Assembly: GCA_010405405.1 (NCBI GenBank)
Contig: MU004230.1
Span: forward strand, 2,142,627 to 2,206,626
Reading direction: 5' to 3'
From: Microthyrium microscopicum
Lineage: Eukaryota
DNA length: 64,000 nt
Every line of letters starts with the position of its first letter. Within the stretch, counting starts at the first letter, position 1. The position numbers were made by a program, and so were the translations under genes. This document shows, piece by piece, positions 1 to 64,000 of the stretch. Below the pieces are notes generated by a model. The model was given only the letters and a program-made list of their open reading frames with translations, searched no databases and was not told where the DNA came from.

Positions 1-1568
1 GTCACATCTACAGCTTGTGAGCAGTTGCATTTCATTTTGAGTATAGTTATTACCTGCGACAGATTCCAGGTCTTGGTCAGCTTCATAAACAGTCAATACC
101 AAGTGCTGAATGTTAACATCGCTCAGAGCTTCTGCTAGTTTCCTGAAGGTATCTGTAGAAGAGCGTTGATCGCTGATCTGACTGAAGATCAGTATCTTCT
201 CCGAAGAGACGCTAAAAATCTTAGTATGACTATCAGACTGTTGAATAAGACTATGACTTACCTTTCACGCTCAGTTTCTTCTTTGAACCATGCTGCAGCT
301 TCCACGACGCTCATTTCGTTATGAGCACCGTCCAGATACCATTGTGAAGTCCCTTCTGTGACCCTTTGAAATCTTCCGGGCCAGGAGAACTGTTTTACCC
401 CTTTGACAATATCATCCTTAACTAATGGCAATTTGTCAGGAGACTTTTCAAAGATGAATGCTCGAGCCACCGCCAGCGCAAGCGAGCAATTCAGTCGCTG
501 GACTTTTGGTGATAGACCAATTCCATCGAGAGATGGGTCGTAATCAACGAACTTCAGATCCGTTGCTCTTTCGATCGATCTCTTACGCAACACCTCCGCG
601 GCTTCTTCTGCCTGTGGAGCTGAGAAGGCCTTTGCTCCAGATTTCATGATACCTGCTTTATGCCATGCGATATTCTCGAGCTTCGGGCCAAGTTGTGCAA
701 CGTGATCCATACCTAGCGAAGCTATTGCAGTCACCACAGGCTGTTCCACGACATTTGTTGCATCGAATTCTCCTCCATGATGAGTTTCAATGACAGCAGC
801 ATCTACTCCTTCGCGGATAAAGGCATGCAAAGCTACAAGAAGGAACAGCTGAAGGTATCTTGGTCGTGCCAAAACTCCTACATCTTGTAGTGATAGCGCG
901 TCATATACTTCGAAAAAGTATTTTGCAAGGAGGTTTCGCTTGATCGGATCGGAATTTATCCTTATTCGCTCCTCGGGGAAGATCAAATGTGGTGAGCTGT
1001 ATAAGCCGACTTTCTTCGGAAAGCCTACTCGTTCTGAGTAGGACATGAGCAGGGAGCTGGTGAAAGCACAAGTGCTGCCTTTGCCTTTGGTGCCAGCTAC
1101 ATGTATCACATTTAGCTTATTGATATCGGAGAGCTGGAAGATGTTAGAATCTTTGGCACAAAATCACGGTGGTCTGATAACGAGGCAGAACAAGCAGTAA
1201 TACAACAGGTACAAACCATACAATTATACCTTGAACATTGGAACCATTAACATGACTTACTGAGTGACCAATTTTCTCCAACCAGCCTTTCATACCATCC
1301 AGACTGGAGACCCCTCGAAACCCAGCATTTTCATCGCCATTTGGACCACGCTGATGAGAAGAGTCCTTGACACGCGTGATCTCTGCACTCGGTCGTTGTG
1401 GGCGACGTCTTTGTTTTATAAGCCTAATAGCATTCTGCCGTTGTGTTAGCCCGGGTTCTACAAACTATCGAACAAGGCGCTATCAAGGCTATGGAAATGG
1501 GGTAAGGGGAAACAGTTTACCTTGTAGGATCGGTCGACAACCTTTTCATTGATACTGCGGAGAGACAT
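1..1568 (-). CDS. Folylpolyglutamate synthase / dihydrofolate synthase family protein (multi-exon, 3' end runs off the window)
   Basis: Motifs IHVAGTKGKGSTC, GLYSSPHL, ERIRIN, D-H...LG, WPGRFQ and YLDGAHN. Hand-spliced start ATG at 1568 (MSLRSINEKVVDRSYK|NAIRL), with GT-AG introns near 1520-1435, 1260-1134 and 261-212. Confidence 0.9.
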
Positions 1569-2155
1569 ACCAGTCAACGCAAAGAGGTAGATTGTTCTGA
1601 ATCCTAAGCTTTGACATTATTGATGTTGATATGCATCATCATTGATGAGGTTCAAACAATCGAAGGGATGGAGAACGAGTGTAGAAGAAGTGGAAGTTTG
1701 TCACACTTCCCCGAGGTCGCCACAAGCTCAAAGCTCTGGTATACAACAAAAACATAAATTGTTACTGATCCATTTTGATCCTAATGGTTTCAATCTTTGA
1801 CATTAATCTTGAAGAGCTTATGCTTTATCAGAACTGATCGTGTAGGGACAACCGTGCAATCAGTACTAAGCAGTATGCAATAAGCTTGCGAATTTCAAGG
1901 TTGAGTATGATGAGAGCCTGAGCGTCTCTCTTCACGTAAACCGTGAGTAAACGGTAATTATCACTAGAACATTCAGTTTCATGCCATTATGCTTGATCTT
2001 GTATTGACGACGTTATGCAAATCCAAGCACACCAGAAGCCTAAATCGTGGTATAACACTCATTGCCCGCCAAAACTCCTCCCAATGCGCCATCGCTGCCC
2101 AATGAACTCGCTTCAAAAATCCTAGAACTCCTGGGGATATCACATTGTTCCTCAG

Positions 2156-3141
2156 TCAGTCAAATACGTAGGCCAAAAATTCGTCCCGACTTATTATCCC
2201 ATCCCCGTCCATGTCGCAACTGTCCATCATGGCGTTTATCTCGGCCTCTTCTATAGTCGAGTCTGCTGTGGACACGCGCTCGGCTACTATGCGCAGATCA
2301 TCGTGGGTTATGAAGCCTTTGTCGTCGGCGTCTATATGTCCGAATGCGCGCACTGCTTCTTCGCCTGGATCTCGTGCTGCAATGTGCGGGCCGACCTAGG
2401 GATTCGTTAGTGCAAAGTAAGGCCATTGGCAGGTAGGAGACTTACGATGTTGAAGAAGACGTCTTCGTTGATGTAAAATCTGGGCGCGAGCTGGATTTTG
2501 GTGTTGGCGGGATTGGCTACCTCAATGCCATATTGTACGACTAGTTGGTGCGCTTCGGATTTAGGGTAGGTTATGTCGACTGATGCGCAGGCGAGGATAA
2601 ACTCTGACTGGTCAAGGAGACCGTTTTTATCGAGGTCGAATATACCAAACTACAAGTCCGCTGTTAGCGCTTCCATCCTCCATGTATTGTGAATGTCTCG
2701 TACCACTTTTGATATCTCCCGAAATTGTGTGTCCGAAAGACCGAGATCGTCGTCCCCATACTCAGGTTGCGGTTGTTGCTGCTGTTGCAGCGGCGGCCCC
2801 TGTTGTTGCGGCTGCTTCTCAAACCTCTGTCCATACTGCGCTCGAGGTTGCGGCGCAAAATTCTGCTGCTGTCGCGGTGCCTGAGGTCTCGCAAAAGCTC
2901 CGCCCCTTTGTTGCTGCGGAGGACTTTGATGCTGCTGTTGCTCGCCTTGAGGCGCTTGATATTGCGATTGTTGCTGCTGTGCGCCATATCCACCGCGCGA
3001 AGGACCAGCCGTCGCAAAACCAGTCGCGCCGCCGCGGCGCTGCGTAAACGTCGGCTGCTGAAGGCCGCCCCGCGAGGACATTTGCTGCTGTCGAATCGGG
3101 AGTGATTGCTGCTGGCCAGGAGGAGGACGAGTTGGGCGCAT
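2156..3141 (-). CDS. Centrin (Cdc31)-like EF-hand protein with Q/G/R-rich N-terminal extension
   Basis: Spliced product reads ...LSDTQFREISKV|FGIFDLDKNGLLDQSEF...|...RDPGEEAVRAFGHIDADDKGFITHDDLR...DMDGDGIISRDEF. Introns lie at about 2703-2651 and 2446-2396. The EF-hand loops and RDPxEE linker are typical of centrins. Confidence 0.75.
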
Positions 3142-3890
3142 TACAATTACTTGGAGTGGGAACTTTTGAGGTGGCAGGGAATTGGAGCGAGGATTGAGAC
3201 GCGCAGGGACGCGTTCAGAGGGCGCGTGTGTGGTTGGCTGGAGGAGCTGAGTTGCAGTTGTGCGACGACGATGGCTTTGAAGAGAAGAATCGGTGGTTCA
3301 TGGGATAATTTCACTGGAGAGAGTTCTGGAGGGCTATTAAGAGATGAAGTTCTTCAAAAGTGCTGTTACTGCTAGTAATTGAGGTGGTTGTTGGGGAGAG
3401 AAAAATCCGGGGAATGTTCAACTTCAATTGAGGTTGGCATTGTCCTCTGAGGTCGAATGCAGCCTCTTTTTTCTCGAGTTTGACAATACAAAGATGTACT
3501 CTAACAATTAAATAACGAGGATTCAGGTAATTGCTGGATTGGATGAAGTCCAAAATAATGGGTAATGGAGTTATGAAAGGGGTAAACTGAGTTGGTAGAT
3601 GGAGCCGTCTCTCACGTTCCTAGGAGAGTTGCGCTTCAGCTCTTAACTTTCTCAACATTCACTCCAAAGTCGCGAATTCTTACTCTTCTCATTGATAATA
3701 CTATTGACAGACTGGTCAATCGAAACGAAAGCATTTTAGGTCCTTTTCCCATTATCACTTCCTGTAGACCGCCTACGGTTCTGAAGTGAGGAGTCATCAT
3801 CATGCGATTGCGGAGGTCAACGCTATCCTAGAGTAATCAGTGCTCACAATCAATTCCTTCTGACTCTTAACATCGCTCAAGTATAAAGCA

Positions 3891-4409
3891 ATGGATTTTA
3901 CGGCTTTAATCCCGAAGGCTCTCAAAAGCAAGGCGGTCGTTGCTCCAGCCCGCTCAGCCCAAGATATCGCTGATATCAAAATCCTCTTTACAGCATACAC
4001 AGAATCACTTGGCATAGATTTAACCTACCAGAACTATTCCGCTGAACTTTCATCACTGCCTGGCAGATACGCACCTCCTACTGGAGAATTGTTACTCGCA
4101 AGAGATCAAGACGGCAAGGCAATTGGATGTGTTGCCGTACGACCTCTGCCACTCCCCCATATCGAGGACTGCTGTGAGATGAAGAGACTGTATGTCACCC
4201 CAGCCGGGCGAGGACTTGGACTAGGTACTTCTCTAATGAACGCCGTGATGGACGCCGCAAAGAGCTTGGGGTATAAGAATATGGTGCTGGACACACTCGA
4301 CACTATGGCAGGCGCTCAACGATTATACACCGGCGCCGGCTTTGAGTATATCGAAGCATACTACGAAACTCCCATCAAGAACACTGTTTTCATGCGTAAA
4401 ACCTTTTGA
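3891..4409 (+). CDS. GNAT family N-acetyltransferase (intronless)
   Basis: EMKRLYVTPAGRGLGLG acetyl-CoA binding motif A; LDT...AQRLY...GF C-terminal motif. Confidence 0.9.
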   Translation: MDFTALIPKALKSKAVVAPARSAQDIADIKILFTAYTESLGIDLTYQNYSAELSSLPGRYAPPTGELLLARDQDGKAIGCVAVRPLPLPHIEDCCEMKRLYVTPAGRGLGLGTSLMNAVMDAAKSLGYKNMVLDTLDTMAGAQRLYTGAGFEYIEAYYETPIKNTVFMRKTF

Positions 4410-4483
4410 TTATCTGCATCTATTCTCGAATCTACTCATAACGCTTTCTAAAGCCATTTTGCTCGTCCATTTCCTCAACCATC

Positions 4484-5697
4484 TCAATACCCGGTAATAG
4501 TCCTAGGCACATACGGTTCCTCCAAATACCTAATCTCCTCCTCCGTCAAACTGACCTGAATACTCTCACAAGCCTCATCAATGCGCTTCTTACTACTCAA
4601 CCCCACAATCGGATTCATCCCCTTGGCCAAACTCCACGCCGTCGCCACATTACTCATACTAACACCCTTCTTCCTCGCAATCTCATCCACTCGCCCCACA
4701 ATATCCCGATCACTCTGCGTCTCCCGACTTAAAATGATGTTCTTGAGAAACTGATCGCTCTGCTGCCTCTTGCTTCCCGCCCCATCACCCCAGGGCCTCG
4801 TCAACATGCCTCTCGCCAACGGACTCCATGGAATCAAGCCCACGCCAGAGTCCTGACAATACGGCACCATTTCCCGCTCCTCCTCGCGGTAGAGCAGATT
4901 ATGATAATTCTGCATACTCACAAACTGATGCCATCCCTTCTCTTTCGCGATGTTCTGCAGACTCTGGAACTCCCATGCCGCCATACTGCTTGCGCCAATA
5001 TACCGTACCATGCCCGCCTCAATAACATCATTTAGCGCTCTCATGATCTCCTCCCGTGGTGTACCCCGGTCTAGACGGTGTATTTGCAACACATCAATAT
5101 ACGTTCCCAGCCTCTTCACGCTCGCCTCCACAGCGTCAAAAATATGTTTGCGAGACAGCCCGACCCGGTTGACGAATGCGCCGTCGTTCGCGGAGACAGC
5201 AGCGATGGGCGGTTGCGCACCGGTTGTGTCGACGCCAAAGTAGCATTTGGAGAGGAGGACTATATTTGCGCGGGGGATGGCGAGGGTGCGGAGGGCTTTG
5301 GCGATTATTTCTTCAGAACGGCCGTTGGAGTAGACATCGGCCTGTATATAAAGTGTGTTAGTGGCTGTTCATGGCATAGGAATAGGGATGGGGGATATTG
5401 GGGTGGGCATACGGTATCCCAGGTGTTGATGCCGCGCTCGTAGGCGTGTTGAAGGAGTGGGAGGGCTTCGGCTTCGTCGAGAACCCATTCTTGCCATTTG
5501 GAGGAGCCGTAGCTGTGGTTGGTGTTAGTTGTTGATGTTGGTATGTGGGGATGGAGGTGGTTACCTCATGGCTCCGAGGATGACTTTGGAGATTTTCAGG
5601 CCGGATTTACCTAGACTGAATAGTTGTTAGAATGCGCTACTGAATTGTTGTTTGATTGATCTTACTTGACGTATTCCATCTTGCGACTGACTGCCAT
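4484..5697 (-). CDS. Aldo-keto reductase (aryl-alcohol dehydrogenase/YajO-like)
   Basis: Motifs LGKSGLKISKVILGAM, GINTWDTADVYSNG, SVKRLGTYIDVLQIHR, SMQNYHNLLYREEEREM and PWSPLARG. Several short introns in 5340-5665; ATG at 5697. Confidence 0.9.
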
Positions 5698-6720
5698 TGT
5701 GATAGATTGATCTGGAGACTGAGACTTGCTGCTTGGGTACTTGTCCGAATCTTGCAGAGCTCTCCAGACATACAGAGCTTGTAAAGGTACTATATATACA
5801 GTCTTCACTATACGGAAATAGTTCGTAAATACGTTTCGAAAAAAAGATTCTGCTACAACTGCCGGTGAGTCAAAGATGGATGAATACAACAGGTGGGGTA
5901 GATATGTAACCAGCTCAACTAGTGCTTCAAAGGAAGATCCACCATTCTTGTACATGCACAGTAGGATATCTCGTAATTACGATGGACGTTGAACATAGAT
6001 GCGAGGAATTGTGGAATTGTCGATCCGGACAAGGTACAATTACTCATGCGGGAATAGAGGGTAATGCTGTACCATGCCCGGGTATAAAATGCTATCGTTG
6101 GATACGATGGTGTTGATGAATGGAGACTCTACGATAACATGTCGTCCAACCGGTTGACAAAATCAATGGAGCGCTCCTATCATTTAACAACCCGCCTTTG
6201 AAGAGAATATGCTCTATTTGCCCTCGTAGTTGAGAATGACAAGCGTAGAGCAATCGCTGGAAGATGACATACTTGATATCATGCAATGTTTCCCGCAGAG
6301 TCTGAACGTGAATTCGGAAATTGTGGTGAAATGCTGTAGATTCCAGCGAGTACGATGGCCCTCATAACTTATGAACGTACAATTGATGCAGATCGGCACA
6401 ATCAGAGAGCAAGGTAAAACGCAAGAAACCCCACCTGAGCGTTGTTTCCCATAGAATGGCGATGATTCTAGAATGCGACGACTCTTACCGGAGTTGAAGG
6501 GAACTTGCAGTTTTCTTTGCCGCCTGGTGGACAGGCCCTGCGACGTAAAAATCACAGTGCAAACATGAAGATTTCACGATATCTTGAAGGAAAAGGTATG
6601 GTGTGGTGCCCAAAGGGCAAATGTTCATTGGTTGGTCACAACATCAGGATCTAAAGTCCCTTAACCATGCCCAACGCCAGTGTGTATGCTAACTAAATCA
6701 ATGGTATCTAATCCCACCGC

Positions 6721-7478
<758 letters not shown>

Positions 7479-8492
7479 GATGGATGGTCTTGTGTAGATT
7501 GTTGTGTGGTGTTGGTATGTGCGTGTGCTGTGGGAATTGGTTGGAGATAGTAAGTGGATGGTATTTCAGGATGAAGAAGAAGAAGAGGCAAAGTGGTTTG
7601 GAGGATGAAGGGCGAAGCTTAAGTAGTGGAGGGTTGGAGAGGGTCAGGCTGCTGCAAGTGACTGGGCAGGGATTTACTGGGGTGTAGGTTACTGGGGTTT
7701 TGAGCGGTGTTGCCTCTTCAATAATTGCTGTGAAGGCTGAGTAGGTAGTAGTGGAGAGAAGGAGCGCTGGGTGGCACTTGCCAGGGCTGGGCGTAAAGGG
7801 AACCAAGTGGGAAGGAACAAGTGAGGCCAGCCTCCACTTACCGCCTCAATTGGCAGGCGCTAGCGACCCATTGTGTTCTTTGATTGGCTATCGCGTCGGC
7901 ACATGACGTGTTGGTGGGCAAGCATAACATTACTAACTCTGTCTGGAAGGTTCGCTTGCTTTCTCCATCTCTTCAAGCCTTTGCTATCAATTCTGTAAGT
8001 CTCATGGCTCCTTCACCATCCAAAGGCAATATTACCTCAATGATTCACCATGTATATGAGCTCTGGTAATTACCTCAAGCCATCACTTATTCAATCAATG
8101 ATGAAAGTACCAAACAAAGAAACAAACTGCGCCACGCTTCTAGATGCTTCATGCGGTCACCCATATCCGATAGCGGCCATTCCGTTACAATCCGCCTTAT
8201 CGGTCGATATGAGACAACCTCATGTCTTCTCCGGTCACAAGCACATTTGTTATCAATTCCAGATAACCAAAATGAAAGAGTAATGCAGGACACTTGCGAT
8301 TAGTCAAGAGTCTACTATTCATCTACATCATCAAAAGAAATCAACGCTACCTCCAGACAGCATGCCATCAGGCTGAGCTGAGTATCATGCATTATTTCTG
8401 TCCTAGCAGACATTCCAGATGTATCCTCACACTTTATTTTTGGCCAATATACTGACTTATTTCCACCAACTGTGCTTCTTTTCCTAGTTGAA

Positions 8493-9610
8493 TTATTCAA
8501 AGAATCCAGCTGCGCTGCTTTGGCTGTCTCCCCGTGGCACCTGCTCACTCTTTGGCGATGAGTGATTACTGGGACTTAATGATCCAGACACCCGCTTGAT
8601 AGCTTCCATCGTCTTTTGAAAGTTGGACAAGGGCGGGTTCTCATCAATTGGTGTTATAGGCAGCCGATTCTTAGTCCCCAATGTCGTGCGCGATGTCAAT
8701 GGATCCGCAAAGTTCATATCAATCGAAGCGACACTAGCCTTGCGGTCCGCCCAACCATTTGACTGCATCAGGTTGCGCTGCTGCGGATTCAAACTTGACT
8801 GAAAACTGGAAAGATTATTCCAATTCGTCGCCGCACCAGCAGGCATTGAATGCCTTACACTGGACGGACTCGAATTATGACGCACATCCTCATCTTGAAT
8901 ATCCAGATTTCTAAATTCCTCAAATGGATTACTGTTGATGGGTGGATTATTGCGGTCCAAAGTCGCTTCGACTTCCCACTCTGGCCACTTTGGGATCCTC
9001 TTTCTTGCCGCCGCTTGAAATGCTTCCACTAAACGTAGCGTTTCCAGAACGGAACGGCCAACGACGATATTCTGTATCGCTTGGTATTGCACCGTGCCTT
9101 CAGCGTCAATGATATATGTTCCGCGGAGCGCGATGCCGGCTTTTTCAATGAGGACGCCGTAGTCTTTGGACATGTAGTGGTTTTGGTCACTGAGGAGGGC
9201 TATAGAAATGTCGCCAACTCCGCCGCGCTCTTTGGGAACTTGTTGCCATTGCCAAAGACTATGAACCGAGTCGGTGCTTATGACAAGTATTTCGCAGTTG
9301 CGTTCGGTGAATTCTTCAAGGGTTTTGTCGAATGCGCTGATCGCTGTGTTAGAATTGACTTGTCATACTGACAGGACACCACTTACATGACCTCTGTGGG
9401 ACAGATGCGGGAGAACGTTGCAGGTAGGAAGAGTAGCACTAGCCACTTTTTCTTATCGGTGTAGTATTTCAAGTTTCGTCCTGATTGCTGTCAGCTATTT
9501 TCAAAACCCCGCTGTGCGGTCAACGTACGTTCTGATACACCATTGATAAAGCCTTCCACGTTAAACTCTGGCGCTGGATGGCCGACCTTGGCGACGCCTT
9601 GAGCAGGCAT
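8493..9610 (-). CDS. Peroxiredoxin (AhpC/TSA, Prx1-like) with long C-terminal extension
   Basis: Spliced product has KVGHPAPEF, KWLVLLFLPATFSRICPTEVI, ISTDSVHSL, GGVG, LSDQNH, DYGVL, ALRGTYIID and GRSVLETLRLVEAFQ. Two introns, near 9529-9481 and 9386-9345. Confidence 0.85.
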
Positions 9611-11037
9611 ATTTCAACGTGATTTTAGCAGATTGCTTGGGAGGTCGCTGTCGTGATTTACGACTGTGATTTCGCTATGCGAGACATTGCAAAAGGTTGC
9701 AAAGAGTCCCAATGGACTGTATCCTTTATGAGACAGCAGTTGCTGAATTCAGTGACAAAGGGGACAGTGACATTCTTCTCTTAATGCGGGAAGATAATGG
9801 GTATGACATGGATTCTTTGGTATTTGCTGATATAGACCTGCTTGTAATGAACGAAAACATACATTGGCCTCGCCAAGTGGCCGATCTGAGACATTTGCAT
9901 TCTTGATATTTTGCTGGCTTTGTTGTATGAGGTTTTTCTTTGTGCTATAGTCTATTCAGTTTTTTGAGGCTTTTCGCCAATTTATGATCCTATCATAGAG
10001 CACAGTCTCAGTGCTACTATCATGGGTCTTTGACTTATGGTTTAGTGGATCGATCGAAGTTTAATTCCATCATGGAGCTTGATGTCATCTTTAGATCTTT
10101 ATTCTGATGTATACTGGCCTAGACCCTACTGGTCAGCATTATTATTTGGTCTTTGTCTCGATTTGTGGATCGGCCCAGGCCCTACCGTACTGGTGAACAT
10201 CTCATGTCCTTTGTTGCAACGGTCAAAATTCTACGTAATTCCTGTAATACAAAACAAACGCAGTCATGTTATTCATTGACTGGTCCTCATACTAGAGCAA
10301 CATGCTTGAGAGCTTGCCCGAAATCTGATCTCGATAACAGGCGATCTATTTATTTATGAGTGTCATATATGGTTCACCTGATGATGTTTGACCACATCTT
10401 GGGAATTGGCTCTTTCACGCCGTCTGTATCTCGAAGACCTCTGCCCCAACTTACAGGTTGATTAGTTTTAGCATCTTGCGGGACGAAATTGATTGTTCAA
10501 TATCGACGTGACTGCATTCTGAGCATTGCAGAATTCTAGTATTACAGCCCAGTCTTCAATCAAGAGGAGCACCATTTCCGCAGCAAAGCCAATAGGCTGG
10601 AAGTAAAAGGTCGTTCTCAGGCAGAACAGCAGTTTGAGACGAAGAGTCATCCATTGCTGGCAAAGACACAGCCGCTAACCCACTGCTGCCTACAGCAGCA
10701 AAGGTATAAAAGCAGGCAGATTGTCCCAGTCAGCTACCGAGACAGCAAACATTTCCCAACAACTTTCATAGTGAGGCAGAATAGAATACTTCCAGTGCAG
10801 ACGCCAGTGACAATATATCCGTCTTTGACTGACCTAACTCATGTCCTTGTGCTGTTGGTGACCAAGTGAGGTTAGAATTGACGTTCCTTCCACTTTTCGT
10901 TTCGCGTGCACGGCTCCCATTGCTTCTGCGCCCAATAGCGTTGCTTCATTTCCCATGAGCTAACCCTTGACCTAGCTTTTTCTGAGTGGTGACTTCCCCA
11001 TTTGGTGAGGAGACTTGTGCCTGCCAAATTCACTGTT

Positions 11038-11067
11038 GCCAGCCAAGCCAAGCCAAGCCCAGCCAGC
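11038..11067 (+). repeat. Short (AGCCA)n/(AGCC) microsatellite upstream of the Nup98-96 gene
   Basis: gccagccaagccaagccaagcccagccagc. Confidence 0.6.
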
Positions 11068-11400
11068 GCAGTCTCTCAGTCTCTCCTCTCTTGAGTCTCA
11101 CCTTACTCTGTTGCTACTTCGCTGCTCCTCCAAGCTTGCCTCTACCAGCACCCAATCCATCAACCACCCATTCTCCTCCCAAAAACGCGCTTTCCAACGC
11201 GTTACTTCATTTCCGCCTATTTCTTTTCTTTTCTCTTCTTCGTTTGCAAACATACTGCGCGTCTTCTCTTACTCACTTTGCGCCTCTGCGCTTCAGTTCT
11301 TGTCAATTGCGACTTGACCCAAATCTCTCCACATCCATCCCTGCATCTTGCATCCTAATCATATCCCAAGCTCTGCTGCCATCACCTCTTCATCGCGATC

Positions 11401-14400
11401 ATGTCTGGCTTTGGAGGCTTCGGTAGCAGTGGCTTCGGTGCCAACAACAATAATCAAACCTCCTCGGCCTTTGGTGGTTTTGGGCAGACCTCGACCTCGG
11501 GCTTTGGCGCAAACACTGGAGGCTTTGGTGGAGGAGCTACATCAGGAGGAGGAGGATTATTTGGTAACAATAATACCGGTGCAGCATCAACCGGCTTTGG
11601 AGGTGAGTTCTAACGCGTTCACAATAGCGCGAAAGGAGTTGAAAACCTGGTATATCAATTTACTAACTTGTTAGGTTCAGGCTTCGGAGCTACCAACAAT
11701 GCCAATGCTACACCCTTCGGTCAAAGCAAACCTGCCTTTGGCGCAACTACCTCAGCATCGAATTTATTCGGATCCGGCACAGCAACTGCTAATACCGGAT
11801 TTGGAGGAAGTACTGGTTTTGGGGCCTCTGGTAATAATGCATTTGGAGCTGGCAATGCTTCAGCTTTCGGAGCTGGCAACAAGCCAGCATTCGGAAGCAC
11901 TGGCGGTGGTATGTTTGGTGGTGGTGGGACTGCTGCGTCCTCTGGTGGTGGATTTGGGGCATCAACTACGACTGCGTTTGGAAATTCGTCTCCATTCTCC
12001 AACAATGTGCAAAACAACGGCACTGCCAACCCGCCATTCAACCCTCTATCCGAAAAGGAGACCAATACCTCCACTACCAACCAGTACTATACCATAGCCG
12101 CAATGCCCGCTTACAACAAATTCTCCACTGAAGAACTGCGATTGGTTGACTACCAACAAGGTCGCAAGTATGGAAATGGATCAGGACAAGCTGGCGCGTT
12201 TGGTGCCAATTCTTCTTTTGGAGGCTTCAACGCAAATGCCGCGCAGCCCGCCGCTGGTGGATTTGGATCGACAGCCAATGCAGCTCCAGCTGGTGGTCTC
12301 TTTGGGGCCACTCAAAATACATCCACAGGTTTTGGTCAGAACGCGGCATCGACTGGATTCGGCGCAGCTGCATCAAACACAGGAGGAGGTTTGTTCGGCG
12401 CAAAACCTGCAACAGGTGGTCTATTCGGTGCCACCACTTCTGCTGCTCCTGCTGCTGGAGGCCTTTTTGGGGCATCAACAGCAAACAATACAGGATTCGG
12501 CAATAACAACAACGCTGGAGGAGCATTTGGTGCCTCTACAGCTAATACAGGCTTCGGTCAATCACAAAACAAGCCTCTGTTTGGAGCCAGTGGTACAGGC
12601 AATGCAGCTGGCGGCGGTCTCTTTGGCAGTACCGCAAACAATGCTGGTGGTTTTGGCGCCAACACCCAACAGCAAAACGCCGGAACTGGTTTCTCTTTTG
12701 GTAACAACCAAGCCCAGCAGCAACAACAACAGCCTGCCGCTGGAGGAGGCTTGTTTGGTGGTGGAGCATTTGGAAACAACAATCAACAGAAACCCGCTGG
12801 CGGTCTCTTCGGAGGTGGAAACACCGCTGGTGGTGGATTGTTCGGTCAGCCAGCTCAGCAGCAACAACAGCCGCAGCAGAATGGCGGACTGTTCGGTTCT
12901 ACAAACAATCAGCAACAGGCCGGCGGTCTATTTGGACAAGCCAAACCTGCGGGCGGCAATTTGTTCGGCGGCAGTGCCAATGCCAATACTGGAGGCGGTC
13001 TCTTTGGCAACAATAATCAGCAACAACAAAACACTGGAGGTGGGCTATTTGGTGCGACTAACAACAATGCTGGAGGCGGATTATTTGGAGCATCCAAGCC
13101 TGCAAATGCAGCTCCTGGTCTCGGATCAAACCTCTTTGGTGGCAATAACAATCAGCAAGCCCAGAACAACACTGGCCTGTTTGGCAATTCTCAGCAGCAG
13201 CAACAAAATGGTCTCGGCGGCAGTTTGTTCAATTCGACTGCTCAACAACCAATGCAACAAAGCCAGCAAAATCATCTCACAACTTCCATAACAGACAATC
13301 CTTATGGCAACATCCACCTTTTCGCCAATCTAGCTACCCCAACACAGAGCCTAGGTCCGATTGCCACTCCTCTTTCCTCAAATCAAAAGACCAAGAAGCA
13401 AGCCATCATTCCACATTACCGTGTTGTTCCCAACGCTTCTTCGAGACTCATTACACCTCAGCGCCGCCCTCAAGGCTATGGATTCTCCTATTCAAACTAC
13501 AATAGTCCTATGAGTCCAGGTGGCAGTGCCAGCCCTCTTGGCAATAGCTTGCTTGGAGCATCCGGTCTTGGTCGTTCTCTTGGTAAGAGTTATTCTACTA
13601 GCAACCTCAGACACTCGTACAACGCTCAAGAAAGCATCCTATCCCCTGGAGCCTTTGCGACAGGACCATCGACTCGTAGCGGTCCAGGTAGCATGAAGCG
13701 ACTCAACATCAATCGCAACCTCAACCCAGCTCGCTCATTGTTTGACAATGGTCCTTCTGCTACCAATCTCACCAAACGCGTCAGCTTCGATACGTCACAA
13801 AATGGCGGGCCATCACAGAACGGTGGTCCATCCCCAACACCAAATGATAATAACGCTCTGGTTCCTATTGAGCGCGAAGAGACACCAGCAACTACTGTCG
13901 GTAGTCCGACACCACAGCCTAACGGAGCTTCATCGGACCTCGCCATCGTACCCGAGGATGCTACACCCGCTGAATCATCTGGCTTGCAGTCCGAGAACCG
14001 CAAAGCTAGACTTCTCAAGAAAGACCAGACCCTAGGAGAGTATGAGATGTCGCCAACTATTGATCAAATCATGAGCATGACTCGCGAACAGCGCTCTCAC
14101 ATCAAAGATTTCACTGTTCGTCGGGAGGGCGCTGGCCAGATTGTCTTTTCACAAGTTGATCTGAGCTCCGTTCCTCTGGAAGAAATCTGTGGCCAAATTG
14201 TTGAATTAGAGGTTCGTCGAGCCACAGTCTACGGCGATAAGAGTAAAGCTCGCACACCTCCCCCCGGCCAAGCACTCAATGTTCCGTCCACCATCACGTT
14301 GGACAACTCATGGCCTCGCATTAGAAATGGTCGTCTTGGTCGTCCTGAGCCCAAGAGTTTAGCAACTGAGAAGCACGTCAAAGTTCTGAGCAGAGCCAAG

Positions 14401-17351
14401 GGCACCAAATTCATCAGCTATGATGAGGTTACTGGCTGTTGGACCTTCCAAGTCGAGCATTACACATCTTATGGATTGGACTATGACGAGGACGACAGCG
14501 TGATGACAACCACTGTGCAACATGACTCTGACGAGGCCATGGATCAGGACCCAGAGGATATGACCCCCGAAGTTCATCATACACGAGACGGAGGATATGC
14601 TGTGTCTCCACAGTCCAGCGTCGAAGATACTTTTGACTTCAAGAAAGGCAAAGCCAAACTCGTTCCTGGCCAGTTTGAAGACACTTACTTAGAGGACGAG
14701 GAGTATTATGATGACGACGAAGAAGTCATGGATACTCAGAACGACACTGGCGAGTTTTACGACGATGGTCCAGATGATATGATGACCGGTGACGATACCG
14801 GCTTCCTCCAAAACATGAATGACTTTCAGCAGATCAACAGTATTCAGCATGCTGATGGAACCTTTGACATTCCCGAAGCCGCTACTGGTCCCGTCAAGGA
14901 AATAGAGGCCGTTACAGCACCGGAGCCAACACCCAAAAAGCCATCTTCCATGTTCATAGGCGAAAACTGGGCAGAGCATTTACAAATGACTACCAGCCCA
15001 ATGAAGCGCGTCCGAGAACCAATTCAGGACAGCCCAGAGGATGCTGCTCCCGCCCACCTCACCGAAAACAAACCAAACTTTGGCGAACAAACTGGTTTTG
15101 GCTCTACTATCGACATAATGCGATCTCTGTTTGGTCAGTTTGATGGTCAAGAAAAATCTAACGAGGTTCGTCTATAGTCCATGCCCATTTACGCATATCA
15201 TTATTGTTCTCGGTTTTGGCACTGGGTGCCATAAATTGTATCTAGTAATTAGGAAATCAATGCTAAGTCTTTATATTGTGTAGGCTCCCCTGAAAAATTC
15301 CACGCTCTTCTTTGGCAATACTGCCGAACAGGCCAAGGCATCGAAACGCAGTTCTAACAACTCCTCGACAAAAGGCGCGCTGGTGTCACTCGATTCTGAT
15401 AATAATAAAGATGTCGTTGATAAGGCACGCTATTCCAAATTCGCCTCAAAAGAGCTTGTAAGTCAGAGTACTTAATCGATGCAAGCAAAACTAACAGGTT
15501 TAGCTGACCCCAAAGACCATTGCTACTCAGCAATCATTGACCACCATTGCGGTTTCGGCTGAAGGCTCAGTCCCATACGCGCAAACCGACCCTACTTGCA
15601 CGTTCTCGTCTTTAGCCCACAGTTCCAACTCCGAAACAGTAGCTGGTCAACATGAACAAGAACTCTGGTCCTTGGGCAGCATTCTATTCGACGATGTCAC
15701 TGCAATGCTTCCCCCAGTCTCATCGCTTTCTAGTAAGGAGTTGTTTACCGAACAAATCCGCAAACAGAAACTGATGGATTTCTGGCGCATCATCGTGGAG
15801 CAAGACGTCCAAACTGCTGCAAGTCATGCTCGTTCTTCCGAAGAAAAGGCTGTCATTTACCTCTCTGGTGGTAACATCTTCGATGCTTGCGCTGCTCTTC
15901 TTACCAGTGACAACTTCCATCTCGCTCAATTAGTTGCTCAACTTCCTGGCGACAATACTTTTCGAGAAACTATTGCCAACCAGATTGACACCTGGCGTAA
16001 GCGCAATGATTGGTCCGAGATGACTGATGCTGTACGGACCATCTATGAAATTCTAGCAGGTCACACCATGGAAGTTCGCGGTATCTTTGGCACAGGCTCG
16101 GAAAATAGAGCTTCTTCATTCAAGATCTCAGAGCGCTATCACCTTGACTGGAAACGTGCTTTTGGTCTTCGCCTTTGGTTTGGCACACTTGGCAAGGATA
16201 GCATTGCTGGTGCTGTAAAGCGTTACGCGAATGACCTGCAAAATCTTGAACCAAAGGTTCCTCTTCCATGGTTCATCGTAGCCAATGAAGACAATGGCTG
16301 GCCTGATCCCCATCCCGAGGACCGCGAGGACATTCTCTGGGGTCTGTTGAAGATCTATACCGACCAAGGATCATCTTCAGCCGGCCTAACAAACTGGCAA
16401 ACCGTCGCGAGCCCCGAGAATGTGTCTGGCGACCCTATCGACGCCCGTCTCAGTTTTCAACTCATCAACGCCCTCCAGGCCTCTCCGTCTGTCTCAACAG
16501 ACAACAACTCCACCGTCATGGAAGTCTCCGACTCATACGCCCAAACCTACGCCACAGCCCTCGACTCGCAAATCGCATCTCAACCCGACCTCATCGTTCT
16601 CACCTGCTGGGCCCTCCTCCACCTCTCCGACGAGACTGAGCGAACAACCCAGATCCGCGCCACTCTCGACACTCACGCTGGCCTCATTGACCCTGACTCA
16701 CCCGCCATTCAGACCCTCCTCTCCTCATCGTCCACCGGCCTCTTCATCCCACGCTCATGGCTCTGTGCCGCGCTCGCTAACCACGCCGCCACAGTCTTGC
16801 ACGATCCAGCCCTACAGGCCCGCTGGCTCATTGAAGGAGGCGAGCTATTCGACGCTCACGACGTGTTTTGCCATACTATCGGACCAGACGCCATTATTTC
16901 GCTCGACTATAACAGCATGCGCGAAATCGTCGGCAGTCTCCAAGCAACCGACATCGTCCGTCAGGTCGACTGGGACAAGGGCGCAGGCCTGTACTACGAT
17001 TTCGTGGAACTCGTCGACCTAGGAGGTAGTGCTGGCAATAAGGCGCGCGTCGCTACCCTAGTCCGCAAACTTGCTGGCAGTCTAGAAGCCGTAGCTGCAG
17101 CCATTGGCAAGGAGGGCTCGCGAACAGAGAAGATTGCGGTACGGTTGATGGCAGAGCATGTAGCAGATATCGCGAGACGCGAACGTGTAAGTTGTCCACA
17201 AAACCTATGCAAGAGACAGGAAGCTAACGAGATATTGCAGTGTCTGGAGAGTGAGCGACTGATGAGTTTGCCGTTGACGGAAAGCGGCTATTTGAAGCAG
17301 AGCATGGCGCTGAGTACAGAGTTCTTTGGCGCGCTTATGATGAAGGCGTGA
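11401..17351 (+). CDS. NUP98: Nucleoporin Nup98-Nup96 precursor (Nup145/SonB)
   Basis: Long FG/GLFG repeat region, GLEBS motif (FSTEELRLVDYQQGRK), autoproteolytic domain ending WTFQVEHYTSYGL, and a helical Nup96 domain (LDWKRAFGLRLWF). Introns at about 11603-11674, 15166-15283, 15458-15503 and 17187-17240. Confidence 0.95.
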
Positions 17352-17725
17352 GACTTGCTTTGACGTACCTTCTTAGCAGCGGCATTGCATTGGATGATAG
17401 GCGTACAACAATGAAAAAATTGAAAGGGGGACTTCTATTCGCTGTTTGTAGTTATAACTTTAGGAATAATTAATTTGTATTCGATTGGGTAATGCTTCAG
17501 AGTATATCTTTTCTGCCACCGTGATTGATATGCTTATTGCCATCTTTCTCTGTTACATTATGAAGATTCAGCAACTCATTAAGGACACCTGGGGTTCCTG
17601 TTACTCATTGATTCCTCACCATGGGCTTCCAACCGCATGATGAACGGGTATGAGAATGTCAAATCGGTAGTTTCTAACCAGGTTCACGAGCGTTTCGTTT
17701 TAGCAATTCGATAGAACTAGTTTCA

Positions 17726-18807
17726 TTAAATTGGAGTAGGATAGTACTTCTGCCGAATGGCAAACCTCATCTTGTCCTCTCCAAGACAGCTTACCCCATA
17801 ATCCTTCACCCAGGCGTCCCAGTTCTCCATCAGCAGCTGCCGAATATCGTCTAGATAATGAACCGCACAAACATTCCCATCTGGCAGCGCTCTTGGATTC
17901 GCAAGGTCCCCAAAGTATGTCCCATGAGGAGTTACACCTACTGCTGAATCACCACTTCCATACCCTGAACCATCGCTGTCACCGGAGACATCTTCTGGCT
18001 TTGGCGGCTTTAGCGAAAGTGGTCCAAATCGTAGTTCAGTCTCATCCGTTCCCACAACAACGCAGCAAAGGGCCTTTCCACCATTGCCTCTTCTGGCCTT
18101 CGCATCTGTATGTTCTGGTACGCGTTGTACTCGATCGCCGGCTCGAGGTACCGCAAATATGGACAGTGGGACCAGTCGTGGCAAGGTCGAATCGAGTTCA
18201 AAATACGCTTTGTCTTTGTTGCCGGGAAGCCCAAAGACTTGGGCCAGATCAATCGCAAGCTCGTATAAGCTTCCGAAGCGCTCATAGTTCTCTCCGAACA
18301 CACCCTGTGCCTTGAGGGCTCCTTTAGTGGCTTGCCATTGCCCTCGTGCAAAGTAGACCTGGGTACCACTGTGACAGGCGGCGACTGTCATGTCAACTAC
18401 TGTATAATCAATGAGCCGTGATTCTCTAGGTGCTTACATGATGATCCCACTGCGCGTTTATTGAATCTGATGCAGACTTTCATAGCCATGGCCCAACGTT
18501 CCAGTTCCCTCCAGGCGGATGACACTTCATCCTCCGGTTCACTTTCGGAATCTGTTCCAGTAAGATCTATGACCTCCGGTTGAATTGGATCGGTGATCTC
18601 AGATTCTGTTGGGCTGACATCGGATCCAGTGAGGTCTATGATCTCCGACTCTGTCATGTCATCGTCATCGTCTTCAGTCATGTCGATATCATCGTCTTCA
18701 GTCATGTCGTGGTCATCGTCTTCAGTCATGTCGTGGTCATCGTCTTCAGTCATGTCGACGTCATCGTCTTCAGTCAGGTCTATGATCTCTGGTGCAATTT
18801 GGTCCAT
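17726..18807 (-). CDS. Hypothetical protein with N-terminal acidic repeats and IDLT (SIM-like) motifs
   Basis: A 53-nt GTAAGC...TTGAC...CAG intron (18437-18385) joins the two ORFs in frame (VGSS-F-AACHSG). No family recognised. Confidence 0.7.
18653..18780 (-). repeat. Coding 24-bp tandem repeat, about 5 copies (DMTEDDDx)
   Basis: The + strand unit TCATCGTCTTCAGTCATGTCNNNN is repeated. Confidence 0.9.
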
Positions 18808-19243
18808 GATAATCGGCAGTGAAGAGGAGATTGAGGCTAAGAGATAGATATTTGCAGGATGATATGAGGCGTGATCGCGACAGGGCTAACAATGTGTATA
18901 TCTATATGTCATGTAATTCCCGATGAGGAGTATTGGTGAAGTATCATGATTGGATCAGTAGCTTTGAAATGCTCATAGTCCAAGTACTGGGTTCGAGGGT
19001 ACTCGGGGGAAGGAGCATAGGTTGAATCTGGGAAGCTCTTATAGTCCAGGCCACGAGACGTTGACGACAAGCAATCTGGGACAAGTTCGACGGTGCTAGC
19101 GAGATGGAAGGCACAAACAGTGAATAAAAAGAGTGGTAACCAAAGCGGTGAAGTTATCTGCCGCTGGAGAATATATCATTGCTGCTCTACTCATTACCAA
19201 TCTGCATATTCCACTGCATTGTGGAACAACAGTGAAAATTGCC

Positions 19244-20966
19244 TTAGGAGACTGCAATGACCTGTTGAAGAAGAGCCCCAAGATTTTGATCTCCAGCTTC
19301 ACCGTGCAGAATAGTTTTGGGTATTTGATATTCCACAACTGGTATCTTCTTGAGATCCTTTTCCAACTCAACATCGAGTAGCTGTAGATGGTTAGTTGTC
19401 GCATCGACAAGAGAGATACTCAGTACATACCGAGTTGTAAGAGTGATCTAGGAAATCCTCTAGATTGTATGATTCTTTAGTGAACTGCTCCGAGATGATC
19501 TTGGCCAAGGTAGCAACATTCGGGTGGTAGTGTGATTGCAACGTCTCAAGCTCCCATAGAGAACTTTCCATGGCTTTTGTTTCCATTGGGTCTTGCTCAT
19601 CCATGGAAAAAGGGTCTTCCGCTCCGTAAGTCTCCCATTCCTCGGTTTCTTCGGCGCATCTAGAAACGCGGTGAATCATGAATGTCGTAGCAGGATGCCG
19701 TTTGAACATGTTATATATCCATGGGATAACTACAACAACGCCAGAGGGTGGTGCATACAAAGCCAATCGTGAGAGACGCTTGATGAAACTTGCGACAAGA
19801 TTCGAAGGCAGATGCGTCGAAGTCATGAACGTGTCCAAAAGGCGGAAGAAACGAGATCGGTGTTTGGAATGCAACAATCCATCGTCAAGAAGAGAGTAGA
19901 GCTTTTCAAAGAACGAAGGGTAGTCAAGATTCTTCTCTTGCATGAGATGGAATAGTCCAGCCAGTGCCAGTAACGTGGTTTCGCCGCCCTGATCATAGCA
20001 ATCGGTCAAAAAGTCCATCAGTCTTTCCAATCGATTGAACCAGGGTATTATTTGATGCACAAAGACACGAAGAATGTCTTTTCGTTGTTTCTTATTCAGT
20101 GGTAACCCCAGTATACTTAACCAGGTCTGCTCCACCATCTTCTTTTGTTTTTTCACAGATTGAAGAGTTGACTTGGCAGCCTTTGAGGATGCGCTTAAAA
20201 ACGAATCAAGGTCCTCATCTTCCGTCGGAGGTTCATCCAGGCTTAGTAGAAGCTCGATAACGGGTGATAGGAGCTCATTATTGTTTGAGGCATCGTTCTT
20301 TAATATATCCCTAATGACTTGTTAGACCACGGTCTCAGGTTATCAATGAGTGCCTTACTGAAGAATTTGTAAGGTGTGATATCTCACATCGTCGAATGCC
20401 GTGAAGTATTCTTCAGTGAAAATAGACCTAGCAGGCTCTGAATGCACTCCACCGATGATCAAGTGTCTCACAAGCTGTGAGAACAGTCCAGAGCGCCACC
20501 TAGATTCTCCGACGGCACTGGTTTCCGCTGCAACTAGTCGCATCGCCAGAGGTATGACGGCAGCCTGGCTCATATATGAACCATCCTGGCTGAAAGCGGC
20601 CAGCAGGCAGGAGTTGTATTCTCTTTTTCTACCCTCCAGCCATTCAACGATTGAAATCTCCGACTTGCCCGAGTTCTTTGGCAGTTCGAATGAGCCCGAG
20701 GCGAAGAGACGGCAGAATACTCGGCATAACGCGATTACGGCCTCTGTGGAAGGCTTCGCTTTGGTATTTTTAGGGAAAGCAAGCTCTTGAAGCTTTACAA
20801 TATTGTTATAATGTTTGCGCGATTCGGAGATGGCCTTTTCGAGCTCTGGGATGCTTTCGTGGGGAGGAGATGGGGAGGATTTCGATTTTTTTGGATGCAG
20901 TGGTTCTTCCTGGGGAATAGCCTTTCGTTTCTTTCCATTTACAGCTTTAGGCGCAAAGGGAGGCAT
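19244..20966 (-). CDS. NOC4: Nucleolar complex protein Noc4/Utp19 (CBF/Mak21 domain)
   Basis: Motifs LMDFLTDCY, NLDYPSFFEKLY, STHLPSNLVASFIKRLSRL, SSLWELETLQSHYHPNV and YNLEDFLDHSY. Two introns; stop at 19246-19244. Confidence 0.92.
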
Positions 20967-21152
20967 TTTTGCTGTTTGCAATCTTTGGTGTCGATATTTT
21001 TTGGAAGATGGTAGGGGGACAAGGCAAGTTCCGATGCCAAGACTTGACAGTTCCGAACTTCACCCGCACTGCCGAGAACTTCTCTCAGCATCGCCAAAGC
21101 TCGCAATCATTTGTCCATCAAGCTACTCGAACTGCTCAATCAACCTTACAGA

Positions 21153-22049
21153 ATGGCTTCGCGGCTAGCAAAAAGCGCCTTTGGTATGTTCTGCTGCTAA
21201 TTGACCTTGCCTGGTTTTCATTGAGCTCAAAACTAACTGCACTAGGCGCCGCTCGACTTCGACCTGCAGTTCCTTCATCCGTTTTCCGCGCCGTCTCAAC
21301 CCAGCTTCCAAGCCAGCGATACAATTCCTCGGTACCTACAGAGGAGCCAAAGGCCAAGGCTAAGTCAATCATCGATTCGTTGCCCGGAAACAGCATCGCT
21401 GCAAAGACTGCATACCTCTCGGCGGCCACTGGTATTTCAGCGTACGCTATCGGCAGTGAGCTTTATGTCGTCAACGAAGAATCCATTGTCGCTTTCTCTC
21501 TGTTGACTGTGTTCTACGCTGTTTTCAAATATGGTGGACCGGCATACAACAGCTGGGCCGATTCTCAGCGCGAGAAGATGAGCGCCATTCTGAACCAAGC
21601 TCGGGAAAACCATACCGACTCCGTAAAAGAACGAATCACAAGCGTCAAAGAGCTCAGCAGCGTAGTTGAAATCACCAAGAGCCTCTTCGAGGTGTCCAAG
21701 GTATGCAATGAGTGGTCGCCTGATCTCAATTACAAAGTACTCATTGAAAATAGGAAACTGCTAAGCTTGAAGCTGAAGCATACGAACTGGAGCAAAAGAC
21801 AGCGCTGGCTGCAGAAGCCAAGACTGTTCTCGACTCCTGGGTTCGGTATGAAGGCCAAGTCAAGGCCCGCCAACAGAAGGAGCTCTCGGAATCAGTCATC
21901 GCCAAGATCGATAAAGAGCTTGAAAACCCCAAGGTTCTTAAGCAGATTCTTGATCAAGCAGTGCAGGATGTGGAGAGTAAGTACACAAGATTCCAGGTCG
22001 AATATGTGCCTAATATATCTTAGGAATCGTTGCGCAACAAAAGGCCTGA
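21153..22049 (+). CDS. ATP4: Mitochondrial F1Fo ATP synthase subunit b (subunit 4)
   Basis: MASRLAKSAF presequence; PKAKAKSIIDSLPGNS, ELYVVNEE and LDSWVRYEGQVKARQQKEL motifs; three introns. Confidence 0.95.
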
Positions 22050-22799
22050 GCAATAGCTCCATAGCGCCAATTTTGATCTTATAACCCATGTTTATATAGG
22101 CTCCTGAAAGCGTCGATTAGAAATTCACTTCCTTGCGAACTGACGTGTCTTGTCCTTCTTCACTTTCTTCGAAACCTTTATAACTGGCTTCAAGGTTCAG
22201 GTTTTGACGCAGTGTTGTTCATGTTGATCCTCTCGAGGAATGCCTTGTTCCAACATTTGCTACCCACCTTCTCGCCCTCAAAAAGCGGCCTCAGAGACCC
22301 CAGAAATGTGCCCCAAACACGAGCTGACTATTTTTGATTGCCTGAATCGCAGCTGAGCAATCTATTCCTCAAAATCACATTTTCCTGGCATTGCTGACTT
22401 TTGATGCACAGGGTGCAGATCCCTAATCCCAAAATAAACACAGCGTATGTCTCAGCCACCAACCAGAACAGATCACAAGATGCAACCTCGAGAAACTGCA
22501 CTTGACTGACGTCTTTAAGGTTTTAAGCTGGCCTCTTTCCTCTACTTTTCCCTAAATCTTCCCAGTCACTCCCCTTGCCAGCTTCCGGCCATACTCGAGT
22601 ATGAGGCTGACACTTCCTTGACATGATCCGCCTTGGTATAATCGGCCTCACCGCCCTCACCTACAAAGACTCCAACTACAATCACCTATTTTCGCCTAAT
22701 GTATGAACGCACTATTTAGATATCAGATCTCCTTATCATCTAGCGCTCAAACCTAATACCTCGAATTCCACAGTAAAACCCCGATACAATTTCTCTGCG

Positions 22800-24235
22800 A
22801 TGACTGTGTCGTTTCTTCCCTCGCAATTAGCGACTCTCTCGCAAACACCCCTACCATATACTAGCAATCCAAGGCAGCTATTGTTATCGGATCTACTTCT
22901 GGCGCTCTCAAAAGCAGCATTCATACCCGGGATCATTCTTCCATGGCGCTTTGGATCGGACGCATCACCATGGGATGAGCTTTACCCAAGTCTCGTCAAC
23001 ATCAAGTCAATAATATTGCATATCATTCTCGTCGTGGCGCAAACTGCATTTCTCATATCACTACCGTTTTTCATCGTCTTTCCAGCCTTTTGGGTTGTTG
23101 GATATGTCGCGCTTTTTCTTCTCTTCAATGCGGCTGTCTGCAAGCTTCTAAACGGCAACCAGCTTACTTTGGAACCAAGCGCCAAAGTCATGGAAAAAAT
23201 AAACTCGCGAGGATACCCAAACAATGACCATGAATACTGGATCTTTATGAATGGTGTCGCGGTCGGTAAAGATTGGTTACAGAGCAACATCGACCGGTTG
23301 AGCTTGACGTTTGGACGTAAAGTGCATGGCGTCCACAATCCAACCGACGGAATCATATTTGATCTTATTCAATGCTTGGTGCAGCGAAATTTCACTTACG
23401 CGACCAACGACATCCGCGAGGCATACGTCAGCATCAAAAAGGCATTGTATGAAGAAAACGTCACAAAAGTTGTCTTCATTCTCCATTCCCAAGGCGGTAT
23501 TGAAGGAGCCCAAATCATCGATTGGCTCCTTGATGAAGGTAGCCATTCTCTCCAAGTTCATTCCAATTTTCAATCTGACCCTGTTTAGTTCCTAATGACA
23601 ACATGCGCCGCCTTGAAGTCTACACATTCGGCAACGCAGCAAACCATTTCAACAATCCACAACGCCAATCAGCCGACAAGCCAAACCCACTCGCCAAACA
23701 AACTCCCGTCATACCGCTTCCCCGTACGCGTAAGGCGCTAAAGGCAATTGGTCATATCGAGCACTATGCCAACCATGGCGACTTTGTCTCTGAAATCGGC
23801 GTCCTGAACTACGCAAACGGAAGCACAGCCGTGCGCAACCGCTTCATGGGTCGCCTTTTCGCCAGTGGTCAGGCTGGCCACTTACTGAACCAGCACTATC
23901 TGCATCAAATGTTTCCCCTTGAAAGCGAGTATGGAAAATGCAAGAATAGCAACGAGTTTATGGATGCAGTAGTGGTTGACCGAGATGGTAGCGATGAGGG
24001 CAGGGACGATATTGTGGACAGTGTGGTAGGGAATGGAGAGGTGACGTTTGTTGGCGATGTAGATAGTCCGATTTCGCCGCAGTCGTTTAGCCCGATGGGC
24101 AGTGTGGTGTTGGATAAGAGCGAGACGGCGTTACTGCCGAAGCCAGTGGTTAAGGTGAAGAATTTGTCTCGATTATGGCTTTATCGAAATGGTGGCTCAC
24201 CGCCGGATTATATAAAGAGAGCGGCAACGACTTAG
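22800..24235 (+). CDS. Fungal membrane-anchored alpha/beta-hydrolase-like (lipase-box) protein
   Basis: N-terminal hydrophobic segments; WIFMNGV, ILHSQGG nucleophile elbow, LEVYTFGNAA, HYAN.GDFV and GHLLNQHY. Intron at about 23539-23588. Confidence 0.75.
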
Positions 24236-24607
24236 TGGTAGTTGGAGAAGAAACGCAGTAATTCTTCTCATTGTTTGAGGGATAACGCTTTGCATAGCCT
24301 ATCGAGTTACGACATCTAATAGAGAATATTTTACACAAAAGATGAAGATTCTAAATTCATAGCTTTCCACGTTGCGGGTATCAGCAGCCGCCCCATATCT
24401 TCGAGATCAAATACTTCAATGGTCTCGCTGGGCGACCAAGTAGTTTGACAACTAGTAAATTAGTCAGGATTGTGCCATATTGTTGTCAGACGAGCCAGTG
24501 TTCATATATGCTCTTGAGATGATATCAGCTGCTGAATTGGCATATATATACACACGCAACCAAGCCAGCAACCCCCGAACTATTCTAAACAGCAATGCAA
24601 TTCAACT

Positions 24608-26196
24608 TTATTGACCGGGCGCAACCAATTGTCCTTTCTTACCCGCATCATGATCCCAGCCGCCAGCCAACGGTGTACCTCCATTCTCCTTCGCATAATT
24701 CTCCATCCGCGCCTCAAGTTCTGGCCGGAAATGCCGGATCAAGCCTTGTAACGGCCACGCAAACGCTTCTCCAAGCGCACAAATCGTGTGTCCTTCAACC
24801 TGTTTGGTCAACTCCTGCAGCATATCAATTTCGCGCATGCGGCCCTGGCCCTTCTCGAAACGATCCATGATTTGGTGCGTCCACTTGCTGCCCTCGCGAC
24901 ATGGTGTGCATTGTCCGCACGATTCGTGGTGGTAGAACTTGGCTAGTCGGGCGATGGAGCGTACTACATCGGCTGATTTGTCCATGACGATTACTGCAGC
25001 GGTTCCTAGACCGGACTGTGAGTCCTTTAGGGCGTCAAAGTCCATGAGTTGGTCTCCGCATATCTTGGCTGGTAGGATAGGTGTTGATGAGCCACCAGGG
25101 ATGACGGCGAGCAGGTTGTCCCAACCGCCACGCACGCCACCGCAATGGCGCTCGAGGAGCTCACGCAGTGGGATACTCATCTCCTCCTCGACGGTACATG
25201 GGTTGTTGACGTGGCCGGATATGCAGAAGAGTTTTGTACCAGAGTTGCGCTCGCGACCAAAGCCGGCGAACCAACTACCTCCACGGCGTAAAATAGTCGG
25301 AGCGACGGCAATGGTTTCGACGTTGGCGACGGTGCTGGGGCAACCAAAGAGACCGACAGCAGCAGGGAACGGAGGCTTGAGACGTGGTTTGCCAGGCTTG
25401 CCTTCTAAGCTTTCAATAAGGGAAGTTTCTTCACCGCAGACATAAGCACCCATGCCACGATGGATATAAACGTCAAAGTCGTAGCCTGATCCGCAAGCAT
25501 TCTTGCCGATAAGCCCAGCTTGGTATGCCTCCTGAATAGCCTGTTGAAGTATTGTAGCCTCGTAGTAGAATTCGCCTCGAATATAGATATATGCAGCCGT
25601 AGCGTTCATCGCCCGTCCGGCGACTAAACAGCCTTCAATCAATTTGTGTGGATCTTTGCGCATAATCTCTCGATCTTTGCAGGTGCCAGGCTCGCCCTCA
25701 TCAGCGTTGACAACGAGATACCGTGGCTTAGTGTCCTTGTCCCAGTCTTTAAAGTTCATGAATGACTGTCCCAGCATTAGCACTGCTCACTTCGCCACAC
25801 GCTAAACATAACATACCCATTTCAGACCCGATGGAAAACCAGCTCCTCCACGTCCTCTCAGACCAGAAGCCTTCACCTCCGATATAATCTACACACGTCA
25901 GCACCATTCAACACAATCACTCTCTTATAACGCACCCAATCATGACCCTTCAATATAATCTCCTTCGTCTTATACCAATCACCCACAGCCATAGCAGCCT
26001 TAAGCCCAGGATCCCGCTTGCCATATAAATTCTGAAAAATCCGATCCTCATCCCTCAGCCCGCCATGGCTCTTTGTAGCTGGGGCAGCATCTTGTACAGT
26101 GGCGAATGTCCGTATGCACTGCCGTTTCGAAAGTGTGGACGCAACGCCCGAGGCAACGCTGGCAAAAGTCTTTGTGGATGCGCGTGAGGACAGCAT
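24608..26196 (-). CDS. NDUFV1: NADH:ubiquinone oxidoreductase 51 kDa flavoprotein subunit
   Basis: [44 protein letters not shown] and [12 protein letters not shown]...C (4Fe-4S N3) motifs; mitochondrial presequence; two introns. Confidence 0.97.
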
Positions 26197-27034
26197 TTTT
26201 GTACGTATGGTGCCAATTGGCCGCCCGGAGGGCTTCAGTAGGCGGATTGAGCGGTGGGTGGGCAGATTGTGCTGTTGGTAGGTTCACGGATAATGATGGT
26301 TATGATATTGGACGTTGGGGGAGCTTTGTCCAACCAGATGGCGTTGAACGGTAATGAGGCGATAAGGCAGCAAGGCTTGGATTCTGGGATCATCATCGAT
26401 TTTGTTGCAGGCACGTGATCTCAGATGTCTCAATGTTTACAAAATTGAGAGCAAACAGATTTTGTATTTATTTATTCGAAACGATGTTATATTGAAAGAA
26501 TTTATGCAGCAGAAAGCTTGAGGAGCTTTTGCTTCACATAAGGTTGTGCGGTGAATCAGTGACTGCATCATTCAAAGTCAAGACCACAGAAACGATATAA
26601 AATCAAGCATGCATTCATCAAGTTTTTGCCGTCTAAAGCCTAATGGAGTCAAGGTATCAACCGCTATGAGTCGTACAGAGTTCGTAAAAGAACGCAAAAG
26701 CATACCCAGTCTATCGCTATCATACAAACAATTCTTTTTCCAAGACACCATGGTGTCCTATTCCAATGCTGTAACAAACAAAATGCTCGCAATAGACCGC
26801 CACGAGAACAAGAGACTGAGGTAATGAGGCCGTAGTGTTGATAATAACGAGCTCGGCCTTGTCCAATGTAGTTGTTCCAAACAGTCTTCAGTGTTGCCGC
26901 TTGCTGATGAGTTGGTTGTTGCTGCAGTGTGTACTTGTGCCGCTTTCGTACTCTAGGATCCATGTCAATGACTTCGAAACCTAGAAAATAGGACAAGCTA
27001 TCGACCGAGTACTCCAAGCGAAATGAGCGACAGA

Positions 27035-30000
27035 TCAACGACCTCGACCACGAACACGTTTGGTCGGCCGACCGCGCGTAACCTTGACAGCAACGACAAC
27101 CTCCTCCTCAACCGCCTTTACTGCCTTCTTTCCCACTGCCTTCTTCTCCACCGGCTTCGCCTTCTTCTCAACAACCTTTGGCTCCACCGTCTTCTTTTGC
27201 GGAACCTTCTTCTCCGGCGCCTTCTTTTCCGGCGCCTTCTTCTCGGGTTCTTTCTTCTCCTTCGCACGAGTCTTCTCCGGCACCTTAGCCACCACTTTCG
27301 CAACCGCCGCCGGTTTACGACCCAGCTTCTTCTTCACACCCTCCGAGTGTTTCATGCCCTGCTGCTCGAGAGCCATCGAGTTAGTCCAGCGCATACACTT
27401 CCAACCCGTCGACGTGACATCAGCATAGTTCTTGGTGCGCGTTGACACACGCGTGACCACCTTGACACTCTCGTCCGAGACAGATTCATCATCAGCCAAC
27501 TGTTTCTTGAGCTTATCCATACACTCGACAATCATCTCGCGCCAAGTAGTAAGGTCTTTCTTCAGCATCTTCTCGCGTTTACCGCGCTCGTCGAGCCACG
27601 CAATGAGGCGATCGATTTGCTCAGGTGTGTCGTAGAAGCCCCAATGATCGCCGTCCTTGAGCGGTGTATTGCCTTCTTCCTTCTCACGGCGTTCAGTGAT
27701 GCTCATGCCGTGCGCTGCTTGGTAGGCAATGTCCTGCTCCGGAGTGACTTCGAATATGCCTTGGAGGTCTAGCGAGTATGGACCTTGAACCCAGAGCCGT
27801 GCGTTGGCGTAGCCGTAGTCACCGGTGCTGCTGGAAGGCACACCACCGAATGGCATGCCGTTGCGCTCATACCAGTAGTAGCGGTTACAGAAGCGATCCT
27901 TGCCTAAGCTTATGGTACGCTGACAGTTAGTCTCGCGCATGTCGTTGCTAAGGTCGGCTATCTTGTCTTCTGCGTCCTTGATGCGCTTATTGACAGACTC
28001 AATCTTGCGCTCCACCTGTTCCAGAAGCTTCTCGTTCTTCGTGAGTTTGACTTTAGGTGATTTTGGACGTTTGGCTTTGGGCTCGGAAACGCCATTGACA
28101 TCCAGTTTGCGTTTACGGAGAATTACTCGTGAAACTGGGGCTGGGGCAGATTCCTCATCCTCATCCTCATCCGCATTCGAGCTGTTCTCATTAGCTGAAG
28201 TGGCGTCAACCATTTCAGTATCCTCAGCTTCGGTAGCTGGTCGAGATGCGGCTTCTGCATTGGCGGCTTCTTTTTCTGCGGCCTCCTTTTCTGCAGCCTC
28301 TTTGGCTTTTTGCTCCGGAGTCTTCTCATCTTCGATGGCTGCTAGAATCGTTTTGCGCTCATCGACGAGGCTTGTAAGTGTCTCGATCCTAGCTTTGTTA
28401 GTAGGCGATATGGCAGATGATGTGATCAACTTACTCCTCCTTGCGCTGTTTTTGTTTCTCGGCCTTCTTCTTGCGCAGATCAGTCAGGTCAGCAGCCATA
28501 CGATCAAGATGATCTCTGAATGGTTGGCAACTATAAGTCATGCCAATAAGAATTGTCAAGATCTTGATGCGTAAATTCACATCCAGCAATGCGTACTTCT
28601 CAATGACTGTCTCGTCCGTGGGATCCTCATCCGGAGGTAATAGTTGGCCCAAGATCTCGTCGCAGCGTTCAGCTTGACGACCACCATTCAATGAGATTTG
28701 ATAGAGCAGACCAGCGATGATAGGTTGCCACATGTTGTTACGGAACTCTCGGCTCGCGCATCGTGGCTGCCATGGATTGTCATGCTGAAAGTCCTCGCCG
28801 TGATGAGTCAGAGCGACAGGTGTAGGTTCACGGTTTTTAGCCATCTCAACAGCTTCTGCCTCTTTGAGGCTGCGGCGAGTTGTTCGACGTGGTGGTGATG
28901 GTTCCGGAGTTGCTTCTTCCTCTTCCTCTGATTCTTCTTCTGATTCCTCATCGGATGATTCTTCCTTGAGCGCGGGCAGACGAATCAATAGCTTTCCCTC
29001 ATCGTCGACAAACAACTTGAGAATGGCGCAATGCATTTCGCTTAGTAGCTCGCATTCCATATCTTCCGAAGACCATCGTAATGCTTCGACAAAGTCGTCG
29101 AATGTGAAGGAATCCAGAACGAAGATCTCGTTGTGGACATTGAGAGTGTTCCAAACTTCCAGCAGGGAACCGACAGAGCTTTCCTCAAATTTTCCAGTCA
29201 GACAGTTCTCATCATGCTCAGCAACAGCTATGGATGAGTCCGTAAGAAAGTTAAGATCTGGACGAGAAAAGTCTTGGTTTTTGACTGGCACGTCGAGGTC
29301 TTCGGTGGGATACTTGATAGGTGGTGCTATGGGTGCGCTATCCTTCTTATGAATAGGCATCATGATGGTAGTAGGCATGGCCGGGCCATTGGGAAAGTCT
29401 GGGTGATGACCATTGGTGATCATTACAGGCTGCATTTGACCATTTGCATCTGGTGCATAGTGAGACATTCGAAAATCCATTGGTTGTTGACCCATCTGAA
29501 TGTGGTAGTAGTGTTGTTGGTTCGGATCATTCGCATAATCGAGTGGCCCACTCTGAATGAATCGATTTTTGGGTTTGCGGCCTGGTTTGCTCTGCCATAC
29601 TGGCTGCATCTCACCACCAGCAGGTCCCATGGGAATCAGGGGAACCATGATTCCGTTTTTCTTGCTACCAGGATATTGACGGAATTCGGTGATGACGCCC
29701 ATGGACTGACCCGCTGCTTTTTGTTGATTTGCCATAAGCTTCTTCTGATGAGCTTGAGCTTTGCGCTTGTCGAGCACAGCACTGTGTTGAAGTTCTGCAG
29801 GAATAGTAGTTGGCAGACCAATACTGCTAGCCAGGCTGTCCTTGACACACCATGGAGAGCCATGCCAGGTTTCTTTCGTGAGACTATTCCTTAAGAATTG
29901 TTGAATGAGATTTTTGCTGAAAGTACCTCGAGTACGTTTGATGTTGGAACCATCAACAGATATGTCTTTGGAGCCGTCGACTGGAGTCATAGTGTATTGG

Positions 30001-30834
30001 GGGTTACCATCACCGCGAATGAGCTTTTCACGTATCTTGCCTTCCAATTTCTCGCCATTGTCGAGAATGACATCAACTTGTTCGCCTGGAAAGTAGTCGT
30101 TCTTGAATTTCTGCGATATGTTAAAACTGACAAGCTACATCATCAAGTTTAGTACTAACGTCATGAACAATGGTCACTATAGAAATTAGTAAAAGTAACA
30201 ACAGGCGAGTAGAATATTTCAAGCTTACCTATTTGCATCAGTCGTTGCTCAACTCTATGGTGTACCTCCTTGAGAACAGGCGTATGCAGAGCTTCAGGAA
30301 ATGCTGACTTGAGTTCGCGACTATGATTGACCTGGCATTTATTGGTTAGACGTGACGGACAATGCAGTATTGCTTCATACCTCGGTTTCGAGAGCTTCGA
30401 AATAAGAGAGACCTGTTCGTCCAGTAATCTCATTTGTAAAGTTCTTCTTGTTGGAAGTTAGTATGCTTGGTCGCTCATCAGTAGGGTTTCAAAGCACGCA
30501 CTCGTTTGTAGAAGTCAATTCTAGATTTTGATGTTAGTGTAATGAATCTTGAAGTAGTTCATTATCTTACCGCTTGAGGTAGTCATCGTAATTGGTGAAG
30601 ATCTCACCAGTCTTCTCGATTTCCCAGAGCTATCAATAGTGTAAGCGCATGCCCGATATCAACGTCTTAGAGAATGAAAGCGTACCTCAGAGTTCAAGTC
30701 TAGGCCATCAGGAGCTGGCATGTACTCGATCGCCTTACGTTTGAATGTAACCTGGGACACATGTGTTAGTTCTCTCTTTGAACGTGTTATATATGGCTTG
30801 TCAAGTCTCATTGATCAAGTCTAGGACTTACCAT
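27035..30834 (-). CDS. ITC1: ISW2 chromatin-remodelling complex subunit Itc1 (WAC/Acf1, DDT, WHIM, WSD)
   Basis: Spliced N-terminus M|VTFKRKAIEY...|LWEIEKTGEIFTNYDDYLKR|IDFYKR|KNFTNEITGRTGLSYFEAL (WAC domain). Also LLEVWNTLNV...LDSFTFDDF (DDT), LGKDRFCNRYYWYE and WGFYDTPEQIDRLIAWLDERGKRE. Confidence 0.88.
27118..27262 (-). repeat. Coding degenerate 15-bp repeats (EKKAP/EKKVP) in the Itc1 C-terminal tail
   Basis: EKKEPEKKAPEKKAPEKKVPQKKTVEPKVVEKKAKPVEKKAVGKKAVK. Confidence 0.75.
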
Positions 30835-32821
30835 GGCTTCGAGAGTTGTCCTAAAGACTTTGTGGTTGTTGAAGAATTGTGCGAACTGAAGAGAGGCGTG
30901 GAGAGGATATAGTTTTGCAAAAGGCAGAGGTGGACAGTACGGTGATGCCTTGTAGTTAGCCCACGATCCCGTGGTGGCTTAAAGAGGGGCCTGATGTAGT
31001 ATGGTCTGACAGATTGAGGCAGGAAAGGTCGAAGGTGTAGAAAGGTGGAATCCCAAGGAGTAGCTCAAGGTGTATCCAAGCTCCTTCGTGGCAGATGGAG
31101 ATAATAATTCCAATCCCCAGTCCCTTGAAGTATTCCGACCTCTACGCGTCCTAAACTCGCCCTTCAAGCTTCTTTGAAAGCTCTCAAGCGCTGAAACACG
31201 CGTCCCTGATCTTGTTCACGCGTCCTGTTGATCTTTGTATGGTATGGGTTCAATAGTTGTTGGCGCAAACGGTTCGAGGGTCGGAGAATGGTCGCATGAC
31301 GGATGAGAGGGTGTTGAGAGGATGTGGTAGCTGCTGGTGGTGACGGAAAGTTGATCAGAGAGTGGAGGAGTGGTTACAGATTGTTGGTGGGCAAAAGCAC
31401 TTGGGCAAGACACACAAAGTTCACAGTTCCAGGATGGGACAAGCCCCGATGGGGTAAGGTGCACATTTCACGCATATCGATCCTCGTCGGCTTGTGCTTT
31501 GCATGGCTTTGGTGGTATTTCAGCCTCGTCCGCAGCCTTATAATGGTCCAACATGGTCTATACAACTTTCATTTAAGGCCTCAGTTGATTGTTCTTTCAT
31601 TTGGCTAGCTATTTGGATTTATTTGGCGGACTTTGGACTTTTGTATGTGGTCTTAAATGAGCGCGCGAATGGAATGGTAGCTTGGGGGTGCTTCATCCGC
31701 GAACAGACCGTTTGATTGGTTAGGGTGCCGTGGGTTTTGAGAGTGGAACATTTTGTTGACCTCATGGCCGCCGAGAATCTTCTCATCAGTCGCAATAGAC
31801 CACATCTGGTGTAGAATGGGTTGAAACCGTCCCAGAAAGTCAGTAACACCCAGCAAACTTGTTAAATCTCTTTCGACAGTGATTCAGGGGCTTGGTGGTT
31901 GTTTATACCCCTGAAAGTCACGTATTGCTGCTCTGGAGAGACTCTGCTCTACCAATTTGTCACTGAACATTTTCGCACGCTTCTATGCGCTGTAAATCTG
32001 GCAGTCGATGGTTATATCCAATGTAGAGCAAGAACATGACTATCTGATCATTGCTTAATGGTAAATGTATAGATTGTTTACCTCTCGTGTAGTAAGGGGT
32101 GGATTTTGATACCATACATCACGAATGAGGTGCTCTTATATCCACCTCCAGAGCCTCCGCAAACGTGAAGAATGCGATATGCCCATTACAAATTCCAAAT
32201 TGGATTCGTGCCTGTGAGCATATCATCTTGGAATCTGCCAATGGCCGTTCGTTTTCAGTAATATGCGAATCGTCGTTTGCTTCGCGCTCTACATGGCGTC
32301 ACGACAAAATCATGAAAGCGAAAATGTCACATCTGAAAGCCTCGAAGTAAGGATGACCATCTCCTTTGTTTTCTATGCTAGGTCTCTCTGCTACTAGATA
32401 TCGATACAGATACATACAATCAACAACCGTCAAGAGCTAGCCAGCTCATCAACCCCCATACCAAAATGTTAGTCAATGAGCAATGCTATAATCCGGACCA
32501 GACTTTTGCAAATCAAGAATTCCGTCAAGCGCCGTCCACCTTTCCGAGCCTCGAAAAGACTTTTTGCGATCCGGTTTCCAAGCTCCAAAATCTTGGGGAA
32601 ACAGTTGCCTGATTCCCCCAATCCGAATTGCGCCAATTTTTTCGCAGGTAAGCAAGTAAACACAGTAAGTCCAAGTAGTGTTTACACAGAAAATGACATG
32701 TCCAATGTGAGGTTAGATAAATCTGGAATGAAAGTTGATGTTTGTGTTTTTTGTCGGAACCAAAGCATGTTGTCAGTGAATAGGGGATGCAAGATGGTCA
32801 CAGGAAAGCTTGTCGATAGGC

Positions 32822-33983
32822 CTAGGCTTCAGTCTTCACCTCAGTCTTGACTTCGGTCTTGACGTCGGAGGCGGCCTCGGGAGCAGCGTTCTCACCATCC
32901 TCAGGTGCGTTGATGTCATCGTCTTCCTTTCCAGGTGAGTCGATGGCAACCTTGACGGCAATTTCGCGGCCTTCGATGACTTTGCCGTTCATCTCGGAGC
33001 AGGCCTTCTGTTGGAGTTCCTCGGACGCGAGAGTGACAAAGCCAAATCCACGACCCTTGCGAGCCTCACCACGAGCCTGGAGCTTCTTGACCATAAAGCG
33101 GGGAATTGGGCGGAGAGCAATCTTAGCAGAAGATGGGGAATATTCCTTAAATAATTCCATCAGCTAGAAGAACTGTTAGCACAGAATTGGTAAGTAACGA
33201 CGTGTCACTTTACCTTCTCTTCGCGAAGATCGTATGGCAGATTGGCGACCATGACTTTGGTCTTTGAAGGGATGCCGTCCTCGGGAGGTCCACGCTGCTT
33301 ACGGGGAGCACGTGTCTTGTCCTTGGAGTCTGGAGAAGTAGCATCGCCAGTGGTTGTTCCGGCAGCAACTTCAGCGGCTCCTGATTCCGCAGTGTCTTCG
33401 CCCTTGACTCCGTTCTCACCGTCCTTGGTACCCTGGGAGATGATCAGCACAACGCCACAAACATTTGAGGGGGGTGCCTTACAGTACGACCACCACGGTT
33501 GGCACGTCCTCCACGTCCACCACGACCGCGACCACGACCACGGTTGGATCCACGACGGCGGGTTTCGTTGCCGCTGGCTCCTTCGCCGCCACTGACAGCG
33601 CCTTCGCCCTGTGCCTCTGGCTTGCGGGCAAGCTGGATGGAAACCTTACGGTCCAAAATGGCTTGACCGTTTAGCTCAGCGATGGCACGCTCGGCTTCGG
33701 TAGGGGTGGAGAGATCGACAAAGGCATATCCAACGGGACGGTTGGTACGGGGATTGGTTGGAATTGAGACAGCCTCGCTGGAGTATGTTAGACAAAAAAA
33801 TATCAAACGTCGAGAAAAGACCTACACAAGGAAATCCTTGAAGAAGGTGCGGAGTTCAGCTTCAGAGGTGGAATAGGCAAGGTTCCCGATGTAGAGACGA
33901 CGGGAAAGCTCTGTAGCGCTTGGTTGAGCAGAGGTGCCTTCGGCAGGGACGGCGGCCTGGGTTGGCTCGTTTGTAGCGGACAT
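32822..33983 (-). CDS. Two-RRM, RGG-containing RNA/ssDNA-binding protein (Sbp1/Tcg1-like)
   Basis: RLYIGNLAYS (RNP2), PVGYAFVDL (RNP1), RGRGRGRGGRGG, KVMVANLPYD and GRGFGFVTL; three introns. Confidence 0.88.
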
Positions 33984-35093
33984 TTTGCTTGCTGGAAGTT
34001 TTTTTTTGTTTGTGGGACACGAGTGTGAGATGGAGATTGGAAAGACTTGTGAGAATACAAGTCTTAAGCCGTGTGTGTATTGAGGAAACTTTGTCCTGTA
34101 GAACGGTGTCTGAGGAGGTGTTTGAGTTGGTTTGGCAGACGAGCGCAAAGACCAGAGGATTGGCGGTAAGTTGGCCGAAGGTAGAAGCGGGTGGCTAAGT
34201 GCCCGAGATGCAGAGAGAGAATTTGGTTGTTAAGGGATTTGATCAAGAGTTTGGATGGAGTTGATGTAAAGGATTAGGAGGAGAAGCAGAAGGCGACTTT
34301 TTATGAACCAGACTGGACTTGTCTTCCATTTTCCGCCTGGCAGTCACGATCCGTGCGTGAATCAGCCTGGACTGGGCCTAGCGTTACCGCACTTACCAAT
34401 AAAGTGTCTAGCGCGAGGCAGCAGCATGTCAGGTACGTGCCTGTTATGGCCCAAAGAAGGCAAGCTCAACGCTCGTCGTAGCCTTACTGGGTATTGGGTG
34501 GTGTTTACTGGTATTTATAACATGTTTTATTTACTGGTGGCGGTAACACCAACTGCTTCACTACCTATATAAACTACTTTCTACTCCGCATACATATATT
34601 TTCCCAGCGTGGAGATATCTATTTTGTTCGAGCGCAAGAAGACTTGGAAAGGAGCAGGGCAAACACTCCCTATGTTTTGTACTTGATATTTGCCACATGT
34701 CGTCAAACTCCCAAACTCCTTAAGCAGGTGGCGATCGCTCCCACCAGTCACAACCAATCGAAGCATGCAGTCAAGCAGTCTTGCTAAAATTCTTTTATCG
34801 CTCTTTTCTTCTGGTTATGTCGAGGCGGTAAACACGCCGCATTCTTCTTTCCATCTTCCACTCACCGCCTTCTCTCAACTCTCCAATATCTTGCCCAGCA
34901 ACCAATGTATGCTTGCTGCATTCCCAGCTTGTTAATGACCTCGTGCAACCTCATCCCCGGTGTGCATGACTCTTCGCTGCCAAGAACTGCCCGCGTCAAA
35001 TTATCGTTGTCGGCGGTCGCATTGCGACCATCAAGTTCTCTATCACCACTTGTAGATTAACCAAGGGCGCCCTTTAGGTACTTGGCTCCGGCC

Positions 35094-37330
35094 ATGACGG
35101 CTCAAATAGCTGAGGCCAGAAAAGCTCTGGTTCTCTACGGCTCTGAGACTGGCAACGCACAGGATATTGCAGAAGAGCTAGGGCGGATATGTGAGCGTTT
35201 GCGATTTGCGACATCCGTTTGCGAGCTAGACAGTATCGATATTGTATGTTCCGTGAAATCATGTCTATGCTTGCCGGGTATGAGCCCAGACAACTCTTTG
35301 CGATGAATACACTTGAAAATAACATACTGACCAATAGTAGAGGCACCTGCCACGATATAAAATTGTGCTTTTCGTAGTTTCAACCACTGGTCAAGGTGAG
35401 CTGCCTATAAATTCTCGGAAGTTCTGGAAAGTTATACGCAGCGCCCGACTCCCTCCTGGTTGCTTGAAGACAGTGAGATTCTCTTCCTTTGGACTCGGTG
35501 ACAGTTCCTACCCAAAGTACGCCAAATTGCACGGTATATATGTAATGAGCCGACACTAATTTCAGCGCAAGGTTCAACTGGGCTCATAGGAAACTTTATA
35601 ATCGTCTAGTACAACTGGGTGCTCATGCAATATGTAATCGTGGAGAGTCCGATGAACAATTCCCTGATGGGTAGGTCTTCCTTGCGTACAATGCCGTTGA
35701 AATATGATGTACCAAATTTGTGTAGTACAATGAATCTAATGGTTCTGCTCTAGAATTGATGGTACATTTGTCCCTTGGTCTGTTGAACTACGAAAGCGAC
35801 TGCTCGAAGAATATCCCCTCCCTGATAGCGTGGAACCAATACCCGATTATATTCCAATCGAGCCCAAATGGACGCTTGACTTCGTGGATACAGACGCTGC
35901 TTCTCGTGAAACCAGCGCGTTACTGCCTCGCAATGGCGCCGGGACTGGCATCCAGGATCTTCCAACAACAGACTTGATCACAATACCAAATTCTCTGACT
36001 GCAACTATCGTTGCCAATACTCGGATAACAGCGGCTTCTCACTTTCAAGACACTCGTCATATTATTCTCACGATACCTGGAAAGCATGACTATCCTCCTG
36101 GAGCCACAGCGACCATCTATCCGAAGAACTTTCCTTCTGATGTCTCTGACTTTCTTTCTCTCATGCACTGGAACGATATTGCCGACAACCCCATCCAATT
36201 TGTTGCATCAACACCAGAAGCTGCTAGAGAATCTCGACCACCACTTGCTCCTTCGATTCTCCTTACGCTTCGGTCACTCCTGACCAGCCATCTAGACATC
36301 ATGGCCATTCCCCGTCGCTCCTTCTTCGGCCAACTTCAACAATACACCACCGATGAAATGCACCTAGAGAGACTTCAAGAATTTACCTCTCCAGAACTGA
36401 TAGACGAATTGTATGATTATACCACCCGTCCACGCCGCTCCATCCTTGAAGCAATCTCAGACTTTCCCTCCGTCCGCCTGCCATGGCAGAAAATATGCAG
36501 CGTCATCCCTATGATGCGTGGCAGACAATTCAGCATTGCCAGTGGCGGCCCACTTAAACATCCGTCCAGTCTGCAAACCATGCCAGCATCTCTTCCGATT
36601 CCTTGTGGATCCGCACTGGAGGCCACTGACTCAGAACCGGTCAATACACCTGCAGAGCCGACCGAAACACGCATCGATCTGCTTATAGCCATCGTCCGCT
36701 ACCGAACCATCATCAAGCGTATTCGTAATGGTGTAGCAACACGATATATCGCCACTCTTCAGCCTGGCACACAGATCAGCATCACTTTGCAAGATGGCGG
36801 TCTCGGTATCAAGCGTGATGGAAACCGTCTACCAGTAGTAATGGTCGCACCTGGCACAGGGGTCGCGCCCATGCGGGCACTGGCATGGGAGCGCTATCTA
36901 CATACAAGCAGTGCGATCAATGTGCAGGACTTGTTATTTTTCGGTTGTCGAAATAAGAGTCTGGACGAATACTTTGGCCACGAATGGAGTAATCTAGGCG
37001 TGGAAATGCTAGGGGCATATTCCAGAGACCAGGTAAGTTCGCAGTCACACGCACAGTCATATTATCATTTGCAGCTCATTCACATATTCATAGCGTGAGA
37101 AGGTATATGTGCAAGACATGATCCGTCAGCAGTCAGCGCGAGTATTTTCACTGCTTGCTGAGCGTGGTGGTATCGTGTTTGTGTGTGGTAGCTCTGGGCG
37201 CATGCCGCAGGCTGTCCGACAAGCTTTGACGGATGTGTTTGTGAAAGAGGGAGCGATGGTCATTGAGGATGCGGAGGAGTTTTTGAAGAGGCTGGAGAAG
37301 GAGGGCAGATATCTACAGGAGACGTGGTAA
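35094..37330 (+). CDS. TAH18: NADPH-dependent diflavin oxidoreductase 1 (Tah18/NDOR1)
   Basis: LYGSETGNAQD, STTGQGELP, FGLGDSSYPKFN, RQFSIAS, MVAPGTGVAPMR, FFGCR, VFVCGSSGRMP and C-terminal QETW; about four introns. Confidence 0.92.
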
Positions 37331-37731
37331 ATTCATTGGGAACTGCTTTTGGTAAATCGCAAAGTTTGTTCCTCTGAAGCTTGGTCCGATTCACTGCTGA
37401 CCGTTCAGTTCGTTGTCAGTTAACAATCTACTAGCCAATACATGACCGGATATATCACCTCTCATTGTAACTCTTCCAGTAATCTGATGGCTTATCCTAT
37501 CTCATGGCCAGTAAAATCATCCACTATAACAAACAGGAATCACATCACACATTGTGAAAAAGGTACAAGTCCGATACAATAAAAGGCTGAATATCACAAA
37601 ACTCTGCAAACCTACCGTCCGTCCATATACACCTGGTCGTCAGCTCCAACAGAAGTATTCAATCGAGGCCAACAAATATCACCAACAGTCCTATCCGAGC
37701 ATAGCAATCACTCATAAGTTAAATCCAAGCC

Positions 37732-38720
37732 ATGACAGCCATGGAATACATAAGGAGGCGCAACCCTTTCAGATCAATCACGCCAAACCTACCACAACAC
37801 GAAGACGAGTACAGTCGCCGGCGATCCAACAGCTTAAATCTCAACACTTCCAATAAGGCTGGTCCTTATCATAAGCAACCACATTTCAATCCACAATACA
37901 TCAAAATCGAGATCAACCCAAGACGACGTAAGCAGCAACTGAAAGTGAAAGTCCCAACAACTCATACTGACCATATTCGCCAGACATTCCACCTCCCCGA
38001 CAATCAACAATCATGTGGCTCAAGAGATTTTTTTGTGGTATTCACAAGTATATTCTCAAAGCTATATGGCGCAATCCAGCCCGAGTTTGCACCGTCTTGA
38101 TGATCGCCCTCGCGATCGCCAACCTAGTCATGATATTGGTGAAATATCTCAAGATCACAGGCAATACAGCAAATGAACGGCTTGATGATCCATTCTTCTG
38201 GATTTTCATTGGAACAATAACAGGCTTGCAGTGTCTTGCGGGGTGCATTCTGTCTTTAATGTATAATATCAAGCACAAGAAGGCTAGCAAACCAGCTGGT
38301 GGCAAACGTGATGATGCAGTGGAGGAAGCAAGAGATGACCTCAACGGAGGCGGTATAGGGGGGGTTACGAGGGAAGAACCTAGAGATGTGGTCTATGGAG
38401 GTGGCTCAGCTAGACTCGATGGAGCTAACACGGGTGGAATCGCACCACCTGCATACAATGAAGATGGCAAGGATTCATTCGAGTCGGAGGATCCTAGAGA
38501 TTCCAGAGATTCTAGGCATGGAGACGGCACAGGTGAATTCGAGAGGGAGGAAGCTAAAGAGTCTTTCAATGGAGGTGGCACAGGTGCATTCAATGGAGGT
38601 GGCATGGGTGGATTCCAGGGGGAGGAAGTCAGAAGTAGCATGGGCGGATTCCAGAGGGAGGAAGTCAGAGGTGGCAAGGAGTTCTTTGATGAGACGAGAT
38701 ACAGGTCGGAGCTACCTTGA
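37732..38720 (+). CDS. Tandem family copy A: orphan two-TM protein with Gly/Glu-rich tail (core ORF 38013-38720; possible 75-aa leader from exon 37732-37927)
   Basis: The intron at 37928-37983 (GTAAGC...CTGAC...CAG) joins the leader in frame to ATG 38013. Two hydrophobic helices (VLMIALAIANLVMILV; FFWIFIGTITGLQCLAGCILSLMY). Confidence 0.7.
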
Positions 38721-39558
38721 TTGATTGTGGTAGAAACTCGCGGGATACCAAAGTGCGCTTGTCCAAATTGTATTTCTTGGAATTATTGTAATAAGGCCCT
38801 GTGCATGCGCTTGTTATATGAGCAAATTTTGAAAAACAAGTTGCCCGAACCGTCTCCGGTATAACAGTAAACTGGTTAGTATGTTAATTCAGTGATCACG
38901 ATAGCATGTCCATATGGATGGAATGGTTATAGGGCGATGGCCTTCATCCATACCTGTTTTTGAGACTATCTAGCAAAGATGACACAAGAGATGGTTCTAA
39001 GATACATCATACAAGTCATAAATATGGTATACATTTCAACGTATGGAGGCGCCCCATGGGAAAAGGCTTGATCGAGTGACGAGAGGATTTATCTGCACAA
39101 TCAGAATATTCTATGGCTGTATTAGGTAATGAGATAGTAATGGCCCCGTCATGCAATCGTTTGTTGGCTCAACCAACACCCTGCAATCAAAGCCAACAGC
39201 TATCACTTCTACAACCCGTTGGTTACAAGATTCACCCAGACTATAGACTCAAACCGAAGGCCCAAACGATGTTCGTAGATGACTTTATAAAGACGCGTAT
39301 TCCTTTCAGATGCCACACTCCTACACTCCACAACAAGAAGACGAACTTAGTCGACGAAAAAGCAACAGTATCAATCTCAGCAATCCAAATAAGGCCGGAC
39401 CTTATTACACTCCACCACCAGATTCCAAGTCACAAGACATTAACGTCCACATCAAACCCCAAATACGTAAGTACTACCAGGAGATTAGGTCACGAAGAAG
39501 CGTACTGACTGTACTGGTTGACCGGCTAGGCTTACAACCTCATTAGCGGTCAACAATC

Positions 39559-39816
39559 ATGGGCTGCTCCTGTACCGATTTCTCCAAAGCTCATAACACC
39601 CGACCAATTCGAGCCCTGGCCTTTTACCTTTTAGGCCTGAATCTTCTCGCATTCGGTCTTCTTTCCTTCAACCTTGGCAGTGCCTACATTGCTCAAGTCA
39701 AAGCTGGCGCGGCGACAATCTGGGCCAAAGATACTGCAACTGCCGCCGTGGCAATCTTTTGGTCGATAGTCGTTGTCATCGTTCTCTTCTACGTTGAATA
39801 CAAGAAGAAAGTTTGA
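39559..39816 (+). CDS. Tandem family copy B: 85-aa two-TM protein
   Basis: caatcATGG context; preceded by an intron at 39467-39529 and a leader homologous to copy A. Two hydrophobic helices followed by a basic KKKV end. Confidence 0.65.
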   Translation: MGCSCTDFSKAHNTRPIRALAFYLLGLNLLAFGLLSFNLGSAYIAQVKAGAATIWAKDTATAAVAIFWSIVVVIVLFYVEYKKKV

Positions 39817-40764
39817 GCACATGGAGGTCGCCCCGTGAGGTGGAAACGATGTAGGTAGCCTAGCAAATTGGACATTGGCTTCGGGAGATTGGTGTGGCGC
39901 GTGTTTGGTCGATCCTTTGTGGAGTGTGAGAAGACTGAAGCGCGAGTGCTTATGATGGCACCGAATTCGAAGGTGTGAGGAGGGGGAGATATGCTGGCAA
40001 TATCTAGTAGTGATTGTCGTATGAAGCGTTCTCAAATAACATAAAGGTGGGCGGAAAATCATGTTGCTTATTGAAGTCCTAGTCTAGTCCGATCACAGAA
40101 GGACGAGCGAGTAGTTGCAAATGTGTTATTTTCTTCCAAATTGATAATGGTCTTTTGGTGATATTCAAACCCTTGTCTTTTTGAATGCATAGTGAGCATT
40201 TTCTCTATATCCCATGTTATCTATCGCGCCATAGCCCGGATGACTCTTATTCATATGTAAAGAAAATTTGGCGTATACAGTCATTACTCGCTTCATGGAG
40301 AAATAGGAATCCAGTGACGAGATGCGTTCCGACCGCGATATAGATCTCTCGAATCAAAGAACACGATGATAAAACTCCCATCTACACTGTCCGTTGCCTC
40401 AATCAAAAGCGATCAATCGAAGCCAACGGCTAGAGCATCACATCTCAGACTTGTTGGTCTCAAAAGTCACCCAGACTATAGCCTCAAACGATCTTCACGG
40501 TCAATTATATTAGAAGACGCTATCCCATTAGATCCGATACACTAACTCTACATCATCAAGACAAACACAGTCAACAAAGACGCAATAGTATCAATCTGAA
40601 TAAGGCCGGACCTTAATATACACACCGAATTTCCAAGTCACAAGATAGTAACGTTCTCATCAACACACAACAACGTATGTGCTAAACGGAGATTAAATAA
40701 TGGAGATATACATGAATACTTACTGTATTGTCCAGGTATACAATCTCATCAACGATTCAAGATC

Positions 40765-41013
40765 ATGGTTTGCACAGACATGAGAGAAAACAAAGTCGCG
40801 ACCATGTACACCATCATATTGTTGATTTTCTTGGTCAACTTCACTCTTATTGTGATCAGAACACACAAACTGGTCAAACACGGAATTATTCCAGCAGATG
40901 GTCCTGTGCTTTGGATATGTATGTCTATTAGCTGGGTCGCAATACTCTTCCTCAGCTGCGGGATGTCGGTAGTACACCACAAGGAAATGGAACGAGCAGG
41001 GTCCCCAGTTTGA
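40765..41013 (+). CDS. Tandem family copy C: 82-aa two-TM protein
   Basis: gatcATGG context; preceded by an intron at 40675-40735 and a leader homologous to copies A and B. Two hydrophobic helices. Confidence 0.65.
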   Translation: MVCTDMRENKVATMYTIILLIFLVNFTLIVIRTHKLVKHGIIPADGPVLWICMSISWVAILFLSCGMSVVHHKEMERAGSPV

Positions 41014-42125
41014 GAACATTCTGCGAACTTGATCTTGTGGACATGATTTGGATTGAAGAGATGTTGGTATGGCTGCGAAGATGAGTCAGTTTGTGTCTAA
41101 TTTCGAAAACGATGTCTGGTTACATCCTTGTTCATTTCTCGTCATATTCGAGGCTTGCATGACTGTATGAATGCCGGGCGTAGCTTTTGATTCAGATAAA
41201 ATGGGATGAAAAACCTCTCTTGTTATTTACTGACTGATAGCAAGTTCATTGACGTTTTGTGGATAGTAGAAACGTACCCAGGCATTCTCTATTGATACTT
41301 ATCCGTGCTACTATTCTTGATCAGTCGAGTGGTTTTGATGCAGGTTGTAGTCAATTCATACAGTTGTCAGTAAATGAAATCGCCGTTGAAGAAAGTGGTA
41401 TCATGGCACATGGCAATGTCGATCCGCAAGTCTAGACCAAACAAGCGAACCATTTTCTGCATGGAACACCTCACAGAGCTCTAGAAGAAGTTGTTGGACG
41501 AACCAGAAATCAGATTCTGCAAAGGTAGTAAATTTTAGTCAACCAGGTGGGTGTGCTTGCAGCAACACTTTGCTTTTTCTCCCACATTTCGGGCGACGCG
41601 ATGCATGGTACGCCTCCTACCTCTGGTGTGCATTCTGAGCTTCAGGGTCAGACTTTCTGATTTTATTTTTGAGCCTTCCAGCTTGCGTGCTAATTGGCTG
41701 AATAACTAGCGGGGCTAGGCTTTTCAACTATTGCGTGCAGCCGTCACGTGAACTTCTCTCAGCTAGCTGTTTGATTGGCTGAAATTAAGTTTAGAAAATA
41801 AAGTCCAAAAGCTGGCCCCTGAAGCTCAGAATGCACACCAGAGGTACTAAAACCACTCACGCCCCGCTCCATCGACAGAGAATTTTCTTTCTCCTCTTTG
41901 TCTACAACTTTGACTTCTTGTCTATCCAATTTATCCTCCGCGAGCGACTTCAGAGCTTTGCGCGCGCGTTGTTACATAAAGCTCTTCTTCATCGATATCA
42001 AAGTATTCTTTTGCGCCACCAAACACCAACCCCCGCCAAACAGGGCCTAACGATCTTCAAGCAATCCTTGCAACCAATTATCGATCATCTGAGCCTTGTG
42101 CTTGAGCATTTCAGCCTTGCCGACC

Positions 42126-43408
42126 ATGTCTTCTACCATCGCGCCCACTCGGGAGACCGAGCAGCGGAAGGAAGCCGATTATGAGGTTTCAAAGAGCGCT
42201 GGAATTGCCTCTGAAGAATCTCGTGTGTCGGATGAAGAGGCTGCTGTACCAGCTAATTCAAGATATATGGATACAGCTCGCAGTTGGCTTGGATATGTTA
42301 AGACTAAGCAGTTTTGGACAGTTCTTCTTTTTGGGTCCGTATATCGTCCGACATCTCTGAGACCCGTCGCTGATTAGAGGCAGACAAATTCTTTCTCTTT
42401 GCATCGTGGGAACCAATACTTTGTCGACCGAGCTGAACTTGGCCAACTCCAACATTCCTGCTTTTCAATCCTTTTTCTGCTATGTGTTACTTTGTGTAGT
42501 TTGGACTCCAATCACTCTGTACAAGTATGGCTTCAAGGGATGGGGCAAAATGTTCGTTGAGCACGGCTGGAAGTGTAAGTGTTCTAACATCTATGCTCAT
42601 ACCAGTCGCTAACATAACACTAGATCTCATTCTCTCATTCTTTGATGTAGAAGGAAACTACTTCACCGTCCTTGGTTTCAAGTACACCAACGTGCTATCA
42701 GCCCAGCTCATCAACTTCTGGGCCATCGTCGCCGTAGTCATCCTCTCGTTTCTCTTCCTCCACGTCCGCTACCGACCAATGGCCATCGCCGGTATCTTCG
42801 TCTGCGTAGCTGGAATGGGGATCCTAATCGGCTCCGACAAAATCACCCACGCCAACGACTTCCCCGCCGAAAATGCACTCAAGGGCGATCTTTTCTGTCT
42901 TCTCGGCGCCACCTTCTACGGCTTCTCCAACACTTTCCAGGAATTCCTAGTTTCCAAGCGCCCAATGTACGAAGTTATCGGCATGCTTTCATTCTGGGGC
43001 ATCATCATCAACGGCACACAAGCTGCCATCTTTGATCGCACTTCCTTCCAGCAGGCACAGTGGTCTCCTGCTGTGTACGGATATCTTGCTGGTTTCGACA
43101 TTATCCTATTTATCTTCTACTCCATTTGCCCTATTGTTTTCCGCATGGGCTCCGCTGCTTTCCTGAACATTTCGCTGTTGACTGGAAACTTTTGGGGCGC
43201 TATTATCGGCATCCACGTTTTTGGCATCAGTGTGCACTGGATGTACCCCATTGCATTTGTGCTTATCCTCGTGGGTTTGACTGTGTATTTCTTGTGGGAT
43301 AGCCCGATGGGTGATTCCCAGAAGCCATGGTTGGGCGAGGAACAGGAGCGTGGCGTTGATGGAGTGGGAACTGCTCGACGTCGGGTTGAGCATCAAGTCG
43401 TAATTTAG
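42126..43408 (+). CDS. Solute carrier family 35 member F (DUF914) transporter
   Basis: GQILSLCIVGTNT, PAFQSFFCY, DVEGNYFTVLG, LKGDLFCLLGATFYGFSN and SAAFLNISLLTGNFW; multiple TM helices; two introns. Confidence 0.9.
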
Positions 43409-43671
43409 CGACTGTCATACACATGACCCGTAATACCGTACACACTCTGGGTGCAGGACAGATTATACCTATTGTTAATGATGTCAAATAGTACAGGCAA
43501 TGTAATACATGCCCAGCTACCCATCATCGATGGGAGTTGACAGTAATCAAAATGTATTTCATCAAAAAAAACATTTCGTAATCCAAAAAGAGTATGCACA
43601 TTTCTCTGCTAAGCAATCGCTGTACACCAATGCTGCCACTAGGGGAACTTTTCCAAGCATATTTTGCCTGT

Positions 43672-44612
43672 CTACTGAGGTTTCCTAGCAATACCACGTA
43701 GTCGAACATACCCGATATACTCGCTTCCATCCTCTCTCGTCACAGTCCCTGAGAGCAGGCCAACAGCGTGGTTTATGACACCATCACGTTTGCTCTCGTC
43801 GATCGAATCTAAGATACCAGCACCAAAGAGGCGTAGCCAGCCTTCTATACCTTGGCCTTCCACCAGCTTCGTTGGCCGATATTCCAACTCAATCTTTTCC
43901 ACTTTGAATCCGGCCTGCACACGAACAATTATTAGTCTGGACGCAGAATGGTTACGGAGGATAATATGACGTACCTTTTCTAATCTAGCGCTTGCCCACG
44001 CCTCCGAAGCAAAGTACCATGGAATCAATTCCCGCGCCGCATCAACACTCAGTCCAGCAACATGCACAAGGGAAGCGATGAACGCAGTAACAGTCTCTGC
44101 AACGTTACCGGCACCACCACATTCAAACACAAAGACTCCGCCAGGCTTCAGCGCATCATAAGCACCGCGAAAGACACCGTCTCGAGTCTCCGGATTGCGC
44201 AGGATCCAGTGCATTGCAGCGTTACTAAACACCTTGTCATAAGAGCCCGGCTGGACGAAAGACTTGCCATCTTCGGGCAGACGGGAACAATCGGCAATGC
44301 CAAATGTCGCGTTGGTGATGTTCTTCTTGGCTGCCTCGTCTTTGGCGGTTTGTATCATGGACGCTGAGAAGTCAAGCCCGACGATGGATGAGCAGCTGCT
44401 GGCGAGATCTAGTGTGAGGACGCCATCGCCACAGCCGATGTCGAGAATCTTGTCGGATGGTTTCGCGTCTAGATACTGGACGACTTTTGTTGCGAGTTTT
44501 GGAACGAATGAGGCTGAGGCTTGATAGGTCTGTACAGGTTAGATTGAGAAAGCAGAAGAATTGAGAATACGCTCACATTTGAGGACCAGTGATCTTTATT
44601 TGCTGAAGCCAT
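43672..44612 (-). CDS. Class I SAM-dependent methyltransferase (Tam-like)
   Basis: DHWSS..Y...ASFVPKL, ILDIGCGDGVLT, YDKVFSNAAMHW, LKPGGVFVFECGGAGNV and YVRLRGIARK; two introns. Confidence 0.9.
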
Positions 44613-44875
44613 GGTATCTTTTCGTTTATGGGTTGATTGTTTTGTTGTGGTACACCTTTCAGGGGATTTATAAACAAATGAGCTGTAAGGCTGGCACCGA
44701 AGTCGGCAAGATCCAGACCAGCGATGTCGGAAGATTGTTATTTTCAGCCTTGCTCCTTTTTATATTGAACACAGCTGTTCAGGATTTTGAATAGTATACC
44801 TGTACATTACTCTTCGTATAACTCCGGTATCGTTGTATAGATCCAATAATTTGGTCGCGATGTCGGACTGTCGAA

Positions 44876-46515
44876 TCATTTCGTTTTTGCCTCCTGTCTA
44901 CGACGTCTGAGTAATTCTGCCAGAGAGATTTCATCCTCATCGTAGAACTCTGCTTCTTCATCTACTCCAAAGTCTTGCAGACGTTCTCCTTCTGTGTTTC
45001 TCCATGCTTCTTCTCCTTCTCCGTCACCGTCTATGAACAGGTCTGGATTCGATGTGTCATTGGATTTGAGTGCCTCCGCATCATACCGCTTATGGAAAGG
45101 CTGGCGACGTTTCACAAGAGGCGTAGGTGAAGAGTCAGTCCCTCCAGCAGGTACAGTCGTGGGTGGAACGGAGAGACTGTAGCTGGTAGCATTACTCGAG
45201 GAACGTGTTCGGCCATAGGATGCATTCCATCGTTTGAGATCTTCCGCTTGTCGTTTTCGAAATTCTCGTCGTGTAGTAAACTCGTCGTCCGAATCACGAT
45301 TACAGCCGTTGTCCTCGTAGTTTCTCGCCAGGCGTGGGATCCGATCCGGATCAGGTGGTGGCCATCCAATGGCTGGGTCTGATCTGAATTAGGATTCTTT
45401 ACTTGAAAAGATTGCTTTCTGCATCACCTTCAAAGCCATTTGTCTCATAGTCCAATCCACTTTCCAACGTTGGCGTGGCTGAGAATGGCCAAAACCAGGC
45501 GAGTGCCTATAGACGTTAATTGAAATCGCTTGCATTGATGAACAATATCTTACATTCCACGTGCCCATGCCTTGACTGATATTTGCCCAAATGCCAATGT
45601 CATAGGGGAACTCTTGTCGTTTTATTCTAACCTTCATGCCATCTGGTCCATCAAGGAATCCGCCACTCGCTCTGGCCCGTCGAAGAAGTGTTTCATGTCT
45701 CTCAACCTCCCACTCTTCAATCGTCGTAACATTCCAAAGCAAAGTCCACGTGGTCCTCAGAATTAGAATTGAAAGCGCAAGAAGACATAAGGTGTTTGTT
45801 ATTGAAAGTACAAACAAATGGCCCAATTGTGTAGCGCTTGGCCCATGATACTATGGTATATGTTAGTAAATTACAAAGTGTAGCTCGGATATCTTCAGAA
45901 AAGAATCACGAATCATTGGGCTGGCGTACCATTGGCATATTCCGTCGAGCCCAAAGATGAGCTATCCGAATGAATAGAAAATATTCTAGCTGCGCCATAG
46001 CAAGAACTGAAGATGCCACAAAACGAAAGAAGTGTGGAAAAGTTCTATGCGAGACGCAATTGCCCGTCCACGGACAGTGGTGATCCATCTTTGGTATACA
46101 ACTATGCCAACGAATCAGTTGCTGCATCGACCCTCAGTCCATCGACACAGAGTACTCACCGCTTGCATTTTCTACAATGATGTGACCTCGGTGGTTTTCT
46201 ACTATCACAAATCCGACACCACCGCTGTCGTCTTGCTACTTTTTCAGCATTGGAGCTATCCGGACTTGTCGCATCCCCATTTCCAGGCTCTTTCTCTTCA
46301 TTCCCAAGTTTCGGGATACGCCCTGGGTCTGTCACGACCGTACGCACATAACAGATTAGTAAGAAAGCGATATTGGCATTGAACGCGATGAATTCGTTGT
46401 GACTAAGGGGCCGTGGATCCAGGTGTTTGAACAGGTATTGAGAAGGGAACGCCAAGAAGCAGATGAGAAGGGACACGAAAGGAACGGCTAGCGATGCAAG
46501 TTCAAAAGAACCCAT
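44876..46515 (-). CDS. PFA4: DHHC palmitoyltransferase Pfa4
   Basis: TDPGRIP, WCRICDSRKPPRSHHCRKCKR|CIPKMDHHCPWTGNCV, TTIEEWEVERH, EFPYDIG and WRNTEGERLQDFGVDEEAEFYD. Confidence 0.9.
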
Positions 46516-49500
46516 ATTACATCTTCAACATGAAAAGAACGCGCATTTAATGAATTGGATGGTTTCCTCTTGTCACACTGTGTCGACGCGACGTGGAAGT
46601 TGGCGATGCTGCTTACTTCAGCAATTTCTATCTCCTTCAACCAATAGGAAGCGAACGCTCTCATTGAGGTCACCATAAGTGTTGTGGAATCACGATACAA
46701 TTTCCTGAATTTTCTATTGTAGATACTTTATTGGGGTTTGTTATTTCCTTCAAATCGAATTGCAAAATATACTTAATTTGTCTTAAAATGAGCTCTCCGT
46801 GTTGGGCATAACTCTGAGCATTTCTGCGCCATGAGCACATATTGATACCAAGCAAGTAGGCGTATCAACTCGTTTATGAAATTGTCTATAGGCAAAAGAT
46901 TGATAGAGAAGATTTAAAACATCCAAGGTAACTTGTAACTTGAGGTTTTCAAAAAAGATTACTACCTGCGCACATAGCTATCTGATAGACGCGTTGCTGG
47001 TGCATATGGGTTCGAAGGAATAAGTTCTTTGGGTTTATAGATGGAAAGAAGAGTTATCAAGATGTATTATCTTAAAATATGCGCAAGTCAGTGCCCTGAC
47101 TTTCAGAGTAAACAGATTCGCAAATCCTGGCGTATTCAAAAATTGACAAGTGCTCTTTCTTGCGACTAAAATGCGAAGGAGTTGAAAGCATTCTTTGACT
47201 GGTACCGTAGTCTTGAATCTCCATCGTAATCTTTGAAGATATCATTGAATACGCTAGAAAGCAGACTACCCTATCGCCATTTTCAACTAGTCATAAAACA
47301 AGATAGGATCTAACTGCGGCTAGGTGGCTACCAGGCCGATATCAAGCCCCTATCTTAAAAACCATGCAGGTTCACTTACCAACAAGATCGTGATCGAATA
47401 TCTTACCAGCCTCCGTAATGCAATGACCAGCAGCACCTGTTGAGACCGGCTCAAGGCTATCAAACTCGTTTCCATACTCTCGGTGCCTGAGGTGCAAATC
47501 TTCATCCCTCTCGGAATAGCTGCAGAACGAGGCTGTCCACTCCTGGCCTCATGATGGAACAACCAAGGCTGAAGACCACATTTTCGTGCATTGTCAATCA
47601 CACCGGCAGTTGAGAATTTACACGCCATAATCATCGAGCGCTGGGCATAGTGCATGCGTCCACCAGCCCCTTTTCTATATCTGCAGTGGCTTAGGATTCG
47701 CAAAGCAATCAGATCCAACGAGACCATTGTCGATGCATGACACTGGCGCAGACGTGTTGTCCCACGTTGGAAAACACATGCGGAATCCTCAAGGTCAGCG
47801 CTACAGAGACAGACGTGTCGAGTTTCGGACGAAGCGGTCTACGACTAGGAACTCCCAATGGGGCTCACTCGGCGATGATCTCTAGACTTGTGCCAACTTG
47901 AATGGCTAGTGAGGCGGGGAACGCAGACAGGAACAGCGGGCCATCACACGAGGTCGATATGCCCCTGAGCGGAAGGATTGATAGTCGATTGCATCCGCAA
48001 AGTGCAGGCAGGAGTTGCTTGAGATCGAACTGTATCTACGCGTGACAGCTGTGTGTTTCGAATATCTTTTGATTTTCTCCCAAGCTCTTTGAATTCGAAA
48101 CAATTCCCTTGGTCAAGATCATCACGATCGGCTGTAATTCAGCGTGGAGAGGTGGGTATGCTAGCAGGAGCCCTGCGGGTTGTGTTGATCATCGTCGATC
48201 GCTGCTGTTATGGGATGTCGAGTCTCCTTGCGTTCGAGGCGAGTGTAACAAGTGAGCTGAGGAAAGCTTCCGGAAGACTTCGAAAAGTGGGTATATCCTC
48301 TTCGATCTTGCCAATGCCAAAAAATGAGGCTGAGCAGGGCCTTGTCCTGACAAGTTTGTGGGTTGAAAGAGGAAAGGGGATTCGAGAAAGTGCGGATCGC
48401 AATATCTGACATTGCGGGTGGTCAGGTGAAGTGGAGCTTCAGTCCAACAACCAGGCCAACGGCCACAATCCCACCTTTCAGCACAGCCATATCTATATCG
48501 CTATAACGTATTAAGTATCAAGTCTATTATTTAATTCGGTATGTTCCTTAAAGTATATGTGGAAATGGCAATAGGCAAGTTGATCTAAGATCAACTAGCT
48601 TACCAAAGTTCGCACAGGGGGGGAAACAACAAACAAAATGAATATGGATCAATATAGGATACCTGTTTCCCAACTACAGTATGTCAAAGTGTAATGATGC
48701 GCTCTAGATTAAGCATCCAGGCGAGTGAATGATAAAGACATCATACAGAATACCTGAAATTAGAACTGAAAGTTGGACTCGTAAGGCGAAACATCAATTA
48801 TTTCTATACGGTATGAACTTGTAGCTCTCGCCAAAAAGAAATTCATTATTAGAGTTCGGTAACGTCCGTCCTCAAGTTTCGAAACAAATAGCCCCATGTT
48901 TTTTCAAAGCTTCCACCAAGATATCTAAACCACCATGACCACTAACCACACAACAACAAGTCAACCTCTTGGCCTCACATCTCATGATCCCACAACCAGC
49001 GGAATCAAATCCATAATCACACTCACCGTCCCCAAACACAAGCAGACGGAACATTCCATCCCCGTACAGCGCTCAACCTTATAAAGTCCACCGTAAAACG
49101 GCTACGGGCGCTCACAGACGCCTAGTGCAGTGCCTATCTCAGCCCTTTACACGGGTATCTCGCCAATCGGGCTGTCAACGGCCATCAAACAAGATTAACC
49201 TTCTCACGCCTTTCAAGCCTCTTCAACAAAAAAGAAAGTTTAGGAGACGGCTTTTCTTGCCCAAAACAATTAACGGCCGCAAAGTCAACAGTGGGCAAGC
49301 CACCGAGAATAAAACAGAGGCGTATACCAAGCATCTGTGTGAAAGCCAAGCCATCACACAAATACAGTGCCATTGACGATGGTGGCTGGTGGCATGTTAC
49401 AACAGCCTCAGGGTCCAGTTCGGAGTGGAGATTGAACAAGGTTCGGAGAGACTTCCGAGAAGAAGATCACTGTGGCAAATGCCGTTATAGGTGACGATCC

Positions 49501-51268
49501 CATGTACAGTACATTATATACAGTATAGAAAATACACCTACTTACTACTACTTGCACAACAAGGCGCAAGAACAGGGCGAGGTTCTCTTCGTTTACCGAT
49601 TCCGCATACAGAGTTCATGTCCTGGAGCGACTCGGAGGGAACGCTTTCCAGTACGTTGCGGAAACAAAGTGGTTCAAAAAATCGCGATGTAACCCATCCT
49701 AAGTTGTCCCAGTACTGGGGAACCCTATGAGGTTGCTGAGTAAAGGTCCGAGAGTCGACCAGCGAGGTTACAATCAAGACAGGCTAATTAAGCCGCGCAG
49801 CTAGCAGTGTCCAATCAGAAAAACTTTGTAAATTATCCAACCACTTTCGACATCTGTGCCATCCTTGCTGCATGCCAAGACCGGTAGTCTGCAACCCGCA
49901 GGACCCTGTATGCATCTGACGTCAATGGCTTTAAAGGCATCATTCAGAGCGCTCAACACAACTGGTTTGGGCGTATTGATGTGGTCAGTTAGTTGCGCGG
50001 TTTTTGATGGCCTGATCGAATGTGCTGCCCAAGTTGAATGCGCGCATTTTGAAGTGTAAGCATAGTTGATACTGTTCGGTTAATTGTTAGTTTCGCGCCG
50101 TCATGTACAGCAGCGGTTGGTTTGAACCTTAAAGCAATGAATCGAGTCCGGTACCATACATGCTTCTGGGAATAACGTATGCTTGAAAGACTACCTCGGG
50201 AATAAATCCCGGCACGGCCCCCCATGAATGATGAGGCAAACAACATCAACTTCAGGCGCTTCCAACACTCGGTGGCTTCCCAAATTGCGCCCAAGGTTGA
50301 AATGCTGGTCTCTAAAATGGGGGTCAGCGTGACACATGGTACGCACAATGACAACAGAATCTGGTCGCAGACAAGGGATCACAATCACTATGGAAGGGTT
50401 CAATTGAGTGTTTGGTAGGACAACCACGGGTTGTTTGATTGTTGTACATAAAATCTGCCCAGATACCACCATCCGGGGCACGAGACATTTATGACGTCGT
50501 TGACAGACACACACCTCAATGAACGAGGAGTTTGCTGCATTCCTCATCTACCAGGAGGTATGATAACCTTTCCTGAAACATATCGTACAAGAATGCTTGA
50601 TGTAGTCATGATCCCGTCTCGCCTTGCAGCGCGGAAATCATGGATCAAAGTTTTGGTAGTCATAATCGTGCCTTGAACATAGTAATACAGGGTGATAAAA
50701 GAAAGCACATTAATGGCACAGCGCATCTTTGCGCATAGAAAAGAAAGCCAGGTACGATGGCTTACACCTTGTGCTTTCCGAAGCATTGTTCAAAGTGTGG
50801 CAGGACAGAACATGTGGTGTTGTCGTCGTCATCCACAACCATTTCTGTCCCATAAAACCTTTCCCTTCCAGTCCAGGGAATAAACCAGCAGTAAAAAACA
50901 ACCAGTGGGTATCAGTAGCGAACGAACGTCTAGTTGAGACAGTATAATAGTCTACGTTTCCGGAACTGGGTGTCCGGAAGGAGTCGTGAAAATGAAGCAG
51001 CAAAGGCGCAAAGAAGCCCTGTCAATATGACATCGTTCAACGCCAGCCGACAGGGGTAAACATGGCGTGCGCCAAAATAGGAACAAAACATATTGGGATC
51101 GGCCGAAGCTGTCGAAAAGCCCTGAGAGATGTCGCATGGTCCTGATTTTGATATTGAATACATTTAAACATGGTGATAGGTTAATTGATCCAGTAAAAGA
51201 GGCCGTAATCGTTGCAATAGGGCTCCAAGTCCGGTAGTGACAGCTTCGTAATGCGCGGCTTGCGGCAA

Positions 51269-52393
51269 TTAATCCTCATTGGTAGTAACACTGGACGCGT
51301 CGTTCTTGTGAACCTTCTTATGGCGACGGAGATTGGAAACAACAGAAAAGTGGCGACCACAGCCCTCGACGTCGCATGCAAAAGCTGGATAGTATTAGCA
51401 GTGAATAGAATAGAACGTTGGTGAAACTTACGCTTTTCACCAGTATGGCTGTACATATGTGTTTGGAGCGAGCTTGGGCGTGTAAAGCGCTTATCGCAAA
51501 CCTTGCACTTGTGCTTCTTCTGTGAGCTCGTTGAGACCTTTGAGCTGAACTGGCCCATCATTGATGAAGGTGCTGGAGGAATGCTGTTACCCAGCGTTGA
51601 TGGTGGTGGTAAAGTCCGGTGGTTCATATCTACAGACTCGGAGGCTGAGCTATAGTCGGTCAAAGAGTAGTCTCCAACAGAGCTGCCATAGTTCGAGTGG
51701 AATCCGCTTGCTGACGAGATTGATGAGTGGTTGGAATGAGTTTGCGGAAATCCATAAGAATCCGGAGAAGCGCTTCGCTGTTGATCGGCTCCATACATGT
51801 TCCGTGGTGTTGGAGTAATGTCCGACTGGCTCAATGAAATAATGTTCCGGCTAGCATCTACAGCTTCACTGAAGCTATTTCTCTGTTGTTGAGAAGTGCC
51901 ACTAAATCTGATCATAATTAGCGATTTTTGTTTTCAAGAGCTATAATCATACATACGGATGGGATGGGCGTCTGGCAGGTTCTTGTGGGTATGCGAATCC
52001 ATTGGCTGACCTGGGTGGAAGTTCTATCGTATAACCAGGGGCTGGTGCTGTTTGATAACCGGCCGATGTTGATGTTGGAAATTGGCCATATCCTTGGGGC
52101 GCTTGCAGAGCAGGTGAGGCGCCATAAGAAGCTGTTTGGAGGTTTGGATTTTGGGGAAGTGATGTGGATGTGATTGGAAGTCCTTGGTATGGTGGTAATG
52201 TGAGATTTGGTCGCGATTGTTGTTGTTGTAGTTGTGATGAGTTGTCTAGAGTTGTCGCTGGGTGAGCTGATGCGTAGACCTGGCCAGATACTGGAGCGCT
52301 GGTAACCCAGGGATTGGAGAACTGTGGAGCATAACGCAATTGATCGTAAGGAATGCCAGCCAGTTGAGGCTGATGCCGAGATTCAACTGCCAT
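51269..52393 (-). CDS. flbC: C2H2 zinc-finger developmental regulator FlbC/FLE1-like
   Basis: Spliced C-terminus KKHKCKVCDKRFTRPSSLQTHMYSHTGEKP|FACDVEGCGRHFSVVSNLRRHKKVHK, which I recognise as the FlbC finger pair. Two introns. Confidence 0.85.
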
Positions 52394-55300
52394 TATGAGT
52401 ATAAAAAAGTGTCGATGACGAGGTTGTGAGGTGCAAGAGTTGAGATTGTTTGGAGAGTGTCAGTCAAAGTTGCCTTCCTGGGAACGAGTATAAAGTTTTG
52501 TTGGGTAGAGTTGATAATGTTTGTGTTAAGAAAGATAGTTTCTGCGGGGAAAACAGTAACCAGGCTGATCAGGGCGGGACCTGATGAGCGGGATCAGCGA
52601 GGTCTTTAAGGATTTCGTTGGAGTAACGCTTTGGGGAGTGCAGAGATGCTGGGCTTGCTGGCATCTGGGAGGAGAACAAGCGTCTGCAAGAATGCGTCGA
52701 GGTCTTCAACGGGAAAGTAGATCGCAGATCGGTGCACGGGAGGCGTCAAGACTCTCAAGAGCTTCTTTTGACTGTTCCAGGGTCTGAATTAGGTACGTGC
52801 ACACTGCACAGTCTGAACTTCTGAAGCAGCGGTTGAGTTAGAGAGGTCTTGGGCTCCTGTACCGTTCGCAGTGTACGGAATACTTCCAGTAGTAGTAAAG
52901 TCTCCAGAAATATCTGTGTGTTCGAACTTCGGGGCTCCGGGTTAAAGAAATTACAATGACACTAGGCGAAGCTGTGGCTTGGACGCGATGGCAAAATACA
53001 ACGGCACGGGATGGGGGGAGCACCAAAGTGGAGTTACGCACTCCTTTGGCTCTTTGGCTTTCAAGCCAGTTTTTATTCATTCTTTCATGTCTCTAACTCG
53101 CGAATTGTTACAGCCAACCGCCATTGCTGACTGTGTTGTTGCAGACGGAGTAGTGAGGCTTCAAGGGGCTTTACTGGGCGGCTGGTTGGTGCTATTGATC
53201 AGAGCCGCGCAAACTACGCCAGAATAGAGAGGCTCTTTGACAACATCTTCTCCGTCTCGCAGCGGGTGGGTTGCGCGGGCAGAATGAGTGGTTGGCAATC
53301 AGCCTTGACGCGGGAATGTATCAGATGTCTTAATATTATCATCTCCAACGCCCAAAGCGCAGCCTGCCACTTCCCCGTCGCTTTCTATCAACTCAGCACA
53401 GAACGCTGTTCTATGAGGTCACATTGACGAGTCGGACAAGCAATTGGCCTGTTGTTCAGCGAGGGTCCACTGTTTGTGTGGCCGCTAGAATGCCAATTCC
53501 GGCCAATTGCCGTGTCTGCTAAAAGACTTCGAACGTTTGTCGAAGGAGCCCATGTCATTCGCCCATCTGCCAGGTTTACATTTACGGTACTCCGTAAACT
53601 GGTTGACCTCTGGTCGGGTTGGCTCATGGTACAATCCACAATCCACGAGCACGAAAACGTGCCTGTACCATCCGGCTGTGAGGAAGCCGTCTTTCGGTCC
53701 TACACTTTTCCCCTTGCAAGATAACAACCAAACTCCGTTCTGCCGGTTGACGGTAAATCTCCATTAGCAAACCGTGATGGTGGATTGGAGAATATTGTTA
53801 TGAGCTAGAACGGAATCGAGAGGAACCGCGCCAAGCGCGGTGGTTGTTACTCAGTAGAAAGAAAACATCTTGTTGGGAGTTGATTTTGTGCTTCTGCGCA
53901 GTGCGGCATTGAACGCGTACACATATGCTTGTTGATAGCATGGCGTGCATTCTCTCCACTGCAAGTAACAAGTTTCACGAACTGCCAGCTACATGTGAAA
54001 ACACAGTCTGCGTTCTTCGTGCTTGTCGCTGATTCATTGACAGCATGTGGCAGAAAACATATAACTCGTCTTCGCTTCATTTTCTGATAAACTGTATCGG
54101 TACTTTCACTTTCCACAATGGATGTAGATTGTGGGGCTCGTTGCCTGGAAATCAACCCCGTGTCCACCGCATCGCATTCGCGACACAACGACCCCAGATA
54201 CCAACCACCATGCAGTAGACCCTGAAGACCAGTGATACCCCTAGGTACGCTAGATCTGAATTGCTTATCTGCGATATTTCGCGTCATTTGTGGCTTCAAT
54301 TGGCCAGGGTAATGCCGAGGACGCCAGATCTGAGCGATGAAATAGTATGGAATAAATGAAGCATCATCATTTCATATCGAAGGTACTATTGAATTGGTTC
54401 CCTCCAGATGGTAAAGGTTCCCCTTTTTTCAAATCACAACAACTTCTCGTCCTTCACTGGGCGCTGTGTCTTGATCAAGAAGCAAGATGCGGTGAGTGGT
54501 TGACCTATCGAGAAAGATGCAATTGCCGTCTACCAGTCACGTTCAGAAACGCATGTTAGTAAAGGCGAAGATGGTAGCTGCATATTGCAACTGGCATGCA
54601 TCCGAGTGTGTCACCCTAGATTTCGGAGGGCGCAGGAGTCGTTTTCATATGATAAATGCAACAATCGTATCGGCAGATTCGGTTACACCAGATTAAATTT
54701 TACCTGAGACTCAACGCAGTCGATACGGAGTGCTCAAGATGAATAAATGGTGTACGAACATTTCAGTGCCATAAACATATTCAAAGTCAAGTCAGCGTTT
54801 ACGGCTCCTGAAGTGGAGGTGCTGCTTCACGACTTGGAGTGACGTCATTCCGTAAGGGTTAAACCTGCCTTAGCGTAGATCCCTTGGCTCTGACTGGCTA
54901 GGACGGACAAGCTAAAAGCCATTAAACTAGCTTGCAGGACTAGCGCGACCGTTGCTTCGGGACGGGAACTCGGCATAACTGCCAGGATAGGGAGCGCCAC
55001 AAAGCCTTGGTGTGCTTGGAGTTGAGAAGCTATCCAGTCATTTTTGGTCATGTCCAATTCTTTACCAGGTCGTTGTTGGCCTGGTTCGATGGCGTTGCTG
55101 CGATGAATCCTCAGTTCATCGTTAACAAAGCTACGAATTGGAGCGCGTTATCTGCACAATCGCGACCAGATCGAGATTGAGGTGAGTCTTGCCCGTCGGA
55201 TGCAGGTTCCAATTCTCCAAAAATATTCAAAACTAAGGTATACCTCTTACTGCTAATACTTAGTATCTTTGTATTGAATCCATAATTAGGAATTGAGAAC

Positions 55301-57085
55301 CTGTCAATCATCCCCCGTGAACCACCACCACCACCAAACCTTAAACTACTTTAAACTGACAACTTTGGGCCAAGACCCACAAGCCAATTGAATTGGATTG
55401 GCAGTCTATCGCATTTTGGAGTGTTTCAAACGGTTCACAAGCCGAATGGGGAAAAGTAGAAGAGCATATCGGGCAAGCAGGAAGTCTGAGCCGAACAGCA
55501 ACGCCCAAAGAAGCAACAAGACAAGCCAAAGAGTCCACAGAAATTTCTACGGGCTTTTCGGATCAGCGCTGCCCCGACTGCTTTAGACACCAAATGGTCC
55601 TTACGCCAGCCACTGGCAGAGACAAGGCTGGGGACTAGCACCGACTACACCGACTTTGCAACCTTCTTTCCGTTTTGATGCAAGTCGCTCCGCGCTGCCT
55701 TTGGACCGCAGAATAACGCTCAACGAACGGCCTTTTTACGCTGCTAATTTGCCTCTATCATCTGCCTTGTTGAGCTGGCAAACTTGGCCCTGCAGAAAGC
55801 CAGCTCAAGTCAGAAGATGGAAGATTCTTTGACCAAAGGAGCGTGCATCTGGTAAAATCCTGAAATGCTTCAATCTTCATTGTTGCAAGGTCAGCAATGA
55901 TCGCTGGACCCTTAAAAGTTCAATCTGCAGCCACCCCAGTTCACACAGCACAAACTCACCAGGGCCCCGGCCTTAGCTTAATTTCACTTTCGGTCTGCCA
56001 AGCCCGTATTACGACAATATGACGAAGGTTATAACTGCCTCGCGGCCTATGCAGATGGGCTTGCTGTCACATAAAGTGACCGGACTGCCAAAATAGTCCT
56101 ACCATCATCAACAAACTCTTCTATATATATTCAACTTAAAGGACATACATTGCCGTTAACCGCAAAGCTGTGTAAACTATAAACATGAATATATTTAGAA
56201 ATCAGAAGCATAATCCCTTCTTTCCAAAGAGCCAACCTGTAGACGTTGTGGCCAATTAATTTCTTTAACGCGGTTGGTTGGCAATGCGCCCAGATACTCA
56301 CTTTATCCACAAAGAGGACCAAAAAAGCAATAAATGTTGGGCGCCTCAAAACACATCTGACATTCTATATTTAGGTATCCGCTGCACTCGATCAGAGCTA
56401 TAATGCGAATTTACATCATCGACTCTATGTTTGCGATTGTATTCTGGAGTACTTATCGCTAAAATCTTGCCAATTAAACACCATCATCACTTTTGGGGCG
56501 TGTTGAAGACGTCTCTCTTCGTATAGTCCCAAGATGAAGCAGATATCTTTTGACGTCATTGCACGGACTTCGTATAGAATGGCTCGTAACGAAGGGTGTC
56601 AGATATGACGAGTATGGGATGCAATTTCTCCTACGCAAATAGCTTATCCTGGCATGGAGCTATTGCCAATTGTGCCTTGTGATAAGGCTTCATATCGCAC
56701 TGATAGCTAGATGCCAATTGTACTTGCCAAGACGTCACAGAGTTCGGTCCATTGAAGGGATAGATGAAATCGGTTGAGGATTGAATGAGGGAGCTCAGCA
56801 TCATCGCGGTCAAATCCCGACCAAATTGCAAATCGGGGTTGGAGAATGATAACGTGGATTGTGATGACGTTCATGTACACGATGTTCTTGATATTACAAT
56901 CACTAGACGGCCTGCGAATGATGTCGTAATAAAAGAAAAGAATCGGCCCTTCCTTACTACATGTATGGATTGCATGAAGACGATAGGTATGGACTTCATA
57001 TGGGAAGCAACTACACATGATGCAAGTACAATGAGCCACAGAGTGGCAGTATAGCACAGTACTTGAATCGGGAATATGCGACTCT

Positions 57086-58741
57086 TTAAGATATTATATC
57101 GTACACTTTCCTTCCAGAAAACCACGTCTGAAGAACTCTAGCCTCGAGCAATGTCACTGGATCATACATCATATCAACAACAACAAAATCTGCCTTCAGG
57201 CCTGCCTTTAATTCTCCATACATTCCTTCTGCAAAGCTGGAGTAAGCAGCACCAGCTGTCGCGCCCGTAATCGCTTGATATAAGCTCAGAGCAAAGTGGC
57301 TGTTCACAGCAGCGTCCTCGGCCTTGGGATCTTTTGCAGATTTTCTAGTTGTCGCTACATACAGATTTGCCAAAGGCGACCAAGGAGCTGTTGGAGAATC
57401 AGATCCAATTGCTATAGTAGCACCTCCATCGGCAAAGTCCTTGTACGCAAATGCTCGACCCAGCGTCTTTGGGCCTAGCAAATCTGGCCACGCACGAAGG
57501 ATCGCCGGATCTGAATGAACTGGCTGGATCGAAGCAGTGATGCCTAGCTCTCCTAGCCTCTTGCCATCTTCTGGCGAGGTCATTTCGAGATGCTCGATTC
57601 GATGTCGTTTGCCTGGCGTGCAGTTCTGTTCGATTGCGTCGATGGCGAGCCTCACTGCAGCATCGCCGATTGCATGGAGGGCACATTGTAGGCCTGCTTG
57701 GTCTGCTTTTTGAACTACAGGCCAGAGCATGTCGGCTGTCCAGAGAGGGTCTATGGACACGGCGTTCTTGGAATATGGTTCGAGGAGTGCTGCTGTGCAA
57801 GCGTCAATCACTCCGTCGCATATGACTTTGATGCCGACGATGCGGAGGTCTGGCGAGAGACGGCTGTTATATCTCTTAGAGAGAGTGATGGCGCGGTCGA
57901 CTTGCGCTAAGCATACGTCTTTATCGCGTGAAGGTGTGATGAGCCAGTAGGCAGATATGCGAATTGGCAATGGGCCATCTTCGTCTTGTAATGCGAGTAT
58001 CGCGGCCCATCCGTTCTCATCCATGGCCATATCAACCAGACCGGTATATCCAGAGGTATTGTAGGCGCTGATTGCGGCACGAAGTGCAGTCTTCTTTTCA
58101 TCCATGCTGGCCACTGTCGCGAGATGGGGCCATACGGTGTTGAGGACCACCGACTCACTGACCAGTCCAGAAGGCTTCCCAGACGCATCTCGTTCGATGA
58201 TGCCTCCCGCAGGATCGCCTAGCGAATCTATTCCAAGCTCTTGTAATGCTGGAGAATTGCACCATGTGGAATGTAGGTCTTTTGAATCTATAAAGATCGG
58301 TTTGTCGCTTAGATCGTCCAGCATTGAGGCTTTTGCTTCGCCATCTGTCATGGATTGCATCCATCCACGGCAGAGAATTCTTTCCACAGAAGAGTTCCAT
58401 TTCACATAGTCGCCAATGGTTTGGCGAATATCTTTAAGATTTTTACAGTTATCAAGGTCGAGCTTTTGCAGTGATTGTCCGAGCAGAAGTAGATGCATGT
58501 GAGCGTCTATGAAACCTGGTAGCACAATCTTGCCTTGTAGATCAATAACCTCTGATTGTCCATTCCAGGTGAGTTCGTGGACGATATCGTCCTCTTTATG
58601 TCCAACGTATTCGATGGTCCCGTCTTTGACAAACATACAATCCCAGAAGTACGGTTTTGTGTCATTTGATAAGTTGGACGAGAAGAATCGCCCATTGATG
58701 AATAGTCGACCCGAGCTCGTAGCTACATTAGTGGAAGACAT
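57086..58741 (-). CDS. Amidohydrolase 3 family (YtcJ-like) metal-dependent hydrolase, intronless
   Basis: DLQGKIVLPGFIDAHMH, DLHSTWCNS, KVICDG, HAIGD, HRIEHLE, GSDSP and GLKADFVVVD. Confidence 0.9.
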   Translation of the reverse strand: MSSTNVATSSGRLFINGRFFSSNLSNDTKPYFWDCMFVKDGTIEYVGHKEDDIVHELTWNGQSEVIDLQGKIVLPGFIDAHMHLLLLGQSLQKLDLDNCKNLKDIRQTIGDYVKWNSSVERILCRGWMQSMTDGEAKASMLDDLSDKPIFIDSKDLHSTWCNSPALQELGIDSLGDPAGGIIERDASGKPSGLVSESVVLNTVWPHLATVASMDEKKTALRAAISAYNTSGYTGLVDMAMDENGWAAILALQDEDGPLPIRISAYWLITPSRDKDVCLAQVDRAITLSKRYNSRLSPDLRIVGIKVICDGVIDACTAALLEPYSKNAVSIDPLWTADMLWPVVQKADQAGLQCALHAIGDAAVRLAIDAIEQNCTPGKRHRIEHLEMTSPEDGKRLGELGITASIQPVHSDPAILRAWPDLLGPKTLGRAFAYKDFADGGATIAIGSDSPTAPWSPLANLYVATTRKSAKDPKAEDAAVNSHFALSLYQAITGATAGAAYSSFAEGMYGELKAGLKADFVVVDMMYDPVTLLEARVLQTWFSGRKVYDIIS

Positions 58742-59065
58742 CTCGGTGCAACTCTGATAATTAAATAATAGAGAAATTGAATCTTTGTTAAGGCGCAAGC
58801 TTGATCACACTTCCCTCTTGAGATATCAATTCACATCCTGCTTCCCCGCATCAGAGCTTGCCGCCCAACGGCCTTGGACACTCAAGCTAATGATGCATTA
58901 TGGACTCGAGTAATGTGTCAGCCTATAGAAGGCTTGGATCAATAGAGTTTGCATTGCTTCAAGGGTTGGACTATCCTCTACAAAAATTGAAGGCCAATAT
59001 CCAGACTTGGTCGTTTTGTATCAATTGACACCGATTCATTCTGCCCCCAATCGTACTCTTGACGA

Positions 59066-62000
59066 CTAAAAATACTTTCTTCCATCAATCTTTTCATGTA
59101 ACCTGCCAGAATCAATCTCTGGCCGTGGCCCAGTCCAACGTTTTACCCCTTCTTTGTTCATCCTCACTTCCAGGTCGAAGATATCGGAGCTTTCCAAACC
59201 CATACAAAAGCTAGCACGCACTGACAACCCTTTGTCTAAGGCTTGTTCGGAGAGGTATGGACGTAACTGCTTGTGAAGTGACCCAGCCATTCTTCTCGAA
59301 GCGAATTTCGTGTTCAAAGCGTTCAGAGAAGTCCACATATGATCCCAGAAGAACACCATCTCGTGCAAGCGTACAATATTTTCATCGAGAAATGCAGACT
59401 TGAACCATTTTTCGAAACCGTGGATGTGCAGAAAAGGAGCAAACATGACTTTGGGAGAGAGCGATTGTGTTTCAACACCCCACTTGTCTTGGAACGTCTC
59501 GAAGAATTCTACTCGGCGTGAAGCTCTTGTTCGTGCAGAGGAATCGATATCAGACGCAGCTCTTGACTCTGACTCTTCCTCGCCATCCACGGTGGAGACA
59601 TTCATGTTGTCAGTAGTGATACCGCTCTGGGACGCCTCAGCAGGACTGGTCCGCTCCCAGTGTTCCCGTGCGCTCGACTCGACAGAACTTGGGTGACCGA
59701 TTAGTAGGTGGCTCAAGAAGCCCCTCGGGCCAGCTGTTTGCTCCTGAAGTTCCTGCTGCGTCTGCTGCTCGCGATACAATTGATAGTCCGGGAAGCGTGG
59801 AAACGGTGCGAGCGCAGTTTTCATACTCCACATACGATCCCAAACAAATGCGCGGCGCCATGCCACGTGCAAAAGAAAATTGTGTCGAAATCTATTATCG
59901 GTGACCAGCTTGGCGAGAGCTTCTCGGTCGTATTCGCCAACTCTGTTGCTATCCAGATCGTCCCACTGTATAGGATAGTCTTCAGGGTGCGGCTGCTCAC
60001 CCACCCAATTTTCTTCTTTGCCTTGCCAGATTCTGTCACGGTCGCAGAACCAGGTCAAAATGATATCGTTCTCGTCGTACATATTATCTTTCATGATATA
60101 GTAGGACAGTACTAGGTTCTGCAAGTTGTGAAAGTACTTCAGATGATGTAATAGTGAAGGTGTAATGTCAGAATGAATGCTATCGGCCGATGGTTCTGGA
60201 CGTTCCCAAACCTAAACTTGGTTAGCTTGCGACCTTTTCACTTGCTCCTAAGCAAGGTCAAAAATATCGACAAGTAAAGTTCGACTCTGGAGTAAGATCA
60301 TAGATTGAACATACCAAAGACCCCAAGTAGCCACAGAATTTCAACTCAGTGATCGTGGACGCAAAATGGTAAGCCACATGATACAGCAGTGGTGGTTCAA
60401 TGGCTGCATTTCTATTGTGCCACCCGTAACTTGCTTTGAATGGACCATCGACGCGTACGACCGCTTCATCTTGAGTTCCTGGATACACCCGCTGCAGATG
60501 ATTTGAGGAAGCGAATCCGTCAACTACATTAGCAGGCATGGGAAGAGACCGCAGTGTGTCAAAATCGGGCAGTTTCTCTTCCTGCAAATGGTCAGCCAAA
60601 CTACCCTCCCATGCGTCTCCTTCTAGTTCTTCCAGGTCGCTACAATCTCGACCCCATGGATTTCCCAGCGGAAAGGAACGTCCGATTGTGATAAGTCGCT
60701 CAAGCGGACATGCAGCCATTGCCCACAGAGTCTCGCGCTTCTCATCACGGGGTACGAAGCCTTCAATCTTCATGGTCTTGACAGATTGCATACGACTTGC
60801 AACGTGCTTGATAAATAGTCGCCGTGAGCGGAGAGATTGCTGGCCATTCGAAACCCTATGGTCTGTTTGTGGTTCGCCGTCATTAAGAAAGTAAACATCC
60901 ACACGAAGAGTGTCAAGCATTTGACCGAGGCGCTCCAGTACGCGAATTACTCGCTGGCTGTGCTCGAGACGCTGGTGTTCGTCCTCATTTCGAGGACGTA
61001 CAATGTCGATGAGATCTTCCCTCAAAAATGCGTCCATTGGCCAAGCAAGGGAGACGAGTTTAGGATGATTCTCCAAGAAGCTAAGAAAATCCACGGACTC
61101 TTGCTGATATAGTTTGGACTTTTGGGGCACTGTATAAGGCTGTAGAAGCAGAACTTCTCTTGGCAACATAGTTGCGTTGCTAATAGCGTTACGGTATTGA
61201 AATGAGCGAAGATGTGGAAATTTCAGCTTCGATAAATCTGCAAATATACGGATATCTTCCCCTATCCAATTCTGTGTTGTGAGATTGAGCCGAGTTGGAG
61301 GTCGTAAAATTATCCAGTCAAGTGTGAGGTTTGTTAGATTCGCAAAGGTTTTGCTTATCCAACTAACCAGGCTCTTACCACTGCCATCATCCGGGTGAAG
61401 TTGTCGTTCATTACCACTTTTACGATGATCGTAGGATAAAAGTCTGCCTAACTCGTGTTGCTGATTATTCAATAATTCTTGAACAAATGGGACACTGGAG
61501 TATATAGCATCATCAAATGCGACGGTAGTGCGACATGGCATTCTATGCTGGCGGGTAGGAGTATGGTGCTGTATAGTAGAACTCTCGATCTCAGGGTGGT
61601 CGTCACACAAAGGGCGACAGAGTGTCTCTTGCTATCAGAACATCAAATTAGCTGCTCGAATTATAGAAATGCTGCCCCAGAAGCGAATATGCAAACAGCG
61701 CATATGTAGAACAAAACCATGTTAAGCTTACCTGAAACGTGTGAGAAGACGTAAAGAACATGCCGCCCATTCCATTTTTCAATCTTACTGGTGGCCCAGC
61801 TCTCGACAAGAAGAATGCAGGATAGTCTCTTCGCCCCCTCGCTGCTCCTCTCAGCTGTATATATTGGTCCGAAGCGTCATCTACGAGTTTCGATCTTCTC
61901 AGGCGTATGCTTTTCAGTTGGCTGAAATCACAGCTTGCGGGCCAGTAGGCTGCATCCCAAGCTGCTGAACAGCATTCGAGCCAAAGTCGAGTTACGGGGA

Positions 62001-62838
62001 CTTCCCTACACCGTGTTCGATCGAAAAAATCGATCATCAGGACTTTGTATAGATTCCAATGGGGCTGCGAGAAGCGAAGCGTATGCACGTTTTTCATGTT
62101 GGCAATGGCCAGTCGAAGTAAATCGATAGTTCGGCGATCAGTCGAGAGCGTCTGGCGGCCTGAACAAGACCACACCAAGTCGCTGAACAACTCTGGTATC
62201 GGCAGATGACAACGATGGGTAACAATACGAACATTCTCTGCGAGATCCGGCCGCGTTGAAAGTAGATAGAGCTTTCGTATCAAAGGAGTATCGTCGTGTT
62301 GATCCATACCAAGCACATTTGAGGAACCCGTAAGCGAAGCATATCGACTGTCTCGTCGACGCCTCTCATTATCTGCGACTTCTGCAGGACCCAACGGGTT
62401 TAAGTCCCATGACGGATAAACTCCACGGTTGCCGTTGGTTACATCGCCGAAGGGAGCTCGACTGGCTCTGCGAGGGTTCGCGCTTGTTGGCGCCTCCGGG
62501 CCAAACACCAGTGGGATACCTGGGAGGGAGTCGGCGTCAAGATCCTTCTCTGGAGCCACATCAGGTCGATAGTCGTATTTGTCAAGATCTCGACGAGGAG
62601 AGCAATCGTCCACGAGATCTAAATGATGCCAAATGATAGCTTCGGCATATGGATGAAGATGAGCGCATGTTAAGTTGATCGATTTGAGGGTGTTGCGAGA
62701 TAGGTATGAGAAGATAGAACTAAGAATCTCTGATGGTAGCCGAGTGATGTTAAGTTTGCTCTTGGGTGAGGTTGAGGACTCGTCTATGGCGAGATCTGCT
62801 AGACCTTCCGACTCGATATTCACTGATGGTGTAGCCAT
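59066..62838 (-). CDS. Large F-box domain protein
   Basis: N-terminal ITRLPSEILSSIFSYLS...L.SINLTC F-box and LRR-like segments (LTNLTL, LRSFQY, LDTLRVD). Three ORFs are joined in frame by introns at about 61731-61632 and 60314-60212. Confidence 0.8.
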
Positions 62839-64000
62839 GTTTCACATAGCATGAGGTTGATCAGACCAGTGGAAACGGCTCGCTCGAGAATATAAGAAAG
62901 CTACAACATCGAGGAACGTAAGAAGGAGTATGCAGAGATTGGAGTTGAGCAGCGAAGAGCATAGGAATGAAGTAGAGTACCTGCAAGAACCATTGATGTG
63001 GCTTGGGAGTAGTCAGGTACATATGTACCCCTCAATCAACAGCCAACGACAACCCCAAGAAGGCGAACTGAAGCATTTGGGCATTTACGAATGAATCAAT
63101 TGGAAAAGGGGTGAATATTGTATCGAGCACAGCTTTTGATATCTCTTCATTGTGGAAATATCACCCTTCTCCAGAACCGAAATTATCATTCAATTGCCCG
63201 CGAATTGACGCGAAAGATGGAGAAGCGTCAAGATAACTGGTATGAGCATGGTCATCATGAGCTGGTCTATTGGACGCGAGAGCTATCATGTAGACCAACC
63301 CGCTGCCGAAATTTATGTCGGCCATTCTGGAGTGTAGTTTTCAGTTTTGATCTCTTATTCACCTCATGTGGTTACCACTAGTATTTTCTGATCCGCTGCT
63401 GATATTTCCTCCTTGTCTACCACGCAACCTCCTGGAAACTAGAAATCCTCCAAAGCAGTGGTGCTGTTCTACCGGTAAGGTTCATACACAGGTAAGTACA
63501 AGCTTCAATAACGGAGAGCCACAATACATACTGAACAAACGTTGTTGAGATATCTCAGCCTCTATGTTTGTTAGTATACGGTTCTGAAATAGGGTAATCA
63601 ATAGCTAAAGTACGCTAATGATAATGGCCTTGCTGGCACGAAGACATCATGCATGATATTAGGAAGGTAGCCATAGAGTGCCATGGGAGCCACAACATGG
63701 CTTATTTCAACACAAGATAATATATGACTAGAATTTATCCAGCTTTTGGAGCTACAAGATTTGCGCTACTAAGCATATTGAAGCTTGCCATTTTATCTTT
63801 GTTGATATTCTGACAGGTACATAGACAAATATCCTGTGAATCAGCTTGTGCTATGGGTCACCTGGTGAATTGCTTCATCTTAATGCGCATCAGATGGGAG
63901 ATCACTCGGACGGCAGATTCACAGGGCAGATACTACGATATATCGATTATAATAGCGCAAACATAAATTGAAGCTCGGAGTATTACCCAATTAGGCATGT

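Follow-up and report, generated by a model that had tools for sequence, protein, structure and literature searches.

Organization of the array

Three loci on the same strand of Microthyrium microscopicum contig MU004230.1, here called copies A, B, and C, share a 5' cassette of about 380-410 nt (Table 1). At each locus an upstream box is followed by a peptide-coding exon, an intron of 56-63 nt, a linker of 29 nt, and an ATG. On inspection of the sequence, all three introns have GT..AG ends, and the ATGs at 38013, 39559, and 40765 lie exactly 29 nt past the end of the intron in all three cases, so that the coordinates given for introns, linkers, and start codons in the original prediction all hold.

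The 5' similarity of the three copies is far beyond chance. Copies A and B align by blastn at 65% over 282 columns (E 4e-26), A and C at 58% over 405 columns (E 6e-12), and B and C at 68% over 414 columns (E 2e-43), in line with the earlier claim that the leaders align clearly. This similarity ends at most 8 nt past the conserved ATG. An 18-mer coding for NKAGP matches the plus strand at the three loci only, with 0.03 matches expected by chance. The 14-nt upstream box likewise has three matches in the window (the whole stretch of 64,000 nt that was analysed), all of them at the three loci and with 0.07 expected by chance; it is a candidate promoter element, and in copy B it precedes the start of the RNA contig that covers this copy (39248) by 51-64 nt.

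One flank of the array carries FAD_binding_1 and NAD_binding_1 domains (TAH18-like) and the other SLC35F, which agrees with the placement of the array between TAH18 and SLC35F. The window has 103 stop-to-stop ORFs of at least 110 aa, of which 33, chosen among the longer ones, were submitted to Pfam, and a family was found in 15 of these 33; the genomic setting is a housekeeping-gene region. Over 37000-42200, no RNA family was found with Rfam at E<=1 and no tRNA with ARAGORN.

Table 1. Features of the three copies and of the RNA antisense to copy C.
Feature	Position	Strand	Description
Copy A upstream box	37660-37673	+	CAATCRARGCCAAC; candidate promoter element
Copy A exon 1 ('leader')	37732-37927	+	65 residues, basic, Ser-rich N-terminal region; ends in phase 1
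Copy A intron	37928-37983	+	56 nt, GT..AG, branch-point-like ACTGAC; contig joint with 0 differing letters
Copy A exon 2	37984-38720	+	10-codon linker, Met at 38013, hairpin, repeat tail, stop
Copy B upstream box	39184-39197	+	same 14-nt box as copy A
Copy B exon 1 coding relic	39269-39466	+	ATG at 39269 aligns with the start of A; frameshifted
Copy B intron	39467-39529	+	63 nt, GT..AG, ACTGAC; joint in RNA contig
Copy B linker	39530-39558	+	29 nt; TAG at 39544-39546 closes the spliced 57-aa leader ORF
Copy B two-helix ORF	39559-39816	+	85 aa, starts MGCSCT; deposited as its own protein
Copy C upstream box	40414-40427	+	same 14-nt box as copy A
Copy C leader relic	40491-40674	+	ATC where A and B have ATG; 9-nt in-frame deletion
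Copy C predicted intron	40675-40735	+	61 nt, GT..AG; branch-point-like ACTTAC, not ACTGAC
Copy C two-helix ORF	40765-41013	+	82 aa; KD 2.46 and 2.12
Spliced RNA antisense over copy C	40535-41718	-	introns 41073-41123 (or 41073-41127) and 41311-41361; CT..AC joints

Transcripts and coding state of the three copies

All contigs taken as RNA derive from a single run, whose RNA nature is presumed and is backed by 12 intron-like joints; they do not show strand, transcript starts, transcript ends or expression level. No inference is drawn from the bins without contig cover (38842-39175 and 40178-40511). Exact GT..AG joints are present at 37927>37984 in copy A and 39466>39530 in copy B. Of the introns for which junctions in RNA had been named as a check, those of A and B are thus supported to the base, while that of C has no joint among the contigs, one of which spans 40535-41072 without a gap.

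When spliced, exons 1 and 2 of copy A give exactly the deposited 310-aa M. microscopicum hypothetical protein (P0004), and the residues of exon 1 are identical to residues 1-65 of this annotated product. The leader and the ATG at 38013 share one reading frame, with no stop between them. It is clear that the 'leader' of copy A is the N-terminal coding exon of one 310-aa protein, and not an element apart from the membrane ORF; the original description is corrected on this point. The helices are located at about 38085-38141 and 38202-38258 (KD 2.79 and 1.89) and are followed by a tail of 140 aa with Gly/Glu/Asp/Arg-rich repeats, in which the internal repeat families D1, D6, and D8 fall within 38321-38690. 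A search of the ESM Atlas with residues 1-175 gave no lead: feature scores reached 0.78 and 0.77 at best, no TM-score was as high as 0.4, and the Atlas's own model of this region has a pLDDT of 0.48.

Copy B is transcribed and spliced, yet it has a frameshift in exon 1, and leader and hairpin are separated by a TAG. A deletion of 1 nt near 39327/39328 puts the ATG at 39269 out of frame with the leader core, and the in-frame leader ORF begins at 39310. The 57-aa leader product (P0005) has been deposited as hypothetical protein BT63DRAFT_20605. At its N-terminus the 85-aa ORF carries the pattern Gly2/Cys3/Thr6, which we take to be an acylation consensus; such a start sits uneasily with a gene in decay.

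In copy C the start codon is gone, a TAA has arisen (40614-40616, after NKAGP), the branch site is weaker, and an antisense RNA runs over the locus. The loss of coding capacity in its leader was recent, given that the peptide NYIRRRYPIRS...SQQRRNSINLNKAGP* can still be read in a single frame. The first exon contains no ATG at all, which suits a working 5'UTR and speaks against a gene in decay. Neither the 82-aa product nor a 99-aa ORF antisense to this copy has an entry in the protein collection. In the antisense RNA, the only ORFs longer than 100 aa are of 111-129 aa, depending on the splice variant, and run antisense to the ORF of copy C; none was judged convincing.

Divergence of hairpins, introns, and leaders

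The membrane ORFs that open at the three conserved ATGs encode 235, 85, and 82 aa in copies A, B, and C, respectively. Each contains two hydrophobic stretches with a KD of at least 1.5 over 19 residues (range 1.9-2.8), and a K/R-rich segment precedes helix 1 in all three, with another after helix 2 in A and B. The prediction of two helices per ORF is therefore borne out in three of three copies, but that of a short ORF fails for A, which has its 140-aa tail. Beyond topology the ORFs share little, as had been noted. Pairwise BLASTP comparisons returned E 0.53, no alignment, and E 0.007, the last being a weak match between A and C in helix 2, at the same position. Nucleotide alignment, from which the z-scores alone were used given that lenient gap costs brought even shuffled sequences to 0.70-0.74 identity, gave 1.0-2.5 for the membrane ORFs versus 3.2-5.6 for the introns. 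In the interior of the ORFs identity is at random level on every diagonal, third codon positions included, and copies B and C have 12 of 13 nt in common across their stop codons.

The leaders behave differently from the hairpins. Over the 41 codons compared between A and B, 16.0 of 26.0 silent sites have changed versus 20.0 of 97.0 replacement sites (pS 0.62, pN 0.21; Fisher p 1.4e-4), whereas pN/pS comes to 1.89 and 1.19 when this stretch is translated in its two alternative frames. Judging from these substitutions, the leader evolved as protein-coding sequence under purifying selection. A B-C block of N-terminal codons was left out, its pS being 0.99 and its codon alignment out of register. 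The conserved cores of the leader are (E/D/N)(Y/F)I(R/K)xRxP(F/I)R and SRR(R/K)SNS(L/I)NL..NKAGPY, and an RRxS-type site is found in all three copies.

Divergence of the introns (K) is 0.61 for A-B, 1.04 for A-C, and 0.75 for B-C, and both silent sites and introns are close to saturation among the copies. For this reason, weakly constrained helices that can no longer be aligned need no diversifying selection to explain them. The best-kept segment between B and C is the upstream region, with 73 of 93 positions identical, versus 32 of 61 in the intron. Gene conversion was considered as the source of the 5' similarity and set aside as unnecessary; this uneven identity fits selection acting part by part better than a uniform converted tract.

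Lineage restriction

A HMMER search with the 310-aa product against 1,835,955,588 representative proteins returned two at E<=0.001, both from this locus, and within the reach of these tools the description of the array as lineage-specific and of no known family is upheld. In word-based searches, the leader found one match among five candidates of greater length, which was copy A itself, and the ORF of copy B only itself among three candidates of near length. Neither the leader nor A nor C could be assigned to a family with Pfam (E<=10) or NCBIfam. These searches cover annotated proteins, and the restriction to one lineage holds at that level. In the papers searched, the locus-tag prefix BT63DRAFT was not mentioned, and among the listed titles of papers that name the species none deals with the locus. 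Microthyrium is the genus given for the Microthyriales in PMC7082219, and M. microscopicum is apparently the lone sequenced representative of its order.

A probable tandem family with two degenerating copies

On balance, we lean towards tandem copies of one two-exon gene that is restricted to this lineage, of which copy A is intact and copies B and C are degenerating or leaderless. The ancestral product would have consisted of a basic, Ser-rich N-terminal region of about 65 residues, a linker of 10 residues, and a membrane hairpin of two helices, whose ends would both face the side of the basic flanks, taken as the cytosol; the long and presumably disordered Gly/acidic repeat tail would belong to copy A only. 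The duplications would be old. Promoter box, leader peptide, splice signals, and start context may have been maintained by selection, while intron interiors, hairpin sequence, and 3' flanks would have drifted to near-randomness, with only the hydrophobic topology of the helices retained. Copy A, as far as its motifs can tell, probably acts as a small membrane-anchored protein, for which the conserved N-terminal RRxS/RxxS site may serve as a phospho-regulatory handle. The lesions of B and C differ and are, therefore, independent in origin, and these copies are probably young pseudogenes or, at most, leaderless remnants.

Seen in this way, the array is no new kind of system but seems to be an ordinary gene family, young to old, that is decaying. 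If so, a conserved leader joined to a hypervariable domain can arise when copies are old, one exon is held by purifying selection, and the helices drift almost freely, and the case cautions against taking such patterns as a sign of conflict; it would be a textbook case and not a discovery. In the annotation, the deposited 57- and 85-aa mini-proteins of copy B would then have to be corrected to a single broken paralogue of the 310-aa gene, of which each represents one half, and copy C would be added as a third, hitherto unannotated, copy of the family.

Against a family in decay speaks the fact that the hairpin ORFs of B and C, of 85 and 82 codons, remain open despite two leader lesions in each. 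By a rough Poisson estimate the chance of both being open under equal neutral decay is about 0.03, which suggests that leaderless hairpins may be under selection. The lower z-scores of the hairpins compared with the introns also leave room for some acceleration or a separate history.

The strongest alternative, although we consider it unlikely, is one in which promoter, exon 1, and intron form a regulatory module, and B and C work through leaderless hairpins whose translation begins at the conserved ATG. This module would act as an N-terminal extension in A and as an upstream ORF of 57 codons in B, whereas in C it would be no more than a 5'UTR. The constant position of the ATG, which has an A at -3 and at which similarity stops, is what such a module would predict, and so are the stop of the B leader ORF 12 nt before the hairpin ATG, the separate deposition of both B ORFs, the ATG-free exon 1 of C with open hairpin ORFs in B and C, and the preservation of the B-C upstream region. 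Set against this, the leader of A is in frame with its hairpin without a stop and is constrained at the protein level, and the frameshift, nonsense codons, and lost start seen in B and C are typical of pseudogenes. Moreover, the ORF that begins at the first AUG of B (39269, also with an A at -3) is out of frame and extends across the hairpin ATG, which should depress translation of the hairpin, and C has no splice joint among the RNA contigs. If leaderless hairpins were confirmed to be made, this would matter more than the decay of a family. A regulatory uORF with a conserved peptide was rejected as a trait of the family, given that the leader is an in-frame part of the product in A, a separate 57-aa ORF in B, and no ORF in C.

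The borderline ammonium-transporter match of copy B

The 85-aa ORF of copy B shows a borderline resemblance to the ammonium-transporter (Amt) family in several searches. Against Pfam PF00909 it scores 23.2 bits, exactly the cut-off of 23.2 (E 3.4e-5), with residues 16-72 aligned to profile positions 186-242, and against NCBIfam TIGR00836 it scores 24 bits (cut-off 343.3; E 1.6e-5) over the same stretch. Residues ~16-72 align to two adjacent helices of the Amt profile, including the FN.GSA and ATAA...W stretches. Scores of about 24 bits on two Amt profiles are unlike what a freely drifting helix pair would give. In the feature search of the ESM Atlas the score was 0.86, with 183 shared features, and the ten best family-bearing matches were all Amt; the structure search of the same resource returned generic helical hairpins only, none of them Amt.

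On a profile of our own, built from 33 proteobacterial Amt sequences, the ORF of B reached 17.7 bits, which was attained by none of 3000 global and none of 3000 block-wise shuffles (maxima 14.5 and 15.7). Among 2010 six-frame segments of the window it was the only one to score, the next best having 4.4 bits, and the ORFs of A and C gave about 0.

From these matches it may be proposed that the hairpin of B was captured or exapted from an Amt/Mep gene and placed on the 5' cassette of the family, the three membrane domains being partly non-homologous, which we consider rather improbable. The matches cover 52-57 of about 400 profile positions, and Amt remnants are present on neither side of B; indeed, no Amt gene was found in the window, either by Pfam among the 33 longer ORFs or by the six-frame scan. 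No solved structure was matched by phmmer at E<=10, nor was any of the 285 longer proteins selected by shared words. In addition, hydrophobic helices rich in Gly and Ala inflate profile scores, the family was picked post hoc, and the nucleotides shared by B and C at their stops, together with the helix-2 match of A and C, favour a common origin of the ORFs. Ammonium transporters have 11 helices. Members of the Amt/Mep/Rh family have about 400 residues, versus 85 residues and two helices in B, and copy B cannot be a transporter. Should its helix pair nonetheless derive from one, the case would bear on the birth of small membrane proteins from pieces of larger ones.

Comparison with systems under conflict and with other gene families

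The original prediction had read the divergence of the array as that of allorecognition, poison-antidote or effector loci. In its general form this would be a system under diversifying selection, devoted to self/non-self recognition or to a wtf-like toxin and antidote, with long and short isoforms opposed and the hairpin evolving fast under conflict; we find this quite improbable. The layout does recall the wtf genes of fission yeasts, which are fast-evolving (PMC10721834), occur as tandem copies, and have a conserved N-terminal cytosolic extension that distinguishes the long from the short product, the latter starting at an internal Met and having the same membrane part. The lower alignability of the hairpins relative to the introns and the lineage restriction of the family point the same way.

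The likeness does not extend to the details. The wtf products are multi-pass proteins, whereas the Microthyrium ORFs have two helices, and Pfam gave no match of the array products to a wtf-like multi-pass family. The tail of the wtf antidote acts via Leu/Pro-Pro-X-Tyr motifs, and the regular expression [LP]P.Y had no match in the four leader frames searched (the A leader, both B frames, and the C frame). If B and C, being leaderless, were 'toxin-only' copies, their hairpins should resemble that of A, given that the wtf antidote shares the membrane part of the toxin (PMC10721834); they do not. The equal randomisation of third codon positions argues for age and not for selection on residues, and the one array known lies in a housekeeping region. 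With a leader under purifying selection, divergence near saturation, and independent disabling lesions in the leaders of B and C, the divergence needs no special selection to explain it, and this part of the prediction is not supported. Still slightly less credible is a more elaborate version, in which a phosphorylatable tail tames or redirects the hairpin in a two-isoform toxin/antidote-like or self-recognition module, B and C are selected leaderless derivatives, and the hairpin of B was recruited from an Amt.

The DUP240 family of Saccharomyces cerevisiae, which includes Ktd1, resembles the array in consisting of small fungal two-TM proteins in a multi-copy, lineage-specific family, and its genes lie partly in tandem arrays. 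With five pieces of the array as queries (A leader, A exon 2, B leader, B ORF, and C ORF), hmmscan against Pfam at E<=10 gave no DUP match. The exon-1/intron/exon-2 layout differs from DUP240, as does the damage to two of the three Microthyrium copies. Ktd1 is reported to be regulated by phosphorylation and DUP240 members to be highly similar (bioRxiv 10.64898/2026.08.07.743514), whereas the Microthyrium copies are almost unalignable past the first exon.

The closest likeness is to orphan genes that undergo tandem duplication and pseudogenisation, with no homologue outside one genome, tandem copies, and differential decay, and from these the array shows no essential difference. What is unusual for such families is that similarity breaks off sharply at an internal ATG and that the same exon has lost its coding capacity independently in two copies.

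Layout of the locus and extent of similarity among the copies

The product of locus A is identical to the deposited 310-aa 'hypothetical protein BT63DRAFT_420061' of Microthyrium microscopicum (Dothideomycetes, Microthyriales). The three tandem copies lie, as originally placed, between a TAH18-like diflavin-reductase gene with FAD_binding_1 and NAD_binding_1 domains and a gene of the SLC35F family, in surroundings rich in housekeeping genes (polyubiquitin, nucleoporin, complex I 51K, ATP synthase b); a Pfam family was assigned to 15 of the 33 long window ORFs submitted. All intron and ATG coordinates of the original prediction were recovered on re-reading the sequence, and its two-TM topology agrees with the two strongly hydrophobic 19-residue windows found in each membrane ORF (hairpin). 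Lys/Arg-rich segments precede these windows in A, B, and C and follow them in A and B. The B ORF starts with MGCSCT (39559-39576), where Gly2, Cys3, and Thr6 would fit a consensus for N-myristoylation plus palmitoylation, while A and C start with MWLKRF and MVCTDM, both without Gly2. The C-terminal tail of copy A (38321-38690) carries degenerate repeats, a 36-nt unit occurring six times with spacings of 24 to 114 nt, and is rich in Gly, Glu, Asp, and Arg (31 Gly in 140 residues).

Features of the three copies and blastn blocks between them (window positions)
Feature	Position	Strand	Description
Locus A	37.6-38.7 kb	+	leader + intron + hairpin
Locus B	39.2-39.8 kb	+	leader + intron + hairpin
Locus C	40.4-41.0 kb	+	leader + intron + hairpin
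Intron A	37928-37983	+	GT..AG; 29 nt then ATG 38013; ORF 235 aa
Intron B	39467-39529	+	GT..AG; 29 nt then ATG 39559; ORF 85 aa
Intron C	40675-40735	+	GT..AG, predicted; 29 nt then ATG 40765; ORF 82 aa
A-B block	37750-38020 vs 39287-39565		65% identity, 282 columns
A-C block	37623-38015 vs 40378-40767		58% identity, 405 columns
B-C block	39163-39567 vs 40393-40773		68% identity, 414 columns

Pairwise blastn of the three units gave one strong block per pair, each ending 2 to 8 nt beyond the membrane-ORF ATG, while the remaining ORF sequence and the 3' flanks gave no blastn alignment between copies. Nucleotide alignment z-scores were 8.4-13.8 for the leader, the conserved first-exon peptide, against 1.0-2.5 for the ORFs (introns 3.2-5.6, flanks 0.2-0.8), which bears out the claim of homologous leaders joined to ORFs that have little beyond topology in common. 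BLASTP among the hairpins gave E 0.53, no alignment, and E 0.007, and ORF identity on all diagonals, third codon positions included, is at the level of unrelated in-frame coding sequence. Despite these unalignable interiors, B and C have 12 of 13 nt in common exactly spanning their TGA stop codons (39810-39822 and 41007-41019). This sole further B-C match besides the 5' block is, by rough estimate, unlikely to be due to chance and, together with a weak A-C match at equivalent positions in helix 2, favours a common origin of the hairpin ORFs.

On the + strand of the 64 kb, the 14-nt upstream box (a candidate promoter element) and the NKAGP-coding 18-mer are found at A, B, and C only; the single additional 18-mer match arises from the site in B itself, which is partly palindromic, when read on the minus strand. 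The most conserved leader stretch, AATAAGGCYGGWCCTTA (39388-39405; also 37852-37869 and 40599-40616), is an imperfect palindrome (ATAAGG ... CCTTAT) in which A and B differ at the centre and at silent codon positions, and peptide constraint cannot be separated here from a DNA- or RNA-level role.

A coding leader, intact in A and broken in B and C

The leader is a coding exon. Exon 1 of A comprises 65 codons plus one base and stays open across the splice, through a linker of 10 codons, and on to the hairpin Met with no stop, and the two exons together give exactly the deposited protein. Across the 41 alignable codons of the A and B leaders, changes affect 16.0 of 26.0 silent sites but just 20.0 of 97.0 replacement sites (Fisher p 1.4e-4). 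Read in the two alternative frames, this stretch yields pN/pS of 1.89 and 1.19. One Ser is preserved across a TCC/AGC switch. The peptide cores are (E/D/N)(Y/F)I(R/K)xRxP(F/I)R and SRR(R/K)SNS(L/I)NL..NKAGPY, and all three leaders contain an RRxS-type site, which from its consensus motif we take to be a putative basophilic-kinase site.

Copy B retains an ATG (39269) aligned with the A start, but a 1-nt deletion near 39327/39328 has separated it from the frame of the leader core. That core is now open only from ATG 39310 onward, and a TAG within the linker (39544-39546) closes it. As read from the sequence, the B transcript has as its first AUG the start of an out-of-frame ORF overlapping the hairpin ATG; the 57-aa spliced leader ORF and the hairpin ORF are each deposited as a separate hypothetical protein. 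In C, ATC occupies the start position, TAA follows NKAGP, 9 nt are lost in frame, RR is replaced by QQ, and the branch-point-like ACTGAC is now ACTTAC. Given that the old leader frame of C is still legible end to end, its decay is recent, and given that B and C have no lesion in common, the leader has been lost on two independent occasions.

With confidence little better than even, we read the trio as a lineage-restricted tandem family encoding a small hairpin membrane protein whose N-terminal exon is conserved and probably subject to phospho-regulation, with the gene intact in A and the first exons of B and C recently broken. The original observation is confirmed, and its interpretation is supported in part. 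A HMMER search of the 310-aa A protein against 1,835,955,588 representatives (E<=0.001) matched two proteins, both from this locus: A itself and the B leader product (E 8e-4, 50% identity), in keeping with a lineage-specific family of no known type. Word-based searches, Pfam, and NCBIfam gave nothing further for A, C, or the leader. Small genes are often unannotated, and the B leader, a true paralogue, lies barely within the HMMER threshold, so that orthologues diverged a little further would escape detection. As far as indicated in PMC7082219, M. microscopicum is apparently the lone sequenced member of its order.

Alternative readings

Residues ~16-72 of the B ORF match the ammonium-transporter (Amt) profiles PF00909 (23.2 bits, equal to the cut-off; E 3.4e-5) and TIGR00836 (24 bits, E 1.6e-5), and an ESM Atlas feature search also points to Amt (score 0.86, 183 features in common). 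A custom profile of 33 proteobacterial Amt sequences (the E. coli reference and 32 pieces from 30 loci) gave 17.7 bits for B, with FN.GSA and ATAA...W aligned, and about 0 for A and C. This value was reached by 0 of 3000 global shuffles of B (maximum 14.5; score returned for 2638) and 0 of 3000 block-wise shuffles (maximum 15.7), and the B ORF was the sole scoring segment among 2010 six-frame window segments (next best, 4.4 bits). Nonetheless, true descent of the B hairpin from a transporter gene is possible but doubtful, given that the window holds no flanking Amt remnants, that no match was obtained to any solved chain or among 285 longer candidates, that the family was chosen after the fact, and that hydrophobic helices inflate scores.

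It is unlikely that the leaderless hairpins of B and C are still functional, although both ORFs remain open, the C leader is devoid of any ATG, and B combines the Amt-like match with a start resembling an acylation signal; these features argue against mere pseudogenes.

Diversifying selection on the hairpins is not needed, though it may contribute. Silent divergence between the A and B leaders (pS 0.62, dS about 1.3) is near saturation, and intron K is 0.61 (A-B), 1.04 (A-C), and 0.75 (B-C), splice signals included; at such distances, sequence held only to hydrophobicity and free for indels becomes unalignable. Their randomised third codon positions point to age over selection on residues; that the ORFs align even worse than the introns leaves some room for diversifying selection. 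The B-C upstream region is identical at 73 of 93 positions, and selection plausibly keeps this region, the upstream box, the leader peptide, the splice sites, and the start context.

The proposed poison-antidote role finds little to sustain it. In the wtf drivers of fission yeast, as described in PMC10721834, long and short products differ by an N-terminal cytosolic tail, and the likeness lies in this idea; however, the defining PY motifs are absent from the trio leaders, wtf products are multi-pass, and a wtf antidote must contain the toxin's membrane part, whereas that of A is not common to B or C. Reading the leader as a regulatory upstream ORF would suit copy B alone. The nearest functional analogue is yeast DUP240, likewise multi-copy with two transmembrane domains, one member of which is phosphorylation-regulated according to bioRxiv 10.64898/2026.08.07.743514; the trio gave no match to its Pfam profile.

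RNA evidence

Contigs of one public run, containing 69% of sampled words and possibly from the same project as the genome annotation, were compared with the window. They skip 12 short segments bounded by GT..AG, or by CT..AC where the gene is on the minus strand; four of these belong to the diflavin-reductase gene and two to the SLC35F gene. The run thus contains spliced RNA-derived sequence; its RNA label is a guess, and the contigs are uninformative on strand, transcript ends, and expression level. The predicted introns of A (37927>37984) and B (39466>39530) are spliced out to the base, while that of C has no splice joint among the contigs, a single contig spanning 40535-41072 without gap, so that junction support extends to A and B and not to C. 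The contig over C is joined onward by CT..AC joints (41072>41124/41128), with another at 41310>41362, indicating that the RNA over C comes from the minus strand, is spliced, and runs antisense to this copy (40535-41718); no convincing ORF was found in it. The contigs show zero differences from the genome in A and B, and the lesions of B are thus not merely genome-assembly errors.

One unbroken contig (34643-38765) runs from the diflavin-reductase gene through a 400-nt spacer into copy A, indicating overlapping UTRs or read-through. Contigs differ from the window by two letters, at 41764 and 41767, and at 41718 and 41848 they end loosely in 255 letters that do not match it; an assembly chimera or a join to sequence from another place could account for this.

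Follow-up and report, generated by a model that had tools for sequence, protein, structure and literature searches.

The Sk wtf4 gene produces a poison as well as an antidote by means of two transcription start sites, codes for a protein in which six helices are predicted and carries two in-frame ATGs in exon 1 (PMC5478261). The poison promoter of wtf4 was assigned to the 230-bp intron 1, which contains a Mei4 FLEX motif (PMC9762604), and the short transcript starts inside this intron. The antidote-specific N-terminal tail of wtf proteins acts through [L/P]PxY motifs that bind ligases of the Rsp5 family (Rsp5/Pub1; PMC10721834). A second system suited for comparison is yeast Sna3p, a small protein in which two transmembrane domains are accompanied by a PPAY motif in the cytoplasmic C-terminal part; this motif binds Rsp5p and directs sorting (PMC2171029). 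The locus compared here with these systems lies within a window of 64,000 nucleotides, by which we mean the whole stretch of DNA that was analyzed (Microthyrium microscopicum contig MU004230.1, assembly GCA_010405405.1, positions 2,142,627 to 2,206,626 of the forward strand); all positions below are counted from its first letter. An earlier note on this DNA had suggested that one gene of the locus, copy A, could be subject to a dual-isoform control reminiscent of wtf. From the data presented below it is probable that copy A is an ordinary two-exon gene with a single product, belonging to a species-restricted tandem family.

Copy A consists of a leader (37732-38012) and a downstream ORF (38013-38720) and is, like its two relatives at the locus, read from the plus strand. 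Coding exon 1 (37732..37927) comprises 196 nt, corresponding to 65 codons plus 1 nt, contains two in-frame ATGs (37732 and 37741) and is identical to the N-terminus of the deposited protein KAF2674785.1. It is followed by a phase-1 intron of 56 nt (37928..37983, GTAAGC..CTGAC..CAG) and by the coding part of exon 2 (37984..38720). The first 29 nt of exon 2 (37984-38012) form the end of the leader, which after splicing amounts to 75 codons (225 nt) and shares its frame with an internal ATG (38013-38015, Met76), the junction reading ...NPRR-H-IPPPRQSTI-MWLK. This reading frame, starting with ATG 37732 and passing across a GT..AG intron of 56 nt, had already been proposed in the earlier note and was confirmed by direct reading, by an RNA joint and by the deposited protein. 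The spliced ORF encodes 310 aa and terminates at the stop codon at 38718-38720; without splicing, the frame closes after 122 aa. The NCBI entry KAF2674785.1 ("hypothetical protein BT63DRAFT_420061" of Microthyrium microscopicum, 310 aa) is identical to the spliced translation and thus, the proposed long isoform is the gene model that had already been deposited. The exact 235-aa form starting with Met76 has no database record, while the 310-aa form is recorded.

Besides the leader end and Met76, exon 2 of copy A encodes a hairpin of two helices and a tail rich in Gly, Glu, Arg and Asp. The two membrane helices were predicted by Kyte-Doolittle analysis, the first one at 38085..38141 (aa 100-118; peak 2.79 in a 19-residue window), the second one at 38202..38258 (aa 139-157; peak 1.89). 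By a motif scan, PPAY was detected at 38445..38456 (aa 220-223). It is the sole [L/P]PxY motif of the protein and, due to its position in the C-terminal tail, common to any long or short form. The Gly/Glu-rich tail is encoded by six imperfect repeats of ~36 nt (38347..38667), which were recognized by repeat finding (61-100% identity) and which do not exist in the other two copies. The RRxS site of the leader, to which the earlier note had drawn attention, was found as RRRS at 37816-37827 (aa 29-32) and has its counterparts in RRKS of copy B and RRNS of copy C.

Contrary to the two copies that had been assumed before, repeat finding and alignment disclosed three tandem units. Copy B comprises a leader at 39269-39558 and an ORF at 39559-39816, copy C (unit 40418-41013) a leader remnant at 40491-40764 and an ORF at 40765-41013. 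Similarity between the copies, as determined by blastn, sets in approximately 100 nt upstream of the first ATG and breaks off at the internal one, the alignments ending at 38015-38020 in A, 39565-39567 in B and 40767-40773 in C. Global alignments of the three pairs revealed identities of 0.61-0.70 for exon 1 (shuffle maximum 0.57), 0.57-0.61 for the intron (shuffle maximum 0.55-0.58) and 0.60-0.70 for the 29-nt leader part of exon 2 (shuffle maximum 0.65-0.66). By contrast, the first 240 nt of the ORFs (0.48-0.51) were as identical as shuffled sequences (mean 0.50-0.51), and the same was true for the 200 nt past the stop codons (0.50-0.53, shuffle mean 0.50-0.52). When translated leaders were compared, those of A and B gave an alignment with z = 15. 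For the products of the downstream ORFs, a weak similarity was observed between A and C (z = 3.8, equalled by 4 of 500 shuffles), while A-B and B-C showed none, since 89 and 170 of 500 shuffles, respectively, reached the score. All three downstream ORFs encode two hydrophobic segments in the same arrangement (predicted helices, Kyte-Doolittle).

The leader exon of copy B (39269..39466) begins with an ATG which aligns with ATG 37732 of copy A, but a deletion of 1 nt approximately 19 codons past this ATG shifts the frame. A new ATG at 39310 opens a leader ORF of 57 aa, which is the annotated protein KAF2674786.1. The intron of copy B (39467..39529, 63 nt) has the same phase as that of copy A and was seen as a joint in an RNA contig. 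Behind the intron, an in-frame TAG (39544..39546), located 12 nt before the ATG of the downstream ORF, separates the leader frame from the membrane ORF. The latter (39559..39816) encodes 85 aa with two predicted helices and has a codon-usage score of 0.216. Its product starts with MGCSCT, a sequence which we take to resemble an N-myristoylation/palmitoylation signal. On the spliced RNA of copy B (39248-40119), ORFs starting with the ATGs 39269, 39310 and 39559 stand in a row; the first of them encodes 100 aa, is off-frame and overlaps the start of the hairpin ORF. In copy C, the leader remnant (40491..40764) was identified by alignment. Its start codon is replaced by ATC, and it contains deletions of 3 and 9 nt and a TAA in the leader frame. 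An intron-like stretch (40675-40735, GTATGT..CAG) is retained in the sole contig covering it. The downstream ORF of copy C (40765..41013) encodes 82 aa with two predicted helices, is unannotated and has a weak coding score (0.014). Judging from these lesions, copy B (frameshift and TAG) and copy C (lost start and TAA) are best explained as decaying or remodelled copies. In the deposited annotation, the three copies are treated inconsistently: A appears as a fusion, B is represented solely by its leader ORF of 57 aa, and C is missing.

As source of RNA, one public run (X1) was used, whose designation as RNA is only a guess and which matched 69% of the sampled words of 37300-41100. Its contigs carry GT..AG joints; hence the run derives from spliced RNA and the introns of copies A and B are real. 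Copy A is spanned by a contig of 3829 letters, in which 37300-37927 and 37984-38765 are represented with zero differing letters and which contains the joint 37927|37984 (GT..AG), skipping 56 nt. Since it extends into the upstream gene encoding a diflavin reductase-like protein, it is silent on where the transcript of copy A starts. The contigs over copy A, in which transcript starts cannot be seen, displayed only the spliced path of the long form. Moreover, as contigs drop rare variants, a minor 5'-truncated mRNA of copy A would escape notice. The continuity of this contig with the upstream gene (37300-37731; stop codon at 37328-37330) across a 400-nt spacer may be due to either overlapping transcripts or read-through. 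The contig over copy B reaches from 39248, directly beside adapter letters, to 40119 and includes the joint 39466|39530 (GT..AG), by which 63 nt are skipped. Position 39248, lying 21 nt upstream of the first ATG of copy B (the homologue of 37732), gives a weak hint at the 5' end of the transcript. Over copy C, a single contig exists (40535-41072), which is unspliced. The RNA contigs fork at 41072|41073 (within 41043-41100). At this point, CT stands on the plus strand, corresponding to an AG acceptor on the minus strand, and the RNA over copy C may thus be antisense. A 30-letter consensus of the loose end at 41072, which is unreliable (agreement only 0.6), was absent from both strands of the window. 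The stretches 38824-39204 and 40221-40474 are without X1 contig cover, and nothing is inferred from these gaps.

To what extent the leader is coding sequence can be estimated from the positions at which the copies differ. In exon 1, differences at first, second and third codon positions numbered 16, 21 and 30 (of 65 each) between A and B, 21, 16 and 36 (of 62, 61 and 61) between A and C, and 11, 19 and 25 (of 62, 61 and 61) between B and C. The excess at third positions yielded Fisher p values of 0.017, 0.0002 and 0.026, respectively. In the frame of copy A, dN/dS calculated by the method of Nei and Gojobori (NG86) was 0.33 (A-B), 0.15 (A-C) and 0.36 (B-C); these values are rough, as they derive from three sequences with a dS of 0.9-2.6, which is near saturation. 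The two shifted frames gave dN/dS values of 0.77-2.2 and contained three to eight stop codons. The coding signature claimed in the earlier note was thereby corroborated, since third-position excess and a dN/dS below 0.4 were restricted to the A frame, and all of its synonymous A/B pairs (CGC/CGA, CGG/CGA, AGC/AGT, GCT/GCC, GGT/GGA) were recovered in the alignment. Its statement that most indels are multiples of three held only in part: between A and B, exon 1 shows one indel of 3 nt, in agreement with the claim, and the 1-nt deletion in B, which breaks the frame; when copy C is added, four of five exon-1 indels are multiples of three. Two further measures were less clear. The codon-usage score of exon 1 of copy A is low (0.069), the 5-95% range of the training set being 0.009-0.39, and the copy-specific changes by codon position (A 11/12/18, B 3/10/8 and C 8/9/16; chi-square p = 0.35, 0.16 and 0.18) are too few for a meaningful test.

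The first 19 leader codons of the three copies align in the A frame (YIRRRNPFR in A, FIKTRIPFR in B and YIRRRYPIR in C). All copies have kept the phase-1 intron and the 29-nt leader part of exon 2, so that the leader frame matches the frame of the downstream ATG in each of them. These patterns indicate that the leader is coding sequence, at least ancestrally. Alignment of the whole leader in the A frame, together with the conserved intron phase and the 29-nt part, also points to an ancestral ORF that was fused, and since the leaders of B and C are broken, the ancestral gene most likely possessed the fused long ORF. The dS values of 0.9-2.6 imply that the duplications are old and that neutral sites are near saturation, which can alone explain why a weakly constrained hairpin has become unalignable.

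Relatives of these proteins were searched for in several databases. An exhaustive HMMER search with the leader resulted in two matches, the protein itself and copy B. When the leader was compared with longer proteins, one of five candidates matched, which was the protein itself (65-aa query of exon 1, 100% identity), and the comparison of the whole copy A protein with proteins of similar length likewise gave one match among 921 candidates, again itself. Among shorter proteins, no candidate was obtained for the hairpin core. The ESM Atlas did not contain a usable match by features and its structural rows all had a TM of 0.24 or less; its own model of the protein is poor (pLDDT 0.48). In Pfam-A no family was found for the 235-aa form and the leader (E up to 1) nor for the 310-aa form (E up to 0.01). 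Pfam holds a WTF model as well as a model for the Sna3/Pmp3-type family of small hairpin proteins; the profile of the latter family gave no match at E values of up to 1. Going by these protein database searches, the gene is best explained as a member of a three-copy tandem family restricted to Microthyrium microscopicum. For the ORF of copy B, residues 16-72 (39604-39774) matched positions 186-242 of the Pfam family Ammonium_transp with 23.2 bits, which is exactly the curated cut-off. A phmmer search of this ORF against PDB sequences gave no matches at E up to 1. The match, lying at the cut-off and having no phmmer backing, was rejected as probably compositional; alternatively, it may represent a captured transporter fragment.

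The locus is flanked by two housekeeping-type genes, which code for the diflavin reductase-like protein (FAD_binding_1, NAD_binding_1) and an SLC35F-type protein. Between copy C and the SLC35F-type gene, an inverted repeat of 52 nt is located (41618-41846), whose arms are 87% complementary and 125 nt apart. It includes an internal direct repeat (41679/41760) and resembles a miniature inverted-repeat element.

As an ordinary single-product gene, copy A would be transcribed from a start upstream of ATG 37732, and the 56-nt phase-1 intron would then be removed. Translation from ATG 37732 or 37741 would lead to one main product of 310 (or 307) aa. This product is predicted to begin with a basic, Pro-rich cytosolic region of approximately 99 residues, including the conserved RRxS, followed by the two-helix membrane hairpin and by a cytosolic Gly/Glu-rich tail of approximately 150 residues with one PPAY. 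Because basic residues flank both predicted helices, both tails are presumed to be cytosolic. Met76 would be an internal methionine inherited from the ancestor. The N-terminal exon would be under purifying selection, while the hairpin would have diverged beyond alignment. As its most likely role, the protein may, by analogy with yeast Sna3p, reside as a small hairpin protein in endomembranes and recruit a ubiquitin ligase of the Rsp5/Nedd4 type through its cytosolic PPAY. This idea is based on one four-residue motif, and by our own arithmetic such a motif occurs by chance in a protein of this size with a probability of roughly a few percent. As things stand, the importance of the locus is limited, since the gene model had been deposited before and the leader represents nothing but normal coding sequence of an N-terminus. 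The locus is of some use as a compact and clear instance of a tandem family with a narrow taxonomic range, in which an exon is under purifying selection and the membrane part is unalignable.

It seems unlikely that copy A gives rise to two isoforms, of 310 aa and of 235 aa (from Met76), either through leaky scanning or because transcription has a minor additional start within the gene, and without selfish drive. In that case, the role of the RRxS-bearing N-terminal region would be to modulate stability, sorting or activity of the hairpin. Such an arrangement would fit the context of ATG 38013 (ATCATG, with A at -3), which is conserved in all three copies, and the fact that in B and C the equivalent ATG opens the sole remaining membrane ORF. 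On the spliced RNA of copy B, leader and hairpin exist as separate ORFs, the latter with a score typical of coding sequence (0.216), so that a hairpin may be viable in the absence of its leader. Between 37744 and 38012 no ATG is present in any frame; however, this is expected from the A/C-rich composition of the stretch (P = 0.085 for the genomic and 0.52 for the spliced sequence). If the start of copy A corresponded to that of copy B (39248, at a distance of 21 nt from the first ATG), a very short 5' UTR would result, and such 5' UTRs favour leaky scanning. On the other hand, both in-frame upstream ATGs (37732 and 37741) have a purine at -3, the second one also a G at +4. In addition, the contigs, in which starts are invisible, contained one RNA path, and the 235-aa form is without a database record. 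The dual-isoform control suggested in the earlier note is not supported by these data.

Likewise unlikely is the assumption that the leader acts mainly as regulatory RNA, i.e. as a 5' UTR or uORF with a palindrome, and that the hairpin, beginning at 38013, constitutes the functional protein, so that the continuity of the frame through the copy A intron would be secondary. It would be compatible with copies B and C, in which no open frame leads from the leader into the hairpin, and with the palindrome, which is the best-conserved block of the leader. This palindrome (ATAAGG-CTGGT-CCTTAT, 17 nt, 37853..37869 on the plus strand) encodes NKAGPY and recurs in B at 39388-39406 and in C at 40601-40615, with the loop CNGGN in all three copies. 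The RNA hairpins formed by it are weak (-3.7, -5.5 and -3.3 kcal/mol), and with z values of -0.61, -2.56 and -0.87 only one of the three was clearly better than its shuffles. The palindrome varies at two positions, both of which are N positions of the loop and synonymous third positions. Thus, coding constraint alone accounts for them. Folding of the leaders into a consensus RNA structure likewise gave a weak result (-9.04 kcal/mol for 327 columns; covariation term, +0.23), and a search of Rfam with the leader yielded no matches. The confinement of the third-position excess and the low dN/dS to the A frame also speaks against a leader whose main role is that of an RNA.

A further conception, which we regard as very improbable, is that the copies form a natural series composed of two modules, a conserved cytosolic leader and a hypervariable two-helix membrane hairpin, which are either joined or separated. 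Copy A would then be the fused state, copy B the split state (57-aa leader ORF and 85-aa hairpin ORF on one spliced mRNA) and copy C the hairpin only. If the hairpin were harmful on its own and were restrained by the leader, which would act in cis in copy A but in copy B either in trans or owing to read-through of the stop codon, this would amount to an independently evolved toxin-and-control family in a filamentous ascomycete, with a wtf-like way of working but unrelated to wtf. Should a short leaderless hairpin be made and be toxic, the locus would become a candidate case of poison-antidote logic based on a single gene having arisen in fungi a second time and independently.

That copy A is itself a wtf-like driver, whose short hairpin is toxic and whose long form is retained as neutralizing agent in the spores that inherit it, is extremely improbable, since the locus lacks every wtf feature that could be tested (helices, leader PY, intron, FLEX, Pfam). 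Copy A shares with the longer form of Sk wtf4 and cw9 an extra N-terminal region, presumed to be cytosolic in copy A, from an upstream coding exon with two in-frame ATGs, and a membrane protein family that is species-restricted, tandemly duplicated and fast-diverging (PMC5478261, PMC10721834); a PY motif also occurs once in the copy A protein. There are several major differences, however. The copy A protein has two hydrophobic segments by the Kyte-Doolittle criterion, while six helices are predicted for Sk wtf4 (PMC5478261). No [L/P]PxY was detected by the motif scan in the 75-aa leader of A or in the 57-aa leader ORF of B, although these motifs define the antidote function (PMC10721834). At 56 nt, the intron of copy A is too short for a promoter of the wtf type, which in wtf4 resides in a 230-bp intron (PMC9762604); the copy A intron does not contain an ATG, and the FLEX motif (GTAAACA/TGTTTAC) is absent from 37300-41100. 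The contigs, silent on starts, display one transcript path, the copies are situated between two housekeeping-type genes and no transposon-like ORF was seen in 36500-41000. As regards a relationship to Wtf proteins, there was no Pfam match and the database searches returned only copy A itself and copy B. The resemblance to wtf goes no further than the combination of a membrane protein and a coding exon upstream, as it exists in any gene with an N-terminal exon. Drive, i.e. transmission bias with killing of those spores that lack the gene, is a feature of wtf.

Compared with Sna3p, the copy A protein is distinguished by its length of 310 aa, its 99-residue N-terminal region and its repeat-rich tail; to our knowledge, Sna3p has neither such an N-terminal region nor such a tail. 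What both proteins have in common is an architecture, namely a two-helix hairpin and a cytosolic C-terminal part with PPAY, predicted for copy A and described for Sna3p (PMC2171029). Binding of an Rsp5-type ligase and sorting into multivesicular bodies are candidate properties of the copy A protein solely by this analogy. With one short motif and the shared architecture as its basis, and with no family membership claimed, Sna3p may be regarded as the closest working analogy for copy A.
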